64,000 bases of DNA, from the NCBI GenBank assembly GCA_963826785.1, contig CAWGYD010000008.1, forward strand, positions 1 through 64,000, given 5' to 3'. The notes below the pieces were generated by a model. The model saw only the letters and a program-made list of their open reading frames with translations. It was not told where the DNA came from and did not search any database. The translations under genes and the position numbers were made by a program. Shown here piece after piece: positions 1 to 64,000 of the stretch (within the stretch, counting starts at the first letter, position 1; each line of letters begins with the position of its first letter). This DNA is from an uncultured delta proteobacterium. GTDB taxonomy: Bacteria; Desulfobacterota; Desulfobacteria; Desulfobacterales; Desulfosalsimonadaceae.

Positions 1-116
1 GGGGGAATGGTTTAATTAGGAAATTACTCTTTTTTTAAATTTCCCCCCATGAAGGAATGGATGTTGTTAAATTTTTCAATTCTAATTCCCCCCTTGAGGG
101 GGGCGCAGGGGGGTGT
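1..116. repeat. CCCCCCT-NN-AGGGGGG hairpin repeat family (doublet cut by the window edge)
   Basis: aattccccccttgaggggggcgcagggggggtgtt at ~85-117, plus GGGGGAAT at position 1. Confidence 0.8.
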
Positions 117-299
117 TACGGCCCATGCCATTATATCAACCCGCTAATTCCAGGAAATTGACATTTACAATTTTTTACATCCATGCTTGTCAAAGCCTTA
201 TTTTAATACTAATATCATTAGCAAATGCCAATCAGATTAATAATTCAAGGGGATATAAAACCCGGGCGTAAACGCCCCTCCCCTTTTCAGGAAAACAGT

Positions 300-2601
300 A
301 TGAACCCAATCCAGAAGACCAAAAAATTCCGTTTTTTTGCCATCTCTTTTGCACTGGCCGCCCTGCCCATCGTTTTCAGCGGATGCAGCCGGGATTCGGA
401 TGAGGCGATATCCTTCTACAATAAAGCCAAGACCTGCTATGCCAAACAAAATTATGTTTGCGCCAGACAATCCCTCGAGCGGGCCGTCACTGTCAAGCCG
501 GACTTTGTCGGGGCTTATGCGAATCTGGGGGAAGTCTATCTGAAGCTGGGCGATATTCCGAAAGCATTTGAGGCGTACCAGAAAGCAGCCGAACTGGATC
601 CTGAGGAAGAAACCGTTCAATTGCGCCTGGCCACACTTCAGCTGCTCAACCGGAATATCGAAAATGCCCGGAATATCCTGAATGGGATTATCGAAAAATC
701 GCCTGAAAGCCTGACCGCCAATTACCTGCTGGCATCCATATATAACATGGAAAAGGAATACGAAAAGGCCGAAGCGATATTTAAAACCATAATCGCCCAG
801 GACCCTACTCAGATCAGGGCCTATCTGGAGTTTGCCAACCTTCTGGTGAACCGGGAAGAAATCGAGCCCGCGGAACGGCTGCTGGAAACCGCGGTGGCAA
901 AGAATCCCGGGTCTCTTCAAGCAGTGACGACTCTTTTTGAATTATATGCGGTTCAACAGAAATACGGCCCTGCGGAAGCGCTGCTGAAACAGACCATACA
1001 GGCTTATCCGGACGCCAGCGAGCCCTACATCCTCCTGGGCAACCTTTATCGCCTCACCCGGGAGTGGGACAAATCGGAAGCCGCATACCTGAAGGCTGTT
1101 CAAAGCACACCGGACAGCCCGAAACCCTATTTGATCGCCGCCAATTTTTACGCCACCACCAACCATCCGAAACCGGCACTGGCAATGTATGAAAAAGCAT
1201 TGGGCATTCAGCCGGACAACCCGGGGCTGATGATGTATATGGCCCGGTTTCACCTGGAGCACGGCGATTTTGCCGCAGCTGACGCCTACATCGAAAAAAT
1301 ATCGGCAAAAGATCCGGAGTATCTCCCGGCAAAGATTTTAAAAGTCGAGACTCCTGCTGGCCCAGCATGAATATAACCAGGCTTCTGTCTACTTGTCCGA
1401 GCTGATCCGGCAGCATCCGGATATGCCCCAGCTCTATTTCCTGAACGGGCTTGCCCATTTGAATAACAATGAGACCAATGCGGCCAAAATTGAATTCGGC
1501 AAAATCCCGGCAGAAAGCCCTGAATTCATCAAGTCCCGTCTGCTGATGGCCGACCTTTTTTTCAAAGAGCAGAACATCGCCCAGGCAAAAGAAACCCTTG
1601 AATCGATTATCAGCATTTCGCCCGATAACCTGGATGCCATCAAGATGATGGGAAGCATCTATCTGTTTGAAAATAAAATTGAAGAAGCGAAAAGCCAGTT
1701 TTCCAAATTGATCGCCATCGCCCCCCAGAACCCCGAAGGCTATTTCCGCCTGGGAATGATCGACAAGATGAAAAAGGATTATGGCCATGCGGTGACCCGT
1801 TTTGAGCAGGCCCTGTCCAAAGATAATGAAAACATAGATATTTTTGTCTTCCTGGTATCTACCATGCTGGAAAACAACCAGTTGGATCAGGCCATCGCCC
1901 GATGTGATGAAAAGCTGGAAACACTGGAGAACAAAACCGCCCGGGGCATTGTCTACAATTTGAAGGGAAAGATTTATCTGGCATCAAATCATGTCCAGGA
2001 TGCTGAAAATGCATTCAAGTCTGCCATCAAGGCATTCCCGAATTTTCTTCCCCCTTATTATTCGCTGGCGAAAGTTTACCTGAACAACGACCGGGCGGAA
2101 GATGCGATCGCCCAATATCAGAAAGCCATCGAGACGGAAGCGAATCAGGATATCCCCCACATGATTTTGGGGGTGATATTTTCCATGAAGAAGCAGTATG
2201 ATCTGGCTGAAATTCATTACCGTCAGGCCCTCAAGGCCAATCCGGATTTTGTTCCGGCCGCCAACAATCTGGCTTATCTCATGGCCGAAAAGGACACCGG
2301 CCTCAGCGAAGCGCTTCGACTGGCCCAGCAGGCCAATGATAAAATGCCCGATGATCCCCGGATACTCGATACCCTGGGCTGGGTTTACGTCAAGCTTGGC
2401 CTCTATGATCAGGCCATACAGGAGTTTTCCGGAAGTATGCGGCAATTGGCGGATAATCCGACCATCTATTTTCATCTCGGTCTGGCATATTTGAAAAAAG
2501 GCGATTCCGGCAAGGCCCGCTCCGCATTTGAAAAGGCGCTCGAAATGGATGAAAATTTTGCGGAAGCGGATCAGACGAGGGAGATTTTGTCCGGCATGTG
2601 A
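300..2601 (+). CDS. TPR-repeat lipoprotein (PrsT-like), split by a frameshift near 1350
   Basis: ORFs 225..1370 and 1393..2601 are consecutive TPR arrays; lipobox-like FALAALPIVFSG-C after ATG 300; C-terminal ANNLAY...LDTLGWVY motif typical of PrsT-like proteins. Confidence 0.75.
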
Positions 2602-2677
2602 GGCGGTTTTCTGTCTTTCTGTCTTTTTGTCTTTTTGGTGGCGGAATATGGGAGGTTTTTCTTGCTTGTGAGGAAGC

Positions 2678-2845
2678 AACACCCCCCCTGCCCCCCCTCA
2701 AGGGGGGAATTTTTTGGAGGGTTCCCCGTACATGGTTGGTTTTGAATGTCCCTCCGCAAGGAGGGACATTCTTTAAATCCCCCCTTGAGGGGGGCCAGGG
2801 GGGTGTTCCCCTTGAGGGGGGCCAGGGGGGTGTTCCCCTTGGGGA
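2678..2845. repeat. CCCCCCT-NN-AGGGGGG hairpin repeat cluster
   Basis: ccccccctcaaggggggaatt followed by tandem ccccttgaggggggccaggggggtgtt units. Confidence 0.85.
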
Positions 2846-2961
2846 GCGTCAGGGAGCGTCAGGCGTTAGGCCACGATACATTTAAGCTTTTAAGAGTTAA
2901 AACCATCACGCGCTTTACGCGTTTTTTTTATTTTTTACCGGAATACATATAAACACTCCAC

Positions 2962-4113
2962 ATGCGCTATATTTCATTTAAAGTATTGATTATCTGCATT
3001 TTACTGCCGCCGCTGCTCTACCTGGCCACGGTTAATTACCTGGAGTCCTATCTGACCCGCACGGTAAACGTTCAGGTCAGGAATATCTACCTGTCCGATA
3101 TCACCGATATGTTAAACGGTCTGGTCCGGGTCAGGGAAGGGGTAAACAATTCCATTGATCAATACCTCAAGGGAAATCTCCTGGAGAAACTCGGCGTCCA
3201 GATCGATATCACCGTTGCTACCCGCGATGGAAACATCATTTATCCGTCGACTTTCCAGAATGAAGCGACAAGCAGAACCCCCAGCGATCCCCTGTCCGTC
3301 GCCCAGGCGAATTTCGCCATTTTAAATGCAGGTCTGCAGGTGGAAGTAAATGTCATCATTAAACATTATTCACTGCTGGCGCTTGCCATCCTGATGTTTT
3401 ATATCATCATTTTCATGAGCGGGCTCTATGTATATTACCATAAAGTCATGGTGCGGATCAGGCGGGAAGACGAAAAAAGAACCAGCGAACTGGACCGGCT
3501 GCATACCCTTGAAAAAAAGCGGCAGGAACGCATACAAAATCTCGCCCTGGAAAGAAAATCCCTGCTGGATGAATATCAGAGCATTCAACAGCGGCTTGAA
3601 AATGAAAAATTGATGGCGGAAAAAGCAGAGATCGATCTTTTTGATGAAATCGAGTCACTGGAGCTCAAGCTGAAGGAAAACCTTTCCCTGCAGGAGCAGC
3701 AGCATGAGGAAATCGACAATCTGAAAGAAAAAATCGGGGATCTTGAAAAAACCCGTGAAACAGCCAACCGTCACAAGGAAAAGGCCGCGGATAAGCTTTC
3801 CAAGCGGTTCAAGGTCTTATACAAAAATATCGACATTACCGACCGGGCGCTGTCCAACCTTGCCGACATGAATGATGATGCGGGCCTGAAAGCCGAGGAG
3901 CTGATCCACCAGCTCAATGATGATGCCTCACTGGTGACGGTGAAACGCAAGGTCTTCAGTAAAAAAGGTAAGGTGACGGCGTTTGAGGTGGTTTTTTCCT
4001 ATAATGGCAGACTCTATTTCAGAAGGGCCGATGACAACCGCATCGAGATTCTGACCATCGGGACCAAAAATTCACAGACCCGGGACCTGGCTTATTTAGA
4101 CACAATTACCTGA
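2962..4113 (+). CDS. Membrane-anchored coiled-coil protein with a possible C-terminal RelE/ParE-like domain
   Basis: 383 aa; two hydrophobic TM segments, a long E/K/L coiled coil, and a ~95-aa globular C-terminus. Confidence 0.75.
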   Translation: MRYISFKVLIICILLPPLLYLATVNYLESYLTRTVNVQVRNIYLSDITDMLNGLVRVREGVNNSIDQYLKGNLLEKLGVQIDITVATRDGNIIYPSTFQNEATSRTPSDPLSVAQANFAILNAGLQVEVNVIIKHYSLLALAILMFYIIIFMSGLYVYYHKVMVRIRREDEKRTSELDRLHTLEKKRQERIQNLALERKSLLDEYQSIQQRLENEKLMAEKAEIDLFDEIESLELKLKENLSLQEQQHEEIDNLKEKIGDLEKTRETANRHKEKAADKLSKRFKVLYKNIDITDRALSNLADMNDDAGLKAEELIHQLNDDASLVTVKRKVFSKKGKVTAFEVVFSYNGRLYFRRADDNRIEILTIGTKNSQTRDLAYLDTIT

Positions 4114-4155
4114 ACAGCAGGTATTCCCCTCAAAAATTAAAGATAATACTTATAG

Positions 4156-6067
4156 ATGGATAAAAATAATTTTCTGCCATATAGGGAGATAATCGCTGTT
4201 ATTTCGCTGATCTTCCTGACTTTTGCAATATATTGGCAGGTTAAGAATTTTGAATTTTTGAATTTCGATGATAATCAATATGTATATGAAAATCCATTTA
4301 TCCGGGAAGGCATAAGTTTAGAAAACATAAAATGGGCTTTTACAAGCTTTCACTCGGGCAATTGGCATCCCATAACATGGTTGTCCCACATGGTGGACTG
4401 CCAAATTTATGGTTTAAATCCTGCCGGACATCATTTCAGTAGTCTTCTTTTTCATATCGCAAATGCCATTATTTTATTTCTTCTCCTGAGAATGATGACA
4501 GGCCGATTCTGGGAGGGTTTTCTCGTTGCCATCCTTTTTTCGCTTCATCCTATGCATGTGGAATCGGTTGCCTGGATATCCGAACGAAAAGATGTTTTAA
4601 GCACCTTCTTCTTTTTATTAACCATTTACTATTATTTTCAATATACTCAGAAACCCAAGATTTTCACATATCTTCCGGTTATTGTTCTTTTTTTGCTTGG
4701 CTTGATGAGCAAACCGATGGTTGTGACACTTCCTTTTGTTCTGCTCCTGATGGATTACTGGCCAATCAGCAGATTGCAATTTAATGATAAACTCCTGTCA
4801 GCGGCTCATTTAAAATTTATCTGGGAAAAAATACCATTATTTATTTTGTCTATAATTTCATGCCTCATTACCGTGCGTGCTCAAGACAGTGGGGGCGCAA
4901 TAACAACAATTTTGCCTATAGGGACAAAGCTTGCCAACATCCCGATATCTTACATACAATATATCATAAAATTCTTTTATCCGTTGGATCTCGCTGTTCT
5001 GTACCCATATCAATTGAATCCGCCGGTCTGGAAAGTGTCTGCCGCATTCATCATCTTGATAATGATTTCTTTTCTGACGATAAAGGCTCGAAAATATCCG
5101 TATCTTCTGGTTGGATGGCTTTGGTTTCTCGGTACACTTTTACCCGTGATCGGGCTTATTCAGGTGGGAAGACAATCAATCGCAGACAGATATACGTATA
5201 TACCCTATATTGGGCTGTCTATTCTGATTGTCTGGGGTATATCGGGCATCTTGAATAAACTGAAATCAAAGGTCTTAAGATTTGCAATCCCTACGCTGCT
5301 GTCGAACCTGTGTTTATTTTCAATTTTAATTTTGAGTTGGAACCAAATTGGAAAATGGAAAACCAATATATCTCTTTTTCAGAATGCACTGGCGGTAACT
5401 ACCGATAACTATCTGGCACATAACAATCTCGGGCTTGCTTTATTCGCCCAAAAGGAACTCGATTCCGCCATTTATCATTATAAAATGGCATTATCGATAA
5501 ATCCTTATTATTTGGAAGCGAACAACAATCTTGGAAATGCCTTGTATGCTAAAGGTTATATAAATGAATCGATCGAATGTTATAAAAGGGCGCTAAATAT
5601 CAATCCTGAGAGCGCCGAAGTCCATTTCAATTATGGTTTATCTTTAATGAAGAGTGGGAATACTGAAAAAGCCATACAAGAGTTCAGTAAAGGGCTTGAA
5701 ATTAAACCAGAAGCGGCTTACGCGCATTATTATCTCGGGCAATTGTTCTCTATGAGAGGATGATAGCCCGAAAGCCGTTTCCCATTACTTGCATGCCATC
5801 AGTATCAAGCCTGATTTCCTTGAAGCGTATTCAGATCTTGGCAATATATACTTCAAACAGGGGAAGATGGATGAGGCCATTCGTGCTTATAAACAGGCGA
5901 TGCGGTTAAATCCTGATATTGCAGAAATTCATAACAATCTTGGTGTCGCTTACATTCACAAGGGAGATATCGAAAATGCTGTCAACTGCTTTGAAAATGC
6001 AGTTCGGATAAACCCTGACTACAGTGAGGCGAAAAGGAATTTCGAAAATGCATTAAAAATGAAGTAA
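4156..6067 (+). CDS. TMTC-like GT-C glycosyltransferase (protein O-mannosyltransferase-like) with C-terminal TPRs; frameshift near 5760
   Basis: NFDDNQYV, WHPITWLSH, HPMHVESVAWISERKDVL, ADRYTY motifs and many TMs; TPRs continue in ORF 5789..6067. Confidence 0.8.
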
Positions 6068-6136
6068 CAGTTTATCGCTTTGAAAAACGCGATGTATTTA
6101 TGGGCGAACCGCCTGACACCCCCCTGCCCCCCTCAA

Positions 6137-6546
6137 GGCATAAGCGATAGCTTAACGCATAGTATCCCCGTGTACCAGGGGATCGAAACCGCACTTTCCC
6201 GGCCTCCAAGGCATAAGCGCTAACTTAACGCATAGTATCCCCCCCGTAATCATCCTTTATGTCATTCCGGCAGTCTTTTAGCCGGAATCCATCTAAATGA
6301 TTGCGGGATACTTTTTGGTGAACTCTTCCACGAAATTGTTTCTATGTTCCCAAACTCGCTTGATGAGGTCGGAGGTCACACCGATATAACGGGTGCCGTT
6401 TCTTTTATTTGCAAGAATGTATACCGCTGGTTGCCTGTTCATTTCGTCTTCCTGGATTCCGGCTTAAAGACTGCCGGAATGACGCTCATAAGAGGAACGA
6501 CAAATTAGAAGATATCATGATCGGTCATTAAATCAGCGCTTATGCC
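6137..6546. mobile_element. GIY-YIG/REP element copy 1 (internally deleted, duplicated left end)
   Basis: Left ends GGCATAAGCG(A/C)TA(G/A)CTTAA at 6137 and 6210; REP palindromes at 6261-6290 and ~6454-6483; right end TTAAATCAGCGCTTATGCC at 6528-6546. Confidence 0.8.
6293..6442 (-). pseudogene. GIY-YIG nuclease remnant with a 141-bp in-frame deletion
   Basis: Near-identical to 28288..28578, but the segment between the two ATAC tetramers (28303 and 28444 in that copy) is missing. Confidence 0.85.
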
Positions 6547-6645
6547 CCTCCAGGGGGGATTATAAGGGGGGGGTTGCTGACTCAAAAAACAGCGATTTCT
6601 TTTGATTTTCAAAACACTGTGCAAATATGAAGATGGTATGAGCTT

Positions 6646-8930
6646 TCAGACCGATTCCTTATACCCACAATCCGGCGCCACGCATTTGATGACCGTTCCT
6701 TCTTTTTTGGTCTCTTTTTCCACCAGGAAGGGGGCGTGGCACAGGGGGCAGGGTTTGGGGACCGGTTTGTCCCAGGTGGCGAAGTTGCAGTCGGGGAAGC
6801 GGCTGCAGCCGTAAAATGTTTTGCCGCGTTTGGAGACACGTTCCAGGATTTCACCGGTGCAGCCTTCTTTCGGGCATTTGACGCCGGTTGATTTGGCGTG
6901 ATGGGCTCTGGGCGCCGTTGATGGATCGGGTGTTTTTGCATTCCGGATATCCGGAGCAGGCCAGAAAATCCCCGTACTTTCCCTGCTTGACCAGCATGGG
7001 CCGTCCGCACTTGTCGCAGATTTCCCCTTCGGCCGCTTCGTGGGCCGGTTCCACCGGGTGGATCGCCCCTTTTTCGTCCCGGGTGTAATTGCGGGAATAT
7101 TTGCATTCGGGATATCCCACGCAGGCCAGAAACGGGCCGTTTTTGCCCACTTTGATGTGGAGCTTTTTGCCGCAGGAAGGGCAGTCCAGGTCTGTTGGCA
7201 TCCCGATTCCCTTGACGGACAGCATGTGATCCCCGGCGGCTTCCAGGCGATTTTCGAAACGCTCGTAAAACCGGTGTAAAATATCGATGTTGTCGGCTTC
7301 CGCAGACTCCACCCGGTCCAGGTCATCTTCCATCCGGGCGGTAAAATCCACATTCAGAATATCCGGAAAATTCTCCACCAGCAGGTCGCTGACGATAAAT
7401 CCCAGCTCGCTGGGTTTAAAATACCCTTTTAATTTTTCCACATATCCCTTGTCCTGGATGGTGGTCAGGATGGTGGCATAGGTGCTGGGGCGGCCGATCC
7501 CGTTTTCCTCCAGTTCCTTGACCAGAGACGCTTCGGAAAACCGCGGGGGCGGCGTGGTGAAATGCTGTTTGGGATCGAGTTTTTTCAGATCCAGCACCAT
7601 TTTTTCCGTCAGATCCGGCAGCACATCCTTTTTGTTCTCCTCCCCCTCTTTTTCCTCGTCATCGACCGACATGTACAGGGCCATGAATCCGGGAAACGCC
7701 ACCGTGGATCCGCTGGCGGTAGAACAGGTAATCGCCCGCCTTGATGGACACCGTGTTCTGGTTGATCAGCGCCTGGGCCATCTGGGAGGCCACAAACCGG
7801 TTCCAGATGATCCGGTAGAGCGCCATCTGGTCTTTGGACAGGTGGGGCGCCATTTTCTCCGGCGTCAGTTCTACAGATGCCGGGCGGATGGCCTCATGGG
7901 CGTCCTGGACCTTGTTTTTGTTTTTGAAGAACCGCGGCTGGTCCAGGGCATAATCTTTCCCGAACCGCTGCCGGATATGATCGAGCGCCTCGTTGGCGGC
8001 TTCTGCGGAAATACGCGTGGAATCGGTACGCATGTAGGTGATGAGCCCGACGTATTCCCCCTTGCCCAGATCGATCCCTTCATAGAGCTGCTGGGCCACG
8101 ATCATGGTCTTCTTGGCGGAAAACCGAAGCTTGTTGATGGCCTCCTGCTGAAGCTTGCTGGTGGTAAACGGCGGATAGGGATTGCGCTTCACCGTTTTCT
8201 TGACCACCTTGTCCACCACGAAAGGCACGCCCTTCAGGTCGCTCAAGATCCGGTCCGATTCTTCCTGATTTTTAACTTCGATCTTCCGGTCGTCTTTTTT
8301 GGTCAGCTTCGCGGTAAACGGCGGCGGATTGTCGCCTTCCAGGTGGGCGGTCAGGGACCAGTACTCCTGGGGGATAAACGCCTGGATGGCCCGTTCCCGC
8401 TCGCAGATCATCCGCACGGTCACCGATTGCACCCGGCCGGCGCTCAGCCCGTATTTCACCTTCTGCCAGAGAATCGGCGATATCTGATACCCCACCAGCC
8501 GGTCTAAAATCCGCCGGGTCTGCTGGGCCTTGTACTTGTTTAAGTTCAGCGTCTCCGGCGAAGACAGTGCGTCCATGATCCCTTTCCGGGTCAGTTCATG
8601 AAACAGCACCCGGTGAAACCGGCGCCCTTTCTTCTTGAGCACTTCGGCCGTGTGAAAGGCGATGGCTTCCCCCTCCCGGTCCGGGTCGGGGGCGAGATAG
8701 ATGTCCTCGGAGTGATTGGCCGCGGTCTTGAGGGAATTGATCACCTTCTGTTTTCCCCGCACCGTGTCATACCGGGGCTCGAAGTTCTGCGAAACATCGA
8801 TGCCGAGTTCTTTTTCCGGCAAATCCTTGATGTGGCCGATGGTGGACGCCACATTAAAATCGTTGCCGATATATTTGCGCAGGGTTCTTTCTTTCGTGGG
8901 AGATTCAACGATGACGAGCGGTTTACTCAC
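6646..8930 (-). CDS. topA: DNA topoisomerase I (frameshifts near 7720 and 6890)
   Basis: LVIVESP TOPRIM, DPDREGE, SAGRVQS, catalytic ITYMRTDS, GIGRPSTYA and C-terminal zinc ribbons spread over three ORFs; GTG start overlaps the dprA stop. Confidence 0.95.
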
Positions 8931-10050
8931 GGTTATCCTCTTTTGTGCAAAAATATTTTCCGGGCAGTTGTGCAATCAGCCCCTTGAGTTCGAGATTCAG
9001 CAGAATTGCCGAAACCCTGGCGACATCCATCTCCAATTGCCGGCACAAATCATCGATATGGATGGGATATGCTTCCAGAAGGTTGGCAATGGCCGCCTCT
9101 TCAGTTCCCAAATAAGATAATCCGGGGTTTTGGGGTTGCAAAATATTTTTATTCAATGGCGCTTCTTTTTTTTCCGTCGCAAAGAACCGGGGGAACTCTT
9201 CCAGAACATCTGCGGCGCAGGTGACCAGCTTGGCCCCCTGCTTCAGCAGGTTGTGCGCGCCGGTGCTCTTTAACGAGTTGGCGCTGCCGGGCACCGCAAA
9301 CACTTCGCGCCCCTGCTCCGCGGCCAGCTGGGCGGTGATCAGAGAGCCGCTTTTCCGGGCGGCTTCGACCACCACGGTGCCCAGGGTCATGCCCGAGATG
9401 ATGCGGTTCCGGGCGGGAAAGTTATAGGCATTGGGCAGCTCACGGATGGGAAACTCCGTGACCACCGCACCGTTTTCGGCGATCCGGGTAAACAGCGCCC
9501 GGTTTTCCGGCGGGTATATGGTCGAAAGACCATTGCCCAGAACCGCGATGGTTCTTCCGCCGGCATCGATGGCCGCCTGGTGCGCGGCGCTGTCCACACC
9601 CCGGGCCAGGCCGCTGACGATCACCATACCGGAGGCGGCCAGATCGTATCCCAAACGGCGGGCCATGGAAATGCCGTACTGGCTCGCGCTTCTTGAACCC
9701 ACCACGGCAATGCCCGTCCGGGTGTCCCCCAGTGTTCCGTTCACATAGAGAAACGGCGGCGGGTCATGAATTTCGCGCAGAAGCGGCGGGTACTGCGAAT
9801 CGTTTAGGGTAACCAGCTTGCAGCCGGCCTTTTCGGCAAGCGCCATTTCCGCCCTGGCCTGATCCCATCCCTTAAACGCCAGGATGGCCCGGGCAATTTT
9901 GGCACCCAGGCCTTCGATCGCCTGAAGGTCCGACAGCTGTGCGCCAAAGACGCGCTCGGGCGTTTCAAAGTGCTCGAGCAGTCGCTTGTACAAGTGATTC
10001 CCGATGCCCGGAATCTGCTTGAGCGCTATCCATGGCAGGAGATGCTGCAT
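8923..10050 (-). CDS. dprA: DNA-processing protein DprA
   Basis: YPPLLREIHDPPPFLY, VSGLARGVD, FPARNRIISG, VFAVPG; dprA-topA synteny; start set at ATG 10050 because the upstream part of the ORF is repeat-derived. Confidence 0.93.
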   Translation of the reverse strand: MQHLLPWIALKQIPGIGNHLYKRLLEHFETPERVFGAQLSDLQAIEGLGAKIARAILAFKGWDQARAEMALAEKAGCKLVTLNDSQYPPLLREIHDPPPFLYVNGTLGDTRTGIAVVGSRSASQYGISMARRLGYDLAASGMVIVSGLARGVDSAAHQAAIDAGGRTIAVLGNGLSTIYPPENRALFTRIAENGAVVTEFPIRELPNAYNFPARNRIISGMTLGTVVVEAARKSGSLITAQLAAEQGREVFAVPGSANSLKSTGAHNLLKQGAKLVTCAADVLEEFPRFFATEKKEAPLNKNILQPQNPGLSYLGTEEAAIANLLEAYPIHIDDLCRQLEMDVARVSAILLNLELKGLIAQLPGKYFCTKEDNRE

Positions 10051-10096
10051 ATGCTTAGGGCCCGTTGTAATGGTAAGGGGTTGCCTTTGTGGGGGA

Positions 10097-10540
10097 ACAC
10101 CCCCCCTGCCCCCCCTCAAGGGGGGAATTGTTTCGAAGTTTATCCTCCCGACTGATGGAATGCCCCCGCTGCCTTTTGCGAGGTGGGTGTGGGGCCCGGC
10201 GTGGGGACACCCCCCAAGCCCCCCTCAAGGGGGGAATTATCAATGGCTTATTCCGGCACGGGGAAGAAAATTCAACGATTCACCCTGCAACGAAAAATTC
10301 CCCCCTTGAGGGGGGCGAAGGGGGGTGTCGGGTGTCTGCTGTCCGGCCACAATAGCGCCCCTCCACGCCCAACCAATTCCCCCCTTGAGGGGGGCGAAGG
10401 GGGGTGTCGGGTTTCGGGTGTCCGGCCACGATAGCGCCCCTCCACGCCCAACCAATTCCCCCCTTGAGGGGGGCGAAGGGGGGTGTCGGGTGTCAGGTGT
10501 CCGGCCACAATAGCGCCCCTCCATGCCCGACCAATTCCCC
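10097..10540. repeat. Hairpin repeat cluster: 136-bp doublet (10196-10331) plus a 79-bp tandem array
   Basis: AATTCCCC unit starts at 10296, 10375, 10454 and 10533; the doublet is nearly identical to 37335-37470. Confidence 0.88.
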
Positions 10541-10606
10541 GGCCGTCAAATAACAAACTGCCCCAAAAGGGCAGTTTGTTCCAGATTTCGATCACCATCA
10601 AATCAA

Positions 10607-11659
10607 TCAAGCGGCTTTTGCTTTACCGGTAACCCCTTCTTTCAGTAACAGCAGGATCGGGCTGGCCACGTAAATGGACGAATAGGTCCCGATGACGACG
10701 CCGACAAGCAATGCCAGGGCAAAATCGTAAATGATATCGCCGCCGAAGAAAAACAGGGCCAGCAGTACGATCAGGGTGGTCCCCGCGGTCAGTATGGTGC
10801 GGCTCAGGGTTTCATTGATGCTGCGGTTGATGATGGTTTCCCGCGGCTGCCCCCGGTAGCGCTTGGTGTTTTCACGGATCCGGTCGAAAACGATGATGGT
10901 GTCGTTGAGGGAATACCCGATGATGGTGAGCAGCGCGGCCACCACCGGCAGAGAAAATTCAACGTTGGCCACGGAAAGGACCCCCACCGTGATCATGACA
11001 TCGTGAATCAGGGCCACGATGGCGCCCATGGCGAATTTCAGGCGAAGCTGCCAGAAGAGCGCCAGGGTGACGATCAGCGCCACTGCAATCAGGATGGGAA
11101 TGCTGACGTTGATCAGGGAAAAAACATACACCACCCCGATGAGGGAAAATGCCATGACAGCGCTCAAGGCCCATTTCAGCTCAAACCGGCCGGAAATGTA
11201 GATGGAGATAAACAGCAGGGTGTAAAACAGGGCAAACAGCGCCTTGGCCCGAAGGTCCGCCCCCACCTGTGGACCCACCATTTCGATTCGCCGGATTTCC
11301 ACATTTGCGCCGGTGGACGCATCGATGGCGCTCTTGACGTGTTGGGAAAACCCCTGGTCAGTCATGAGCGATTCGCTGGTCCTGACCAGGTACTCGTGGT
11401 CTTCAACCGGACCGAACCGCTGCACCGCCGATCCCTCGAGCCCGATTTTGGCCAGACCGCTTTTGATATCCCCGATGGACACCGGCTGCGTGAACTTGAT
11501 CTGCACCACGGTACCACCTGCGAAATCAATCCCGTAATTGGGACCACCATGAATGATCAGTGTTGCGATGCTGGCCAGAATCAATGTCAATGAGAAGGCG
11601 AAAGCGAAAAAACGTTTTCCGATGAAATCGATATGAGTGCCCGGTTTGATGAATTCCAT
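10607..11659 (-). CDS. secF: Protein translocase subunit SecF
   Basis: GIDFAGG, VGPQVGADL, GYSLNDTIIVFDRIRE, GTYSSIYVA. Confidence 0.96.
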   Translation of the reverse strand: MEFIKPGTHIDFIGKRFFAFAFSLTLILASIATLIIHGGPNYGIDFAGGTVVQIKFTQPVSIGDIKSGLAKIGLEGSAVQRFGPVEDHEYLVRTSESLMTDQGFSQHVKSAIDASTGANVEIRRIEMVGPQVGADLRAKALFALFYTLLFISIYISGRFELKWALSAVMAFSLIGVVYVFSLINVSIPILIAVALIVTLALFWQLRLKFAMGAIVALIHDVMITVGVLSVANVEFSLPVVAALLTIIGYSLNDTIIVFDRIRENTKRYRGQPRETIINRSINETLSRTILTAGTTLIVLLALFFFGGDIIYDFALALLVGVVIGTYSSIYVASPILLLLKEGVTGKAKAA

Positions 11660-11673
11660 TGAAAACTTCCTAT

Positions 11674-13259
11674 CTAAATGCTTAAGGTTTTGACCCGCAG
11701 GTTAATGTAGATATAATCAAACAGCATCCGGGAGAAAATCAGTGCGGTAAACATGCTGGCCAGAACCCCCAGACTCAGTGTCACGGCAAATCCCTTGACC
11801 GGCCCGGTGCCGAACTGGAACAGGACCACGGCGGCAATCAGGGTGGTGACATTGGCATCCAGAATCGTGAGCGTGCTCCGCTCGAATCCCGCGGCAATCG
11901 ATGCGACGGCGGTCTTGCCCAGGCGCATCTCCTCCCTGATCCGTTCGTATATGATCACATTGGCATCCACGGCCATACCGATGGTCAGGATGATGCCGGC
12001 TATACCGGGAAGGGTCAGGGTGGCCCCGAACGCGGCCAGGCCGCCGGCGATCAGAACGATATTCAAGATCAGCGCGATATCGGCAATCCCGCCCGATCCC
12101 TTGTAATAGACCAGCATGAAAAACACCACCAGTGCAAAACCGATGGCCATGGAAATCAGGCCCTTGCGGATGGAATCATGCCCCAGGGAGGGTCCCACGC
12201 TCCGTTCTTCGATCACCTGGACCGGTGCCGGCAGAGCGCCCGCCCGGAGCACGATGGCCAGATCGCTGGCTTCCTGGGAGGTAAAGTTGCCGGTAATCCG
12301 GGCCCTGCCGCCGGGAATCTTCTCCTGAATCACCGGCGCGGAATAGACCTTGTTGTCCAGCACAATGGCGAGCCGCTTTTTCACGTTTTCTTCGGTGACC
12401 CGCTCGAATATCCGGGCCCCTTTTTTATCGAAATCAATGGACACATAGGGTTCATTGAACTGCGGATCGAATTCTACCCGGGCGTCCGTCAGGTAAGCGC
12501 CGGTCAGCAGGGTCTGCTTGCGGACCAGGTACGGCTGCCCCTTGTCGGCTGCAGTTGCCATGGGATCGTTTGAGGCCTGGTAGAGGACTTCGCTTCCGGG
12601 CGGCACATCACCCTTCAGGGCCGCGCCCAGGTCATGGGACTCATCCAGCAGCTTGAATTCCAGCAGCGCGGTCTTTCCGATCAGCTTTTTGGCCCGCTCC
12701 GGATCCTGGAGTCCCGGGAGCTGCACCTGAATCCGGCGCTCGCCCTGGAGGCGGATATCCGGCTCGCTCACGCCGAACTGGTCTATCCGGTTGCGGATCG
12801 TCTCAAGGGCCTGCTCGGTGGCCTGCTTTTTAATTTCATTGACCCATTGCGCAGTCATGCCCACTTTGACATCCAGCCCTTTTTCCGTATTTACCGGTGT
12901 CCCGACGATTTCGAGTCCGGAGTAATACTTTTCCAGAACGGACTTGACGTTTTCCAGATCCGCCGCATCCGTGAGCTGGATGGTCAAGTGCGGTTTTTCC
13001 GGCGTATTCGATGCCACTATGCCGGATCTTTTCATCCCGGAAATAGGTCCGAAGTTCATTTCGGACCCTGCTCGAGGGTTCCTTCCACCGCTTTTTCCGT
13101 TTTGACCTCCAGCACCAGATGCATCCCCCCCTGAAGGTCCAACCCCAGATTGATCTGCTTGTGGGGCCACCAGCCGGGTTTGAAGGTGGGGACGATGTAA
13201 ATGAGGGCAATGATAAAAACGATGCCGACTACCGGAAGGCGCCAGGTAATATTTTTCAA
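11674..13259 (-). CDS. secD: Protein translocase subunit SecD (two frameshifts near 13000-13080)
   Basis: LGLDLQGG in ORF 13056..13259; RIDQFGVSEP, LRAGALPAP and GMAVDANVIIYERIREE in ORF 11674..13170. Confidence 0.94.
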
Positions 13260-13475
13260 TTCATTTTACCTTTCATGTGGATATTGGCATTTTGAACATC
13301 TGACGATGCGTTCGAAAATGGCTGCGCAGATTTTTACCACTCCTGATTTTAAAATCAAGTTTTCTTTATTCCATTCTGCTTCAACATGATACCCAGGCGG
13401 CAAGGTGCAGGCGTAACAATGCGAAGGGTTGTATCCTGGAAACCGGCGAAGGCAGTCGCTGAATGCCAAATGGAA

Positions 13476-13811
13476 TCAGTCGCTTTTTTTGGATGCCCGC
13501 CCGGATTCCGGGCTGAGCCCCGCAATGGAGCTGCGGGTGACTTTGATGCGGACCTTGTCGGCCACTTCCACACTCGCTGTACTTTCGTCAAGAGAGACGA
13601 TCTGGCCGTAAATGCCGCCGCTGGTAATGATCCGGTCGCCCTTTTTAAGGCTCGAGATCATCTCCTGGTGGGTTTTGGCCTTTTTCTGCTGGGGCCGGAT
13701 CAACAGAAAATAGAAGATCACAAACATCAGGATGATGGGAATAAAAGCGCCCAGGCCACCCCCCTGCGCCCCCTGTGCGCCCTGCCCCATTGCATATGCC
13801 ACGTTCATCAC
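13476..13811 (-). CDS. yajC: Preprotein translocase subunit YajC
   Basis: FYFLLIRPQQKK, LKKGDRIITSGGIYG; upstream of secD. Confidence 0.96.
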   Translation of the reverse strand: MMNVAYAMGQGAQGAQGGGLGAFIPIILMFVIFYFLLIRPQQKKAKTHQEMISSLKKGDRIITSGGIYGQIVSLDESTASVEVADKVRIKVTRSSIAGLSPESGRASKKSD

Positions 13812-13890
13812 GGTAACCTCCTTATATAAATGAATAAATAAATATATAAATCAGATAATTCAGATAATATTGAAATTAAGAGTAAAGCCC

Positions 13891-14225
13891 GACACCCCCC
13901 TGCGCCCCCCTCAAGGGGGGAATTGGACGGTGGTGGACGTGTAAGTAAACGAGCTTACTCGTATTCAAATATATTTCACGACCCTTCAATTACTTCCCCC
14001 TGCCGCGCCCCCCTCAAGGGGGGAATTGGAGGGTGGTAGAGTTAGTATTTGATCTTACTCGTATCCAAACATATTGCACCGAATCCCCTAATTGCTTCCC
14101 CCTGTGCCCCCGCAAGGGGGGATTTGGAGAGTGGCGGACGTAAAGTATTCGGTCTTACTCGATTCAAAACATATTCACCAAAGCCCCTAATTAATTCCCC
14201 CCTTGAGGGGGGGCAGGGGGGGTGT
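13891..14225. repeat. Hairpin repeat cluster with three ~100-bp degenerate tandem units
   Basis: ccccctcaaggggggaattgga.ggtgg...cttactcg.att/tccaaa repeated three times and closed by an inverted copy at ~14193-14225. Confidence 0.8.
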
Positions 14226-14381
14226 TCGGCCCAGCAAAAAGTTTCACATGTGCAATCAACAAATCAGCACATCAAACATCAAACAACATCAAACCATTTT
14301 CTCTTCAGTTTCTCTGTTCTGGTAATGGTATACCTGCATACGTAAAAAAAATGCCGGGGTCAACAGTTGTTGAAAACGATA

Positions 14382-15842
14382 TCATTCCCACGCGATGCGG
14401 CTGTCCCCGGGGACCATCTGCGGGTCCGCCTCTATGGTGACCGTGATGTTGCGGCGGGTTTCGATGTCCAGGATTTCCCTTTTCTTGCGGTTGAGCAGGA
14501 AGACGGCCACATCCTTGGGCACATACCCGTGGACATTGGTGACCCCGTCTTTCAAGGTTTCCAACCGCAGCCGCCGCAAAAAGCCCAGCCCTAATGACTC
14601 CACCGACTGGGTGGCCCCTTTTCCCTGGCAGTATCGGCAGGTCTCGAAGCTGATCGACCGGATGGAGGGCCGTATCCGCTGGCGCGACATTTCCATCAGG
14701 CCGAAAGTGGACAGGCGGCCGACCTTTGTACGGGCCTTGTCCACCTTCAAGTGCTCCTTGATTTCCCGCTCGACCTTGAGTTTGTTCTTCCGGTCCCGCA
14801 TGTCGATAAAATCGATGACGATCAGGCCGCCGAAGTCCCGCAGCCGGAGCTGCCGGGCGATTTCCTCGGCCGCCTCCAGGTTGGTCTGAAGGGCCGTGGC
14901 CTCCACAGAATCCTTCTGGGTGGCTTTCCCGGAATTCACGTCGATGGAAACCAGTGCTTCGGTCTGCTCGATGACGATGGATCCGCCTGACTTGAGTTTG
15001 ACCCGGTTTTCAAAAATGGAGGCGATCTTGTCCTCCAGCTGGTTTTTAGTGAAAATCGGCTTGTCCGCGGTATACCGCTTGACCACCCGGACATGCTCGG
15101 GGGAAATCATCCGGATGAGTTCCCGGATGTCGTTGTATACGGTTTCATCGTCGATCAGGATTTCATTGATGTCGGCGGTAAAATAGTCTCTCATGATACG
15201 CTGGGCAAACGTCCGATCCTTGTACAGCAAGGCGGGTGCCTTTTCCGCCAGCGCACTTTTCTTGATATTCTTCCACATCCGCATCAGATAGCTGTAGTCT
15301 TTGGTCATGGTGGTCTTGGTGCATTCCTGGCCGGCGGTTCGCACAATGATTCCGAAATCTTCGGGGATCTTGAGCTTGCCCAGAATCTCCTTCAACCGCT
15401 TGCGCTCCGCTTCGTCTTCGATCTTTCTTGACACCCCGCGGGTTTTGCTGCCGGGCATCAGGACCGTATGGCGGCCGGGCAGCGAAATGAACGTGGTGAG
15501 CATGGCCCCTTTTTCCATGATGGGTTCATGCACCACCTGCACCATCAGCTCCTGGCCGTGCTTGACGATATTGCGCAGGGACTGCCCGCCGGAAGGATCA
15601 TCGAGAAAGTAGTCGGGATGTATTTCCTGCTTCTGCAGAAATCCGTGTTTCTCGGCGCCGTAATCCACAAATACCGCCTGCAGGCTGGGCTCCACCCGTG
15701 CGACGATCGCCTTGTAGATATTTCCCTGAGTGACTTCCCGGGCAGTGGTTTCGATATGGAACTCTTCCAGCCGGTTGTCCGTGACTTTTGCGATTCGGCA
15801 TTCATCCGGGTCCACCGCATTGATTAAAATTTTACTGCCCAT
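14382..15842 (-). CDS. Rne/Rng family ribonuclease
   Basis: S1 domain GNIYKAIVARVEPSLQAVFVDYG, SIDVNSGK, RQLRLRDFGGLIVIDFIDM; 486 aa, RNase G-sized. Confidence 0.93.
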   Translation of the reverse strand: MGSKILINAVDPDECRIAKVTDNRLEEFHIETTAREVTQGNIYKAIVARVEPSLQAVFVDYGAEKHGFLQKQEIHPDYFLDDPSGGQSLRNIVKHGQELMVQVVHEPIMEKGAMLTTFISLPGRHTVLMPGSKTRGVSRKIEDEAERKRLKEILGKLKIPEDFGIIVRTAGQECTKTTMTKDYSYLMRMWKNIKKSALAEKAPALLYKDRTFAQRIMRDYFTADINEILIDDETVYNDIRELIRMISPEHVRVVKRYTADKPIFTKNQLEDKIASIFENRVKLKSGGSIVIEQTEALVSIDVNSGKATQKDSVEATALQTNLEAAEEIARQLRLRDFGGLIVIDFIDMRDRKNKLKVEREIKEHLKVDKARTKVGRLSTFGLMEMSRQRIRPSIRSISFETCRYCQGKGATQSVESLGLGFLRRLRLETLKDGVTNVHGYVPKDVAVFLLNRKKREILDIETRRNITVTIEADPQMVPGDSRIAWE

Positions 15843-15903
15843 AATCTTCTAAACCTTCGATATGCAGTGCCTGACGGCACTAGTTAAAAATTGAATCAGA
15901 TTT

Positions 15904-16035
15904 GATGCAGTCGTAAAAAGTCGGATTTCTCTCTTTTGTCATTCCGGCGAAGTCCTGAATCTATCATAAGCTAAGATAGATATGGACTTCGGTTTTCACC
16001 GGGGTGACGAATTTTGGACTTTTTACGAATGCATC
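15904..16035. mobile_element. 132-bp MITE carrying a REP doublet, with a perfect 6-bp TSD (AGATTT)
   Basis: TIRs GATGCAGTCGTAAAAAGTC / GACTTTTTACGAATGCATC; AGATTT at 15898-15903 and 16036-16041. Confidence 0.85.
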
Positions 16036-16073
16036 AGATTTGCATGTGGCAAAAATTAAGAATATGATGTTTC

Positions 16074-16262
16074 GATGCAGCCGTACAAAAGTATTTTTTT
16101 CTCGCCAAGCCGCCAAAGGTCGTATTTTAGACAAGCCGGCGGTCCGACACCCCCCAAGCCCCCCTCAAGGGGGGAATGAAAAGGAGGCCATCGGCAGCCT
16201 AATCGTTTCTTTACTGCAAGAACACCGCACCGGGCGAATATAATGCTTTTTACGAGACCATC
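16074..16262. mobile_element. Degenerate MITE of the same TIR family enclosing a CCCCCTCAAGGGGGG hairpin
   Basis: GATGCAGCCGTACAAAAGT ... GCTTTTTACGAGACCATC; hairpin repeat at 16146-16177. Confidence 0.55.
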
Positions 16263-16434
16263 GTGTTTTAATGTGTAAATTAAATAAGAGATCGGCGGTT
16301 ACAAGTCAAATAATTTCTGATTTGAGCAGGTTGCAATGTACCCAAAGGCTTGACTTGATATTTATCATATCTTGTGGCATGACACTTACAATCAAATTCC
16401 GGTCTGCACGACAATCATATATTAAGGTACGATA

Positions 16435-19027
16435 ATGGAAAATCGCTATAATCCCCGGGCGATCGAGGCGAAATGGCAGACCGCCTGGGAAAAGAACCGA
16501 CAGTTCAAGGCCGAAGTCGACCCGAACCGCGAAAAGTATTACCTGCTGGAGATGTTTCCCTACCCTTCCGGCAAGATTCACATGGGCCATGTCCGAAACT
16601 ACACCATCGGCGATGTGGTGGCCCGTTATAAACGGATGCGGGGATTCAACGTGCTGCATCCCATGGGATGGGACGCCTTCGGCATGCCCGCCGAAAACGC
16701 CGCCATCGCCAACCGCTCCCATCCGGCGCGCTGGACGTATGACAACATCGACTACATGCGTGCCCAGCTGAAAAAGCTCGGCTTCAGTTATGACTGGGAC
16801 CGGGAAATCGCCACCTGCACCCCGGAGTACTACCGATGGGAACAATGGCTGTTTGTCCGGATGTACAAAAAGCAAATGATCCAGCGCAGGGAATCCTACG
16901 TCAACTGGTGCGAGAGCTGCCATACGGTTCTGGCCAATGAACAGGTGGAAGCCGGGGCATGCTGGCGCTGCGGTGAACAGGTAAAACAGAAAAAGCTGTT
17001 CCAGTGGTTTTTCAAGATCACCGATTACGCACAGGACCTGCTGGACTGGTGCGACAAACTGCCCGGGTGGCCGGAAAAGGTCACCACCATGCAGAAAAAC
17101 TGGATCGGTAAAAGCACGGGGGCGGAAATCCGGTTTCCCATCGAAAATTCCGACCAGGAGATACCGGTATTTACCACCCGTCCGGACACGCTGTTTGGCG
17201 CCACTTTCATGTGCCTGGCGCCCGAGCACCCCCTGGTGGCCGAACTGTCCCGGGGGACCGCCCAGGAAGACGCGGTAAAGGCATTTGTCGAGCGCATCAC
17301 CATTGAAAACCGCTCCGCGCGGATGCTGGACAACTATGAAAAGGAAGGGGTGTTTACCGGGGCATACTGCATCAACCCTGCAAACGGGCGGCGGATGCCG
17401 GTCTACACCGCCAATTTTGCGCTGATGGAATACGGCACCGGCGCGGTCATGTCGGTACCCGCCCACGACCAGCGCGATTTTGATTTCGCCAGAAAATACG
17501 GTCTGGAAATCGTGGTGGTGATCAAGCCCGAAGACGCGAATCCCGAAGACGTGGCCGTGTCCGAGGCCTACACCGGAGACGGCATCCTGATCCATTCCGA
17601 ATCCTTTAACGGCACGGACAACCGCACCGCCCAGAAGGAGATCACCGACTGGCTGGAAAGACAGGGACTGGGGAAGACACGAAGTCAGTTTCCGGCTGCG
17701 GGACTGGGGCATTTCCCGCCAGCGTTACTGGGGCGCTCCCGTTCCCATGCTCCATTGCGAAAAATGCGGCATCGTGCCGGTACCGGAAGAAGACCTGCCG
17801 GTGGTGCTGCCCGAAGACGTGGACCTGCTGGAAGGCGGCGGCTCACCGCTGGCTTCCCTGGAATCGTTTGTCAACACCGTCTGCCCGGAATGCGGCGGCG
17901 CTGCCCGCCGGGAAACCGACACCATGGATACCTTCGTGGAATCCTCCTGGTATTTTGACCGGTACTGCAGCCCCCATTTCGATCAGGGCATGTTCGAAAA
18001 GAAGGCGGTGGACTACTGGATGCCGGTGGACCAGTATATCGGCGGTGTGGAACATGCGGTGCTCCACCTCCTGTATTCCCGGTACTTCACCCGGGTCCTG
18101 AACGACATGGGGCTGATCAAATCCCGGGAGCCCTTCACCCGCCTGCTGACCCAGGGAATGGTGTGCAAGGAAACCCTTTACTGCCCGGAGCACGGTTTTC
18201 TGTTTCCGGAGGAAGCCGTCGTGGAAACGGATAAACCCACCTGCACCAAGTGCGGCCGCGACATCGTCATCGGCCGGGTGGAGAAGATGTCTAAATCCAA
18301 AAAGAATGTGATCGACCCCAACACGCTGCTGGAAAAATACGGGGCCGACACGGTGCGGCTCTTCTGCCTGTTTGCCGCCCCCCCGGAACGGGATCTGGAA
18401 TGGAGCGAGCAGGGGGTGGAGGGGAGTTTCCGGTTCCTGAACCGGGTCTGGCGCCTGGTGCATGACTGGCAGCAAAAGATTTCCGGGGTGCGCCCGTTTG
18501 ACGGCGCCATCGGGGATCTCGATGCGGATATTGCCGCGCTCTTTTCTAAAACACATCAGACCATCGCCAAGGTCACCGGCGACATCGAGGAACGGTTTCA
18601 TTTCAACACCGCCATCAGCGCGATCATGGAACTGGTCAATGCCATGTACGGCATGGACATCGGGCATGCGGACGACAATGCCGGAAAGGTCATGCGGTTT
18701 GCCATCGAATCGACCATTCGGCTGCTTTCGCCCGTGGTGCCCCACTTTGCGGAAGAACTTCACGAGATGCTGATGCCGGACGGGCAGACCGTTTCCACCG
18801 CCGCATGGCCCGCCTACCGCGAAGACGCCCTGGTATCCGACACGCAGCTGATCGTCATCCAGGTCAACGGCAAACTCCGGGGACGATTCGAAATCGCGGC
18901 CGACGCCGATGATGAAGCCCTGAAAACCCATGCCCTGGCGGATGAAAACGTTTTGCGGTTTATCGGGGACCGGCCGATTCGGAAGGTGATCGTGGTGAAG
19001 AACAAACTGGTCAATATCGTGATTTGA
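16435..19027 (+). CDS. leuS: Leucine--tRNA ligase (frameshift near 17680)
   Basis: [43 protein letters not shown]. Confidence 0.97.
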
Positions 19028-20162
19028 TGGACAGAAGATCGTATCAATCCAGACGGGACACCCCCCAAGCCCCCCTCAAGGGGGGAATACCCCCCATGTC
19101 CCCCCAAGCCTCCCTCAAGGGGGGATTCCCCCCACCAGGCTTGATTCCCCCCTTGAGGGGGGACAAAGGGGGGTGTAGCGGCTTTTCGGATCTGGATGCA
19201 TCTGGTCGCAAGGGAGGACACCCCCCAAGCCCCCCTCAAGGGGGGATTTCCCCCCATGTCCCCCCAAGCCCCCCTCAAGGGGGGAATTGGTTTGGGGGCA
19301 GGAAGGCACAATCCCACTCTCCCATCGAGGGCGACACCCCCCAAGCCCCCCTCAAGGGGGGATTACCCCCCATGTCCCCCCAAGCCCCCCTCAAGGGGGG
19401 ATTTCCCCCTTGTCCCCCCAAGCCTTCCTCAAGGGGGCACGGTTTGATTCCCCCCTTGAGGGGGGACGAAGGGGGGTGTAGCGGCTTTTCGGATCTGGAT
19501 GCATCTGGTCGCAGGGGGGACACCCCCAAGCCCCCCTCAAGGGGGGATTTCCCCCCATGTCCCCCCAAGCCCCCCTCAAGGGGGGAATTATCGTGGGGGA
19601 ATCTGCTTACCGGCAGAATCTTGCGATTTCATTCCCCCCTTGAGGGGGGATTAAGGGGGGTGTCCGGGCTCGGCTGCATCACCCTGCTGGCATGCCTTTT
19701 CCTGGCCGCCTGCGGATATCATTTTTCCGGGGGAGGTCAGCTGCCGGGGGATATTAGCACCATCAGTGTCGAGGTCTTTGAAAACCGGACGATTGAAACC
19801 GGCCTCGAGCGCGTGTCGCCAACGACCTGGTCAATGAATTCACGCGCTTTGAAAGCATCGAGGTGGTGGCCCCGGAAAAGGCCGGCGCCGTGTTGACGGG
19901 AATTATCAAATCGGTGAGCAGCCGCACGGTTTCCCACCGGACCCCGTATAACCCGGCAGCGCGCCGGATCCGGGTGGTCATGGATGTGGCGATGTCCGCC
20001 GGCGGCAAAACCGTGTGGAGCGCCCGGGGAATATCCGAAGAAGAAGATTATGATGTGTCTGCGGACAAACTGCAGACAGAGGAAAATAAAAAATCCGCTT
20101 TGAAAATCCTGTCAAAACGGATCGCAGAGCGGATTTACTATAATCTTACATCAAATTTCTGA
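19027..20162 (+). CDS. lptE: LPS assembly lipoprotein LptE; N-terminus interrupted in frame by a repeat array (alternative start GTG 19660); frameshift near 19815
   Basis: LLACLFLAA-CGYHF lipobox, FENRTIETGLE, C-terminal E..AL..LS.RIAERIY; follows leuS with a TGATG overlap. Confidence 0.75.
19056..19665. repeat. ~610-bp array of CCCCCCT-NN-AGGGGGG hairpins bounded by inverted GGACACCCCCC / GGGGGGTGTCC
   Basis: About a dozen cccc(c)tcaaggggg / ccccttgagggggg units; an internal module is duplicated at 19141 and 19444 and recurs at 23288. Confidence 0.9.
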
Positions 20163-20232
20163 TAGGCGGGGATGGAGAGGCAGATCGGCTGAAGGCAAAA
20201 AGACGGAATGAAAGAGTATCCGCCTTCCGTTA

Positions 20233-20502
20233 TCAGCTGTTAAGCGCGCGGTTTGCCCGCCGGGACAACCGGGAAATTCTCCGGGCCGCTGTTTTTTTGT
20301 GCAAAACCCCTTTTTTTGCGGCTTTATCGATGATGGATTTCGCATTATTCAACTCGGTGGTCAAAGCGGCGGCATCGCCCTCTTTTTCAGCTGCCAGAAC
20401 GATTTTCACAGCGGATTTGACGCGGGTTTTCATCATCCGGTTGCGCATGCGCCGTTTCTGATTCTGAATATTTCGCTTAACTGCGGATCTATGATTTGCC
20501 AA
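20233..20502 (-). CDS. rpsT: 30S ribosomal protein S20
   Basis: MANHRSAVKR...IDKAAKKGVLHKKTAARRISRL. Confidence 0.97.
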   Translation of the reverse strand: MANHRSAVKRNIQNQKRRMRNRMMKTRVKSAVKIVLAAEKEGDAAALTTELNNAKSIIDKAAKKGVLHKKTAARRISRLSRRANRALNS

Positions 20503-20624
20503 TGCTTGTCTCCTTTGCGTATTATGAAAAATGTAAGGGGTTATTACCGGATTGAAAATTCCTTGTCAAGTGATTTCATTACCATCTCCTCTTCACATTG
20601 TAACCACCCGCAAAATACTTACAA

Positions 20625-22185
20625 ATGAATGAGAACCAACGGGTCGCCCGGGCGGCCGGCGTTATCGGGGCGGCCACACTGCTGAGCCGGATCATGGGAT
20701 TCATCCGGGATATGGTGATCGCCTGGTTTTTCGGCGCGGGATGGATCGCCGACGCCTTTTTCGTGGCCTTCCGCATTCCCAACCTGCTCCGGCGGCTGTT
20801 TGCGGAAGGCTCCCTGAGCATCGCCTTTGTGCCGGTTTTTGCCCAGTACCTGACCCGCAATGGGAAAACGGATGCCTTCGAGATGGCGCAATCGGCCATC
20901 CGGCTGCTGTCTTTCATTTTAGTGGCATTCACCCTGGCCGGCGTCCTCCTTGCACCCGGCATCATCCGGATCATCGCCCCGGGGTATACCGGCCCGCAAT
21001 TTGCGCTGACGGTCACCCTGACCCGGATCATGTTTCCCTACGTTTTCTTTGTCTGCCTGGTGGCGCTGTGCATGGGGATACTAAACGTGCTGGGTCATTT
21101 TACCGCCCCGGCCGCCGCCCCCGTTTTTCTAAATCTTTCCATGATCGCAGCAGTGCTGTTCATCGCCCCCCACATGGAAACGCCGGTGGTCGGGCTGGCC
21201 ATCGGGGTCCTGATCGGCGGTGTCGCTTCAACTGGCCCTGCAGATCCCGTTTCTGATCCGGAAAGGATTTTATTTCACCCGAAACGCGCCCCTGGTCCAC
21301 CCGGGGGTGAAAAAAGTGGCCAGACTCATGGGGCCGGCCGTGTTCGGGGCCGCCATCTACCAGATCAACATCTTCGTCATCACCCTTCTGGCCACCCTGC
21401 TTCCCGAAGGAAGCGTCTCCTATCTATATTATGCGGACCGGCTGGTCCAGTTTCCATTGGGGATTTTTGCCATTTCCATATCCGTGGCGGTGCTCCCGAC
21501 CCTTTCCCGCCAGGCGGCCGCAAAAGACGTGCCCGCCCTGTCCGCCACCTTTGCTTATGCCATGCGCATGGTATTTTTCATCACCCTGCCGGCGATGGCC
21601 GGCCTGATCGTCTTGAGCCGGCCCATCGTCGCCCTGCTGTTTCAACGCGGCGCATTCGATCCCCTGAGCGCGACGCTGACGGCAGATGCGCTGGTGTATT
21701 ACGCCCTGGGCCTGTGGGCATTTAGCGCCGTGCGGATCGTGGTATCCACCTTCTATGCCCTGCACGATACGAAAACACCGGTGAAAACCGGCCTGGTCTC
21801 CATTGCGGCCAACATCCTTCTGGCCATGGCCCTGATGGGTCCGATGAAGCACAGCGGACTGGCGCTGGCCACATCGCTCGCCTCCGCCATCAACCTGGCC
21901 CTCCTGTTTCGGATACTGGTGAAAAAACTGGAATCCGGCGCTTTGAAAAAGATGATTGAGTCCATCTTCCGCTCTGTGGTATGTACTGCGGTAATGGGCG
22001 CCTGCCTGTGGTTTGCCATGAGATTTTTCTCCCTGCCGCCGCAGGCATCGGGACTGATGCGCATGGCCCAGGTTTCGGCCGGCATTCTTTTCGGCATTGC
22101 CGCATATCTTCTGGCGGCCATGGCGCTTGGGTGCAGCGAGCCCTATGAAATCATCGGTATGCTGAAAAAGGGGAAGCCCGCGTGA
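20625..22185 (+). CDS. murJ: Lipid II flippase MurJ (frameshift near 21222)
   Basis: TLLSRIMGFIRD, AFRIPNLLRRLFAEG, YYADRLVQFPLG, LLFQRGAF. Confidence 0.95.
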
Positions 22186-22571
22186 TTCTCAAAACAGCCC
22201 ATTTCAATATCGCACTGATACTTGCCGCATGCCTGCTGGCCGCCTATCTGGGCCTCATCATCTTCGGCGACAACGGGGTGGTGGATTTAAACGCCAAAAA
22301 GGAGCGACTGGCGAAAATTACGGCTGAAAACGAAAAACTCGAGGATCAGAATGTGCAGCTGTACCGCAAGATCACCCGGATGAAGGAAGATCCGGTCTAC
22401 ATCGAGGATACGGCCCGGCAGGAATTGAAAATGATCCGCGAAGACGAGATCATCTTTAAATTCAGCGACCGGAAAACCATCCCCCCTGCTCTTCCGAAAA
22501 CGACCACCCCCTCCCAAAACATCACTGAAACCGACCTGGGACCGAATTCGAAAAACACGACATCCCCTTAA
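22182..22571 (+). CDS. ftsB: Septum formation initiator (FtsB/DivIC family)
   Basis: N-terminal TM, FGDNG, coiled coil, IEDTARQELKMIREDEIIF. Confidence 0.8.
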   Translation: MILKTAHFNIALILAACLLAAYLGLIIFGDNGVVDLNAKKERLAKITAENEKLEDQNVQLYRKITRMKEDPVYIEDTARQELKMIREDEIIFKFSDRKTIPPALPKTTTPSQNITETDLGPNSKNTTSP

Positions 22572-22691
22572 ACTTCCCCGCAAACCCAAGAGGTGAATTG
22601 ATATCCGCATACCAATCAGGCCTTTGAGTGGTCATGTTTTTTCGAACGGCTGCCCCCCCTTTGATTCCCTCCTCAAGAGTTATGAGCAAGA

Positions 22692-23100
22692 GACATAAGT
22701 GCTAACTTAACGCACGTATTCCCCCCACAATCTCCTCACCGTCATTCCGGCAGTCTTTTAGCCGGAATCCATCTAAATGATTGCGGGATACAAATCCTCC
22801 CACTCGGGATTCGTTTTCTCAATCAAATGCATTTTCCACTTTCGTTTCCAGCCTTTCAATCGTTTCTCCCGCTGGATAGCAGATTCCATACTTCCATGAA
22901 GCTCATACCAAACCAAAGCATGGACGCCATATCTTTTGGTGAACCCTTCCACAAAGTTGTTTCTATGTTCCCAGACTCGCTTGATGAGATCGGAGGTCAC
23001 ACCGACATAAAGGGTGCCGTTTCTTTTATTAGCAAGAATGTATACCGCTGGTTGCCTGTTCATTTCGTCTTCCTGGATTCCGGCTTAAAAACTGCCGGAT
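22692..23100. mobile_element. GIY-YIG/REP element copy 2 (right outer end not visible)
   Basis: GACATAAGTGCTAACTTAA at 22692; REP GTCATTCCGGCAGTCTTTTAGCCGGAATCC at 22741-22770; inverted REP at 23075-23099. Confidence 0.75.
22773..23063 (-). CDS. GIY-YIG nuclease family protein
   Basis: AVYILAN..GTLYVGVT, KRVWEH, AIQREKRLK.W.R.WK, NPEW. Confidence 0.92.
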   Translation of the reverse strand: MNRQPAVYILANKRNGTLYVGVTSDLIKRVWEHRNNFVEGFTKRYGVHALVWYELHGSMESAIQREKRLKGWKRKWKMHLIEKTNPEWEDLYPAII

Positions 23101-23129
23101 AAAATGACGAATTGATGAGCCGTAAAAAA

Positions 23130-23420
23130 GGTGTAGCGGCTTTTCGGATGGATGCATCGGGTCAAGGGGGAACACCCCCCAAGCCCCCCTCAAGGGGGGA
23201 TTACCCCCCGTGTCCCCCCATGCCTTCCTCAAGGGGGGATTACCCCCCGTGTCCCCTCAAGCCTTCCTCAGGGGGGGGCACCACGGTTTGATTCCCCCCT
23301 TGAGGGGGGACGAAGGGGGGTGTAGCGGCTTTTCGGATCTGGATGCATCGGGTCAAGGGAGGACAACACCCCCCCGGCCCCCCTCAAGGGGGGATTACCC
23401 CCTATGTCCCCTCAAGCCCA
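23130..23420. repeat. Hairpin repeat cluster sharing modules with 19056-19665
   Basis: ggtgtagcggcttttcggatctggatgcatc module plus cccctcaaggggggattacccc units. Confidence 0.85.
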
Positions 23421-23488
23421 CCTTGTATGGATCTGGTTGTGTGCATGGCCAATTAAGCCAAGAGCCAACTAAACTCGTCGCCTCTTAT

Positions 23489-24337
23489 TTAAATAGATAC
23501 AATCGACTTGACCACCGCATTTCCTTTTTGCATCCGGATTTGGGCCGCGGCGATGTCGGGGTCATGGGGGAAGCAGAGCACCCAGTCTTTTCGGGCGGCC
23601 TGTTCCAGCAGGGCGGATTTTTCTTCGATCACCTTCATGGGATAATTGTCGTAGCTCATGTTCCAGACCAGGGGGAGATGGGCGGCGGTGGGGATCAGGT
23701 CCGCGCAGAAACACAGGGTAGCGTCGTCACCTGCAATTACGGGGAACATCTGTCCTTCGGTATGGCCGTTCGGATACGCGCAGGGAAATGCCCTCGAACA
23801 GGTGATCCGACGGGCCGTCCAGTATATTGAGCAACCCGGATCGGGCCAGCGGTTCGATATTTTCCGGAAAAAAGCTGCCGTCGTCCCGGGGGGAAGGGTG
23901 GCGGCTGTATTCGAGGTGGGACTTCTGGATGTGGCAGACGGCATTGGGGAAGGCCGGAACCACCCGATCCTCGATTATCTCTGTGCATCCGCCCACATGA
24001 TCAAAATGAAGGTGGGTGATGAGAACGTCGGTAATGTCGGAGACTTTCAGCCCATAGGGGGAAAGGCGCGCAGACATGGAACCCGGGCCAGGCTCGATGC
24101 CGTAATTGCGCTTCATCCTCGCGTCGATCTTATCCCCGATTCCCGCATCCACCAGAATGGTGCGGCCGTTTCCGGCGATCACCAGCGATCGGGCCACCAT
24201 GGTCATCCGATTTTGCGGGTCCGTGGAGACCTTTTGTCCCCACAGAGCGCTTTGGGGATCACCCCGAACATGGCCCCCCCGTCAATCCGGAACCGGTCCA
24301 GTTCGATACAGAAGCAGTCGTAATCGCCGAATCGCAT
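23489..24337 (-). CDS. MBL-fold metallo-hydrolase (YtnP-like), two frameshifts
   Basis: FRIDGGAMFGVIPK, LVDAGIG, THLHFDHVGG, GHTEGQ, ADLIP, FPHDP across three frames. Confidence 0.85.
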
Positions 24338-24353
24338 CAGGCAATTTACCGCA

Positions 24354-24731
24354 TCACAGCGGCTTTTTCCGGCGGAAGGAGTCGAGTATGTCCCTGATGG
24401 ATTCAGGATATTCCTGGGCCTGGAGGCGCTTGATGATTTTCAAGGCGGTTTTTCCAAAGATCGGGATTTTCCACACATAGGGTACGGTCAAATGGATGTC
24501 CAGCAGGTTGGACTTGCCGGGATGCAGTTCCTTTTCCGTGCGGCTGTCATTTTCAGAAATCAGCGCGTCCAGCGACAGATTGATGCGAAGACCGGATTTG
24601 GAGGATAGTCTGGGCCGGTGCCCCGGGTTTGCCTTTGAGGCGCTTCCCGGCCTTTTTTCGCTCTTTTCCAGACGGTCGATCACCTCAAATGCCCGGTCGA
24701 CTTTTTTTTCAGTTTCTTTCGGTGTTGCCAT
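24354..24731 (-). CDS. Hypothetical protein, putative partner of the upstream ParA
   Basis: ~125-aa ORF overlapping the 3' end of the parA-like gene. Confidence 0.6.
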   Translation of the reverse strand: MATPKETEKKVDRAFEVIDRLEKSEKRPGSASKANPGHRPRLSSKSGLRINLSLDALISENDSRTEKELHPGKSNLLDIHLTVPYVWKIPIFGKTALKIIKRLQAQEYPESIRDILDSFRRKKPL

Positions 24732-25446
24732 GACGCCCCTCCCCTGCTTCAATTATGGTTTTTGAGATCGTCTCCACATCTTCCAGGGCTTTTTCCACCT
24801 GGGATCTCAATTTCTTGTTGGTTTCCACGGTCCTGGCGTATTCGTTGAGATTCAACCCTTTCCGGTTGAAATTTTCATACACGGAGCGGGCCGGGTATAC
24901 GGCCTTCAGGCACGACACATACGGCGGCAGAATTTCATTGAAATAGGCGAAACATTTTTCCGCATTGATCAACGGGTGCGTAAACACCGGCAGGGCATAA
25001 AACTGGTTCCGTTTTTCCGGCGCCTCCTTGATGATCTCCTTGATGACGGGGTAAAGATTGTTGATAAATGCCGATTCATCATGGGTGGAGATGCGCATGG
25101 GGATAATGGTCAGATCGCAGAAAGCGCAGGCAAACTGCGTGTGCAGCCTGCCCTTCCCTTCTCCGGGGATGTCCATGATCATCAGGTCGTTATGGTTGGC
25201 GATCAGCTTGATGCCCTGCTGAAACACCTCCTTCTGGGTGCTGGAGATGTGGTGAAACGAGACCTTTTCCACATCGTAGCCCATTTCCGTGCGTTCATAC
25301 CACCAGTTCTTGAGGGTTCCCTGGGGATCGAGTTCCACCAGTGCGACGGAATCAAACGCTCGGCGTATGGTGTCCGAAAAGGCCGTATTCATGGCCAGTG
25401 TGCTCTTGCCGGTCCCACCCTTGGTCTGGACGAATCCAATAATCAT
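24709..25446 (-). CDS. ParA/MinD family ATPase (orphan)
   Basis: Deviant Walker A KGGTGKST, ELDPQG, MDIPG. Confidence 0.88.
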   Translation of the reverse strand: MIIGFVQTKGGTGKSTLAMNTAFSDTIRRAFDSVALVELDPQGTLKNWWYERTEMGYDVEKVSFHHISSTQKEVFQQGIKLIANHNDLMIMDIPGEGKGRLHTQFACAFCDLTIIPMRISTHDESAFINNLYPVIKEIIKEAPEKRNQFYALPVFTHPLINAEKCFAYFNEILPPYVSCLKAVYPARSVYENFNRKGLNLNEYARTVETNKKLRSQVEKALEDVETISKTIIEAGEGRHGNTERN

Positions 25447-25488
25447 TTACATTATCTCTCTATCTTCAAACATCAGATACGATCATGT

Positions 25489-25749
25489 TTAAAGATGGTT
25501 CGCAGGCACTTCTTGCCCGTGATTCCACAGTTCATATTCACTGATATCGATATCGCTGGTCCAATATACGGCATACCCCCCCTGCTCAACCTGCACAGCT
25601 CTGAACAATGCCGGATTTTTGAGTTCAGAGAACACTTCCTGGTCAAGCAAAAGAGTGATGTCGTATGTTTTTTTCCGCTTATTGTCGAACTCAACCAAAA
25701 GCGTACGATCATCCACCGCTTTGGCCGATTTGATTTTTGGATATTTCAA
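25489..25749 (-). CDS. DUF2442 family protein (putative antitoxin)
   Basis: LLVEFDN...YDITLLL...F..LK.PALF..VQVEQGGYAVYW..DIDI. Confidence 0.8.
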   Translation of the reverse strand: MKYPKIKSAKAVDDRTLLVEFDNKRKKTYDITLLLDQEVFSELKNPALFRAVQVEQGGYAVYWTSDIDISEYELWNHGQEVPANHL

Positions 25750-25755
25750 TTTTCG

Positions 25756-26000
25756 CTACTCCAGCGGCGGCAGCTTTTTAAACTCCTGCAGTTCCCACAT
25801 TCGCTTCAGTTCCTGCCTGTTAATCTCCGCCCACTCAACAACCATTTGCCTGGCTCTTTTTGGCAAGTCACCTCAATCATTTCCAGCGTATTTATGGCGA
25901 AAAGTGCCACATTCGCCATATACCGCATGAAAATGCGGCGGGGATGATCGCCAAAGAACAGCTTGATAATAATCCCGTAAAACCTTGCAACTTCAGGCAT
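25756..26000 (-). pseudogene. DUF4160 family protein (putative toxin) with several frameshifts; real lesions or read errors
   Basis: MPEVARFYGIIIKLFFGDHP/PHFHA...LPKRARQMVVEWAEIN.QEL..MW...FKKLPPLE reconstructed over three frames; stop at 25756. Confidence 0.75.
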
Positions 26001-26012
26001 AATCCCCCGAAT

Positions 26013-28112
26013 CTATCCAGCGCTCTGCTGTTTCAGTTTGACCGGGTCCCGGCCTTCCCGGGCGGCCCGGGCGAGGCGCGCCACCTCGTCGATATCGGCA
26101 TCCGAAAACACGCCGTTCACGCCGGAGATTGCGGCCAGGCGCATGCCGTGCTTCAGCCCCAGCTTGTAGATCTCCTTGACCTTCTGCCATTCGATGTCCC
26201 GGCCGATGGTAAAAATTTCAAACCGGCCTTCCAGGGCCAGCACGATGGTTTCGGCCAGGCATGCGTAGGCCACCTTCGGGGGCAGCCCGATATCCTTCAT
26301 TTCCACGTTTTGCCCAGGGAGCAGAATTTCCCCGGACTCGATGACCAGAACATCCGGCCGCTTGGCCACATCCTCGGCGGAGAGGTCCAGGGGCCGGGCC
26401 ACATCGGTGATAACACAACCGGGCTTCACATTCATGATGTCGATCACGCTCTTTCCGCCGCCGGCCGAGGTGGCGGTCACGATCACGTCCATGTCGGCCA
26501 GAAACTTGTCCGCCCGGGTGGAGATCTCGATGTTCACATCCGGCGTTTCATCCAGCACCGATTCTTTCAGGGCCAGCAGCTTGGAATGCCGGACATCGAT
26601 CATGTAGACATCGGTAAACGCCATGGCCAACAGCCGGCAGCAGACCGACCCGATGGCGCCGGTGGCGCCCACCACCATGGTCTTGGCTTTGAGCTTCTTC
26701 CCTTTGACCACATCGATGAGCCCCATTCGCCGCACGGCATCGGCCGCCGCCCAGAGGGCACCGGACGCGCTGTAGCTGTTTCCGGTGGTGATGGGAATAT
26801 CGGCCAGCTTGGCCACGGTTTTACCCGCATCCCCCACCACCTTGGTGAAGGCCCCCAACCCCATGATCTGGGCCCCCAGCCGCTTGGCCATCTTGGCGGC
26901 CTGGAGCAGCCGCTTGTAGGTAAACTCCGCATCGTGCGCCAGCATCTGCTTGGGGGTGCCGCCAACGGTGATGAGCCACCCTTCGGCTTCCACTCCCAGG
27001 GGCGATTTGATGCCGGTCATCTTGGAATAGACAAACGGCGGGGAATAGGCGATGATTTTTTCCACCGCATCCATAAACCCTCTGGGTGCATACCGGGATA
27101 CCAGTTCAATGGTGGGATCTTTTTTCAGCTGCTCCTGGGAAAGCGGGTGGATCACGAAGGCAAACCGATTGACCCGCCTGAATTCTCCCTGAGGGTAGAT
27201 CTGCCGGGGATCCATCCGCTGTTCGCTGATCACTTCCAGGAGATCATCCTCGGTTAGGCGGTCCAGTGGAATGTCGAGTGCAGCGGAAATCATCGCCTCC
27301 AGAACATTGAACCCCACCACCTGCTCCAGGATCTTGGGGGTGCAATCGAACACCACGTCCACGCCCCGCTCCTGCAGGAACTGAATCCGGTCCTCGTAAA
27401 CCGTGGCCGATATGATGGTTTTGCCCCCCAGTTCCTCCAGGGTGCAGTTTTTCAGAAATTCCTCAAACCCGTATGCCGGCACCACCACGATATTGGCCTT
27501 CTGAATGGCCTTGCGGATAATATACTCGTTCCACGCCCGAACCGGCATGGCGGATGCGGCAAAACGCTTGCTGGGCACCCATTCCAGGGCATCGTGCACC
27601 CCCTTGGCGTACATTTCCAGTTCGGAAAGGGAATTCAGGAATTTGGGGATGCCGTTTTCGTAGATGGGATCGGCAAAGGAGATGTTGTCGGTGTATTCCG
27701 AAAGCACCTTGGCGATGTTGTAGCTGGACATGCCGGAGAGGAACAGGACCTTGCGGTGATTGAAATAATTGTTGCCCAGCTTGAACTGAAGATGCCGGAT
27801 GGCCCATTCAAAGGATACCCGGCGCAGCATTTCGCCGGTGGTCACCGGTGAACCGATCCGGGATTTGAGCTGGTCCACTTTCATCTTCTGCTTTTCGAGC
27901 GCCCGGCTGGATCCGATGGAATAATTGAAGTCGAGCCCCCCCATGCCGATGGCATCGGCTTCCTTGTCATACTGCTCAAGCAACTCCGAAGCCAGGTCCA
28001 CGTCGCCGTCCGTGCCGATCCGCTTGATGGTGAAATCCTGATTCAAGAATTGCGCAACAAATTCATAGTCATCCCTGCTATTCCCCAGACTGATACTGAC
28101 GATCTGTTTCAC
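26013..28112 (-). CDS. Fusion of an uncharacterised N-terminal domain and an acyl-ACP-reductase-like / shikimate-DH-fold NAD(P) oxidoreductase
   Basis: C-half FAFVIHP, GLGAFTKVVG, ITTGNSY, VVGATGAIG, DVARP, YACLAETIVLALEG resembles aldehyde-forming acyl-ACP reductases. Confidence 0.7.
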   Translation of the reverse strand: MKQIVSISLGNSRDDYEFVAQFLNQDFTIKRIGTDGDVDLASELLEQYDKEADAIGMGGLDFNYSIGSSRALEKQKMKVDQLKSRIGSPVTTGEMLRRVSFEWAIRHLQFKLGNNYFNHRKVLFLSGMSSYNIAKVLSEYTDNISFADPIYENGIPKFLNSLSELEMYAKGVHDALEWVPSKRFAASAMPVRAWNEYIIRKAIQKANIVVVPAYGFEEFLKNCTLEELGGKTIISATVYEDRIQFLQERGVDVVFDCTPKILEQVVGFNVLEAMISAALDIPLDRLTEDDLLEVISEQRMDPRQIYPQGEFRRVNRFAFVIHPLSQEQLKKDPTIELVSRYAPRGFMDAVEKIIAYSPPFVYSKMTGIKSPLGVEAEGWLITVGGTPKQMLAHDAEFTYKRLLQAAKMAKRLGAQIMGLGAFTKVVGDAGKTVAKLADIPITTGNSYSASGALWAAADAVRRMGLIDVVKGKKLKAKTMVVGATGAIGSVCCRLLAMAFTDVYMIDVRHSKLLALKESVLDETPDVNIEISTRADKFLADMDVIVTATSAGGGKSVIDIMNVKPGCVITDVARPLDLSAEDVAKRPDVLVIESGEILLPGQNVEMKDIGLPPKVAYACLAETIVLALEGRFEIFTIGRDIEWQKVKEIYKLGLKHGMRLAAISGVNGVFSDADIDEVARLARAAREGRDPVKLKQQSAG

Positions 28113-28204
28113 GGCCCCCTCCTTACATTACATTACATCAATGAACCACCGGCCAAAGCCGATGGATTAATTCACCCTGCCCATCATATAATTCCCCCCT
28201 CGAG

Positions 28205-28681
28205 GGCATAAGCGCTAACTTAACGCATAGTATCCCCCCCGTAATCATCCTTTATGTCATTCCGGCAGTCTTTTAGCCGGAATCCATCTAAATGATTGCG
28301 GGATACAAATCCTCCCAATCGGGATTCGTTCTCTCAATCAAATGCATTTTCCACTTTCGTTTCCAGTCTTTCAATCGTTTCTCTCGCTGGATAGCAGATT
28401 CCATACTTCCATGAAGCTCATACCAAACCAAAAAATGGACTCCATACTTTTTGGTGAACCCTTCCACGAAATTGTTTCTATGTTCCCAAACTCGCTTGAT
28501 GAGGTCGGAGGTCACACCGATATAAAGGGTGCCGTTTCTTTTATTTGCAAGAATGTATACCGCTGGTTGCCTGTTCATTTCGTCTTCCTGGATTCCGGCT
28601 TAAAGACTGCCGGAATGACGCTCTTAAGAGGAACGACAAATTAGAAGATATTGCATCGGTCATTAAGTTAGCGCCTATGCC
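28205..28681. mobile_element. GIY-YIG/REP element copy 3 (complete, 477 bp)
   Basis: 19-bp TIRs GGCATAAGCGCTAACTTAA / TTAAGTTAGCGCCTATGCC; inner inverted REPs at 28256-28285 and 28590-28619; flanks CCTCGAG / CCTTGAG. Confidence 0.85.
28288..28578 (-). CDS. GIY-YIG nuclease family protein
   Basis: 96 aa; differs from 22773..23063 at only six residues. Confidence 0.92.
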   Translation of the reverse strand: MNRQPAVYILANKRNGTLYIGVTSDLIKRVWEHRNNFVEGFTKKYGVHFLVWYELHGSMESAIQREKRLKDWKRKWKMHLIERTNPDWEDLYPAII

Positions 28682-28776
28682 CCTTGAGGGGGGCTTGGGG
28701 GGTGTTCCCCCTTGCAAATATATTCAAATCCCGGAAAGCCGCTACACCCCCCTTTGTCCCCCCTCAAGGGGGGAAT
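28682..28776. repeat. CCCCCCT-NN-AGGGGGG hairpin doublet overlapping the ferredoxin stop codon
   Basis: ccttgaggggggcttggggggtgtt ... ccccctcaaggggggaat. Confidence 0.8.
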
Positions 28777-29036
28777 GAAAAAGGTGCGGTCCCATCATCA
28801 CAAATGGCGTTTGCAGGGCACAGATCCATGGCCTCTTCGCACATCCGGACTTCTGCGTCATTTTCCGGCTGCTTGTAAACAAAGCTGTTTCCTGTAAACA
28901 GGTCCTCATCCGTGTTTTCCGTAAAATTATAGGGCGCAATCTCCCCGCACAGCATGCACCCGATACATACCCGGGTCACATAATACGGCCCGGAAACGTT
29001 TTCGCTGAATTTTTCCTTCAACATCTGGCCTTCCAT
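28764..29036 (-). CDS. Single-cluster ferredoxin
   Basis: ENVSGPYYV..CIGCMLC...EAMDLCPANAI. Confidence 0.88.
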   Translation of the reverse strand: MEGQMLKEKFSENVSGPYYVTRVCIGCMLCGEIAPYNFTENTDEDLFTGNSFVYKQPENDAEVRMCEEAMDLCPANAICDDGTAPFSFPP

Positions 29037-29056
29037 TTCTTTTGTGCCCGAATGTT

Positions 29057-29188
29057 GATGAACCCGTAAAAAGTCCGAAGTTCGTCACTCCGGTGAAAAC
29101 CGGAGTCTATAACCAACTTAGTTTGTAGTAGATTCCGGCCTCCGCCGGAATGACGAAAGTGAAAAATCCGACTTTTTACGGCTTCATC
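29057..29188. mobile_element. 132-bp MITE with REP doublet; TSD AATGTT/AATCTT
   Basis: TIRs GATGAACCCGTAAAAAGTC / GACTTTTTACGGCTTCATC; nearly identical to 35736-35867. Confidence 0.88.
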
Positions 29189-29193
29189 AATCT

Positions 29194-31029
29194 TCAGTCT
29201 TGAATCAAATGCCCCAACCCCCTGTCCTTTATAAAACGGGTGTACTCCGCATAGGCCGGATTTAGAATCGGAAGGAGTTTTAAAGTCTTGGGAACATTTC
29301 CCCGGGCCATCACCTGGCGGCGCGTCAAAGCGGTGACGAGATTTGCCTTGCCCAGCCAGAACTTGTGGGCAAAATCGGCATTCATGGTCATGGTGACCTC
29401 GGGCTTGCCGTCAAATTCACCCTGATGGATCATCAGTTCCTCACCGCTGGCGTCCACGGTGATGACCCCGTCCGGGTTCTTGTACACAAACTGTATGCAC
29501 AAATTGGTTTTCTTCAATGCGGGCCCGATCTCCGGGTGAATCTTGAGCAGTTCGAAAAAATCGACCAGGACGGAGTAGAGCATCTTCGAATCGGAAAACA
29601 CATTTTTCGTATCGCCTTTGCCGATGTGTGCCGTCGAAGGGGCCAGGTCCGACCGGGTGACCGGAAGCGGGGTGACCTTTGCATGGTAGAGCCGCTTGAC
29701 AATTTCGATGACGGCGTCCCGGTCCGGCTCCACCGGGTTGTACAGCATGGAGCCGTCTTCCATGGCCTTGGTGGCCACCAGCTCAATCCGGGCCAGATTG
29801 TCATCGATTCCCGCATCCTTAAGATTCAATGGCATCCCGGTAACATGCGCCAGTTGGCGGTTCAAGGTCCGGATCTTTTCCACTCCCGCTTCTGCGGACC
29901 ATCGTTTGAACCATTGATCGATGAACCCCAGATTGCCCAGCGTCCTGGCGGCAAAGGTTTTAGCCCTGTGGGATTGTGTGTCCAGCCAAGGCCGGATGGA
30001 ATCGATAACCGCGGCCGCATTTTCAAAGAGCTTGAACCGGCCGGCCTTGAGCAGGCTCTGGCTTTCGTTGATCAGTTGGGGAAAGGTGATCCCCAACGCC
30101 AGGGCAATATCCGAATACCGGTCCATCTGCGATTCGAGGTTGTATTCCATGACTTCCGGCAGCACCAGCGCATTGGCCAGGCCATGGGGAATGTGGTAGA
30201 CGCCGCCCAGGGCATGGGAAATGCCGTGCACCATGCCCACCATGGAATGGGAGAAGGCCACCCCGGCCAGAAAACTTCCCACCAGCATGGCGCCCCGGGC
30301 TTCCAGGTCCTCGGGATGTACGCAAACCCGCAGGATGTTTTGACTGATCAGCCGGATGGCATGCAGGGCCAGGGCATCGGAAGCGGGAGACCACTCCTTG
30401 TCCACATAGGCTTCGATGGCATGGGTCAGGGCGTCCATGCCGGTGGCGGCGGTCAGCTTGCCGGGCATGGACACCGTCACCTCCGGATCGAGAATGGCCA
30501 GTTCCGGCAGGAAGTGCTCTTCGGCAAAGGGAAGTTTGACGTCATTGTCCGGGTCGGCGATCACGGCGACCTTGGTCACCTCCGATCCGGTGCCGGCGGT
30601 GGTGGGGACGATGATCATGGGCAGCAGGGACTCCGCCGGCTCCAGCAGGTAGGCGCCCATGTGGTCGGCCACCTTCCCTCCCTTCACCAGGAGAATGTTG
30701 GCCACTTTGGCCGTATCGATCACGCTGCCGCCGCCCACGGCAATCAGCAGGTCGCATTTATGCCGCTTTCCCAGGGCCGCGCACTGTTCGACGGCTTTCA
30801 GCGTCGAATTCGGAGGGACCTTATCAAATACGGCCGCGATTTCGATGTCGGTCTTCTCGAAGCCGTTTTTTACTTTATCCACCGGTCCGGTTTTGGCCAG
30901 AATTTCGTCCGTGACCAGCAGGGCTGTCCTTTTTCCCAGGTGTTTCACGGCGGTTTCGATGTTCTTTAAAATGCCGATGCCGTATATGACCTTGGTGGGC
31001 AACGAGAATTCGAAATATTCGGGCAGCAT
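29194..31029 (-). CDS. Iron-containing alcohol dehydrogenase fused to a C-terminal SCP2 (sterol/lipid carrier) domain
   Basis: AVGGGSVIDTAK, PTTAGTGSE, DALTHAIE, HGISH, HGLAN; C-terminus P.VTMTMNAD.AHKFWLGK.NL..AL...V.A.G. Confidence 0.88.
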   Translation of the reverse strand: MLPEYFEFSLPTKVIYGIGILKNIETAVKHLGKRTALLVTDEILAKTGPVDKVKNGFEKTDIEIAAVFDKVPPNSTLKAVEQCAALGKRHKCDLLIAVGGGSVIDTAKVANILLVKGGKVADHMGAYLLEPAESLLPMIIVPTTAGTGSEVTKVAVIADPDNDVKLPFAEEHFLPELAILDPEVTVSMPGKLTAATGMDALTHAIEAYVDKEWSPASDALALHAIRLISQNILRVCVHPEDLEARGAMLVGSFLAGVAFSHSMVGMVHGISHALGGVYHIPHGLANALVLPEVMEYNLESQMDRYSDIALALGITFPQLINESQSLLKAGRFKLFENAAAVIDSIRPWLDTQSHRAKTFAARTLGNLGFIDQWFKRWSAEAGVEKIRTLNRQLAHVTGMPLNLKDAGIDDNLARIELVATKAMEDGSMLYNPVEPDRDAVIEIVKRLYHAKVTPLPVTRSDLAPSTAHIGKGDTKNVFSDSKMLYSVLVDFFELLKIHPEIGPALKKTNLCIQFVYKNPDGVITVDASGEELMIHQGEFDGKPEVTMTMNADFAHKFWLGKANLVTALTRRQVMARGNVPKTLKLLPILNPAYAEYTRFIKDRGLGHLIQD

Positions 31030-31387
31030 TGCTTTCCTTTCAGTCGCGGATGACCCGGTAAAAATCCTCCCCGGGGATGAATCTCCCTCCGGGATGCAAA
31101 TGGGAATTAAAGCCGCTGTTAAACGATGTTCACGACTCCTGATAACCGTTAAAGAATATTGTTTTTAGCGGTTGATGTCAATAACAGGGATAGAATGACC
31201 TGTCAATCCTAAAAAATTAACGTTTTGGTTAGCTTTCAATTGGTTACCCGTAAATCGGGACTTATCGGCCAATCCGAGGAAGCGGAAATATTCACGAACA
31301 GACGATGAAGTCGGTTCCGCTTCTTTCAAGGAGCTTAACTTGCTAAAGCGTTTTTCACCCGTTTATCTTTTGATTTCTCACCGGTCC

Positions 31388-31662
31388 GACACCCCCCAAG
31401 CCCCCCTCAAGGGGGGAATTTGATCGTAATTTCAAGGCCTGCCCTCCTATGAGGGGGGAATTAAATCCGAGTGGATGAATCTGATTGCGATCGGCGCACT
31501 GATCCCCCCCTGAGAGGGGAATTTAAGGTCCTTTCCGTTGTTCTTGTTTATCAAGACCCCCCGGTGCGATGTGTGTGCAATGATCAGCTCAGGGGAGGAA
31601 ATGGGATCTGAGGGAAGACCGTCCCTCCTTAATTCCCCCCTTGAGGGGGGCCAGGGGGGTGT
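31388..31662. repeat. Hairpin repeat cluster between glpK and the ADH gene
   Basis: gacaccccccaagcccccctcaaggggggaatt ... aattccccccttgaggggggccaggggggtgtc. Confidence 0.82.
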
Positions 31663-31753
31663 CCCGGCGGCGGCCGCTGCAGTTCATTGCTGCAAAAACA
31701 CCGCGCTTCGGGGCACAATGCTTCTAAATCCCCGCGGGCAAAGACATTTATGT

Positions 31754-33250
31754 TTATGCATAGCTGCGTTTGACGGCTTTCAACCAGCCCTGGTAAAGGT
31801 TTTTGCGCTTTTCCGGATCCATCTTCGCCTCCCACCGCCGGTCCACCGCCCAGTGCCGGGCCAGTTCGGCCTGATCCCGCCAGAATCCCACCGCCAGGCC
31901 GGCGGCATAGGCGGCCCCCAGCACGGAGGTTTCCCTGTTTTTCGGACACACGACGGGAATATCGAGAATATCGGCCTGAAACTGCATGAACAGTTCATTT
32001 TTGACCATGCCGCCGTCGACTTTCAACACCTTGAGGTCGATCCCCGAATCCTTGGCCATGGCATCGAAGATCTCTTTGGTCTGAAAGGCGCAGGCCTCGA
32101 GAACGGCCCGGGCGATATGCCCCTTGTGGATGTAATGGGTCAACCCGGTGATGACGCCCCGGGCATCGCTGCGCCAGTGGGGCGCAAACAGCCCGGAAAA
32201 TGCCGGGACAAAATAGATCCCCCCGTTGTCCTCCACTGTTTTGGCCAGATCCTCGATTTCGCTGGACTCCTTGATCATCTCCAGGTTGTCCCGGACCCAT
32301 TGCACCAGGGAACCGGCGATGGCGATGGAGCCTTCCAGCGCGTAAACCGCCGGCTGATCGCCGATCCGGTATCCCACCGTGGTCAGCATGCCGAATTTGG
32401 ACTGCACCAGCTTTTCTCCGGTGTTGAGGAGCATGAAACACCCGGTGCCGTAAGTATTTTTGGCTTCTCCCGGCAAATAGCAGGTCTGGCCGAACAGGGC
32501 GGCCTGCTGGTCCCCCAGTATTCCGCTGATGGGAACGCTTGCACTGAAAATGCCCGATTTATCGGTATGGCCGTAGATTTCGCTGGATGACCGGATAGTC
32601 GGCAGCATCTGCTCCGAAACTCCCATGACCGCAAGCATTTCCGGGTCCCATTCAAGGGTTTCAATATTCATCAGCATCGTTCGGCTGGCATTGGTCACAT
32701 CCGTGATGTGAATTCCGCCATCGGGCCCTCCGGTCAGCCACCAGACCAGCCAGGAATCCATGTTGCCGAAGATGGCATCACCGGAATCCGCCGCCTGGGC
32801 GACCCCTTCCACGTTGTCCATGACCCACTTGATCTTGGGCCCTGAAAAATAGGTGGTCAGCGGCAGGCCGACCCGGTCGCGGAAGCAATTCATATCGCCC
32901 CCCACCGCCAGTTGACGGCAGATGTCCTCGGTGCGGGTGTCCTGCCAGACAATGGCATTGTAGTAGGGTTTGCCGGTTTTGCGGTTCCACACCACGGTGG
33001 TTTCCCGCTGGTTCGTGATCCCCAGGCCCGCCAGCTGGCTGGGCTCGATCCCGGATCGCTGGACGCCTTTCCGGATCACCTCCATCGTGCGATCGCGGAT
33101 CTCCATGGGATCATGCTCCACCCATCCCGGCTTCGGATAGATCTGCCGGTGCTCGAGCTGGTGCATGGACACGATCTCTCCTTTCCGGTCGAAAATAAAA
33201 AACCGCGTGCTGGTGGTCCCCTGGTCAACGGCTCCCACGTATGTTTCCAT
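31754..33250 (-). CDS. glpK: Glycerol kinase
   Basis: [45 protein letters not shown]. Confidence 0.96.
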
Positions 33251-33651
33251 CGCTTTTCCTCCTGCTGTATGGTTTCCCCATCTAACTGTAAACTTTTGAC
33301 ATTGCTAATTTACACCTCAATCAGAAAAGGGCAAAAGATTTTTTAAACAAATTGCGGGATCAAAAAAAATAAGCCGTTGCCGGCAACTTTCCGATGATGG
33401 GATGATACATTTAATTCATTCCAAGTCAACCTATCGAAGAAAAGAAATTTGCGGATTTTTGATTTAATGTTCAATCTTTATTACAGATGTGCCTGTTTGG
33501 ATTTTGACGCAAAGCGTTAAAAAAAGTTTAACAAGAAGATTGATTTATTTACCGCTTGCTGTTAGATATGGTTACGATAACGTTTGATCCACTAAAGCTT
33601 CCCAAAATATTAATGATCATCTTCAAGCGGGTATCCGCAAGTGATAAAGAA

Positions 33652-35496
33652 ATGCAGATGAAAGAGGTCGCCCCGCTCCCAGACGGAAAAATCGCTTTGC
33701 GCAAGTTTCCCCGTATTCCCCGGGTTCAACTCCAGCTGGCATCCAATTCAGTCACCCGCTTTAAAATCGTCCGCCAGAACATGATCCGGTATTTTGCCAA
33801 TGACATGATCTGCCGGTGGATCAATTTAAGCTACAATTCATATTCCAAATTTTACGAAGGCCAACTCCGCCTGGGATTGCCCGTATCCAAGGAGCTGCTC
33901 AAATCAAGGGATGAATTGCGATCCCTTGCCGCCGGCAAGCTGGCCCTCACGCTCTACCACATCTTTCTGAGGGTGACCGGGACCCGGATTCCGAGAAACC
34001 GGATCAAGTACATCCTGATCGGGGAACTCGAAGCCGGCAGTCTTACACTGACGGAAAATGTGATCATACTGACCCGCAAACAGCTCAAGTATCTGACCAT
34101 CACCCGCTTGAAAATTCCGGCCTACTTTTTCTCGGACATATACGAGGAAGCCACCCGGCGGCGGATCCTGAAAGAGACCCTCAAGAGCAACCGGCTGCCC
34201 GCTTATTTCGACAGCGAAATCGAGGAAAATGCCCAGAACGGCCGGAGAGATTACGAAGTCGTTTATTACCGGGACTATACGGAAGAGGGAAAAGAGATCA
34301 AGTTCCGGCGGCTGGTCAGCATAGAAGACGTCACCTCGGGCGACAACCGGCCATCGGTGATCCTGATCCCGGGATTTGCCAACAACAGCAACTGCTACAA
34401 TCTCACCAATCAGCAGTCCATGGCCAAGGACCTGGCCGATGCGGGCCACTGGGTCTACCTGTTCGATCCCCGGGGGATGGGGATCAACCACGGCAAGTTC
34501 GACCCCATGTACACGGTGGATACCCTCATCGATTATGACCTGCCCACCGTGCTTCAGTTTATCAGCAACCGCAGCAAGCAAAAGCCATCCGTGCTGATCG
34601 GCCACAGCATGGGCGGCATCATCGCGGAAAACATGCTGCTCAACTGGAACCTGCGGCTGCATCTCAATGAAATCGAAGATCTGACCAGTGAGCAGAAAGC
34701 CTTTTTGAACCAGATCCTTCCCCCTGTCGACGCCGCCCAGGAGAAGCTTTCCCAGGTTCGGGCCGTGATCTCGCTGGGGTCGCCGAAATTTTTCAACAAG
34801 CTGTCCCATGCGTTATTCCCGGCCACCCTCTGGCTCAACCATCTGGCACGGATATTCAGGCTCCACCATGTGCCGGTGAAAGAAGTCGTGTCCCAGATGG
34901 TGCAGGCACCGGTCTTAAGCGATCTGACCCAGCTGATGTTAAGATCCAATCTCGGCGACTTGAATTTTTTAATCTGCCCGGAAAACCATAAATCAGATAA
35001 AAACTTTACCCGGCTCTACGTCCAGAATGCACTGGAATCGGTCCCCCTGGGACTGGGGTTCCAGTTTTTAAAGGCGATATACAACGGCGAAGGTTTCAAG
35101 CGCATGGACCAGAGCCGGTTCAACTATTCCACGCACCTGAGATATTTTCCCAAAAACATCCCCACCTTCCATTTCTGGGGGACCCGGGATCCGCTGGCGC
35201 CGCCGGACAACCTCCAATTCAGTAAGTTTTATCCCCACGGCTCCAAAAAAATCTATCATATCGAATCCGCGGAGCAGGCACGGCAGATCGAGATTTCTCC
35301 CCGACGCAGCCAGGTGGTGGATTTCGTCATCGAGGGGGCCAACCATCTCGACCTCCTCTACGGCCGGGTGGCCGAAGATATCATCAAGCCCCTGGTCTTA
35401 AAAATCATCGATCAGTCCTGGGGAGACTGGTCCTACGAGCAGCCTTCGGCCCCATCCGAAGATGAACCCGCCGAGCCGATGGCCTCCGCCAGATAA
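33652..35496 (+). CDS. Alpha/beta-fold hydrolase (lipase/esterase-like) with a long N-terminal extension
   Basis: LIPGFANN, DPRGMG, nucleophile GHSMGG, GTRDPLAP, ANHLDL; start uncertain (ORF opens at 33556). Confidence 0.8.
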   Translation: MQMKEVAPLPDGKIALRKFPRIPRVQLQLASNSVTRFKIVRQNMIRYFANDMICRWINLSYNSYSKFYEGQLRLGLPVSKELLKSRDELRSLAAGKLALTLYHIFLRVTGTRIPRNRIKYILIGELEAGSLTLTENVIILTRKQLKYLTITRLKIPAYFFSDIYEEATRRRILKETLKSNRLPAYFDSEIEENAQNGRRDYEVVYYRDYTEEGKEIKFRRLVSIEDVTSGDNRPSVILIPGFANNSNCYNLTNQQSMAKDLADAGHWVYLFDPRGMGINHGKFDPMYTVDTLIDYDLPTVLQFISNRSKQKPSVLIGHSMGGIIAENMLLNWNLRLHLNEIEDLTSEQKAFLNQILPPVDAAQEKLSQVRAVISLGSPKFFNKLSHALFPATLWLNHLARIFRLHHVPVKEVVSQMVQAPVLSDLTQLMLRSNLGDLNFLICPENHKSDKNFTRLYVQNALESVPLGLGFQFLKAIYNGEGFKRMDQSRFNYSTHLRYFPKNIPTFHFWGTRDPLAPPDNLQFSKFYPHGSKKIYHIESAEQARQIEISPRRSQVVDFVIEGANHLDLLYGRVAEDIIKPLVLKIIDQSWGDWSYEQPSAPSEDEPAEPMASAR

Positions 35497-35735
35497 TCGA
35501 TCGATCGCCTTTCTCACATGCACCCCCTGCCGGATGATGACGCCCCGGGGCCACAATGGCCGCCTGAACCCCCTATCCTTTATCTCTGCGCCAACCCTTC
35601 CTGCTGTACGGGCATTGCCTGAGCATCCGGCAGGGGCGCGGGTCTGCCGGTTATTAAAAGCGTCTGCCCCGTGGAAATCCTTTTCTCCGGTCCTTGTTTT
35701 TCGCCGAATCATCTTTATTTTAAAAAGTTAAAAGT

Positions 35736-35867
35736 GATGAACCCGTAAAAAGTCCAAAGTTCGTCACTCCGGTGAAAACCGGAGTCTATAACCAACTTAG
35801 TTTGTAGTAGATTCCGGCCTCCGCCGGAATGACGAAAGCGTAAAATCCGACTTTTTACGGCTTCATC
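35736..35867. mobile_element. 132-bp MITE with REP doublet; perfect 6-bp TSD (AAAAGT)
   Basis: Same TIRs as the 29057 copy; AAAAGT at 35730-35735 and 35868-35873. Confidence 0.9.
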
Positions 35868-35914
35868 AAAAGTGTGATCGACAATTTTTTTTACTTGTAA
35901 AGGAGTCAACACGT

Positions 35915-36874
35915 ATGGGCAATCAGATTAAAACAACCGTTCTGCTGGCGGTCATGACCGCGGTGATCCTCTGGGTGGGCAAAATGCTCGGCGGGACCGG
36001 CGGAATGGTCATTGCGCTGATATTTGCAGGCGGGATCAATTTCTTTTCTTACTGGTATTCCGACAAGGTCGTTCTCCGGATGTACAAGGCCTCACGGGTT
36101 TCCCAGGAAGAAGCCCCGCAATTGTACGGCATCGTGAAAGACCTCGCCGGCCGGGCCGGCCTGCCCATGCCTGCGGTATACATCATTCCCCAGGAAGCCC
36201 CCAATGCTTTTGCCACGGGCAGGAACCCCGAACACGCGGTGGTTGCCGTCACCCAGGGCCTTCTCAAGTACATGGATGCCGATGAATTAAAAGGGGTCAT
36301 CGCCCACGAACTCAGCCACGTCCAGAACCGCGATATCCTCATCGGCACCATCGCGGCCACCATGGCCGGCGCCATCATGATGCTGGCCAGCCTGGCCCGA
36401 TGGTCGGCCATCTTCGGCGGCATCGGCGGCAGCAGAGATGAAGGCGGCGGCGGAATTCTCGGCCTGATCGCCATGTCCATCATCGCCCCCATTGCGGCGC
36501 TGCTGATCCAGATGGGTATCTCCCGGTCCCGGGAATATCTGGCGGACAGTTCCGCCACCAAAATTACCGGGGAAGGCGAAAGCCTGGCCCGTGCCTTGGA
36601 AAAGCTTAGCGCCTATTCGAAGAAAATCCCCATGAAGGCCGAACCGGCCACGGCGCACATGTTCATCACCAATCCCCTGGCGGGGAAAAACATGATGAAC
36701 CTGTTCTCCACGCACCCCCCCATCGAAGACCGCATCGCCCGGCTGCGAAACGGCCGGTCGACCTACTCCCCCGGCAGGCCGGAAGCTTTCGGTGGAGATA
36801 AAAGCGATCACAGCGATAAAAAAGAAAACAGCATGGATGACCAGGCAAAGGATTTCTGGAACCGGCTGTCATAG
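35915..36874 (+). CDS. htpX: Zinc metalloprotease HtpX
   Basis: [32 protein letters not shown]. Confidence 0.95.
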
Positions 36875-36884
36875 GAAACATTTC

Positions 36885-37304
36885 ATGGATCAGAAGATCA
36901 GAGACGCCATCTACCGCGCCGTGGAAAATGAGCCGTTTGCAAAGACCATGGGACTTGGGCTTATCGGACTGGAGACCGGGTATTCCAAAGTGGAGATGAT
37001 GTATGCGCCGGAGGGTATGGCCAACATATACGCCCGGGCACACGGAGGCGCCATTTTCGCCCTCATCGACGAAGCCTTTGAAACCGCCAGCCAGACCGGC
37101 GGCACCATCGCCGTGGCCCTGAATGTCAATGTCAGCTATGTGGCCAGCCCGGAACTCGGAACCCGCCTTTTTGCAGAAGCCGTCGAAATCAGCCGATCCC
37201 GGAAAATCGCGCACTACGACATCCGCGTCACCGATGAAAACGAAACCCTGATCGCCACGTGCCGGGCCATGGCCTACCTGACGGGCAAACCCCTTCCGTT
37301 CTAA
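36885..37304 (+). CDS. PaaI-family hotdog thioesterase
   Basis: N...AHGGAIFALIDEAF, VALNVNVSY. Confidence 0.88.
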   Translation: MDQKIRDAIYRAVENEPFAKTMGLGLIGLETGYSKVEMMYAPEGMANIYARAHGGAIFALIDEAFETASQTGGTIAVALNVNVSYVASPELGTRLFAEAVEISRSRKIAHYDIRVTDENETLIATCRAMAYLTGKPLPF

Positions 37305-37334
37305 GCTGATTTTCCCCTTTGTAGAGTTGGAGGA

Positions 37335-37470
37335 CCGGCGTGGGGACACCCCCCTGGCCCCCCTCAAGGGGGGAATTATCAATGGCTTATCCCGACACGG
37401 GGAAGAAAATTCAACGATTCACCCTGCAAAGAAAAATTCCCCCCTTGAGGGGGGCGCAGGGGGGTGTCGG
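37335..37470. repeat. 136-bp hairpin doublet, near-identical to 10196-10331
   Basis: Shared spacer aattatcaatggcttat.ccg.cacggggaagaaaattcaacgattcaccctgcaa between inverted hairpins. Confidence 0.88.
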
Positions 37471-37510
37471 ACCGGCCGGTTGGGCCAAACCTTAGCGATT
37501 CATAATCAGA

Positions 37511-38437
37511 TTACTTTTCCAAAAACGCCTGCACCTCATCGATGATCGCATCGATCTCCCCCGGCTTTTTCCAGATCATCTCGGGATCTTTGCGAAACCA
37601 GGTCAGCTGCCGCTTGGCATAGCGGCGGGTCGCTTTTTTCATTTCCGCTACCGCCGCCTCCCAGTCGAAACGCCCCTCCAGAAAATCGAGCATCTGCCGG
37701 TATCCGATGGCCTGCATGGGCCGCAAGTCCTGCCCATATCCCCTTGCCAGCAGGGCTTTTACTTCCGCCAGCAGGCCGCCCTCGATCATGGACTCCACCC
37801 GGGCATTGATCTGATCGTATAATGCCTCGCGGTCCATATAGAGACAAAATTTGATTGTTTCGTAAAACCGGTCGGCAAAAGCGTGCGCCTGCTGATATCG
37901 GGACATGGGCGTTCCGGTCAGGTCGAACATCTCCAGCGCCCGTATGACCCGGTAGGTATCATGCGGATGGATCCGGGCGGCCGACTCGGGGTCATGCAAT
38001 TGAAGCCGCGCATAGAGGACCTCCAATCCATGATCACGGGCTTCCTCCTTGAGTTTTTCCCGCAGTTCCGGATCGGCCGGGGCGGCTTCAAACAGACCGT
38101 GCACCAGGGCCTTTATGTAAAACCCGGTCCCCCCCACCACCAGCGGCACCCGGCCCTGCTGACCGGTTTGCAATACGGCCTGCCGGGCTTCTCTGGCATA
38201 CCGCGCCGCATCATAGGATTCATCCGGGTCGGCAATATCGATCATAAAATGGGGCGCCCGGGCCCGCTCACCGGCATCCGGCTTGGCGGTGCCGATGTCC
38301 ATGTGCCGGTAAATCTGCATGGAATCCGCACCGATGATCGCTCCATGGAATTTTTCCGCCAGGGCCAGGGCCGCCGATGTCTTGCCGATGCAGGTGGGGC
38401 CGGTGATGATGACGATTTTCGGGGACTGTCCGCGCAT
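37511..38437 (-). CDS. miaA: tRNA dimethylallyltransferase
   Basis: GPTCIGKT, ADSMQIYRHMDIGTAKP, VGGTGFY, TRRYAKRQLTWF. Confidence 0.96.
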   Translation of the reverse strand: MRGQSPKIVIITGPTCIGKTSAALALAEKFHGAIIGADSMQIYRHMDIGTAKPDAGERARAPHFMIDIADPDESYDAARYAREARQAVLQTGQQGRVPLVVGGTGFYIKALVHGLFEAAPADPELREKLKEEARDHGLEVLYARLQLHDPESAARIHPHDTYRVIRALEMFDLTGTPMSRYQQAHAFADRFYETIKFCLYMDREALYDQINARVESMIEGGLLAEVKALLARGYGQDLRPMQAIGYRQMLDFLEGRFDWEAAVAEMKKATRRYAKRQLTWFRKDPEMIWKKPGEIDAIIDEVQAFLEK

Positions 38438-38694
38438 AATGAATTGAATTGACATTCAGTTTTAAATTATTAATTTAACCGGAGAAAATGAATTTCGGAA
38501 ATAAGCATACGCTCAGAATTTTATTGACATCCTCTGTATTTATCGATATCAAAAAAATTTTGACTTCGCTGTACCTTTCCTGTTGAATTTGCCGGATTTA
38601 CAAGGTACCGCCCACTGCGGATAAAATCAATCATTGTTCGAGCCGGCGCCTTTTGGCGAATCTGCTCATCATGATCAAACAGGAGTATCAAAAT

Positions 38695-41600
38695 ATGGCC
38701 AAAGACGTCAACGGATCCGTAATGGTCGTCGGCGGCGGCATTGCAGGGATGCAATCCGCCCTGGATCTCGCCGACTCGGGTTTTTATGTATACCTGGTGG
38801 AAAAGGGGCCTTCCATCGGCGGCGTGATGTCGCAGCTGGACAAGACCTTTCCCACCAATGACTGCGCCATGTGAATTATCTCACCGAAACTGGTCGAGGT
38901 CGGCCGGCATTTAAATATTGAGTTAGTCACTCTTTCGGAAGTCGTTGACATCAAGGGGGAAGCGGGCAATTTCGAAGTCGAGTTGCTGCAGAAGCCCCGG
39001 TACGTCGATATTGACAAGTGCATCGCCTGCGGTGCCTGCACGGAAAAATGCCCCAAAAAGGTGGACGACGAATACAACGCCGGGATGGGCAAGCGCAAAG
39101 CCATCTACGTGCGATATCCCCAGGCGGTTCCGCTCAAATACGCCATCGACGCGGAGAACTGCCTCCAGTTGACCAAGGGCAAATGCGGCGTCTGCGCCAA
39201 AAAATGCCCTGTCGGAGCGGTCAATTACGAAGACAAGGAAAAGACCCTGACCCTAAACGTCGGGGCGGTCATCATGGCGCCGGGGTTCGAGCCGTTCAAT
39301 CCGTCCGGGTTCGACAATTACCAGTACGCCAAACATCCCAATGTGATCACCTCCATGGAATTCGAGCGGCTGCTGTCCGCCTCCGGCCCCACCATGGGCC
39401 ATGTGATCCGCCCCTCGGACAAGGAGGAGCCCAAAAGAATCGCCTGGTTTCAGTGCGTGGGATCAAGGGATCTGAACCGGTGCGACAATGCATACTGCTC
39501 TTCCGTGTGCTGCATGTATGCCATCAAGGAAGCGGTGATCGCCAAAGAGCACGCCGGGGAAGGCCTGGATTGCGCCATTTTTTACATGGACATGCGGACA
39601 CCCGGGAAAGAGTTCGAGCGGTTTTACGAAAATGCAAAGACCAAAAGCGGCGTCCGGTTCGTCCGAAGCCGGGTCCACACCATCAACCCGGTTCCCGGAA
39701 GCGACGATCTGGAACTGCGGTATGTGGATGAAAACGGGGAGCTTAAAATCGAAGTCTTCGACATGGTGGTGCTTTCCATCGGCCTGCAGACCCCGCCGGC
39801 GCTCGTCGACCTGTCCAACAAACTGGGGCTTCAACTCACCCCCGGCAATTTCTGTAAAACCGAGACATTTTCTCCGGTGAACACCTCCCGGGAAGGCATT
39901 TTCGCCTGCGGTGCATTCCAGGGCCCCAAGGATATTCCCCAGGCGGTCATCGATTCCAGTGCGGCCGCTTCGGCAGCGGCTGAAATCCTGTCGTCCGCCC
40001 GCAACACCAAAACCCGGGCCAAGAAGGTCACCCCCGAACGCAAAATTGCAGGGGAGCGGCCGAAGATCGGCGTTTTTGTCTGCAAGTGCGGCATCAACAT
40101 CGCCGGCGTGGTGGATGTCCCCAAGGTGGTGGAGTACGCATCCACCCTGCCCTACGTGGAGTTTGCCACCGAAAACCTGTTTTCCTGTTCCCAGGATACC
40201 CAGGACAACATGGTCAAACTGATCCAGGAAAAGGGACTAAACCGGATCGTGGTGGCGGCCTGCACCCCCAAGACACACGAACCCCTGTTCCAGGAAACCC
40301 TGCTCAATTCCGGGTTGAACAAATACCTGTTCGAGATGACCAACATCCGGAACCAGAACTCCTGGGTGCACAAGAACAATCCCGAGATGGCCACGGAAAA
40401 AGCCAGGGACCTGGTCCGCATGGCGGTGGCCAAGGTCGCCCTGCAGGAGCCCCTGAGGGAAACCGAACTGTCGGTCAACCAGACCGCCATGGTCGTGGGC
40501 GGCGGCATTTCCGGAATGGCTGCCGCCAAATGCTTTGCCGAGCAGGGGTATGAAACCCACCTGGTGGAACACGATGCGAGCCTGGGCGGCCAGGCGAAAA
40601 ACCTGTTTCATACCGCCAAGGGTGAAGACATTCAGCAAAAACTTGCGGAAATGATCGAAGCGGTCAACAAGAATGACCGGATTCATGTGCACTTGAATAC
40701 GAAGCTTACCCAGGTGGAAGGGTTTGTGGGCAATTTCAAGTCCACGTTTTCCGCAAACGGCGATGAGACGAGCCTCGAGCACGGGGTGGTGGTGCTGGCG
40801 ACCGGCGCGGCCCCCTATACCCCCGTGGAGTACAGCTACGGCAAGGATCCCCGGATCATGGCCAGCCAGGAACTGGACCGCAGATTCATCGAAAACGACC
40901 CGGCCTTAAAAGAGATCAATTCCGCCGTGTTCATCCAGTGCGTGGGCTCCCGGGAGCCCGAGCGGATGTACTGCTCACGACTCTGCTGCACCCACAGCGT
41001 GGAAAACGCCCTGGAGCTCAAAAAGAAAAATCCGGAGGCCAATATCTATATCCTGTACCGGGATATCCGGACATACGGCGAAAAAGAATACCTGTACAAG
41101 GAAGCCCGGGAGAAGGGGGTTATCTTCATCCGGTTTTCCATCGACAACAAACCGGAGGTGACCGTCAAGAACGGCAAGGTCATGGTAAAGACCATCGACC
41201 ACATCCTGGGCCGCCCCGTGGAGATCGAAGCCGATCTGGTGACCCTGGCCACGGCCATCATCCCTTACCGGGATGAGCAGCTGGCCAACTTCTTCAAGGT
41301 TCCCATGAATGAAGACGGGTTCTTCATCGAAAAGCATGCCAAACTCGGACCGTCCGAATTCGCCACCGACGGGGCCTTCCTGTGCGGCCTGGCCCATTAC
41401 CCCAAGCCCATCGACGAATCCGTGGCCCAGGCAAAAGCGGCTGTGGCCCGGGCGGTGACGCTGCTTTCCCGTAAAAATATCTTCAGCTCCGGGACCATCG
41501 CCCAGGTGGAGCAGGCCAAGTGTGCCGAATGCGGCGTGTGCGTATCCCTCTGCCCCTATTCCGCGCCGTCTTTTGCCAAAGAGGGCCGGTTTGCCGGCAA

Positions 41601-41736
41601 GGCGGAAGTCAATCCGGCATTGTGCAAGGGATGCGGGCTTTGCGTGGCCTCCTGCCGGTCCGGTGCGATCCACCTGAAGGGCTTTGATACGGATCAGATC
41701 CTCACCCAGATTTTCGAACTCGATGAAGCGGTTTAA
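38695..41736 (+). CDS. hdrA: Large HdrA-like flavo-iron-sulfur protein with two FAD domains; selenocysteine at TGA 38872-38874 (codon 60)
   Basis: GGGIAGM...[26 protein letters not shown] reads in frame into ORF 38983..41736; CSSVCCM, VFVCKCG, second GGGISGM, ferredoxin motifs; AGGAG SD at 38681. Confidence 0.92.
38890..38907 (+). promoter_or_regulatory. Bacterial SECIS-like hairpin of hdrA
   Basis: CUGGUCG-AGGU-CGGCCGG stem-loop starting 16 nt after the UGA, with G near the 5' side of the loop. Confidence 0.7.
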
Positions 41737-41760
41737 TGATCAAATATCCAAGGAGAGACA

Positions 41761-42192
41761 ATGGCTGAAAAAGAACCGAAAATCATAAGCTTCCTGTGCA
41801 ACTGGTGCAGCTATGGCGCAGCAGATCTCGCCGGGGTGAGCCGGATGGAATATCCGCCCAATATCCGGGTGGTCCGAATCCCCTGCACCGGCCGTATGAG
41901 CCCCAAATTTATCCTGGCGGGGCTTCGCCAGGGTGCGGATGCGGTCTGGGTATCGGGGTGACATCCGGGTGAATGTCATTACCTGGAAGGTAATTATTAT
42001 GCACGCCGAAAATTCGCCCTGATGAAAAACTTGTTGGAACACACTGGAATCGAGCCCGGAAGACTCCATTTCTCCTGGATCTCTTCGGCCGAATCCACCA
42101 AATTCGTCGATGTGGTCAAAAAAATCACCGCAGAAGTCAAGGCGCTGGATTCCGACAAAAAATACGCAAAAACCGAACCCAAGGTTGACTAG
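41761..42192 (+). CDS. flxD: MvhD/FlxD-type [2Fe-2S] subunit with selenocysteine at TGA 41959-41961 (codon 67)
   Basis: FLCNWCSY, IPCTGR, VSG-UGA-HPGECHY (normally GCHPGECHY); frame continues to TAG 42190-42192. Confidence 0.9.
41978..41994 (+). promoter_or_regulatory. Bacterial SECIS-like hairpin of mvhD/flxD
   Basis: AUUACCU-GGA-AGGUAAU starting 17 nt after the UGA. Confidence 0.6.
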
Positions 42193-42194
42193 AC

Positions 42195-43142
42195 ATGACG
42201 GCATATACCGAAAAAATCAGAGAAATCGCCAAACGGCTGCTCAGTGAAGGCAAGGTGGATATGGTCATCGGATTCCGGAAAGGAAGCCTGCCCATGATGA
42301 ACCAGCCCCTGTGCACCGCTTCGCCTGAGAAGACGGCAGAACTGGTGTGGGACAGCAGCTGCGGCATCAATCTGGCCAATTATATCACCGGCGGCAAGGA
42401 CAGGATCGGCATCGTCGCCAAGGGGTGTGATTCCAGAAATATCGTCACCCACATTATCGAAAACAAGATCAAGCGCGACCAGCTCCATATCATCGGAGTG
42501 CCCTGCACGGGAATGATCGACCGGCATGCGGTCAGCAAGAGGGTCGAGGGCGAAATTACGGAAATCGAAGAGTCCGGCGATTCCATTACGCTCAAGGGAA
42601 ACGGTTTTGAAAAAACAATTCCCAAAAAAGAGGTCCTTGCCGAAAACTGCGCCGTGTGCACGCACAGAAACCCGGTCATCTATGATGAACTGGCGGGCGA
42701 ACTGGTGGAAGAACAGGCGGATGTGGACAAGTACGCCTCGGTGGATGCGGTGGAGGCCATGAACCCCCAGGAAAAATGGGATTATTTCCAGGACCTGATC
42801 TCCAACTGCATCCGCTGCTACGCCTGCCGGAACGCCTGCCCCCTGTGCTACTGCCCCACCTGCTTCGTGGATGAATCCCGGCCCCAGTGGGTGGGCAAAA
42901 GCCAGGACCCCATCGATGTGCGGACCTTTCACCTGCTGCGGGCTTACCACTGTGCCGGCCGGTGCACCGACTGCGGTGCCTGCGAGCGGGCCTGCCCCAT
43001 GGGAATCAAGGTGAGGGAATTCACCAAGAAACTCAACAAGGACTGCCTGGACCTCTATGGGTGGGAAGCCGGGTTGTCGACGGAACAACGGCCGCCGCTG
43101 GATACCTACAAGACGGATGACCCTGAAAAATTCATCAAATAA
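42195..43142 (+). CDS. flxC: FlxC-like 4Fe-4S dicluster protein
   Basis: AKGCDSR, CIRCYACRNACPLCYC, GRCTDCGACERACP; position in the cluster. Confidence 0.72.
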   Translation: MTAYTEKIREIAKRLLSEGKVDMVIGFRKGSLPMMNQPLCTASPEKTAELVWDSSCGINLANYITGGKDRIGIVAKGCDSRNIVTHIIENKIKRDQLHIIGVPCTGMIDRHAVSKRVEGEITEIEESGDSITLKGNGFEKTIPKKEVLAENCAVCTHRNPVIYDELAGELVEEQADVDKYASVDAVEAMNPQEKWDYFQDLISNCIRCYACRNACPLCYCPTCFVDESRPQWVGKSQDPIDVRTFHLLRAYHCAGRCTDCGACERACPMGIKVREFTKKLNKDCLDLYGWEAGLSTEQRPPLDTYKTDDPEKFIK

Positions 43143-43159
43143 AGCATAGGCGAATCACC

Positions 43160-44233
43160 ATGATCATTGCAATAGACAAACAAAGCTGGGCGTCCGGGAT
43201 CGAGAAGCTCAAAGATGCCTACCGCGTCTACGGCCCGGTCAGGAAAAAAGACGACTTTGAATACGATGTGCTGGACAAAGGCGTTCTGCCTCAATTCGAT
43301 CAGTATCAGAATACCCGCCTGTCGCCCAAATCCATCATCTATCCCCAGAGCCAGAAGATGTTTTCCTACAGCCTGGATGAAAACAGCCCGGACAACCGGA
43401 TCTTAAAAGAGATCAAGGAAGATGAAACGCCTAGGGCCGTCATCGGCATCCGCCCCTGTGATGCGTACTCCTTCCCCCTGGTCCGAAGGAATTTCGACAC
43501 GCCGGAGTATCAGGACGTGTACTGGACAAGGGCCTATGAAGCGACCACCTTTATCGGGCTGGCCTGTGCGGACCCATGCGGCACCTGCTTCTGCACCAGT
43601 GCGGGGACATCGCCCTTCGGCGAAGAAGGACTGGATGTGCTCCTGGTGGATACAGGGGAGTCCTTTCTGGCCAAAGTGCTGACCGAAAAAGGCAAAGCCC
43701 TGGTGGCGGCAGCCGGATGGACCGCCGAGGCGGACAAAGCGGCCGCCCAGGAGATTGAAAAACGGCGCACCACCGCTGAAGAAAAGGTCGTCTCGACCGT
43801 GGCAACAGACAAGCTCAGAGAAAAAACCATTCTCTCCCTCTATGATGCCCCCTTCTGGCAGGAAGCGGCATTTTCCTGCATCAATTGCGGCACCTGCACC
43901 TATTCATGCCCCACCTGCTGGTGCTTTGACATCCAGGATGAAACTTCCGGCAAGAAAGGGATCCGGATGCGCAACTGGGACAGCTGCATGTTTCCGCTGT
44001 TTACCTTTCATGCCTCCGGCCACAATCCCCGGACACAGAAATTCGAACGGATGCGCCAGCGGTTCATGCATAAACTCAAATATTACGTGGACAAATACGA
44101 CAGCGGCATCCAGTGCGTGGGCTGCGGGCGATGCATCCGCATGTGCCCGGTCAACATCGATATCCGGAAAATCTGCGACCAGATGAACAGCTATGATCCG
44201 GAGGCGTGCGCCTGCGAAGTGACATCGTCTTAG
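43160..44233 (+). CDS. flxB: FlxB/AsrA-like 4Fe-4S protein
   Basis: GIRPCD, CINCGTCTYSCPTCWCF, RQRFMHK, CVGCGRCIRMCP. Confidence 0.75.
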   Translation: MIIAIDKQSWASGIEKLKDAYRVYGPVRKKDDFEYDVLDKGVLPQFDQYQNTRLSPKSIIYPQSQKMFSYSLDENSPDNRILKEIKEDETPRAVIGIRPCDAYSFPLVRRNFDTPEYQDVYWTRAYEATTFIGLACADPCGTCFCTSAGTSPFGEEGLDVLLVDTGESFLAKVLTEKGKALVAAAGWTAEADKAAAQEIEKRRTTAEEKVVSTVATDKLREKTILSLYDAPFWQEAAFSCINCGTCTYSCPTCWCFDIQDETSGKKGIRMRNWDSCMFPLFTFHASGHNPRTQKFERMRQRFMHKLKYYVDKYDSGIQCVGCGRCIRMCPVNIDIRKICDQMNSYDPEACACEVTSS

Positions 44234-44250
44234 CCAAGGGGAGAACAACC

Positions 44251-45096
44251 GTGCGAAATCCATATCTGCCATACCCGGTCCGCATTGATCAAATCATTAC
44301 GGAAACCGAGGATAATAGTTTAAAGACATTTAAATTCGTATTTCTAGATCCGGCCGACGAGGAACGGTTTGCGTATCAGTCGGGTCAGTTTGCGGAACTT
44401 TCCGTTCCGGGACTGGGTGAAATTCCCATCGGCATCGCCTCCTCTCCCACGGAAAAAGGTTTTGTCAAATTCACCATTTTCAAAACCGGAAAAGTGACCT
44501 CCTACCTTCATGCCATGAAGGAAGGCGACATCATGGGGCTCCGCGGCCCCCTGGGGCACCCTTTCCCCTGGGAAATGCTGGAGGGAAAAAGCGTGGTGAT
44601 CATCGGCGGCGGGTTTGCCTTCACCACCCTGCGGTCCTCCATCATGTTCATGACGGACCCGGCAAACCGTGACAAGTTCAAGGATATCCATGTCATTTAC
44701 GGCGCCCGCTCCCCGGGAATGCTCCTCTACAAGGACGAACTGCAGCAGTGGGCAAACCGGGACGATATACACATGAACATCACCGTGGACGGCACGGATG
44801 ATCCCGACTGGAAATATCTGAAAGGCTTCGTTCCCACCATCACCGAGCAGAAAGCCCCTGCCGGAAATGACGACACCTATGCCATCGTGTGCGGTCCGCC
44901 CATCATGATCAAATTCACCCAGCCGGTGCTGGACAATCTCGGCTACAGCCATGACCACATCATCATGTCCCTTGAAAACCGGATGAAATGCGGGATCGGC
45001 ATCTGCGGACGCTGCAATATCGGCAAAGAACTGGTGTGCAAGGACGGCCCGGTATTTACGTTGGCCCAGCTCAATGAAATGCCGCGGGAGTACTAA
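44251..45096 (+). CDS. flxA: FlxA/AsrB-like FAD/NAD(P)-binding [2Fe-2S] oxidoreductase
   Basis: GQFAEL, RGPLG, GGGFA, YGARSP, CGPPIM, MKCGIGICGRC, CKDGPVF. Confidence 0.8.
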   Translation: MRNPYLPYPVRIDQIITETEDNSLKTFKFVFLDPADEERFAYQSGQFAELSVPGLGEIPIGIASSPTEKGFVKFTIFKTGKVTSYLHAMKEGDIMGLRGPLGHPFPWEMLEGKSVVIIGGGFAFTTLRSSIMFMTDPANRDKFKDIHVIYGARSPGMLLYKDELQQWANRDDIHMNITVDGTDDPDWKYLKGFVPTITEQKAPAGNDDTYAIVCGPPIMIKFTQPVLDNLGYSHDHIIMSLENRMKCGIGICGRCNIGKELVCKDGPVFTLAQLNEMPREY

Positions 45097-45114
45097 CGGA
45101 TCATAATTTTCATA

Positions 45115-45143
45115 TTGACAATATCAGCAATACCCGATAAATT
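45115..45143 (+). promoter_or_regulatory. Sigma70-type promoter of dsrC
   Basis: TTGACA-17 bp-TAAATT. Confidence 0.55.
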
Positions 45144-45224
45144 AATAATTTATATCCCTAAGTGAAATGCTTCGGCAATGTGCGCCAATTCATAAATATT
45201 AATGCGAAAAGGAGGGTTTAGTAA

Positions 45225-45542
45225 ATGCCAACAGTTGAATTCGAAGGGAATACGTTTAACGTAGACGAAGACGGGTTTATCGACAATTTCGAAAATTACA
45301 ACGAGGCCTGGGTGAAATACGTTAAACAGCAGGAAGGCATCGACGAAATGAATGATGAGCACTGGAAAGTCATCAACGTCCTGCAGGACTATTACAAGAA
45401 AAACGGCATCGCCCCGATGGTCCGGATTCTTTCCAAGCTTACCGGTTTCAAACTGAAACACATCTATGAACTGTTCCCCTCAGGACCCGGCAAGGGAGCC
45501 TGCAAGATGGCCGGACTTCCGAAACCGACCGGGTGCGTGTAA
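45225..45542 (+). CDS. dsrC: Sulfur carrier DsrC
   Basis: 105 aa ending ELFPSGPGKGACKMAGLPKPTGCV with both conserved Cys; strong SD AAGGAGG. Confidence 0.96.
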   Translation: MPTVEFEGNTFNVDEDGFIDNFENYNEAWVKYVKQQEGIDEMNDEHWKVINVLQDYYKKNGIAPMVRILSKLTGFKLKHIYELFPSGPGKGACKMAGLPKPTGCV

Positions 45543-45578
45543 CCCCCTGACCGTAAATGTTTTTCATTATCTGGTTGT

Positions 45579-45616
45579 AAAGAGCCCTGCCCGCTGTGCA
45601 GGGCTCTTTTTATTTT
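45579..45616 (+). terminator. Rho-independent terminator after dsrC
   Basis: AAAGAGCCCTGC-loop-GCAGGGCTCTTT followed by TTATTTT. Confidence 0.85.
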
Positions 45617-45745
45617 AATTTCGCATTCAGGACGCGTCCGCGCCGGTTGCATCACCCGCTTTCAGAAATGATCCATACGCCCCCCTTCACCACTTGATTA
45701 CCGCCGGGGCATCGTCTATCATTCAAAACGAAAATGGGGGAACAA

Positions 45746-46138
45746 ATGAAAATTTCAGTTCAAACCCGGCAGAAGACGGAATTGATCGACATCACCGGTA
45801 AAGTTCAGGATGCGGTGTCATCGGCGGGCATCGACAACGGGATCTGCATGATCTATGTCCCGCACACCACCGCCGGCATCACCATCAATGAAAATGCCGA
45901 TCCAACGGTTGCATCCGACATCTTGAACATCTTAAACCGGATCGTCCCATGGGAAGCCGACTACCGGCACGCCGAAGGGAATTCCCCTGCCCATGTGAAG
46001 TCGAGCCTGGTGGGCGTATCCCAGCTGGTGGCCGTGGAAGGCGGAAAACTGGCGCTGGGGACCTGGCAGGGCATCTTTTTCTGCGAATTCGACGGGCCCC
46101 GAAACCGCAACGTCCGGATTAAAACAATGGCAAAGTAA
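45746..46138 (+). CDS. yjbQ: YjbQ/UPF0047 family protein
   Basis: VPHTTAGITINENADP, H.EGNSPAHVKSSL, LGTWQGIFFCEFDGPR. Confidence 0.9.
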   Translation: MKISVQTRQKTELIDITGKVQDAVSSAGIDNGICMIYVPHTTAGITINENADPTVASDILNILNRIVPWEADYRHAEGNSPAHVKSSLVGVSQLVAVEGGKLALGTWQGIFFCEFDGPRNRNVRIKTMAK

Positions 46139-46141
46139 ATC

Positions 46142-46597
46142 ATGCAAACATTAGATGAAAAAGACAAGGCGCTGCTCAACCGGATACAGTCTGATTTCCC
46201 TATTTCTTCAAGGCCCTACCAGAAAATCGGGACCGAACTCGGCCTGTCCGAGGATGAGGTGATCGACCGCATCCGCCGGCTCAAATCCGAAAACATCATC
46301 CGCCGCATCGGGGGCAATTTTGTGCCCGGAAAACTCGGCTACGTCAGCACACTTTGTGCCGGAAAAGTGCCCGAGGAACGGATCGGGGAATTTGCAAATA
46401 TCGTGAACCAGTATCCGGGGGTCACCCATAATTATGTTCGCGAAAACCCGTTTAATGTCTGGTTCACCTTCATCGCCCCCTCCATGTCCCTGATCGATCA
46501 ATATCTGGAAGAGATTTCCATAAAAACCGGCATCACCGACCTCATCAGCCTGCCCGCCACCCGGGTGTTCAAAATCAAGGCCCATTTCAGCCTGTAG
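46142..46597 (+). CDS. ahbA: Siroheme decarboxylase subunit (Lrp/AsnC-like), alternative heme pathway
   Basis: LLNRIQSDFPISSRPY, IIRRIGG, LGYVSTLC, GVTHNYVRE..FNVWFT. Confidence 0.8.
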   Translation: MQTLDEKDKALLNRIQSDFPISSRPYQKIGTELGLSEDEVIDRIRRLKSENIIRRIGGNFVPGKLGYVSTLCAGKVPEERIGEFANIVNQYPGVTHNYVRENPFNVWFTFIAPSMSLIDQYLEEISIKTGITDLISLPATRVFKIKAHFSL

Positions 46598-46633
46598 GCC
46601 GTTTTGGCTGCAGGCATGCTTGAAAAGCATGCC

Positions 46634-47444
46634 ATGAAAAATATCCGAATCGCCGTCATCACCGCCTGTTTCAGGGTGGGCCGGACCCGGGAGAATCTTA
46701 AGACCCTCTCCCGCTGGACTGCTGCTGCCGCTAAAAAAAAAGCGGATGTGGTCTGCTTTCCGGAAATGTGCGTCACCGGGTATTGCTCCGGTCCGGAGAT
46801 CCGGAAATGGGCTGAGCCCCTGCCCGGCCCGTCCACCGCATTTCTGGAAGATCTGGCCCGGGAGCATTGCATCACGATTCTGGCCGGAATGGCGGAAATT
46901 GACACTGCCGGACTGATTTATGCCAGCCACCTGGTGTTCGGACCGGAAGGCCTCATTGGCATCTATCGCAAGCTGCACCTGGGACCGCCTGAGAAAGCGG
47001 TGCTCTCGCCCGGTGAGGCCATCCCCCTGTTTACCGTTCCGCAGTTCACCTTCGGCATCCAGTTATGCTATGACGCCCATTTTCCTGAACTGGCCACGGC
47101 CATGGCGGTCAAGGGCGCCGACGCGCTGTTCATCCCCCACGCATCACCGGGTCGGACCGCCGGAAGCCAAAAAGCGATCATGGCTTCGCCACATGCGGGC
47201 CCGGGCATTCGACAACGGCATGTTTGTCATTGCCTGCAACCCGGTGGGGGGAAATGGCCAGGGACTCCTCTTTCCCGGGGTCATCCTGGTGATCGGCCCG
47301 TCCGGTGATATCCTGGCCGAGTACACGGGCGATGTTGAACATCTGCTGATCGCAAACCTCAAAGCAGATGCGCTCAAATCGGTCCGGGACCACCACATGC
47401 GCTACTTTCTCCCCAATCGTCGGCCGGAACTCTATAATGAATGA
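46634..47444 (+). CDS. Nitrilase-family carbon-nitrogen hydrolase (frameshift near 47160)
   Basis: Catalytic triad motifs CFPE, YRKLHL, LCYD; RARAFDN...RRPELY. Confidence 0.85.
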
Positions 47445-48092
47445 AAAATCGATCCGGTCCCAAAGATCATGAGGGGATATATTCCCGGACGGGGCGCTTA
47501 CATATCCTGATCGGTCCAGCAGTGCCTTCAGGCCTTTCCAGAAAATCGCGGACGCTTCGGTGAAGACTTCGCGAATCGCCGAATCCGATTCAAGCGAGCG
47601 GATATAACTTTCCATGCCGCTGTTTAGCAGACTGGCAAATCCATGAGAAAACAGCCAGCCGTGGAACATGAATTTTCTTCTGGATTCGTCTGAAAAACGG
47701 TCGAATACCGGGTAATCCCTCAACCGCTTCAGATGATATTCGAAGTTATCGGCACTGCACCGGGTATTTACTTCCGAATAGGTTTCATCGTGAATGCATT
47801 TAAATAGATATTTTTCATTTCGGGCGAACAGAACATAACCGAGCCCCATGTCCATGTAAATGTCGCCGCTGTAGGGGGTGAGCTGAAATGAGAGAAGGCG
47901 TTGCCAGGCGTTTTCCACCACCGCCTCCTCGATGTCACGCATGGAATTGACCCGGGTGTAAATGGGCATGGTGGAGGCCTTGAGCTGATGCGCCAATGCC
48001 CGGGCGGACAAGTTGCCCATACCGCGCTGGCGGACAATCTCCACTGCGGCATCGACAATATCCTCAACCCGGTATTTCTTCCGCCTCGTCAT
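47178..48092 (-). CDS. TetR/AcrR family regulator (true 3' end probably near 47500)
   Basis: IVDAAVEIVRQRGMGNLSARALAHQLKASTMPIY HTH; the ORF as read overlaps the convergent nitrilase gene, suggesting a 3' indel. Confidence 0.8.
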   Translation of the reverse strand: MTRRKKYRVEDIVDAAVEIVRQRGMGNLSARALAHQLKASTMPIYTRVNSMRDIEEAVVENAWQRLLSFQLTPYSGDIYMDMGLGYVLFARNEKYLFKCIHDETYSEVNTRCSADNFEYHLKRLRDYPVFDRFSDESRRKFMFHGWLFSHGFASLLNSGMESYIRSLESDSAIREVFTEASAIFWKGLKALLDRSGYVSAPSGNISPHDLWDRIDFSFIIEFRPTIGEKVAHVVVPDRFERICFEVCDQQMFNIARVLGQDITGRADHQDDPGKEESLAISPHRVAGNDKHAVVECPGPHVAKP

Positions 48093-48103
48093 GATAAAAC
48101 CGG

Positions 48104-49381
48104 CTATTTGACATCGAGCAGTGTAATCAGGCCGAGGCTGAGCTGGGGAATATAGGTAATCAGAAGCAGCCCGATCATCAGGATCACCAGAAAAGGGATG
48201 GCGGCCATGTAGAGTTGGAGAACCGGCTTTTTGAACCGAAAGCAGGAGATGAAAAGATTCATTCCCACCGGCGGGGTGGAATACCCGATCTCCAGGTTGG
48301 TCAGAAAGATGATGCCCAGGTGGACCGGGTCGATGCCGTAGCTCACCGCGATGGGAAGAATCAACGGCACCACCACCAGCAGCGCCGAATAGATGTCCAT
48401 GATGCACCCGACGATGAGCAGAAATACATTCAAGCCGATGAGAAAGGCCCATTTGGATGTCACCAGGTCCTGCATTTTTTCCAGGATCACCATGGGGATC
48501 TGGGCATCGATCATGTAATTGGTCAACGCCAGGGCAGACCCCAGAATAATCAGGATGCCGCCCACCAGCACCATGCTCTGATTCATGATCAGGGGCATGT
48601 GGCGCAGCTTGATCTCCCGGTGGATGAAGACCTCAACGATAAATGCATACAAAACGATCAGCGCGGCGACTTCTCCCAGGGTGACATATCCGCCGAAAAT
48701 GCCCAGAATTACGATCAGGGGAATGAACAATTCCCATTTGGCATCCCAGGTGGTTTTCGCCATGAGCGAAAGCGACGTCTTTTCCCGGATGACATCCGAG
48801 CGTATTCCCACCACCATTGAATACAATGACAGCAGCAGAATCAGCAGCAGTCCGGGAATAATTCCGGCTGCAAACAGCTTATTGATGCTGGTTTCCGCGA
48901 TCACCCCATAGATGATGATGGGCAGGCTGGGGGGAAAGAGAAGCCCCAGGGACCCGGATGAAGTCAGCAGGCCCAGGGAGAACCGCTCCGGGTATCGCTC
49001 CTTGATCATGGCCGGGTAGAGCAGTCCGCCCAGTGCGATGATGGTCACACCGGATGCACCGGTGAACGCGGTGAAAAAGGCGCAGGCCGCAAGGGCCACG
49101 ATGGCGAACCCGCCCGGCAGCCATCCCAGAACCGCCCGGGAAAAATTGACGATCCGGACCGAAGAACGGCTTTCGGCAAGGATAAACCCTGCAAAGGTGA
49201 ACAGCGGGATCGTATACAGGATGGGGTTGTTGGCAAATTTGTTGTAGGTATCCACCACCAGCGCGGCAAAGGGAATGTCTGCCACATAAAAACCGATCAT
49301 GGCAAAGGCGGAGATGACAATGAATATGGGCGCGCCCAGCAGGGCCATCAAGATGATCAGGCCGATCAGAAATGCGGTCAT
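48104..49381 (-). CDS. dctM: TRAP transporter large permease
   Basis: IPLFTFAG, GSLGLLFPPS, IDPVHLGII, TPPVGMNLF. Confidence 0.93.
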   Translation of the reverse strand: MTAFLIGLIILMALLGAPIFIVISAFAMIGFYVADIPFAALVVDTYNKFANNPILYTIPLFTFAGFILAESRSSVRIVNFSRAVLGWLPGGFAIVALAACAFFTAFTGASGVTIIALGGLLYPAMIKERYPERFSLGLLTSSGSLGLLFPPSLPIIIYGVIAETSINKLFAAGIIPGLLLILLLSLYSMVVGIRSDVIREKTSLSLMAKTTWDAKWELFIPLIVILGIFGGYVTLGEVAALIVLYAFIVEVFIHREIKLRHMPLIMNQSMVLVGGILIILGSALALTNYMIDAQIPMVILEKMQDLVTSKWAFLIGLNVFLLIVGCIMDIYSALLVVVPLILPIAVSYGIDPVHLGIIFLTNLEIGYSTPPVGMNLFISCFRFKKPVLQLYMAAIPFLVILMIGLLLITYIPQLSLGLITLLDVK

Positions 49382-49944
49382 CGGTCAGCCTCCCGGAAGG
49401 CGCGATAAAATCCCATGATGGTGTTGCGCAGGAAACGGATGGAAACCAGGGTGTAGCCTAGGGGCAGAATGGCCTCCATGGACCAGCTGGGAAGGTTGAG
49501 AAAAGGCGAAGTGCCCGGGCTCTGATACTCAATTTCGACAAACTCGAACGCGGCAAACACCAGGATGCAGCAGACGATAAACGAAAACAGGCTGATGACC
49601 GGCTCCAGATATTTCTTTGATCGTTTCGGGATCAGATTGGACACCGCATCGATCTTCACATGGGACCGGCTGCGCGTGGCCACGGCCGCACCGAAAAAAG
49701 CGATCCACAGGACCAGGTGACGCACCAGGGTGTCCCCGCCGGAAATCCCGGATTGAAAAAAGTTGCGCATCAGGATCTGGACCAGCACCATCGCAACCAT
49801 GGCGGCCAGAAACAGCACGATCAGGACATCTTCAACCTTGGACAGCCACCGGTTAAAGCGCCCGGTTTCCGCCCGGGCAGCCACGCAGACCGGGCATCCC
49901 AGCAGATCCGGTTCAAATTCATTGCCGCATTTCAGACACTGCAT
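49378..49944 (-). CDS. dctQ: TRAP transporter small permease with an N-terminal CxxC-CxxC motif
   Basis: 4 TMs, LWIAFFGAAVA...HVKID. Confidence 0.88.
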   Translation of the reverse strand: MQCLKCGNEFEPDLLGCPVCVAARAETGRFNRWLSKVEDVLIVLFLAAMVAMVLVQILMRNFFQSGISGGDTLVRHLVLWIAFFGAAVATRSRSHVKIDAVSNLIPKRSKKYLEPVISLFSFIVCCILVFAAFEFVEIEYQSPGTSPFLNLPSWSMEAILPLGYTLVSIRFLRNTIMGFYRAFREADR

Positions 49945-49954
49945 GCCGGCGGCC

Positions 49955-51007
49955 CTACCTGATCATTTCCACATGACTGTCCGGATGGGCTTTCCGGTAT
50001 TCTTCCAGATACCCCAGCGTCTCGTCCAGAAGCTCCTGGGAGTAGAGTTTGCCCACCAGGTTCTCCCGGGCCTTCTTTGAAGTGGTGAAAATAAATTCCA
50101 GCTGGGCCTTGTCCTTTTCCGGATCAAAGGGGACCACCTTGATGCCGGCTTTTTTAAGCACCTCGATGGATTTGTGGTCCTGCTCCCGGGTATGCAGGCT
50201 CAGTTTATCGAAATAGGGCTGACAGATCTTTTTGATCTTGATCTGGTTTTCCGGTGTAATCTTATCCCACATCCGCTTGGTGACGATGGTCCCCCCCTGG
50301 ACATTGGTGGTGGGCATTTCGGCCATGTATCCAAATCGTTCATACCAGTGGTAGGCCACCGCCCCATAGGGGGTGATGGGGGCGGTATCGATGAGCTTGG
50401 TGGACAGCGAGGTCATGACGTCGGTGATGGAAAGGGGAACCGGGGTGATCTCGAAGGCCTCGAACATGGCCTGGCTGAGCGGGTCGCCCTGCCACATCCA
50501 CCACTTCTGGCTGCGGGCCACTTCGATGGAGGTGATGGGCACTTTGGACAGGTTGTAGACAAAACCGATTTCGTTCCACCCCAGAACGATATAGCCTTCC
50601 TCCTCGAACCGCTTCTCCATATAGGGACGGAGCTTTTCACGAACATAGGCGACTTCCTCGTAGTTCCGGAATACATAGGGGAGTTCGGTGACCCGCACCT
50701 CCGGGACAATCTGGCCGAGACCATGGCCGGTGAATGTACCGCCGTGCAGTTGTCCCAGCCGGATTTTGCGCAAAACATCCATTTCATCGCCCTGAACCCC
50801 GCCGTAATAGAGCTTTACCCCCACCTGGTTGCCGGTCTCCTTCCGGATCCGGGCATCCATTTCATTGATGACATTCATCATATAGGACCCGCGGGGGGCG
50901 ATGGTGGCCATCTTGAACAGAATTTCCGGTTGATCCGCCGCAGATGCCGCCACTGGAATCAGAAATAGAATGGAAAAGAGAATCGCATACAAGGATTTTG
51001 ATTTCAT
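49955..51007 (-). CDS. dctP: TRAP substrate-binding protein (DctP/TatP-like)
   Basis: Signal peptide, KMATIAPRGS, YYGGVQGDE..VLRKIRLGQL. Confidence 0.9.
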   Translation of the reverse strand: MKSKSLYAILFSILFLIPVAASAADQPEILFKMATIAPRGSYMMNVINEMDARIRKETGNQVGVKLYYGGVQGDEMDVLRKIRLGQLHGGTFTGHGLGQIVPEVRVTELPYVFRNYEEVAYVREKLRPYMEKRFEEEGYIVLGWNEIGFVYNLSKVPITSIEVARSQKWWMWQGDPLSQAMFEAFEITPVPLSITDVMTSLSTKLIDTAPITPYGAVAYHWYERFGYMAEMPTTNVQGGTIVTKRMWDKITPENQIKIKKICQPYFDKLSLHTREQDHKSIEVLKKAGIKVVPFDPEKDKAQLEFIFTTSKKARENLVGKLYSQELLDETLGYLEEYRKAHPDSHVEMIR

Positions 51008-51019
51008 CGGTCGCCTTTC

Positions 51020-51895
51020 CTAATAAACATTGTCAACATCTTCCAGCATCCGCCGGGCTTTTTTCTTTGCCGCCGAATTGATGAATGTCATCTCGGGCAG
51101 CAGATCTTCCGGTGCGGAAATGACGTAGTTCAACGTATCCACGTACAACTGCCGGTCCTGAATCTGATAGGCATAATACTGGGCATACATCAGATAAAAT
51201 ACCAGCATTTTTCCGTCTGATATGGCAAAGGCTTTGTCAAACTCCGCCTGGGCCAGTTCCGGTTTCCCCCCATGGGCCACCGGACGCGAAGCATGCAGAA
51301 CGCCCATGACCGTGTGGGCAGCACCGTATTTGAAGGTATCGTCGAGTTCCATGGAACGTTTCAGCATCGCCCTGATCTTGGGCAGCGCGAGAAAGATTTC
51401 CGGGTCATCCACGTTTAATCCGGCCCAGCTCAGCCAGGAACTTGCCCCCCAGAACAGCGCGGGGACGTCGCTTTTGTTGAACACGGAAAGGCTTTGTACG
51501 AACGGTTCAAGTGGACCGTCCAGGGCCTGTGCGAATTTCTTTTTTTGAGACAGCGCACGAAGGGCATAGTCTCTTGATTTCGCATACATCTTCATGGCCC
51601 GTTCCCGGTCCTCCGACTCAAGGAAGACAAACGAATACCCGTTGTAGGCCTCTGCGGCCATCACCAGGTATTTGGTATTGTTCGGCGACGCCTCGATGAT
51701 ACCGTCCATCTGGATCAGGCTGGCGGGCAGCGCGTCCCGCACCAGTTCCACATCATTGTTCCGGTTGACGGCCGTGTTCATCTTGTCCAGCAGCGGGGAC
51801 ATGGAATCGGCCATGAATTTGGCGTTGGCGCATCCGGCCGCCGAAATGGCGATTCCGATCAGGATGAGCAGGCGCAGAAATCTGGCATGGGGCAT
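51020..51895 (-). CDS. TatT-family TRAP-associated lipoprotein
   Basis: Lipobox SAAG-C, DVELVRDALP, DVPALFW, GGKPELAQAEF.KA; adjacent to dctPQM. Confidence 0.8.
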   Translation of the reverse strand: MPHARFLRLLILIGIAISAAGCANAKFMADSMSPLLDKMNTAVNRNNDVELVRDALPASLIQMDGIIEASPNNTKYLVMAAEAYNGYSFVFLESEDRERAMKMYAKSRDYALRALSQKKKFAQALDGPLEPFVQSLSVFNKSDVPALFWGASSWLSWAGLNVDDPEIFLALPKIRAMLKRSMELDDTFKYGAAHTVMGVLHASRPVAHGGKPELAQAEFDKAFAISDGKMLVFYLMYAQYYAYQIQDRQLYVDTLNYVISAPEDLLPEMTFINSAAKKKARRMLEDVDNVY

Positions 51896-52034
51896 ATCGT
51901 ATGTTCCTTTAGCGGGTTAAAAGAAGCGGGGGATTAAAAAAACGAATTGTTATTTACAATTAGTCGGATTTATGCCGGCTGTCAAACTAATTTTGAAGGC
52001 ACCCCGGATTACGGGGCTAAAGAGACGCGGGTGC

Positions 52035-55000
52035 TCAGAAAAGTTCGATAAAATTTCCGATCCAGTAGGGGCCGTCTTCAGGGGCGTTTACCCCTTTGGT
52101 AATCCGCTGGATGGGAGACGGGAATTTGATTTTTCCGCAGAACCAGTCCGGGTAGAGCAGATCGCCCAGCCAGGGGATCTTTATCACTTTGTCCCCGCAG
52201 GGAAAATCGATGATGTCCTTGCTGTAGTACCCGATTTCATCACCGCTGCCAAGCTGTCCGTCCCCGTTTTTGTCCAGAATAGCCACCAGGTAGGCCGTGC
52301 GCTCGAGCAGACCGCCTGCATCCACCCCCTTGATCAGGGGCTGGGGGGGGCGGTTGTTTTCGTAAACCACGATCTGTTCGTACAAAGCGGTCAGTATGGG
52401 AAGTTTGCGGGTGCACAGTGTGCAGGGTTTCTCTCCGATGCCGATATAGTCGTACGCCGTGGGCGAAAGGATGTCCGCGCCCAGGATGTAGTCCATATCG
52501 ATATTGAATTCGATTTTCCCCGCTGCAGATATGCCGATGGAGATGCCGTCCACATGGATGGCCAGAACAATCAATTGTGCCCGCTCCATATTGAACGATC
52601 CGGTGTGGCTCAAGTCCAGTGCATAGCTGATGGACGCATCGAAATCATAGAGCAGCTTGTTCACCTTGAATTCGTAATCCTCCGGGGGGACGATGTTCTT
52701 GCCGCAGGAAAGTTCAACCGTAAACTGATATGTCCGCTTGTTCACCATCAGCCCGAGCTTGTCTCCCCGGGTGGGCACGGGAAAGCCGCCGGAAGAATCC
52801 CTGTCCCACAGGGCGGCGATCATCACCTGATCCCCCGGCTTCAGGTCGGTATTGGACAGGTCGATATCGAAATAAACATCCATGGCCGGCATTTTGTAAA
52901 AATACTTCAGGGCGGAATACGGGTCTTCCAGAATATCTGCGGGATTGTCCGAGTCGAAGACGAAAATATACATGGGATAATCATCGGAATAATATTCCGA
53001 AAACATGGAAAAGGTCCCGGCGATGGAAATGTCGTATCCGGACGGCTTAGGGATGACGAAGGTAAAGGAAATGTCAATGCCGGTCAAAGACGTTCCGTCA
53101 TCGATGTAAACGAGCGATGAAAATTCACCGCCCCGGTCGTAGAATCCGATCTTATCGCCGGCGTCGATGCGGCCGTTCTGGTTGGCATCCAGCAGGGCGA
53201 TCAACTGGACGTTGTCCATGGGCACGTTTTTCCCGTAAGGAATGATATCGATGGTATAAGGGGCCGGACCCGGCGCCTTGGCCATGGAAGTGTAGCCGAT
53301 CACGGAATTTACGTCGATGGCGGAAAAATCGGAAGATGTGATTTCGCCGGCATACGCCACGACATACACGTCCCCTGCTTCCCCGCCCCGGATGTTTCCG
53401 GAAACCGAAGCATGATAGTCGAATACCTCCCGGGAAATATCGATTGCAAATCCGTAATTTTCACCGGAAGTCAATGTCAGTGCCGGTGAAATGGTGCCCT
53501 CATTAAAATAGATGCCTACAAAATCGCCCCGGGTGAGATTGGGAAGCCCGCCGGCAAAGTCGCGGTCCCACAAACCGATCACCATGACCTGATCTCCGGG
53601 AGCGATTCCGGCGGCGGCCAGATCGAAACAAAATTCAGTGGTGGACCTGGGCATTTTAGCAAAATACCGGATTGCGGAAAAAGGGTCTTCCATGACGGCC
53701 GCGGGATCGCTGCCGTCCAGCACGGCGATGTAAACCGGCGCCTGCTGCTGTGAGTAGTCACCGGGAATGCTGAAATGGCCGGTGATGGACAAGGGGATAT
53801 CCGACGGTTCGGATATGGTGAAGGTAAAGGCGATGTCGATATTGGTCAGGGAGGTGCCATCATCCAGGTAGACCAGGGATGAGAATTCTCCTCCGCGGTC
53901 GTAAAACCCGATCTTGTCGCCCCCGTCCGCGCGTCCGTTTTTGTTGGCATCCAGCAGGGCGATCACCTGCACCTTTTCCAGGGGCACGTCTTTGCCGTAG
54001 GGGAGGATGTCGATGGTGTAATTTGCCGGACCCGGTGACTTGGAAACAGCCGTATACCCCATGACGGCATTGATATCGATGGCGGAAAAATCCGATGATT
54101 CGATATCCCCGGCGTAAGCCACCACATACACATCCCCCTTGTCCTGGCCCATGATTTTCCCGGAGATGGCGGCCTGATAATCATACACTTGCCTGGAAAT
54201 ATCGATGGCAAATCCGGAATTGTCCCCGGAAGTAAGCGTCACCGCCGGGGTGATGCGCCCCTCCTGAAAATAAATGCCGATGAAATCGCCTGCCGTCAGG
54301 TTGGGCAGCCCGCCGGCAAAGTCGCGGTCCCACAGGCCGATGACCATGACCTGATCCCCCGGAACAATGCCGGCACCAGCCAGGTCGAATGAAAACCCGG
54401 TGGTGGTTTTGGGTATCCGGGCAAAATACCGGATGGCTGAAAATGGATCATCCAGGATGGTTTCGGGATCATTTCCATCGAGTACGGCAATGTAGACCGG
54501 CGCCTGCTGCTGTGCATAGTCACCCGGAATGGTAAAATACCCGGAAATGGATAAAGGGATATCCGATGGTTCGGATAGGGTAAAGGAAAATGCGATATCG
54601 ATGCCGGTCAGCGCAGTGCCGTCATCGATACGGACCAGCGATGAGAACTCACCGCCCCGGTCGTAAAATCCGATCTTGTCGCCCCCGTCCACCCGCCCGT
54701 TTTTATTGGCATCCAGCAGGGCGATCACCTGAACTTTTTCAATGGGCACATCTTTGCCGTAGGGAAGAATGTCGATGGTGTAATCCGCCGGCCCGGGCGC
54801 CTTGGAGATGGCCGTATACCCGATGACGGCATTGACATCGATGGCCGAAAAATCCGACGATTCGATATCCCCGGCGTAAGCCACCGCATAGACATCGCCC
54901 TTGTCCTCCCCCTGAATTTGTCCGGAAATAGTGGCATTATAGTCGAACACCTCCCGGGAAACGTCGATGACAAACCCGGAATTGTCCCCGGAAGTAAGCG

Positions 55001-56930
55001 TCACCGCCGGCGTGATCCGGCCCTCCTGAAAATATATGCCGATAAAATCGCCCACGGTGACATTGGGCATCCCGCCCGCAAAATCGCGGTCCCACAATCC
55101 GATCACCATGACGTTATCACCCGGGACAAACCCGAGGGCCGCCAGATCAAAGGAAAACTCGGTCGTCGTTTTTGGAATTTTGGAAAAGTAACGCACCGAA
55201 TTGAAGGGATTATCCAGTATGGCTTCGGGATCGTCCCCGTCCAGTACGGCGATAAATACCGGCGCTTTTTGCTCCGCATAGGTGCCGTCGATGGTAAAAT
55301 GGCCGGAAATGGACAAAGGGATATCCGAAGGATCGGAAACCGTAAAGGTCGGCTCCAGGTCAATTTCGGTCAGGGCGGTGCCGTCATCGATGAAGAGCAG
55401 GGTGGAAAATTCTTTCCCGGCGCTGTAAAACCCGATCCTGTCGCCGCCGTCGATGCGGGCATTTTTGTTGGCATCCAGCAGGACGATGACCTGCACATCC
55501 TTAATGGGAACATCTTTGCCATAGGGGAGAATATCGATTGCGTATGCCGCCGGTTCCGATGTCTTGGAGAGGGCGGTGTACCCGATGACGTCATTTACGT
55601 CGATGGCGGTGAAATCGGATGATTCGATTTCCCCCGCATAAGCCACCACGTAGACATCCCCCTTGCCGCTTCCGTAAATCTGCCCCGATATGGACGCCGT
55701 ATAATCAAACACTTCCCGGGTGATATCAATGGTCAAACCGGAGTTATCGCCTTGATTCAGCGTCACCGCAGGGGAAATCCGGCCTTCTTCAAAATAAATC
55801 CCGATCATGTCGCCGGGGGTGAGATTGGGCAGCCCCCCCGCAAAATCGCGGTCCCACAGACCGATCACCATGATTTCATCGCCGGGAGAAAGGCCGGCCG
55901 CACCCAGGTCAAACGAAAACTGGGTCGAGTTTTTGGCAATCCTTGAAAAGTACCGGATCGATCCGAAGGGATTTTCCAGAACGGCCTCCGGATTCTGCGC
56001 ATCAAACACGGCGATGTAGACCGGCGGCGCCTGATCATCATAGGATCCCGGGAGAGTGAAATTGCCGGACAGCAAGACCGCTGCTTCTGACGGATCGGAA
56101 ACCGTGAAGGAAAAAGAGATGTCAACGGCGGACAGTTCGGTATTGTCCTTAATCGTAAGCAGGGTGGAAGAGAAACCTTCCCGGGCGGAATAAAAACCGA
56201 TCTTGTCCCCGCCGTCGATCACCTGGTTGGCGTTGGCGTCCAGCAGGGCAAACACCTGCACGTTTTGAACCGGCACATTCATGCCGTAGGGGAGGATGTC
56301 GATGGTATACGGCGTCGAAGCGGCTTGTTTGGTGATATTCTGATAACCGATGACGGCATTGACATCCACGGCGGAAAAATCCGATGATGCAATGTCACCG
56401 GCATACGCCACCAGAATCACATCCCCGGTTTCCTCGCCCAGTATATTCCCGGAAACAGAAGCCGTATAGTCAAACACTTCCCGGGTGATATCGATATGAA
56501 ACCGGTCATCGATGCCTTCCTTGAGCAATACTGCCGGCGAGATCTTTCCGGGTTCGAAATAGACGCCGATAAAATCGCCGGGGTCCGGGAAAGGCACATC
56601 ATTGGTATAATTGTGATCCAGAAAGGCGATCAGGAAAATCTCGTCTCCGGGGGACAGGTTCTGACGGGACAGGTCCACCGTAAAGGAATTGTTTTCCCGG
56701 TCGGCCACGACATAAGCGAGGATCGCCTCCTTGGGACGGTTTTCCAGAATATCCCTGTCCAGGGTATTGGCAACGGCCACCAGCACCGGGGCATCGCTGT
56801 CAGCCAGACCCTCGGGAAGGCTGAACGTGCCGGTGAGGACCGGCCCGGTGTCTTTTGAATCGTCACCGCACCCGGCCATGCATGCCAGCAGGATCAAAAA
56901 CATCCAGATATGGAATTTACGGATATGCAT
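52035..56930 (-). CDS. Giant acidic lipoprotein built from ~6 tandem 254-aa two-domain repeats
   Basis: Lipobox MAG-C; REVFDY anchor recurs at 765/762/762/762/774-nt spacing; DxNxNG motifs. Confidence 0.88.
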   Translation of the reverse strand: MHIRKFHIWMFLILLACMAGCGDDSKDTGPVLTGTFSLPEGLADSDAPVLVAVANTLDRDILENRPKEAILAYVVADRENNSFTVDLSRQNLSPGDEIFLIAFLDHNYTNDVPFPDPGDFIGVYFEPGKISPAVLLKEGIDDRFHIDITREVFDYTASVSGNILGEETGDVILVAYAGDIASSDFSAVDVNAVIGYQNITKQAASTPYTIDILPYGMNVPVQNVQVFALLDANANQVIDGGDKIGFYSAREGFSSTLLTIKDNTELSAVDISFSFTVSDPSEAAVLLSGNFTLPGSYDDQAPPVYIAVFDAQNPEAVLENPFGSIRYFSRIAKNSTQFSFDLGAAGLSPGDEIMVIGLWDRDFAGGLPNLTPGDMIGIYFEEGRISPAVTLNQGDNSGLTIDITREVFDYTASISGQIYGSGKGDVYVVAYAGEIESSDFTAIDVNDVIGYTALSKTSEPAAYAIDILPYGKDVPIKDVQVIVLLDANKNARIDGGDRIGFYSAGKEFSTLLFIDDGTALTEIDLEPTFTVSDPSDIPLSISGHFTIDGTYAEQKAPVFIAVLDGDDPEAILDNPFNSVRYFSKIPKTTTEFSFDLAALGFVPGDNVMVIGLWDRDFAGGMPNVTVGDFIGIYFQEGRITPAVTLTSGDNSGFVIDVSREVFDYNATISGQIQGEDKGDVYAVAYAGDIESSDFSAIDVNAVIGYTAISKAPGPADYTIDILPYGKDVPIEKVQVIALLDANKNGRVDGGDKIGFYDRGGEFSSLVRIDDGTALTGIDIAFSFTLSEPSDIPLSISGYFTIPGDYAQQQAPVYIAVLDGNDPETILDDPFSAIRYFARIPKTTTGFSFDLAGAGIVPGDQVMVIGLWDRDFAGGLPNLTAGDFIGIYFQEGRITPAVTLTSGDNSGFAIDISRQVYDYQAAISGKIMGQDKGDVYVVAYAGDIESSDFSAIDINAVMGYTAVSKSPGPANYTIDILPYGKDVPLEKVQVIALLDANKNGRADGGDKIGFYDRGGEFSSLVYLDDGTSLTNIDIAFTFTISEPSDIPLSITGHFSIPGDYSQQQAPVYIAVLDGSDPAAVMEDPFSAIRYFAKMPRSTTEFCFDLAAAGIAPGDQVMVIGLWDRDFAGGLPNLTRGDFVGIYFNEGTISPALTLTSGENYGFAIDISREVFDYHASVSGNIRGGEAGDVYVVAYAGEITSSDFSAIDVNSVIGYTSMAKAPGPAPYTIDIIPYGKNVPMDNVQLIALLDANQNGRIDAGDKIGFYDRGGEFSSLVYIDDGTSLTGIDISFTFVIPKPSGYDISIAGTFSMFSEYYSDDYPMYIFVFDSDNPADILEDPYSALKYFYKMPAMDVYFDIDLSNTDLKPGDQVMIAALWDRDSSGGFPVPTRGDKLGLMVNKRTYQFTVELSCGKNIVPPEDYEFKVNKLLYDFDASISYALDLSHTGSFNMERAQLIVLAIHVDGISIGISAAGKIEFNIDMDYILGADILSPTAYDYIGIGEKPCTLCTRKLPILTALYEQIVVYENNRPPQPLIKGVDAGGLLERTAYLVAILDKNGDGQLGSGDEIGYYSKDIIDFPCGDKVIKIPWLGDLLYPDWFCGKIKFPSPIQRITKGVNAPEDGPYWIGNFIELF

Positions 56931-58588
56931 ACCGCAGGTTCACCATCACGAAATCATTGTCCCGGAAATAGTAGAAAATGGAATCTTCCTCAAAATCGTC
57001 TTCTCCGCTGGCATTTATGCCGATGTAGGCCAGTTCCAGCTTGAAGCCGTTTTTAAAATCGTATTCGGCCCGGGGCCAGAAGATCATCCCTCCCCTTGCC
57101 GTCTCGAAGATGCCGGTGAGCGACAGATGAACCCGCTTGTCGAAATAATCATCCTGAAACCGGACGGTGGCAAAATCGGTGATCTGGGGCGGGTTGATGT
57201 CGTCATCAAGATACATGGCATCATACCACTCCACGGTGAAAAGGGTGTCGCCGGTGTGCCCGGGAATCCATTGATGCAGGGGCATGAAATAGTTGAATCC
57301 CACGGAATAGGATACAAATCCGGATTCCTTTGTATCGAATGGAAATTCCAGGAACTGGGGAAGGTCCGTATTCTGCCTGACAAACCCGGTCTTGTCGGGC
57401 GAATAGGCGGTTTCCGCCTGGAACACGAAATCATCGTAGTCCATGGAAAAATCCGCCCCCACAAAATCGGCCACGAAATACTCTGGGTTTACCAGCAGGG
57501 CAACCGGCTGATTGGGGATCAGCACCGTCTGGTAGGGGACCAGCACCGGATTGTTGTCCGGGCCGTGGTAGGCGGAAAAAGAGATGTCGATTCCCTGGAA
57601 GGTGGTGGAAACCCGTCCGGCATATCCGAAATTTCGTGCATCCGCATCCAGGGGTTCGGAATCGTCAAAGATGACCGGATACGACCCTTCCACGAATTTT
57701 ACCGACCAGTAATGGTTCGTGGCCGGCAGGGCCGCTGCGATATGAAGCGGGACGAATACGAGTTCGACGGTATAGTCATCGGAAAAAATCATTCCGGAAA
57801 CAGCCGGGACGCCCAGACGGACTTCGTCCTGGTCTTTAAACAGCAGTTCCCGCAGGTCCATCGGGTTGAGATATGATGTGGAATTTAGAAAATCGGCCGT
57901 GCCCCAGCCGAAGATCTGATTGCCGATGCGGATCCGGTAGTTTCCGGAAAGCCAGCTGTAATAGAGCTCCCGGGCCATCAGTTCGCTCGACTCGGTTGAC
58001 ACCCGAAGGTTGCGATAAAACTCGGTTTCTTCGGAATACGGGTAGTCCGCTCCAATATCCTCATTTATGAAGGTGGGGTAAAAATAGGCATCCATCACGG
58101 AAAAAAGGTAGCTCCGGGTGGTGCCATATTTGATTTCCAGGCCGGCGCTGATTTCGCTCTTCTGGTCCGCATCGACGAAATCCTGCTCCCGGTTGGTATT
58201 GATATAATTTTCGAATGCGGCATCCAGGCGCCATGTAAAGGCCGGGGTGTCACCCCCGAGATTTAATTCTTCCTCCAGGTCTGCATCCCAGTCCTCTTCG
58301 AATCCGCCCTCCCCTTCCGCGCCCCCCTCGGTGGACGAATCCTCTTCATCCAAATCCGATTCATCTTCCTCGAAGCCCGATTCATCTTCTGCGGAAGACA
58401 CTTCCTTCAACGTCTTCATCTTCTATGACGGAGTTTTCATCAGAAGATTCCGAAAAGACAATGACTTTCGAAGGGCCGACGGCAAACGCATGGGGCACCT
58501 GCATCTGATAAAAGCGGGGTCCCCACAGAAACAGGGCCAAAAAAACAAGGAGCTTTGCTCCCATGGCGTGTGGCAGGAAAATCCTCAT
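56917..58588 (-). CDS. Outer-membrane beta-barrel protein (DUF1302-like) with an acidic N-terminal linker; frameshift near 58420
   Basis: RELY...RIGNQIFGWGTAD...LNPMD motif; ends in the aromatic beta-strand NLRYAY; signal peptide in ORF 58382..58630. Confidence 0.7.
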
Positions 58589-58699
58589 CCGTCGCGCAAC
58601 TTGAATACAAAGCCCCTTTGAATTCTGCAAAAGCCGTTATTCCCGTGTTCGGTGTATCCCCTGTCTTTTGCGCCCCGGAGGGGACAGACAAGGGCTTTT

Positions 58700-59440
58700 C
58701 TATCTTAAGGCTTCCTTGTTGAATTTTGCGCTGTCAATCTCTGTGTTGTACTTCAATCCTTTCAGGATCAGTTCGGTATTGCCGGCCCCGTTGGCCAACT
58801 CCATTTTTACCTTATGCGGGGTTAAAATGCCATCAATTTCTTTGATATCATAGTTTTCCAAAAACTTATGAAACTGGCCGTCCTTGTAAAAATCGACCCG
58901 CACCACGAAATAATCAGGTTTGCGGACATAGAAGATGACCTTGTCATAAATTCTGTCGGCGGTCTTCTTCACCCCTTCCACCTTGTAACAGTCCGCGTCA
59001 ACGGCTTTTTCCTCCCCCAGCAGTTTATAGTCATAATCGTCGATATCCACCGAAGTCAGATCCTCGTAGTAGAAATGGGAATTGACAAATGGCTTGTCCC
59101 TGCCGGAGGATACGATCCGTTTGACCTTGCCCGAAGAGAGCATCAGCCACTGATCATCATCCGCGTTCTTGTGGGAGTGGGTCAGCAGTTTGATTTTGGT
59201 GGGGCGGATGAAGGAAATCAGCGCCTTGTCCTCGTCATTGTCAAACTGCTTCATCTGAACGATAAATTCCTTTTCCTCAGCGTTGCCGCCCTTGTGGATG
59301 ACCATCATGATCTTGGAAATCGCCGTCTGGGGTTCGGGCAGTGCATCGCTTTTCTCCATGATCTCCCGCCCGTTCATGGCAAGGGCCACATGCGCCGCCA
59401 GCATCATGGCCAACGTGATTCCCGCAATTCGCAATTTCAT
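58700..59440 (-). CDS. Outer-membrane lipoprotein-sorting (LolA-like) protein
   Basis: Signal peptide; DDDQWL.L...VKRI.....KPFVNSHFYYEDL; RVDFYKDG. Confidence 0.82.
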   Translation of the reverse strand: MKLRIAGITLAMMLAAHVALAMNGREIMEKSDALPEPQTAISKIMMVIHKGGNAEEKEFIVQMKQFDNDEDKALISFIRPTKIKLLTHSHKNADDDQWLMLSSGKVKRIVSSGRDKPFVNSHFYYEDLTSVDIDDYDYKLLGEEKAVDADCYKVEGVKKTADRIYDKVIFYVRKPDYFVVRVDFYKDGQFHKFLENYDIKEIDGILTPHKVKMELANGAGNTELILKGLKYNTEIDSAKFNKEALR

Positions 59441-59496
59441 AAAGAAACCTCCTTTTTATAAGATGCGCGTGAAAATGATGATCGCTGCATCCGGTA

Positions 59497-62143
59497 TTAT
59501 TGAGGGGAACAGGCCGCTGGGATGCCGGTTTCGGGCACACAGACCGCGGCCGCTTTAACGAGTTTGACGCCGGTCAACTTAATGGCGGCCGGCAGGACCA
59601 GCAACGCGCCGATGGTGGTGGCCACCATGGTGATGGTCATGAGCAGACCGAACAGGATCAGGGGCTTGAACGTGGAAAATTCCATGACCGAAAAACCGAA
59701 TATCAGCGCCAGGGAAGTAAAGAGGATGGCCTTGCCGGCGACCTTGAGGGTATGGGCAATGGCCGTGTCCACATCTTCCCCCTGCATGCGAAACCACCTG
59801 AAGGTATTTAAAAAATGAATCGTGTCGTCCACGCCGATGCCGATGGTGATGGCCGCGATGATGGAAGTGGCGATATCCAGGCGAATACCGAACCATCCCA
59901 TGATACCGAAATTCAGCATCACGGCGACCGTCATGGGAATCAGCGAAAGCAGCGCTGAACGGATATCCCTCATCAGGATCAGCACCACCAGTCCGATCAC
60001 CACCAGCGTCAGCAGCAGGCTCTGAATCTGGCCATTCACGATATAGTCGACGCTTTTGATGACCATTGCGGGATGACCGGTGATTTTAAAATTATATCCT
60101 TCGGGGAGATTCTTCTCAAGATAGGAATTGATGGTCGTAAAGATTTCCTTAATGGCCCCGGTTCCCTAGAAGCTCCCCCTTGTTCTGTCCCAGACGGGTC
60201 AGGATGTTGCAGGTTCGAAACTGGGTGTCCACATAGGGCTCGAACCGGTCCACCCGGCCGTCGGAATCGAGGTCATCGTCGGAATAAATTTCGAGATAGT
60301 CCATCACCTCCGCATCCGTATCCGGTATTTTAAAATACTTTAAACGGTCATTGTTCATGGCCATATGCATGGTCTTGATGAAATCCGGGAACGCATCGGT
60401 CCGGCCGATGCACAGATTATTGTCGCATGTCTCCAGCCAGCACCGGATATCGGAAATCGTCCTTAAGAAATCGGCGGATTTGATGCCGTCCTTTCGGCCG
60501 GAATCCACCAGGATATCAAACCCCCATCGCCCGCCGAACTTGTCGCTGATAACTTCCGCGCTGGTGCGGATGGGATTGTCCTTTTTAAAATAATGCAGCA
60601 GTTCCGTCTCCACTTTAAGCTGCATCAACCCGGCCACCGACAGCCCCATTACCAACAATACCCCCACTACGACGGCTTTATAGTGATAAAGCGCCCCGCG
60701 GGTGAGCCACTCGATGGCCCGGTCGATCACGGGAGACTTCACCCCGGAGAGTTTGGTGTTTTTCTTCTTGCCCGAACTGTACGGCAGCAGTTCCAGCCCT
60801 GCCGGGATGAAGGATGCGGATATCAGCACCGCGAACACGACGCCCAGTGCCGAACAGATTCCCCATTCCCGGATTGCGGACAGCTGGTGCGTGCCCAGGG
60901 TCAGAAAGGCCACGAAAGTGGTCAATCCGGTGAGAAAGACCGTTGTGGAAATATGGGCCATGGAATGGGCAAGACCGGTGGCCGGGCCTTCCTCGACGAT
61001 CAGGTGATAATCGGCATAATACTGATTCATGATGTGGATGGCATAAGAGCTTCCCACCGCGATCATGAGCACGGGGATGGAGACGCCCACGGTGGTGATC
61101 TTGATGCCCAGGTATCCCATGAGTCCCAGAATCCATATCATGGCCATCAACAGGGTGGTAAAGGGCAGCAATACCCCCCTCAGGGTCCTGAAATTCAGGT
61201 AGAAAACAACGATCACCACCAGCATCACCAGCGGGATCAGTGCCGAGAGATCCCGCTGCATGTAGTTGTTGAGCCAGATGTAGATGATGGGCTCTCCCTG
61301 GGGAATGATGGTCAGCGATGACTTGTAGCTGTTTACGATGGACAGGATTTCCCGGGATATGGGATCGGAATTCGAAACATCGGCGAACCGGATGATGAAG
61401 GCGAAATCGGAAATTTCGCCCTGGGCATCGGTGGCATAGATCCCTTTTTCAAACACGGGGTTTCGCTTGAGACGTTCGGCAAACAACTGAAAATCGCCGG
61501 AGGTCTCCGGCAGCACGCGGCGTCCCGCCGGATCGGTTTCGATCAGTTGGACGGTGGTGAGCATATCATCCTCACCGGAGATGTCCTTAATGGTAAACGG
61601 GGATATGATTTCTTCGATCATTTCCCGGGACTTGAGTTCATCTGCGGCGATCAGCGCCTTTTCCAGCCGGGACCTTTTCCAGGTGCTCAACACCCCTTCC
61701 CCGGCCCCCGCCTGATCCATTTTCCGCGTCAGCAGCCGCTGGTAAGACGGATCTGATTCGAATGCGGCCAGCAGGGATTCACGGCTTGCTTCCGGATCGG
61801 CCAGAATTTTGAGCGCCTTTGTTGTTCGCGCTTTTTCCAGGTCGGCATGGTAATCCTGAAAGGCTTCCAGATCGGTCAGCAGGTTATCCACCTGCTTGAA
61901 CGTGGCCGGCTGAAACAGATTTTCATGGGTGATGTCCAGGATGACGAAAGCGCTGTTGTCCCCGTAAATCTCTTTGATTTTGTTGTAGTACAGGTATTCC
62001 GGATCCGACTGGGGAAGAAACGTGGCCACCGAGGTGTCAAACTGCAGCTTGAATATGCCCAGCCCGAGAATGATGGTAATGATCACACAGGCGGCCAGCA
62101 CCGACTTTGGCCATTTCAGCACGAATTCGATATAGCGTTTCAT
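59497..62143 (-). CDS. MMPL/RND-family transporter (frameshift near 60165)
   Basis: Two TM bundles: IAVGSSYAIH...TTFVAF and IGIGVDDTIHF...ILFTS..L.FGF. Confidence 0.88.
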
Positions 62144-62295
62144 TGGTTTCTGTTGCTCCCCCCTCATGCATGACTATTCAACTGGAATGCGGCCGGATGT
62201 AACCAAAAGATAGGCCCCATCAATCATGAAAGTCAAATGGATGCGATCCCCTTACAATCTGAATTACCAAATAAATCAATATGAAAGCAATGCAT

Positions 62296-62329
62296 GCCTC
62301 CACTGACTGACTCATCAGTCAGTGGAGGC
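62296..62329. promoter_or_regulatory. Perfect 15-bp inverted repeat, candidate operator
   Basis: GCCTCCACTGACTGA-CTCA-TCAGTCAGTGGAGGC about 150 bp upstream of the MMPL gene. Confidence 0.5.
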
Positions 62330-63011
62330 TTCAATATGGCACGCCTTTTGTCGGAATTGCAAGAGAAAAAACGAAGAGAAATATCTTCTGGTGATTTATA
62401 AGGGAGGGGGATCTTGCCAAAATCAGACGAAAAGAGGGAAGGACATCTGAGATTTACTCAAATGAAGAGAGATGAGATTCATTTCTGAGGCCGCCATTCA
62501 CAAGGATTAAGAGCAGATGGCAGGCCTTGATGAATAAAGGGGTCCTGTGTGCAGTCTATCGGTACATTGAAGGGTATCGATTTTTGTAAGAATGTATAAT
62601 TTTGTGCATCGATCTGTACGATATAAAGCATCATCATTTTATATACATTGGGGATCAGCTTCTAATTGTTTTATTTAATTGTTCAATTTCGGTTTTTCGG
62701 TGAAAACTCAAATGAAGTTCTTCCCCAAATCATTAAAGGATGCAAAGCTTTAAATTTTGCCAGGCCCGATAAAGGGAAAATTTTTTGCATTCGCTGGCTC
62801 CGAATCATTGGTTATCATATCCTCATTATTTTAGAATACTTAATAATATGACAATGCAAATATCCCGATTTAATTTTGACGATTATGAATGATTGGAACA
62901 TGGATTGCATTCCACAGTAGAAATTGCGGCACTCATGACAAGAATTAAACGATCGGATGGGATATTAATTAGATTGAACGCTTGTATATGTAAGTAAATC
63001 AAAAACCGCTT

Positions 63012-63095
63012 GATAAAGGCAAATCACCTGAAATGGTGATGCGCAAAGGAACCGGCCTAAGTCCCTGAAAGGGATATGGCGGCGGACCTGCCTGG
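63012..63095 (+). ncRNA. c-di-GMP-I (GEMM) riboswitch
   Basis: AAGGCAAA-TCACC-TGAAAT-GGTGA-TGCGCAAAG...CCGGCCTAA-GTCCC-TGAAA-GGGAT-ATGGCGGCGG...TGCC: GAAA loop plus CCTAA/ATGG receptor, matching the class-I layout. Confidence 0.88.
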
Positions 63096-63160
63096 CGGAT
63101 TCAGCACCTCCTAAGGTGTTGTTTCCTGCACGGCTGGAATAAACACATTAGGAGGTATAA

Positions 63161-64000
63161 ATGAAATCACCGAATCGAAAGTCTTCATCATTAATTATTG
63201 TATCATTCCTGCTGATAACGATCTTCCCATCATTGGTATACTCCGCTCAAGTCACCTTGAGCTGGGCCAGGCCGAATGACAGCCGGGTGGTCGGGTACAA
63301 AGTGTACTGCGGCAAATCAGGCACCAACTTCAAAACCACTCCCGTCCAGACAATTAACTCGACAACTCAAACCAATTGCCTGATCACCGGACTTGAAGAA
63401 GGGCAAACATATGCGTTTGCCGCAACCAGTTTTGATTCATCCGGGAATCAAAGCGTCTTCTCCGAAACGGTCAATTACACAACGGCAAGATCAATATCTC
63501 CAAATGATATAGATGATGACGGAGATGGCTATACCGAAAATGAGGGGGATTGCAATGACAATGATCGGAGAATATACCCCGGCGCAATTGAAATCTGCGG
63601 CGACGGCATCGATCAGGACTGCAGCGGAAGTGATCTGACATGCCCGGAAGACCTCGATAAAGACGGTGACGGATATACCGAGAATCAAGGCGACTGCAAC
63701 GACAATGATCCTTCGATCCACTCCGGGGCCATTGAAATTTGCGGCGACGGCATCGACCAGGATTGCAATGGCAGCGATTTAGAATGCAGTTCAGGCAACG
63801 AAAATACAGTGGTGTTCGGCGATACATCGGATGCAGACTATCCCGGCACCGTTCAGGATACCTTCATCGACATCAGTTCCACTGTCAAATTCGCATCGAC
63901 CCAACTGTGTACTTACACATGGCCGGAGAACATGCCGGCAAATGCGATCTTGATTAAATTAGGGTTGGCACAGATCCCGGCCCAAGCCCAGATTCAGAGT
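63161..64000 (+). CDS. Secreted protein: signal peptide, fibronectin type III domain, two MopE-like metal-binding repeats, start of a DNRLRE-like domain (runs off the window)
   Basis: Manual translation: VTLSW...VGYKVY...[28 protein letters not shown]...GDCND....[16 protein letters not shown] x2; SD GGAGG at 63151; absent from the ORF track because it is truncated. Confidence 0.85.

Follow-up and report, generated by a model that had tools for sequence, protein, structure and literature searches.

The window analysed here is a stretch of 64,000 nucleotides (CAWGYD010000008.1, positions 1 to 64,000, forward strand; assembly GCA_963826785.1) from an uncultured delta proteobacterium of the lineage Desulfobacterota; Desulfobacteria; Desulfobacterales; Desulfosalsimonadaceae, whose genome assembly comprises 4.43 Mb in 11 contigs and is 87.8% complete. 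At 28207-28679, the window carries a cassette of 473 bp with 17-bp inverted ends terminating in CAT, enclosed by an 11-bp target duplication with one mismatch (Table 1). The cassette splits a CCCCCC-TYGA-GGGGGG hairpin of a host repeat family, the C-tract/G-tract REP, and its ends sit 32 and 43 bases outside two inner 31-bp hairpins (28256-28286 and 28589-28619), which are inverted relative to each other and surround a gene for a 96-aa GIY-YIG protein. This is the only gene of the unit, and the reading as an autonomous insertion sequence was therefore rejected, since a transposase of its own is absent. The initial annotation had proposed the inner palindrome pair around a GIY-YIG gene, the missing transposase and the insertion into a palindromic repeat, and all three were found; its inverted ends are real as well, although the unit measures 473 bp rather than 477, the ends 17 bp rather than 19, and the direct flanks 11 bp rather than about 7. 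A promoter and terminator scan of the cassette gave a signal at the level of shuffled sequence.

Table 1. Features of the cassette, its insertion site and its sister copies in the window (positions are those of the window).
Feature	Positions	Strand	Remarks
Left part of the host C-tract/G-tract REP hairpin (target)	28189..28206	+	The empty site, when rebuilt, agrees with the repeat family and forms a 6-bp stem
Left copy of the 11-bp target-site duplication	28196..28206	+	
Left 17-bp terminal inverted repeat	28207..28223	+	Same sequence as the end of IS186/IS421
Hairpin on the downstream side of the gene, SRM-like (CGTC-type), with an 8-bp stem and a 9-nt loop	28256..28286	+	One mismatch to the SRM pattern in the available text of PMC11893778
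Gene for a 96-aa single-domain GIY-YIG nuclease, likely Ssn family	28288..28578	-	Y8, Y19 and E66 present
Hairpin on the upstream side of the gene, SRM-like, in inverse orientation to that at 28256..28286	28589..28619	-	
Right 17-bp terminal inverted repeat	28663..28679	-	Agrees with the end of IS186/IS421 at 16 of 17 positions
Right copy of the 11-bp duplication	28680..28690	+	One C/T mismatch
Right part of the host REP with G-tract tail	28680..28712	+	
Decayed two-ended sister copy	6139..6544	+	Left end present twice (6139, 6212); gene truncated after codon 45 (codons 46-96 lost); imperfect duplication; same REP family
One-ended sister copy, about 93% identical	22694..23104	+	Left end kept; gene at 22773-23063 (minus strand) intact; second hairpin damaged

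It is important to note that the length of a target site can be misread where the target's own GG/CC mimic the ends of the repeat. We assign the outer GG/CC to the target, and the borders of the unit to 28207 and 28679, because the copy at C5:294105 carries CC, and not GG, before its left CAT and yet shows a perfect 11-bp duplication. The same delimitation follows from a metagenome scan for ends conducted without requiring GG, which gave 135 ends and 65 two-ended candidates among the matches listed: GG precedes CAT in 18 of these 135 ends and CC in 78.

The 19-bp end pattern gave 27 matches, against one for the reversed control pattern, and 12 two-ended copies were identified in the genome, so these repeats occur beyond chance. 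A near-match end at C6:38078 falls within a coding frame, and we took it to be fortuitous. The 12 copies include six of full length, five derivatives of 245 bp and one that is decayed; seven have a perfect 11-bp duplication, two an 11-bp duplication with one mismatch and two a 12-bp duplication with one or two mismatches, and in the last one the duplication is decayed. All full copies are only 0-4 substitutions away from that of the window, one of them being frameshifted, which bears out the recent spread that had been suspected, together with the expectation of further copies. The derivative keeps 18 codons of the gene and occupies five sites, four of them with perfect duplications, and for this reason the gene is dispensable in cis; since all derivatives of the genome retain both hairpins, with intact genes present in trans, a role for Ssn in trans is possible. 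One-ended or decayed relics are found at window position 22694, C10:21.2 kb, C11:4.7 kb, C8:322.7 kb and C6:202 kb. The sister copies placed by the initial annotation at 6137-6546 and 22692-23100 are thus only partly as described: the former is two-ended and sits in the hairpin REP but is decayed, and the latter has its left end, with neither right end, duplication nor hairpin flank found. Altogether, 28 of the 41 hairpins of the inner subtype in this genome lie inside IS186-ended elements, and six of its seven intact Ssn-type genes owe their location to IS186-type ends. A free Ssn-type paralogue, 63% identical and with its own hairpin variant, was observed at C4:167247-167525 with no IS186-type ends. 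We also observed that three copies (that of the window, with duplications at 28196-28206 and 28680-28690, C3:319655 and C5:314836) carry two unlike duplications, one with TCGA and one with TTGA, TCGA being always on the AATT side of the REP; this asymmetry could be due to damage or to palindrome correction during gap filling.

The 96-aa product of 28288-28578 contains a single Pfam domain, PF01541 (E 7.8e-15). Similar proteins form Ssn, a family of single-domain GIY-YIG proteins flanked by NTS/SRM hairpins, which cut single-stranded DNA just upstream of the hairpin; according to the available text of PMC11893778, the GIY-YIG genes of this family as a rule lie between such hairpins. The premise that REP-flanked genes are classically RAYT transposases, from which the initial annotation argued, overlooked it. 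With its single GIY-YIG domain, the protein falls within the size range of Ssn (under 150 aa), and the spacing of Y8, Y19 and E66 equals that of Y6, Y17 and E64 in SsnA, a comparison made by position only. The strict SRM pattern has no match in either inner hairpin, and both match it with one mismatch in the loop region. Judged from its sequence, the protein likely belongs to the Ssn family. The intact proteins encoded at 28288-28578 and 22773-23063 differ at six residues, exactly as had been noted from the letters; between the two genes, dN/dS is 0.20, with eight of 15 changes silent (p 0.004). Together with the presence of the catalytic residues, this ratio makes the cargo gene look functional. 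For the L295/L286 pair of other genomes, dN/dS is 0.97 on just five changes. Solved structures gave one weak match (1zg2), and the plasmid collection gave one partial match of 70% to a GIY-YIG gene, with no cassette found in that collection.

All 12 two-ended copies are inserted in the same host REP family, 11 of them at the centre of the hairpin and one in the tail. The register of insertion varies among copies, and so do the loops at the insertion sites (TCGA, TTGA, TGGA and TGCCA), each of which is duplicated with its own sequence. Among the copies listed, the rebuilt sites read CCCC-N7-GGGG in eight of nine cases and CCCC-N7-CCCC in the remaining one, and none of the 251 GGGG-N7-CCCC sites of the genome is used by them. 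According to the available text of PMC5009759, the target of IS186 is GGGG(N6/N7)CCCC; the local polarity, with the C run first, is its mirror. Among the metagenome ends listed, 104 of 128 carry G or C in at least five of the six outer positions, the commonest polarity being G first (65 of 128), with C then G in 17 of 128. The genome contains 883 CCCC-N7-GGGG sites, 706 (80%) of which are within the host REP, and because of this concentration hairpin reading is inseparable from a sequence preference coupled with selection against coding hits. Strict hairpin targeting was accordingly not retained: preference and selection can explain the target pattern, and reading of the hairpin may add to the choice of the host REP. 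As an observation on this repeat family, the single DUF559 gene of the genome (C5:9468-9773, L312) has the host REP on both flanks, suggesting that it is the partner nuclease of the C-tract/G-tract REP.

The ends of the cassette match those of a plasmid element annotated as IS421 at 17 of 17 positions on the left and 16 of 17 on the right, and this element shares 99.9% identity with IS186A of E. coli K-12. At both ends, all eight fixed positions agree with CAT-------AA--TAA, the signature given for the IS231 subgroup in Table 1 of PMC2266710 along with a duplication of 10-12 bp; the table of PMC6352166, as far as available, places IS421 in this subgroup, also with 10-12-bp duplications. In agreement with this length, 11 of the 12 two-ended copies show 11-12 bp with 0-2 mismatches, the twelfth being decayed. 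The same ends bound elements of 1.3-1.5 kb in other phyla, each with one long gene, whose proteins match DDE_Tnp_1 in five of five cases and pass the cut-off of the IS4 model in four of five. The YREK motif is present in nine of nine transposases, IS421 included; the first D-D spacer is 54, just below the published 60-110, as it is in IS421 itself. The nearest named plasmid relative of these proteins is the IS421 transposase, at 34%. In other genomes, 35 of the 65 two-ended candidates among the matches listed show a duplication of 11 bp that has no more than one mismatch.

The transposase with matching ends that had been suggested as a check exists in other phyla, and none was found by protein searches in this 87.8%-complete assembly: tblastn with eight transposases gave no match at E 0.01, and NF033592 had three matches, all below its cut-off. 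Four genome matches to PF01609 were considered and set aside, as tblastn links none of them to the IS186-type clade. Orphan ends seem to be common, because the end motif occurs in 52 and the transposase in five of 401 genomes of the same class, a difference to be read knowing that drafts lose IS copies. The empty sites on which the initial annotation had also counted were not seen: the genomes searched include none of the same genus, and no empty allele appeared in the sequencing runs, all of which contain less than a fifth of the words of the region, four of them with 6-14% and none bridging the site. No RNA run was listed.

Ssn relatives were identified in 54 of the 401 class genomes. We examined the 29 nearest Ssn loci of other genomes, found by protein alone, for an IS186-type end within 200 bp with at most three mismatches: six have such an end, two of these at both sides, and since the other 23 have none, most Ssn modules are free. 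The 11-bp duplication of L295, read by eye, has one mismatch, and L276 and L282 show 4-mismatch relics of ends. The end scan of contigs of other genomes, which gave at least 122 stretches from many phyla, added at least two more complete Ssn cassettes (L031, L047) and at least six cut ones. In the Ssn protein tree, where 6 of 33 branches are well supported, a single clade for the ten TIR-flanked Ssn rows was rejected by the AU test (p-AU 0.00086), and a single origin was discarded with it; this non-monophyly fits either repeated capture or repeated loss of ends.

Ssn is not the only cargo of IS186-ended miniatures in other genomes, which carry Ssn, DUF559 or bare REP doublets of several REP types. 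Among the matches listed, 46 of the 65 two-ended candidates have a duplication within two mismatches, nine of them being transposon-sized and 37 short, and an internal inverted repeat occurs in 29 of these 37 short elements versus 2 of 54 control windows taken 400 bp away. A repeat was scored if it exceeded all 40 shuffles; this contrast is overstated, as the rows include relatives, the shuffles were mononucleotide and the controls are probably mostly coding. Examples of IS186-ended cassettes are L035:2528-2950, L037, L068:2218-2604 and L073. Those of L035 and L068 contain DUF559 genes with their own hairpins, and L073 has, behind one end, a frameshifted Y1-transposase-like gene below the Pfam cut-off. 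A variant end, CATAAGCGCTCAAATAAG, was observed in L038, where it bounds an SRM doublet nested just inside the IS186-type end.

A second, unrelated miniature of about 134 bp was observed in the same genome, with TGATG...CATCA ends and an SRM-like doublet inside. It has 35 paired copies genome-wide, 25 of them with an exact 4-bp duplication, and those in the window lie at 29056-29189, 35735-35868 and 15903-16036. The segment 23111-23128, where the right end of the 22694 copy would be expected, resembles an end of this family. Three of its copies hold a group II intron with RVT_1 and GIIM (C10:16660-18641, C5:280851-282832 and C5:304619-306607, the latter in L309), which, read by eye, sit at the GTCA tag beside the hairpin. 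This insertion after hairpins is reminiscent of group IIC introns. The window also contains, at 52035-56930 on the minus strand, an open frame of 1631 aa with five internal repeats at 762-bp spacing.

Considering all this, we regard it as highly probable that the cassette is a transposase-less unit with IS186-type ends, moved in trans by an IS186-like DDE transposase and carrying the Ssn module with its hairpins as cargo. The initial annotation had offered this as the second of two options, a nuclease riding in a non-autonomous transposon that lands in a hairpin repeat, and the evidence supports it; of the signs by which passive cargo was to be recognized, the ends do match a catalogued IS, whereas the targets are non-random and the nuclease shows no sign of inactivity. 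In the mechanism that we propose, the transposase would bind the 17-bp ends, excise the unit and insert it at C or G runs spaced 7 bases apart. The host REP would be targeted because most such sites lie there, with a possible contribution of the hairpin. The Ssn protein would cut single-stranded DNA just 5' of its own hairpins, by analogy with the activity described in the available text of PMC11893778, and would play no part in the jump. The mover was unseen in the assembly, where no IS186-type transposase was found; its gene may have been lost, may be transient, or may be located in the unassembled 12% of the genome.

A reading in line with the first option of the initial annotation, in which the GIY-YIG protein itself mobilises the whole unit in a RAYT-like or homing-like manner and targets the host hairpin, would account for the lack of a cognate transposase in the assembly and for the retention of both hairpins in all derivatives, with intact genes in trans; in addition, the Discussion of PMC11893778 notes that NTS-ssnA-NTS is IS-like. 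We consider it very improbable, however, as the borders are IS186/IS421 ends placed 32 and 43 bases beyond the hairpins, a duplication of 11 bp, as in the IS231 subgroup, results from a staggered DDE attack, the gene-poor derivative occupies five sites, and the same ends move elements that contain neither Ssn nor SRM. Furthermore, the activity of SsnA in the available text of PMC11893778 is single-stranded DNA cutting only, with no joining described. Five Y1_Tnp matches were considered for an involvement of RAYT and dismissed, all being elsewhere in the genome. There is hardly any probability left for a spread of the copies through recombination or gene conversion among host REPs, or for an assembly artefact. 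Although the sites all fall in a single repeat family and the two duplications of some copies are unlike in their central base, the register varies, one copy is in the REP tail, and the loops each come with their own duplication, so that site-specific duplications largely refute this reading; in addition, a contig of an independent run contains the interior of the cassette with 0 differences over 376 bases.

A further explanation is compatible with the transposase-borne cassette and assigns the nuclease a role before the jump: the transposase moves the unit, but nicks made by the nuclease 5' of hairpins provide ends for repeated capture between IS186 ends. We find it rather unlikely, even if several observations agree with it, namely the six of 29 nearest Ssn loci with an IS186-type end within 200 bp, the rejection of a single clade for TIR-flanked Ssn proteins, the internal inverted repeats in 29 of 37 short elements versus 2 of 54 controls among the matches listed, the purifying selection on the cargo gene, and the common 245-bp deletion, which begins exactly at a hairpin edge. 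This edge, however, is 3' of the hairpin, whereas cutting by SsnA occurs 5' of it according to the available text of PMC11893778, and the spacer between end and hairpin ranges from a few bases to more than 50, with no fixed offset. The other hairpin families and DUF559 found as cargo are explained equally well by a general influence of hairpins or of surroundings rich in REPs, and loss of ends explains the non-monophyly equally well, given the relics in L276 and L282; few branches of the tree are well supported.

Our results suggest that hairpins and their nucleases likely spread by riding on a borrowed transposase. As to the spread of CGTC-type REPs and Ssn nucleases, in their available text the 2013 survey (PMC3733652) did not find a dedicated transposase and the 2025 paper (PMC11893778) reports only an IS-like layout. 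As a tentative extension, to which we give limited credence, IS186-type ends might serve across phyla as a general vehicle for REP doublets and for nuclease modules linked to REPs (Ssn, DUF559 and probably Y1 transposases), capturing them repeatedly with the aid of nuclease nicks and dropping them into another nuclease-linked REP family. If this were true, the IS186-type vehicle would supply the missing transposase for CGTC-type REPs, and the locus would comprise three nested selfish layers, an Ssn module in an IS186 cassette in a DUF559-linked REP. One end is identical to that of the E. coli IS186, which makes the idea directly testable in E. coli.

The cassette shares with IS186/IS421 the 17-bp ends, the CAT termini, a duplication of about 11 bp and a target of G/C runs spaced 6-7 bases apart, and differs from them in lacking a transposase, in its size (473 bp versus 1339), in having the C run first in its target and in landing in a REP family. 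Beyond the 17-bp ends, it resembles neither IS186 nor the other autonomous elements compared, and, on visual comparison, its spacers do not resemble the subterminal DNA of the long elements compared, in which their parent was sought. The closest precedent in organization is MIC231 of the B. cereus group, transposase-less IS231 cassettes with passenger genes for which transposition in trans has been demonstrated (PMC6199540, available text): both consist of two IS231-subgroup inverted repeats around a passenger gene. The present cassette is smaller (473 bp versus 0.7-3 kb), occurs outside the B. cereus group, has a repeat-linked nuclease module as its passenger and does not have the CA region next to the left repeat, the C run of its left spacer not being followed by an A run; because of its size and the absence of this region, we call it MIC-like rather than MIC231. 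With RAYT/REP units it has in common an inverted hairpin pair around a nuclease gene, with the difference that the enzyme is a GIY-YIG protein (PF01541) and not an HUH (Y1) tyrosine transposase. The inner hairpins, with their CGTC/TGTC tag, 8-bp stem and CCA tail, are like the CGTC REPs of Di Nocera et al. 2013 (PMC3733652), for which no dedicated transposase was found according to the available text; here, most hairpins of this subtype are inside IS186-ended elements (28/41). The likeness to SsnA of Neisseria meningitidis (Chenal et al. 2025, PMC11893778) lies in a protein of about 95 aa whose gene is located between two inverted GTCATTCC...GGAATCCA hairpins; the differences are a hairpin that has a 9-nt loop and departs from the strict SRM pattern by one base, and the wrapping of the module in IS ends that multiply it, which is not described in the available text of that paper. 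The open-access literature searched yielded no paper describing Ssn modules within IS186 or IS4 cassettes. Every component of the cassette is already known, their combination is one for which we found no published description, and what is gained is a route of spread rather than a new enzyme or a new class of element.
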